IMG/VR virus record: IMGVR_UViG_3300005309_000014
From: a virus
DNA: 5,694 bases
Strand: one strand, 5' to 3'
The notes under the pieces were generated by a model that worked only from the letters and a program-made list of their open reading frames with translations, ran no database searches and was not told the origin of the DNA. A program made the position numbers and the translations under genes. This document shows positions 1 to 5,694 of the stretch, in pieces (positions within the stretch are counted from its first letter, which is position 1; each line of letters begins with the position of its first letter).

Positions 1-283
1 TTTTTTTGGTTTTGCAAATTTATTTTATTTTTTTTTGTTCCTTACCACTTGTTGCTCTGTCCTCCCCCCCACTTAATTCCGTTCCTTCGGTTAGATGTTT
101 TTTTGTCAGGCGTAGCTGACAGGCCACTTTGTGTGTCGGGTTTTTCTTTTAGTCTTTCCTGGTATAGCATTTCCCTTCTTTCTTTTTCGTATTGTTTTCT
201 GCTCCAATTTCTTTTATTGTCTCCGTAACCCAGTCTTTTGTTTTTTAATCTTGCAAAGTTTAATGCTTCGTAGTATTCTGTCT
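1..283. repeat. Terminal redundancy, copy 1 (identical to 5412..5694); wrap-around of a circular genome
   Basis: I aligned 1..283 by eye against 5412..5694 and found every base identical, including the T9 and C7 homopolymers. The offset is 5411 nt. Genes run continuously across the junction. Confidence 0.95.
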
Positions 284-518
284 TTCCATCTTTTATAGAT
301 ATTTCTACACCATCTACCCATCTTGTTTGCTTGTCTAGTTTTTGTAACCAGAGTTGTTCCTTCTCGTCCTCTGTATATATTTTGTTTCTGTAGTATATTG
401 GTAATCCTAGTTTGTGTCCGTTTCTCGATTTGTATGCTTCGTCGGTTTGGTCTGTTTTGTATTTGTTTCGTTCTGCGTTGATTGTTTTCGTGTATCTTTT
501 TCCAATGCCTGGGACTTG
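42..518 (-). CDS. +1-frame continuation of Rep VP4 (conserved C-terminal domain with no start codon of its own). The full-length product would be complement(join(42..509,511..1155)), about 370 aa.
   Basis: My hand translation of the frame opening after the TAA at 519..521 gives QVPGIGKRYTKTINAERNKYKTDQTDEAYKSRNGHKLGLPIYYRNKIYTEDEKEQLWLQKLDKQTRWVDGVEISIKDGKTEYYEALNFARLKNKRLGYGDNKRNW...GGGQSNKW, with the stop at 42..44. As far as I recall, the S-P-G-I-G..Y and LP-x-YY-x-x-K-I-Y-x-x-x-E blocks are the conserved C-terminal signature of microvirus VP4. There is no in-frame ATG near its start, so it can only be expressed as a fusion. Confidence 0.75.
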   Translation of the reverse strand, partial: QVPGIGKRYTKTINAERNKYKTDQTDEAYKSRNGHKLGLPIYYRNKIYTEDEKEQLWLQKLDKQTRWVDGVEISIKDGKTEYYEALNFARLKNKRLGYGDNKRNWSRKQYEKERREMLYQERLKEKPDTQSGLSATPDKKTSNRRNGIKWGGGQSNKW

Positions 519-1155
519 TTAGTATTATTGATTTATACTCTTTGTGTTTTTCGTCCGTTTTGTTAATATACTTTGTTATATATGTTATTGTTTTTTCGTT
601 TACGTATGTTTTATTTCTGTCTTCTTTTTTAGGCCATACGAATCCGTATTTCCAATGTTTTAGCACTTCGTCTATATTTCCGTCTGTCCATATTATTCCG
701 TGCATGTGTATATTTTCCGTTCCTTCGTGTCCTAGTTCTGTTACCAGGTAGTGTTTTACGCTTTTTTTGTTTGCTTTTCTGTATCTTTCTAAGAATCTTC
801 TTGTTGCTAGTGTTGCTATTTGATTATCTAGTTCGTACCCTTTTTGTGTTATTTCCCAAGTTTCGAGTTTTTTATTTTGTTCTTCTGACTCTTTTGTTCT
901 GATACTTTCGATTAATTCTTTTATACTTTCGTTACTGAATGTTAGAGTTATAAAGTATGCTTTTTTGTTTTCTCTTATCTCTTCAAGTAGTCTAACTTGC
1001 CATTCTCTTGCTTTCTTTTTTCTGCATTCCATGCATTTGCCGCAACCTATTGGTACTGCTAGTACTCTTTTATCTGTTGGTATTGGTACAACACCGTTGT
1101 TTTTTTTAGTTTTAGTGTATTTTTTATTTTGTATTAGTTTTGGATATAAACACAT
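214..1155 (-). CDS. Replication initiation protein VP4 (HUH rolling-circle endonuclease), zero-frame ORF of 313 aa. Only residues 1-215 look Rep-like; the tail is out of frame relative to the conserved C-terminal domain.
   Basis: ATG at 1155..1153, 1 nt after the VP2 stop (TAATATG). The N-terminus reads MCLYPK...CGKCMEC. RCR motif 1 is YFITLTF (937..957), the HUH motif is HMH within NIHMHGIIW (700..708), and the double-tyrosine motif YITKY (568..582) matches the phiX174 gpA YxxKY arrangement. After P215 (CCC 511..513) the zero frame becomes K/R/Q/N/T-rich with no recognisable Rep motifs. Confidence 0.9.
   Translation of the reverse strand: MCLYPKLIQNKKYTKTKKNNGVVPIPTDKRVLAVPIGCGKCMECRKKKAREWQVRLLEEIRENKKAYFITLTFSNESIKELIESIRTKESEEQNKKLETWEITQKGYELDNQIATLATRRFLERYRKANKKSVKHYLVTELGHEGTENIHMHGIIWTDGNIDEVLKHWKYGFVWPKKEDRNKTYVNEKTITYITKYINKTDEKHKEYKSIILTSPRHWKKIHENNQRRTKQIQNRPNRRSIQIEKRTQTRITNILQKQNIYRGREGTTLVTKTRQANKMGRWCRNIYKRWKDRILRSIKLCKIKKQKTGLRRQ
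507..513 (-). other. Candidate +1 ribosomal frameshift heptamer CCC AGG C (or the site of a 1-nt insertion)
   Basis: The plus strand reads gcctggg, which is CCC AGG C on the minus strand. The zero frame reads Pro-Arg. Re-pairing at +1 gives CCA (still Pro) followed by GGC, producing ...ILTS-P-GIGKRY. The window allowed for the switch is bounded by the +1-frame stop at 519..521. Confidence 0.35.
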
Positions 1156-1156
1156 A

Positions 1157-2173
1157 TTAGTAGTTTTTATTGTAGTGAGTTTTTTGTTCTGTTGATATTG
1201 GTCTTCCGTTTTTGTCGAATTTTTCGGTTATTGTTTCGCTTTTTGTGTTTGTTTTTTTGTTCATGCGTTTGATATCTATTATGCTATTTACCAGGTTTCC
1301 TGTTGCTTGTATTCCTGCTTGCCATAACATTGTCTCTGTTAATTTCTGCATGTTTTCTCTTGATATTTGTTGACCTTCCCTGGTTATTTTTAAGTCTTCC
1401 CATGCTTGCTCAATTTTGTTTGTTATTTCGTTTATTTTAGCTCTATCAAGTGCTATTCCTTGTTTTTTAACTTGCACTTCTATTGCTGTGCTTACTGCTT
1501 CTGATTTTATTTTTGACTCCTGGTCTTTTTGTGTGTTTTCGTTTATTACCTGGTTAACTCCTGCTATATTTGCTTCGTGCATCATTTTTCTTGCCATGTC
1601 TTTTACTTGAGCAATTGCGTCATACTCTGTTTCGCTTGCTATTTTTAGGCTTAATTCTTTGAATGCATTGTCAATTTTTAAGTTCGATGTTTCTGCGTTT
1701 CCTTTTTCTGTATCAATGCCTTTTGTTTTATTTGCTTCGGCTTCTGCTTTTTCCGCTTGCGCTTTGTTTAGGTCTACCTGGCTTTTCATTACTTCCATTT
1801 GTCCTAGTTGCATTCCCATTTCACTATTCGCTCTTTGGTTTTCTGCTCCTCCTGATGCTTGTCCTCCTTGCACGCTACCTGTTGGTTGTCCTGTCATACC
1901 ACCCATTCCTCCGCTTTCGTACATTAGTGCTGGATTGAGTCCTGCTTTTTTCATTTGGTTTACTTGTTCTGCATGATTTGTTTTTAACCACATGTCATAT
2001 TGTTTGTCGTAGTTATAGTCTATCATGTTTTTGTTGTCTTTCATTTGTAGTTCTGACAGTTTCTTTTGTTGGTTCAACTGTCTTTTGTCGTTTAGTGGCG
2101 CTAATGCCATTCCTAAGGCTTGTCCTGCTGCTGTTATTCCTGTGGCTTTGCCTATTTCGCTGAATATTCCCAT
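1157..2173 (-). CDS. VP2 minor capsid / DNA pilot protein (338 aa)
   Basis: ATG at 2173..2171. The N-terminus is hydrophobic (GITAAGQALGMALAPL). The block KKAGLNPALMYESGGMGGMTGQ plus a Gly/Gln-rich stretch and a long charged, coiled-coil-like centre are typical of Gokushovirinae/Alpavirinae VP2. It sits immediately upstream of rep. Confidence 0.85.
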   Translation of the reverse strand: MGIFSEIGKATGITAAGQALGMALAPLNDKRQLNQQKKLSELQMKDNKNMIDYNYDKQYDMWLKTNHAEQVNQMKKAGLNPALMYESGGMGGMTGQPTGSVQGGQASGGAENQRANSEMGMQLGQMEVMKSQVDLNKAQAEKAEAEANKTKGIDTEKGNAETSNLKIDNAFKELSLKIASETEYDAIAQVKDMARKMMHEANIAGVNQVINENTQKDQESKIKSEAVSTAIEVQVKKQGIALDRAKINEITNKIEQAWEDLKITREGQQISRENMQKLTETMLWQAGIQATGNLVNSIIDIKRMNKKTNTKSETITEKFDKNGRPISTEQKTHYNKNY

Positions 2174-2175
2174 GT

Positions 2176-2310
2176 TTATTGTTTGTTGTTGTTGTTACCT
2201 TTTAGTACTATTAATGCTAGTATTGCTAATATTATTATCACGAATGTTGTTGTGTCCATTATGTTTACGTTTTCTAGATTTCCTAATTCTGTATTTACGT
2301 CTTTAGCCAT
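2176..2310 (-). CDS. Small single-pass membrane protein, 44 aa (not in the supplied ORF track)
   Basis: Hand translation gives MAKDVNTELGNLENVNIMDTTTFVIIILAILALIVLKGNNNNKQ*. It has one 16-residue hydrophobic helix (TTFVIIILAILALIVL) flanked by polar ends. The ATG is at 2310..2308 and the stop TAA at 2178..2176 lies 2 nt before the VP2 ATG, the same tight coupling seen at the other gene junctions. It fills an otherwise non-coding gap. Confidence 0.55.
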   Translation of the reverse strand: MAKDVNTELGNLENVNIMDTTTFVIIILAILALIVLKGNNNNKQ

Positions 2311-2317
2311 TTTTTCG

Positions 2318-2338
2318 CTCTTTGTTTTTAACAAAGAG
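2318..2338 (-). promoter_or_regulatory. Perfect hairpin, 9-bp stem and 3-nt loop, 7 nt upstream of the 44-aa ORF start
   Basis: On the plus strand, CTCTTTGTT (2318..2326) pairs with AACAAAGAG (2330..2338) as exact reverse complements. It shares AGAG (2335..2338) with the neighbouring hairpin. Confidence 0.5.
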
Positions 2339-2380
2339 TGGTACCTTAGTTCATAATATAGAACACATGCGTACCACTCT
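2335..2380 (-). terminator. Hairpin with 10-bp stem directly after the VP3-like stop; candidate attenuating terminator or ssDNA structural signal
   Basis: AGAGTGGTAC (2335..2344) and GTACCACTCT (2371..2380) are exact reverse complements. The 26-nt loop has an internal GTTC/GAAC pair. On the coding strand the stem is followed by TTTGTT. The hairpin begins 8 nt after the stop at 2388..2390. Confidence 0.35.
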
Positions 2381-2387
2381 AATTAAT

Positions 2388-2717
2388 TTACTGTTGTGTG
2401 CCTTGTGTTGGCTCGGGTTTCCCGTCTGGTTTTCCGTCCTCTGGCTTAACTATTTTTAGGTTTTGTCTTTCCTCTCTTTTCCCTATGTGTGTTTTTGCGA
2501 CTTTGTCCATAGCTTCTATTGCTACCTCGAATCTGTCTGTTCTTGGATTGTATTCTGGTCTTACGCCATCTTTTCTTTCCGTGAATATTATCGGTGCTCC
2601 GTCTGATACTGGTTCGTTGTTATTCATAACTCTTTCCATTTTCATTTCGATTGTTTCACCTGTTTGTGAATCGTTCAATTCTATTGAGCTTTTGCTTATT
2701 TTTTGTTTTCTGTACAT
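2388..2717 (-). CDS. Small acidic protein (109 aa), possibly an internal scaffolding (VP3-like) protein
   Basis: ATG at 2717..2715, 2 nt after the VP1 stop. The block PIIFTERKDGVRPEYNPRTDRFEVAIEAMDK resembles, from memory, a conserved block in small proteins encoded next to VP1 in gut microviruses. Its codon usage matches the neighbouring genes. The function is inferred, not demonstrated. Confidence 0.75.
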   Translation of the reverse strand: MYRKQKISKSSIELNDSQTGETIEMKMERVMNNNEPVSDGAPIIFTERKDGVRPEYNPRTDRFEVAIEAMDKVAKTHIGKREERQNLKIVKPEDGKPDGKPEPTQGTQQ

Positions 2718-2719
2718 GG

Positions 2720-4720
2720 TTATAGATTTGGCATTATTTTAGCACTCATTTTTCTTCTTGCTGTTATGTTTACGCTTATTTGACTCCAAAAGTTTTGTGC
2801 ATCTCTTGATGTTTGTGCGAATATATGGTTGTATTTTACTGGGTCTATGTACGTTGTTAGGTCTTTTATCTTCCCGTTTCCGTCGTTTTCATATTTCCTG
2901 TTTAGTGTCATAAACATTTCGTTATTCTCTATTGCGAAGTTTCCTCTTACCTGGTTGACGTTTGTCATGTAGTTCATCCATGCAGGTTGTTTTCCTGCGC
3001 TTTTGAATTGTGTTTCTCCGTCGCTATTTGCTATTGAGTCCCACCAGGCCATCTGGTCTGTTATTAAATCCTGGAATCCGATTTCGTCTAATGCAGGTTT
3101 GTGTAGGTCGTCCATTGTTTTTAGGTTTGTGTCCCATTTGTTGCCCTGGCTATAGTCTACTCTTGGTGTTAAACTTATTATGCCCATTATATAAGAAGGT
3201 TCATCTACCTTTATTGTTATTTCTCCTCCTTTGTGTTTTTTAGATAGTTTCCCTTTTCCTGCTAATGTTCCTAGAGGTTGCTCTACTCCTTCGCTTCCCG
3301 CTTCTGCGTTACTAACTACTTCTTCGAATACTAATTCTTTTATTAGTCCTCCCATGTACATTGGTGTTTCTGCTCTTCTTACTGCTTCTACTCCATATAC
3401 TGCTTCTTGCCAATCGTCATAGCTTCCTCCTGATATTGCTATTCTGTTTAGCATTTCGTATACTTTTTGTGCCATGTTAAGGGTGTCCATTGTGAATTTC
3501 CCTTCTTCTGTGCTTACTGCTGTTATTTCGCTTATTCCGTTTGTACCTGATATCCATTCTGTAGATATCCAGTTGTTGAATAGGTCGCTTTGGTATGTTT
3601 TTAATGCTAATCCTTCCTGATTTGTTTGTTTTGACCAGAAAGCATTTCCGTCGGTTTGAAATGGTAGTCCGTAAGGTGCTGGTGTATTTTGGTTTATTAT
3701 ATACGGTGTTTGTATTTTTACTTTCGATAATATATCTTCTCTCATATCATCGATGTTTTTTAATGGAAATAGGTGTATTTTTGGTTCACTTTCCTTTATT
3801 TCTTCTTCCCTTGTTACATAGTTTGTTATTGCTATTGTTTCTTCGGTTCTGTTTGTGAAATATAGTACTGGTTCTCCTTCGAATGTATCGTATGTCCAGT
3901 CTTGCCACCACAGAGTTGGTTCGAAAGCAAGGTCTGCTCTAGCTACGCTTAGTTTTATATCGTCTGGTGTTGGTTGTTTTCCTTCTCCATAGAATACTAA
4001 TAGTTGGTCTGTTTCTTTTGGCCATATTGGGCTTATTAGCTCTGTGCCTTTTTGTGGTATTAATGTTATGTTTCCTGGTTGCCCCATTGAGTTTGTAATT
4101 CCTACCTTTCTGATTGTTGGTAATGTTCCTTCTTCTGTCCCCTGGTGTATTACTGCTCCTACTTCTTCTTGTTTGTTTGCATAGTAGTTTTTGTATATAT
4201 CCCAGTATGCTAGATACGGTATTGCATTAAAGTATCTTTTTAGGGCGTGTGAGCCTTCTCCTGCGTATGAGCCTATTCCCCTTATGTTTAGGTAACTTAA
4301 TATGCATGAAGGGTTTATTTGTTGATTGTCGATGTCTCCTTTGTTGTAATCTATTGGATTTGCTTTTACTTCTAGTTGTGGAAGTTTGATTTTAGACATG
4401 TTCATTCCTATGCCTAGTTTATTGTTGTGTAGTTGTGCCTGGTACAATCTTATTGGTATTTGGAATACGTCTAGTTGTACCTTGTAGCTTCCGAATAGAG
4501 GCCCTACTGTTGGATGTGTCATTACGTTTGTGTTGAGATTTATATCAAACGTGTCTCCGTTTAGTCCTATTTCTGTCATGAAGGGTACTAATGTTCCTGC
4601 TGCCATTGTTGAGCGCCATATGTAGCTTAGGTCGTGTGTGCTTCGTTCGTAGTTTTTATACTGAACTTGCATTTTTTTTCCGGAACCTAGTCTTTGCCCT
4701 CCTACTTCTACTTTTTTCAT
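2720..4720 (-). CDS. Major capsid protein VP1 (phiX174 F-protein family), 666 aa
   Basis: ATG at 4720..4718. The N-terminal signature is RSTHDLSYIWRST..GTLVPF...GDTFDI...HPTVGPLFGSYKVQLDVFQIPIRLY, which is characteristic of the Phage_F capsid family. The size and the large central insertion are typical of non-Bullavirinae microviruses. Confidence 0.95.
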   Translation of the reverse strand: MKKVEVGGQRLGSGKKMQVQYKNYERSTHDLSYIWRSTMAAGTLVPFMTEIGLNGDTFDINLNTNVMTHPTVGPLFGSYKVQLDVFQIPIRLYQAQLHNNKLGIGMNMSKIKLPQLEVKANPIDYNKGDIDNQQINPSCILSYLNIRGIGSYAGEGSHALKRYFNAIPYLAYWDIYKNYYANKQEEVGAVIHQGTEEGTLPTIRKVGITNSMGQPGNITLIPQKGTELISPIWPKETDQLLVFYGEGKQPTPDDIKLSVARADLAFEPTLWWQDWTYDTFEGEPVLYFTNRTEETIAITNYVTREEEIKESEPKIHLFPLKNIDDMREDILSKVKIQTPYIINQNTPAPYGLPFQTDGNAFWSKQTNQEGLALKTYQSDLFNNWISTEWISGTNGISEITAVSTEEGKFTMDTLNMAQKVYEMLNRIAISGGSYDDWQEAVYGVEAVRRAETPMYMGGLIKELVFEEVVSNAEAGSEGVEQPLGTLAGKGKLSKKHKGGEITIKVDEPSYIMGIISLTPRVDYSQGNKWDTNLKTMDDLHKPALDEIGFQDLITDQMAWWDSIANSDGETQFKSAGKQPAWMNYMTNVNQVRGNFAIENNEMFMTLNRKYENDGNGKIKDLTTYIDPVKYNHIFAQTSRDAQNFWSQISVNITARRKMSAKIMPNL

Positions 4721-4723
4721 TTT

Positions 4724-4978
4724 TTATTTATTTGAGTTGTATAATACTTGTATTAGTGTTGTTATTAAATCCCATTGGTTTTCAGGGTTTCTTGCGTAAT
4801 CTTCTATTTCTTTTCTTGTCTTTTTAAATTCTGACACTCTTTTGTCTGCAATTGCTAAAAACCAATCCTCCTCGATTCTTACTATTGTGAAGGGTGTTCT
4901 TTTTATTTGGTGTTTTTCTACGATTAATTTCTTTTTTTTAGATTTTGATTTTGATTTGTCTACTTCTTTCACATTCAT
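4724..4978 (-). CDS. Hypothetical protein (84 aa from ATG 4978; the track ORF extends to a GTG at 5008)
   Basis: The open frame ends 3 nt before the VP1 ATG (TAA AAA ATG). The N-terminus is Lys/Ser-rich (KSKSKSKKKK), followed by RTPFTIVRIEEDWFLAIADKRVSEF...NQWDLITTLIQVLY. The codon at 5008..5006 is GTG and the first ATG is at 4978..4976. I do not recognise a family. Confidence 0.6.
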   Translation of the reverse strand: MNVKEVDKSKSKSKKKKLIVEKHQIKRTPFTIVRIEEDWFLAIADKRVSEFKKTRKEIEDYARNPENQWDLITTLIQVLYNSNK

Positions 4979-5147
4979 GTGTGTATTCTCTGATGTTGTA
5001 ACTTCCACTTTCGTAATATTTTTTTGTGCAACGTAGTCTGATGTAGTTTGACATTGCGTTAATTTTTGTTATTATTTCTCCTGTACTTACGTCTACGTAA
5101 ATACTTTTTGTTAGCCATTTTTTGCTAGTATTTAGATTATTGCTCAT
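4938..5147 (-). CDS. Hypothetical protein (69 aa)
   Basis: ATG at 5147..5145. The sequence reads MSNNLNTSKKWLTKSIYVDVSTGEIITK...YYESGSYNIREYTHECER. Its 3' end overlaps the next ORF by 41 nt (71 nt if GTG 5008 is used), in a different frame. I do not recognise a family. Confidence 0.5.
   Translation of the reverse strand: MSNNLNTSKKWLTKSIYVDVSTGEIITKINAMSNYIRLRCTKKYYESGSYNIREYTHECERSRQIKIKI
4941..4958. repeat. Hexanucleotide tandem repeat (GATTTT GATTTT GATTTG)
   Basis: Read directly from the sequence. It encodes KSKSKS in the 84-aa ORF and QIKIKI in the overlapping 69-aa ORF. Confidence 0.8.
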
Positions 5148-5176
5148 TGGTCTCGTATTCTGTTCATTTTTTTTGT

Positions 5177-5395
5177 TTATAACATTCCTTTTAATTTCTC
5201 TTTTATGTATTTATCGACTGTTTTGTCGATTATTTCGGTTATCGTTGTTGCTTCTTCTTCTGTTAGTAGTTTTTCTTCTTTTAGTTTGATTATGTTTTGA
5301 TACGTACTTCTGATAGTGTATGATACACTGATTTTTTTTTGTCTTTCTACATTTACGACCTTGTCGTTCTTTGTATTTTCTGTTTCTTTTATCAT
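5177..5395 (-). CDS. Hypothetical protein (72 aa from ATG 5395; the track ORF starts at a TTG at 5428)
   Basis: The codon at 5428..5426 is TTG, not ATG. The first ATG is at 5395..5393 and gives MIKETENTKNDKVVNVERQKK...TEEEATTITEIIDKTVDKYIKEKLKGML. This is the first gene downstream of the candidate promoter. I do not recognise a family. Confidence 0.5.
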   Translation of the reverse strand: MIKETENTKNDKVVNVERQKKISVSYTIRSTYQNIIKLKEEKLLTEEEATTITEIIDKTVDKYIKEKLKGML

Positions 5396-5398
5396 TTT

Positions 5399-5433
5399 CA
5401 AATATACATATTTTTTTTGGTTTTGCAAATTTA
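5399..5433 (-). promoter_or_regulatory. Candidate Bacteroidota-type promoter: TAAATTTG, 19-nt spacer, TATATTTG
   Basis: The coding strand from 5433 down to 5399 reads TAAATTTG CAAAACCAAAAAAAATATG TATATTTG. Both octamers fit the Bacteroides -7 consensus TAnnTTTG. The TTTG of the first octamer lies 19 nt upstream of the second, matching the -33 TTTG element. My eye scan found no other TAnnTTTG on the coding strand. The first octamer also appears at 15..22 in repeat copy 1. Confidence 0.4.
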
Positions 5434-5694
5434 TTTTATTTTTTTTTGTTCCTTACCACTTGTTGCTCTGTCCTCCCCCCCACTTAATTCCGTTCCTTCG
5501 GTTAGATGTTTTTTTGTCAGGCGTAGCTGACAGGCCACTTTGTGTGTCGGGTTTTTCTTTTAGTCTTTCCTGGTATAGCATTTCCCTTCTTTCTTTTTCG
5601 TATTGTTTTCTGCTCCAATTTCTTTTATTGTCTCCGTAACCCAGTCTTTTGTTTTTTAATCTTGCAAAGTTTAATGCTTCGTAGTATTCTGTCT
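5412..5694. repeat. Terminal redundancy, copy 2 (identical to 1..283)
   Basis: Same comparison as copy 1. This copy holds a duplicate of the rep 3' region. The +1-frame stop at 42..44 corresponds to 5453..5455, and the zero-frame stop at 214..216 corresponds to 5625..5627. Confidence 0.95.
5453..5694 (-). CDS. Partial duplicate of the rep 3' region, created by the wrap-around; not an independent gene
   Basis: Identical to 42..283. The frame runs off the right edge of the window. Confidence 0.7.
   Translation of the reverse strand, partial: TEYYEALNFARLKNKRLGYGDNKRNWSRKQYEKERREMLYQERLKEKPDTQSGLSATPDKKTSNRRNGIKWGGGQSNKW

Follow-up and report, generated by a model that had tools for sequence, protein, structure and literature searches.

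A putative programmed +1 frameshift at CCC AGG C in the split rep gene of a microvirus

Few programmed +1 frameshifts are known from bacteria and phages, and two Rep isoforms are known from several ssDNA replicons, such as A/A* of phiX174, Rep/RepA of mastreviruses and Rep/Rep' of circoviruses. The eukaryotic Ty1 site, CUU_AGG_C, was reportedly characterized by Belcourt and Farabaugh in 1990, with tRNA-Leu(UAG) slipping on CUU and the rarity of tRNA-Arg(CCU) shown experimentally. In bacteria, P-site +1 slippage is represented by prfB (RF2), whose CUU_UGA_C site needs a stop codon as well as a Shine-Dalgarno-like stimulator located upstream, and by pheL. At the codon CCC, +1 shifting has been documented for bacteria as well as for the Listeria phages PSA, A118 and A500 (CCC_UGA in tsh and ACA_CCC in the cps gene of PSA), while the CCC_UGA of E. 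coli pheL gives incidental shifting of 2-15%, combining CCC and a slow A site with no dedicated signals (PMC5009743). In addition, the UGG isoacceptor of tRNA-Pro is described as naturally shift-prone (PMC4519876). In the literature searched, no programmed +1 frameshift has been described in Microviridae or in a phage HUH Rep, and the probable recoding event proposed below is a previously undescribed one.

The window, that is, the whole stretch of 5,694 nucleotides analysed here, represents a circular genome of 5411 nt, since its ends share a terminal redundancy of 283 nt (1..283 identical to 5412..5694, with no strand assigned). This redundancy contains a second copy of the 3' end of rep, the ORF at 42..170 being the same as that at 5453..5581. 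A 666-aa product gave a weak Phage_F match and nucleotide-level matches to microvirus capsid genes were obtained, so that the rep gene lies in the context expected for a microvirus, whose genome is a small circle that also codes for a Phage_F capsid protein. The host is probably a member of the Bacteroidales.

The rep gene lies on the minus strand and is divided between two frames. The frame-0 ORF, of 313 aa, opens with the ATG at 1155 and is closed by the stop at 216..214. Its codons 1-215 (511..1155, minus strand), from Met to Pro215 (CCC), make up the HUH endonuclease domain, as indicated by the three HUH motifs in order, AYFITLTFS (FITLTF), NIHMHGI (HMH) and YITKYINK (YITKY), by Pfam PF23343, aligned to residues 68-200 with E = 2e-9, and by phrog_942, aligned to residues 1-202 of the frame-0 product. 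Beyond residue 215 there follows a basic tail rich in K/R/Q, of 98 codons plus the stop (214..510, minus strand), which forms the C-terminus of the unshifted product. Both the catalytic motifs in the frame opened by ATG 1155 and the low-complexity basic tail reaching 214 had been reported in the first-pass annotation and were seen again. The +1 frame is closed by a TAA at 519..521 (minus strand), three codons 5' of CCC, which sets the 5' limit for any shift, and then stays open for 158 codons (518..42) up to the TAA at 44..42, with the translation QVPGIGKRY...LGLPIYYRNKIYTEDEKEQLW...RLGYGD. The Rep C-terminal domain occupies this frame from GGC (Gly216) to that stop (42..509, minus strand; 155 codons plus stop), so the translation bears out the earlier claim of a C-terminal domain open only past the TAA and ending at 42. 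No ATG, GTG or TTG occurs in this frame before position 170, i.e. for 116 codons past the +1-frame stop, from which the domain could be started on its own.

The sole possible junction between the two frames is CCC AGG C at 513..507 (507..513, minus strand), which is read as Pro-Arg in frame 0 and as CCA GGC, Pro-Gly, in the +1 frame; the ability of the P-site codon to re-pair from CCC to CCA can be read directly in the sequence. Fusion at Pro215 gives a protein of 370 aa, and both the bases and the length agree with what the first-pass annotation had claimed for this point. CCCAGG occurs only once on the coding strand. Regarding codon usage, CCC accounts for 5/54 proline codons in the window, while among the arginine codons AGA dominates (57/68) and AGG is sporadic (6/68, 9%), as had been noted when a pause at a hungry AGG codon was suggested. 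Nevertheless, this part of the suggestion does not extend to the two other frameshifted phages described below, in which AGG makes up 22/81 (L043) and 17/73 (L045) of the arginine codons (23-27%), with no sign of avoidance.

The site thus resembles that of Ty1 in being a seven-base site with no need for structure and in the identical AGG C, and the same logic is proposed here, in which the P-site tRNA would re-pair in +1 while AGG waits, GGC being read afterwards. The label "Ty1-like" used for it earlier is only correct for these last four bases, since in this bacterial system the P-site codon is CCC, so that a tRNA-Pro would slip instead of the tRNA-Leu on CUU, and the site is not a Ty1-type heptamer. 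Moreover, tRNA-Arg(CCU) is limiting in Ty1 by experiment, whereas AGG rarity is unsupported in two of the three phages. The slipping tRNA would be shared with the Listeria phages, in which, as proposed for the window, peptidyl-tRNA-Pro on a rare CCC of a phage gene slips by +1 and yields an altered C-terminus. However, those sites are found in tailed dsDNA phages that infect Firmicutes, in genes for structural proteins, and the pause there comes from a stop codon or from a pseudoknot further downstream, whereas the present one lies in the gene with which an ssDNA microvirus initiates replication, with the sense codon AGG and no detectable structure. The P-site slippage of prfB and pheL is likewise the class proposed for the window, although neither the stop codon nor the upstream stimulator of prfB is present. 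As for the Rep isoforms, phiX174, mastreviruses and circoviruses also obtain two proteins from one HUH rep locus, as predicted here, and those of mastreviruses and circoviruses share the N-terminal nuclease domain and take the C-terminus from another frame, again as predicted here; they arise by internal initiation or splicing, while the window would use a putative frameshift.

No stimulatory element was detected. RNA folding around the site in all three split-rep genomes gave z-scores from -1.13 to +1.15, with no stimulatory structure; no Shine-Dalgarno-like sequence was found 5' of the site, and scans around it returned 0 Rfam matches and 0 phage tRNAs. A cis-acting stimulator is not obligatory for the P-site +1 slippage class, and the Bacteroidales largely lack Shine-Dalgarno pairing. 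Transcriptional slippage was discarded, since it requires a longer run than three C. Strong selection on the frame-0 tail was also considered: the tails of the three split genes comprise 98, 88 and 42 codons (intact relatives, median 8 and maximum 42), and the length of the window tail gave P = 0.009 in a synonymous permutation, though composition explains much of it. This idea was downgraded because the other split lineages were discovered through the tail, the window's intact neighbour-joining (NJ) sister has an open -1 frame of 107 codons, and the window's capsid gene has off-frame open runs of 95 and 89 codons. The A/A*-like role suggested at first for the 313-aa product is not supported by these tail data.

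When the two parts are fused, they behave as a single Rep. The 370-aa protein aligns with over 3000 intact Reps at 91-100% coverage and 50-62% identity, and fusion raises the phrog_942 score from 69.5 to 85.9 bits (E = 7.5e-24) and extends the aligned span from residues 1-202 to 1-336. A +1 shift at Pro215 is required to join the C-terminal domain, with its GIG..Y, LPxYYRNKIY and LGY motifs, to the nuclease domain. AlphaFold returned one confident fold for the fused protein (pTM 0.81; pLDDT 87-96 at residues 211-330), and a PDB fold search gave weak matches for the HUH domain (E >= 0.03) and none for the C-terminal domain. Furthermore, all 16 C-terminal positions invariant across 51 Reps are kept in the +1-frame domain, and its divergence is that predicted from N-terminal similarity (residual -0.019; between-taxon SD 0.029). 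The C-terminal domain is therefore a homologue of the one in intact Reps, with no sign of decay. The division of Rep over two frames, as first annotated, was confirmed at every coordinate on re-checking and by the alignment of the fused protein to uninterrupted Reps, and the presumed similarity of the +1-frame peptide to VP4 C-termini was found in its alignment to their C-terminal halves.

The same heptamer was found in two other microviruses, P0122 (L043/L044) and P0127 (L045-L048), which carry AGT or AGC followed by CCC AGG CAT at the homologous codon. In L043 and L045 the C-terminal domain is again in the +1 frame and the +1-frame TAA is also present, as in the window. Identical assemblies were obtained from 2 runs for P0122 and from 4 runs for P0127, L043 and L045 coming from one run series. 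Their Reps share 53-57% identity with the window Rep, capsid proteins are 43-45% identical among the three split-rep genomes, and no DNA similarity between L043 and L045 exists at the megablast level. The Reps of L043 and L045 pair as sisters in 95/100 bootstraps (93/100 with the N-terminal half alone and 26/100 with the C-terminal half alone), a status which depends on relatives fetched by querying with the window's protein. The window Rep was grouped with them in 0/100 bootstraps and, therefore, the split has had at least two origins. In the +1 frame, L043 and L045 differ with pS 0.82 and pN 0.25 (40/28/65 differences by codon position), that is, this frame is under purifying selection and its synonymous sites are saturated. 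Site conservation across diverged relatives, together with selection on the downstream frame, was thus found in a small sample of 3 genomes from at least 2 lineages. The range of split lineages that could be found is biased, since those of L043 and L045 were reached via homology to the frame-0 tail.

Only these three genomes carry the site. Conservation of the heptamer and of the two-frame arrangement, which the first-pass annotation had proposed looking for in related genomes, holds in two divergent genomes at the same codon but not in the more than 100 relatives checked at the DNA level, which are uninterrupted. Of 104 distinct intact relatives, 21 have CCA at residue 215 and 7 have GGC at Gly216, and the precursor pair CCA GGC is found in 1/104 of them as against 3/3 split genes. 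Scans of IMG/VR with AGYCCCAGGCATHGGNAARRGNTAY and with a looser pattern recovered the Rep site in the window genome only; the other 36 pattern matches were mostly on long contigs, not of microvirus size, and 0 of them encode a Rep relative by tblastn. Scans with the fused proteins in IMG/VR, metagenomes and GTDB yielded intact relatives only. In GenBank phages, three tblastn matches seemingly covering the full-length frame-0 ORF were rejected, being intact Reps with their tails aligned off-frame. A search of 5.8 billion proteins with a profile built on the frame-0 tails of the three genomes had no matches and missed the query's own protein as well.

The split is genuine and not an artefact, since the same arrangement was assembled from at least seven samples and two data sources, with CCC at the site in all nine assemblies of the window virus (JGI samples 3300005299, 5306, 5307, 5308 and 5311; Logan runs SRR6464558 and SRR6464544) and invariant among haplotypes that differ at 14 substitution sites. 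The notion of a sequencing artefact or dead genome copy, raised at first, is contradicted by these data. As a homopolymer, three consecutive C are not prone to error, and an identical heptamer stands in two unrelated genome sequences. Hence, although curators of metagenome-assembled genomes (MAGs) have taken such splits for assembly errors and patched them with N (PMC9239249), and singleton frameshifted Reps do occur at other positions, the concordance of nine assemblies from two pipelines makes the probability of a spurious extra C negligible. That the gene is defective or reduced, with the 313-aa protein as its sole product and a C-terminal domain that is not needed, comes from a co-infecting helper or represents a recent relic, would agree with the presence of all three catalytic motifs in frame 0, and diversity within the window lineage is too low for a direct sign of selection (one C-terminal substitution, non-synonymous in either frame). 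This is nonetheless very unlikely, considering the retention of the invariant positions, the lack of excess divergence, the purifying selection between L043 and L045 and the presence of the split form as consensus in all samples of three different viruses. Still less probable is the translation of the C-terminal domain as a separate polypeptide, acting in trans, from a non-canonical internal start. Candidate starts do exist in L045 (TTG nine codons past the +1-frame stop) and in L043 (ATG at codon 36), yet the latter would cut off the conserved GIG..Y segment, the window offers none over the 116 codons mentioned above, and no start is conserved among the three genomes, whereas the heptamer is.

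A more demanding alternative is a tolerated indel, in which a recurrent 1-base insertion in CCA GGC would survive at this place alone, owing to an intrinsic leakiness of CCC-A, with low-level spontaneous +1 slippage giving just enough Rep, with no benefit and with eventual reversion. Indels compensated by frameshifting form a recognised class, to which the HSV thymidine kinase G-run mutants belong, a 1-base indel in an essential gene being rescued there by low-level slippage at the site of the indel (PMC5009743). All three sites have exactly the sequence that one base inserted into Pro-Gly would give, nearly all relatives are intact and no stimulator surrounds the site; moreover, Rep is catalytic and a small amount may suffice. 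Against this, the HSV mutants are recent and arise within the host, whereas the split rep is common to lineages at synonymous saturation, the site having apparently been retained through it in L043/L045. A single deletion would restore the gene, but in the window virus no haplotype from the at least seven samples departs from the site. Given that the precursor CCA GGC is found in 1/104 relatives, three independent recent events would be very unlikely unless strongly filtered. On balance, a merely tolerated insertion is judged unlikely.

Full-length Rep is most likely produced by a +1 slip, and not from an error or a dead gene, because the heptamer recurs at the same codon in two very different phages. 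The programmed option put forward in the first-pass annotation receives strong comparative support from this shared heptamer, its two or more origins and the purifying selection on the +1 frame, and a selectively maintained programmed +1 frameshift is, from the sequence data, given a probability of about 0.6. According to this proposal, a ribosome whose P-site CCC is occupied by peptidyl-tRNA-Pro would slip forward by one base to CCA, and GGC (Gly216) would be decoded in place of AGG, restoring the family-wide ...ILTS-P-GIGK... and the 370-aa Rep, while unshifted ribosomes would produce the 313-aa protein, with the whole HUH nuclease domain and the 98-aa basic out-of-frame tail. The frame change would be ribosomal, with tRNA-Pro as the slipping tRNA; slow decoding of AGG or fast decoding of GGC may favour the slip, and the ratio of the two Rep products may matter. 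Selection would keep this arrangement, shared by a sister Rep pair at synonymous saturation and of separate origin in the window virus. More tentatively, and with less than even probability, a structure-free CCC_AGG_C could have evolved at least twice in Bacteroidales microviruses, setting a fixed ratio of a basic-tailed, nuclease-only isoform to full-length Rep and constituting the first recoding signal of the Microviridae, in hosts with no Shine-Dalgarno-assisted translation.

If the proposal is true, the patching of such splits with N in microvirus MAG pipelines (PMC9239249) would erase real recoding and mis-annotate Rep. A short, structure-free site recurring in independent lineages would also allow slippage of tRNA-Pro in Bacteroidota to be tested on a compact system. 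Finally, ssDNA phages would, like eukaryotic ssDNA viruses, diversify Rep by a change of frame, the split rep being, on the more tentative reading, a translational, prokaryotic counterpart of the spliced Rep/RepA and Rep/Rep' of those viruses.

The window is a single circular microvirus genome of 5411 nt with a terminal redundancy of 283 nt, in which the minus strand, very A-rich and T-poor in composition, is the coding strand for all genes. On this strand, frame 0 of rep runs from the ATG at 1155 to the stop at 216..214 and encodes 313 aa. Residues 1-215 carry the three rolling-circle motifs (AYFITLTFS, NIHMHGI and YITKYINK) and match PF23343 and phrog_942, and they are followed by a 98-codon tail rich in K, R and Q (214..510, minus strand). 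The +1 frame is open for 158 codons between a TAA at 521..519 and another at 44..42 on the same strand (QVPGIGKRY...LGLPIYYRNKIYTEDEKEQLW...RLGYGD), and the heptamer CCC AGG C is read directly in the sequence at 513..507 (minus strand). ILTS is conserved in frame 0 and GIGK in the +1 frame, which the first TAA closes three codons ahead of CCC, so that the shift between frames must lie at the Pro codon. The first-pass annotation had described this arrangement, each of its coordinates and sequence statements being correct on re-examination. A run of seven G at about 60..70 (minus strand), where the 3' tail of rep is poorly conserved (IKWGGGQ), could slip by itself.

When both frames were joined at Pro215, the resulting 370-aa fused Rep gave 3030 protein matches, the best among the intact proteins, single ORFs of about 320-380 aa, spanning 91-100% of it with identities of 50-62%. 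Moreover, the phrog_942 alignment grew from residues 1-202 to 1-336 (69.5 to 85.9 bits), bearing out the proposal that the two halves match one VP4. The C-terminal part keeps 16/16 invariant columns of a 51-sequence alignment, and its similarity to intact Reps is that predicted by the N-terminal half (residual -0.019, between-taxon SD 0.029). The AlphaFold model of the fused Rep is a confident prediction (mean pLDDT 84.6, pTM 0.81, with blocks of residues 211-330 averaging 87-96). Both frames together encode one protein.

The 313-aa frame-0 ORF, identical or as a one-residue variant, was found on contigs from JGI 3300005299, 5306, 5307, 5308 and 5311 and in the Logan assemblies of runs SRR6464558 and SRR6464544; concatemers longer than the unit genome account for several of the contigs. 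CCC AGG C is present in all assembled copies of the virus, so the spurious C that had been offered as an alternative is excluded as far as the assemblies allow, and an artefact is extremely improbable. Between unit genomes there are 14 substitution sites and a one-base length difference in an intergenic poly-A run just 3' of rep (window about 6 and 5417; unit position 1149), so that the assemblies represent distinct haplotypes of a replicating population. Only three substitutions fall within rep, two synonymous in the N-terminal part and one in the overlap, non-synonymous in both frames; therefore, within-lineage data cannot tell which frame is selected. One synonymous site, rep codon 14 (position 42 of rep), has three alleles (T, C, A) in nine assemblies, which is unusual for a genome with only 14 variable sites. 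The JGI 3300005311 contig L004 carries downstream of rep (2600-2790) a 177-nt insertion including 6 Ns, with an additional 59-aa ORF call, either a scaffolding join or a genuine insertion variant.

Searching with the 313-aa ORF, tail included, retrieved P0122 (284 aa; genomes L043/L044) and P0127 (238 aa; L045-L048), reading past the junction ...SSPRHRQG... and ...TSPRHRKG..., respectively. Their junction DNA is AGT CCC AGG CAT AGG and AGC CCC AGG CAT AGG, and in each the +1 frame, closed by the same TAA three codons earlier, then stays open through the entire C-terminal domain (PGIGKGY...LPxY.RNKIY...LGY). Thus, both the heptamer and the two-frame layout, whose conservation the first-pass annotation had proposed to examine, recur in related genomes. 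The P0122 genome was assembled identically in two sequencing runs and that of P0127 in four. The three viruses differ greatly: the fused Reps of L043 and L045 are 53-57% identical to that of the window and 65% to each other, capsid identity among the three is 43-45%, and megablast found no DNA similarity between L043 and L045. The rep genes of the latter two end in a long acidic extension past the conserved domain (e.g. ...EDLKEDIWDDNDYCPF); the window Rep has no such extension, its own end being basic and Gly-rich.

The junction was surveyed at the DNA level in 104 distinct intact relatives from IMG/VR, metagenomes and GTDB, where it follows the pattern AGY-(CCA/GCA/AAA...)-GGN-ATH-GGN. Residue 215 is CCA in 21/104, Gly216 is GGA in 58, GGT in 22, GGG in 16 and GGC in 7, and the pair CCA GGC occurs once; the window junction is AGT CCA GGC ATT GGA with one base added. 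None of the 104 is split at this position; two splits elsewhere (L040:662-1581 and L158:1501-2435) are each known from one contig. Other members of the family that are truncated or split away from this position are P0176, which enters the same off-frame after ...NLNEY, P0133/P0145 and P0155. In each of the three split genes, Pro215 is read as CCA in +1 and Gly216 as GGC; Pro215 is found in about a quarter of intact relatives and GGC at Gly216 in 7%. By our own arithmetic on these frequencies, a chance match in two or three independent lineages has a probability of roughly 1e-3 to 1e-4. It seems that the heptamer itself is needed, beyond mere position.

Neighbour-joining of 164 Reps placed L043 and L045 as sisters in 95/100 bootstraps (93 with the N-terminal half only, 26 with the short C-terminal half), and the window Rep, placed among intact Reps, grouped with them in 0/100. 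This means at least two origins of the split state or many reversions, the latter unlikely given that hardly any intact relative has CCA GGC or CCC GGC. That the L043/L045 ancestor was already split is suggested by their sisterhood and their identical heptamer; if so, the +1 frame would have been translated and selected throughout their divergence. Between them, the C-terminal domain in +1 has a saturated pS of 0.82 and a pN of 0.25; the three codon positions contribute 40/28/65 differences.

As regards the mechanism, peptidyl-tRNA-Pro on CCC can re-pair perfectly on CCA, GGC occupying the A site once the slip has happened. Shifting to +1 at CCC has been documented for bacteria and for the Listeria phages PSA, A118 and A500 (CCC_UGA, ACA_CCC; PMC5009743), and the UGG isoacceptor of tRNA-Pro is described as intrinsically prone to shift (PMC4519876). 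The proposed pause at a hungry AGG has partial support only, AGG making up 6/68 Arg codons in the window but 22/81 in L043 and 17/73 in L045. No RNA-fold stimulator was found around the three sites (z-scores -1.13 to +1.15), nor an upstream Shine-Dalgarno-like sequence, an Rfam family match or a phage tRNA. A 73-kb scaffold of Dysgonomonas and MAGs of Bacteroides and Bacteroidales contain relatives, so the host is probably within Bacteroidales. The Rep inside the scaffold (Dysgonomonas sp. 521, NZ_QVMO01000010.1, 61735-68658), 50% identical to the fused protein, points to an integrated microvirus and to such hosts for the group.

The frame-0 tails of the three split genes measure 98, 88 and 42 codons (synonymous permutation, P = 0.009, 0.0014 and 0.065), whereas the equivalent frame of the 104 intact relatives stays open for 8 codons in the median and 42 at most. 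Little weight is given to this, since the other two lineages were found via tail homology, off the coding frame the window capsid gene is open for 95 and 89 codons in two runs, and the closest intact Rep, the window's neighbour-joining sister P0042 (TCA CCG GGC), is free of stops for 107 codons in that frame, where only 7% of codons end in T. This stretch (L171, 2392 onward) may have been left by a split ancestor, may be an overlapping ORF or may merely reflect very low T3. A role for the 313-aa isoform, for instance one like that of A* or RepA, is conceivable.

Leaky slippage that rescues a tolerated indel would be the same mechanism without selection for it; this reading agrees with the rarity of the split state but is at odds with its apparent persistence and with the heptamer specificity, and we consider it possible but doubtful. 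That rep is dead or reduced is quite improbable, for the absence of decay and the selection in +1 contradict it. Nor is separate initiation of the C-terminal domain likely, as 116 codons of the window pass without a canonical start and the split genes have no conserved one. Frameshifting in any microvirus gene was not found described in the literature searched, and a large microvirus survey corrected frameshift-split MAG genes with inserted Ns (PMC9239249). Taken on the sequence comparisons, recoding in a microvirus rep gene appears well supported.
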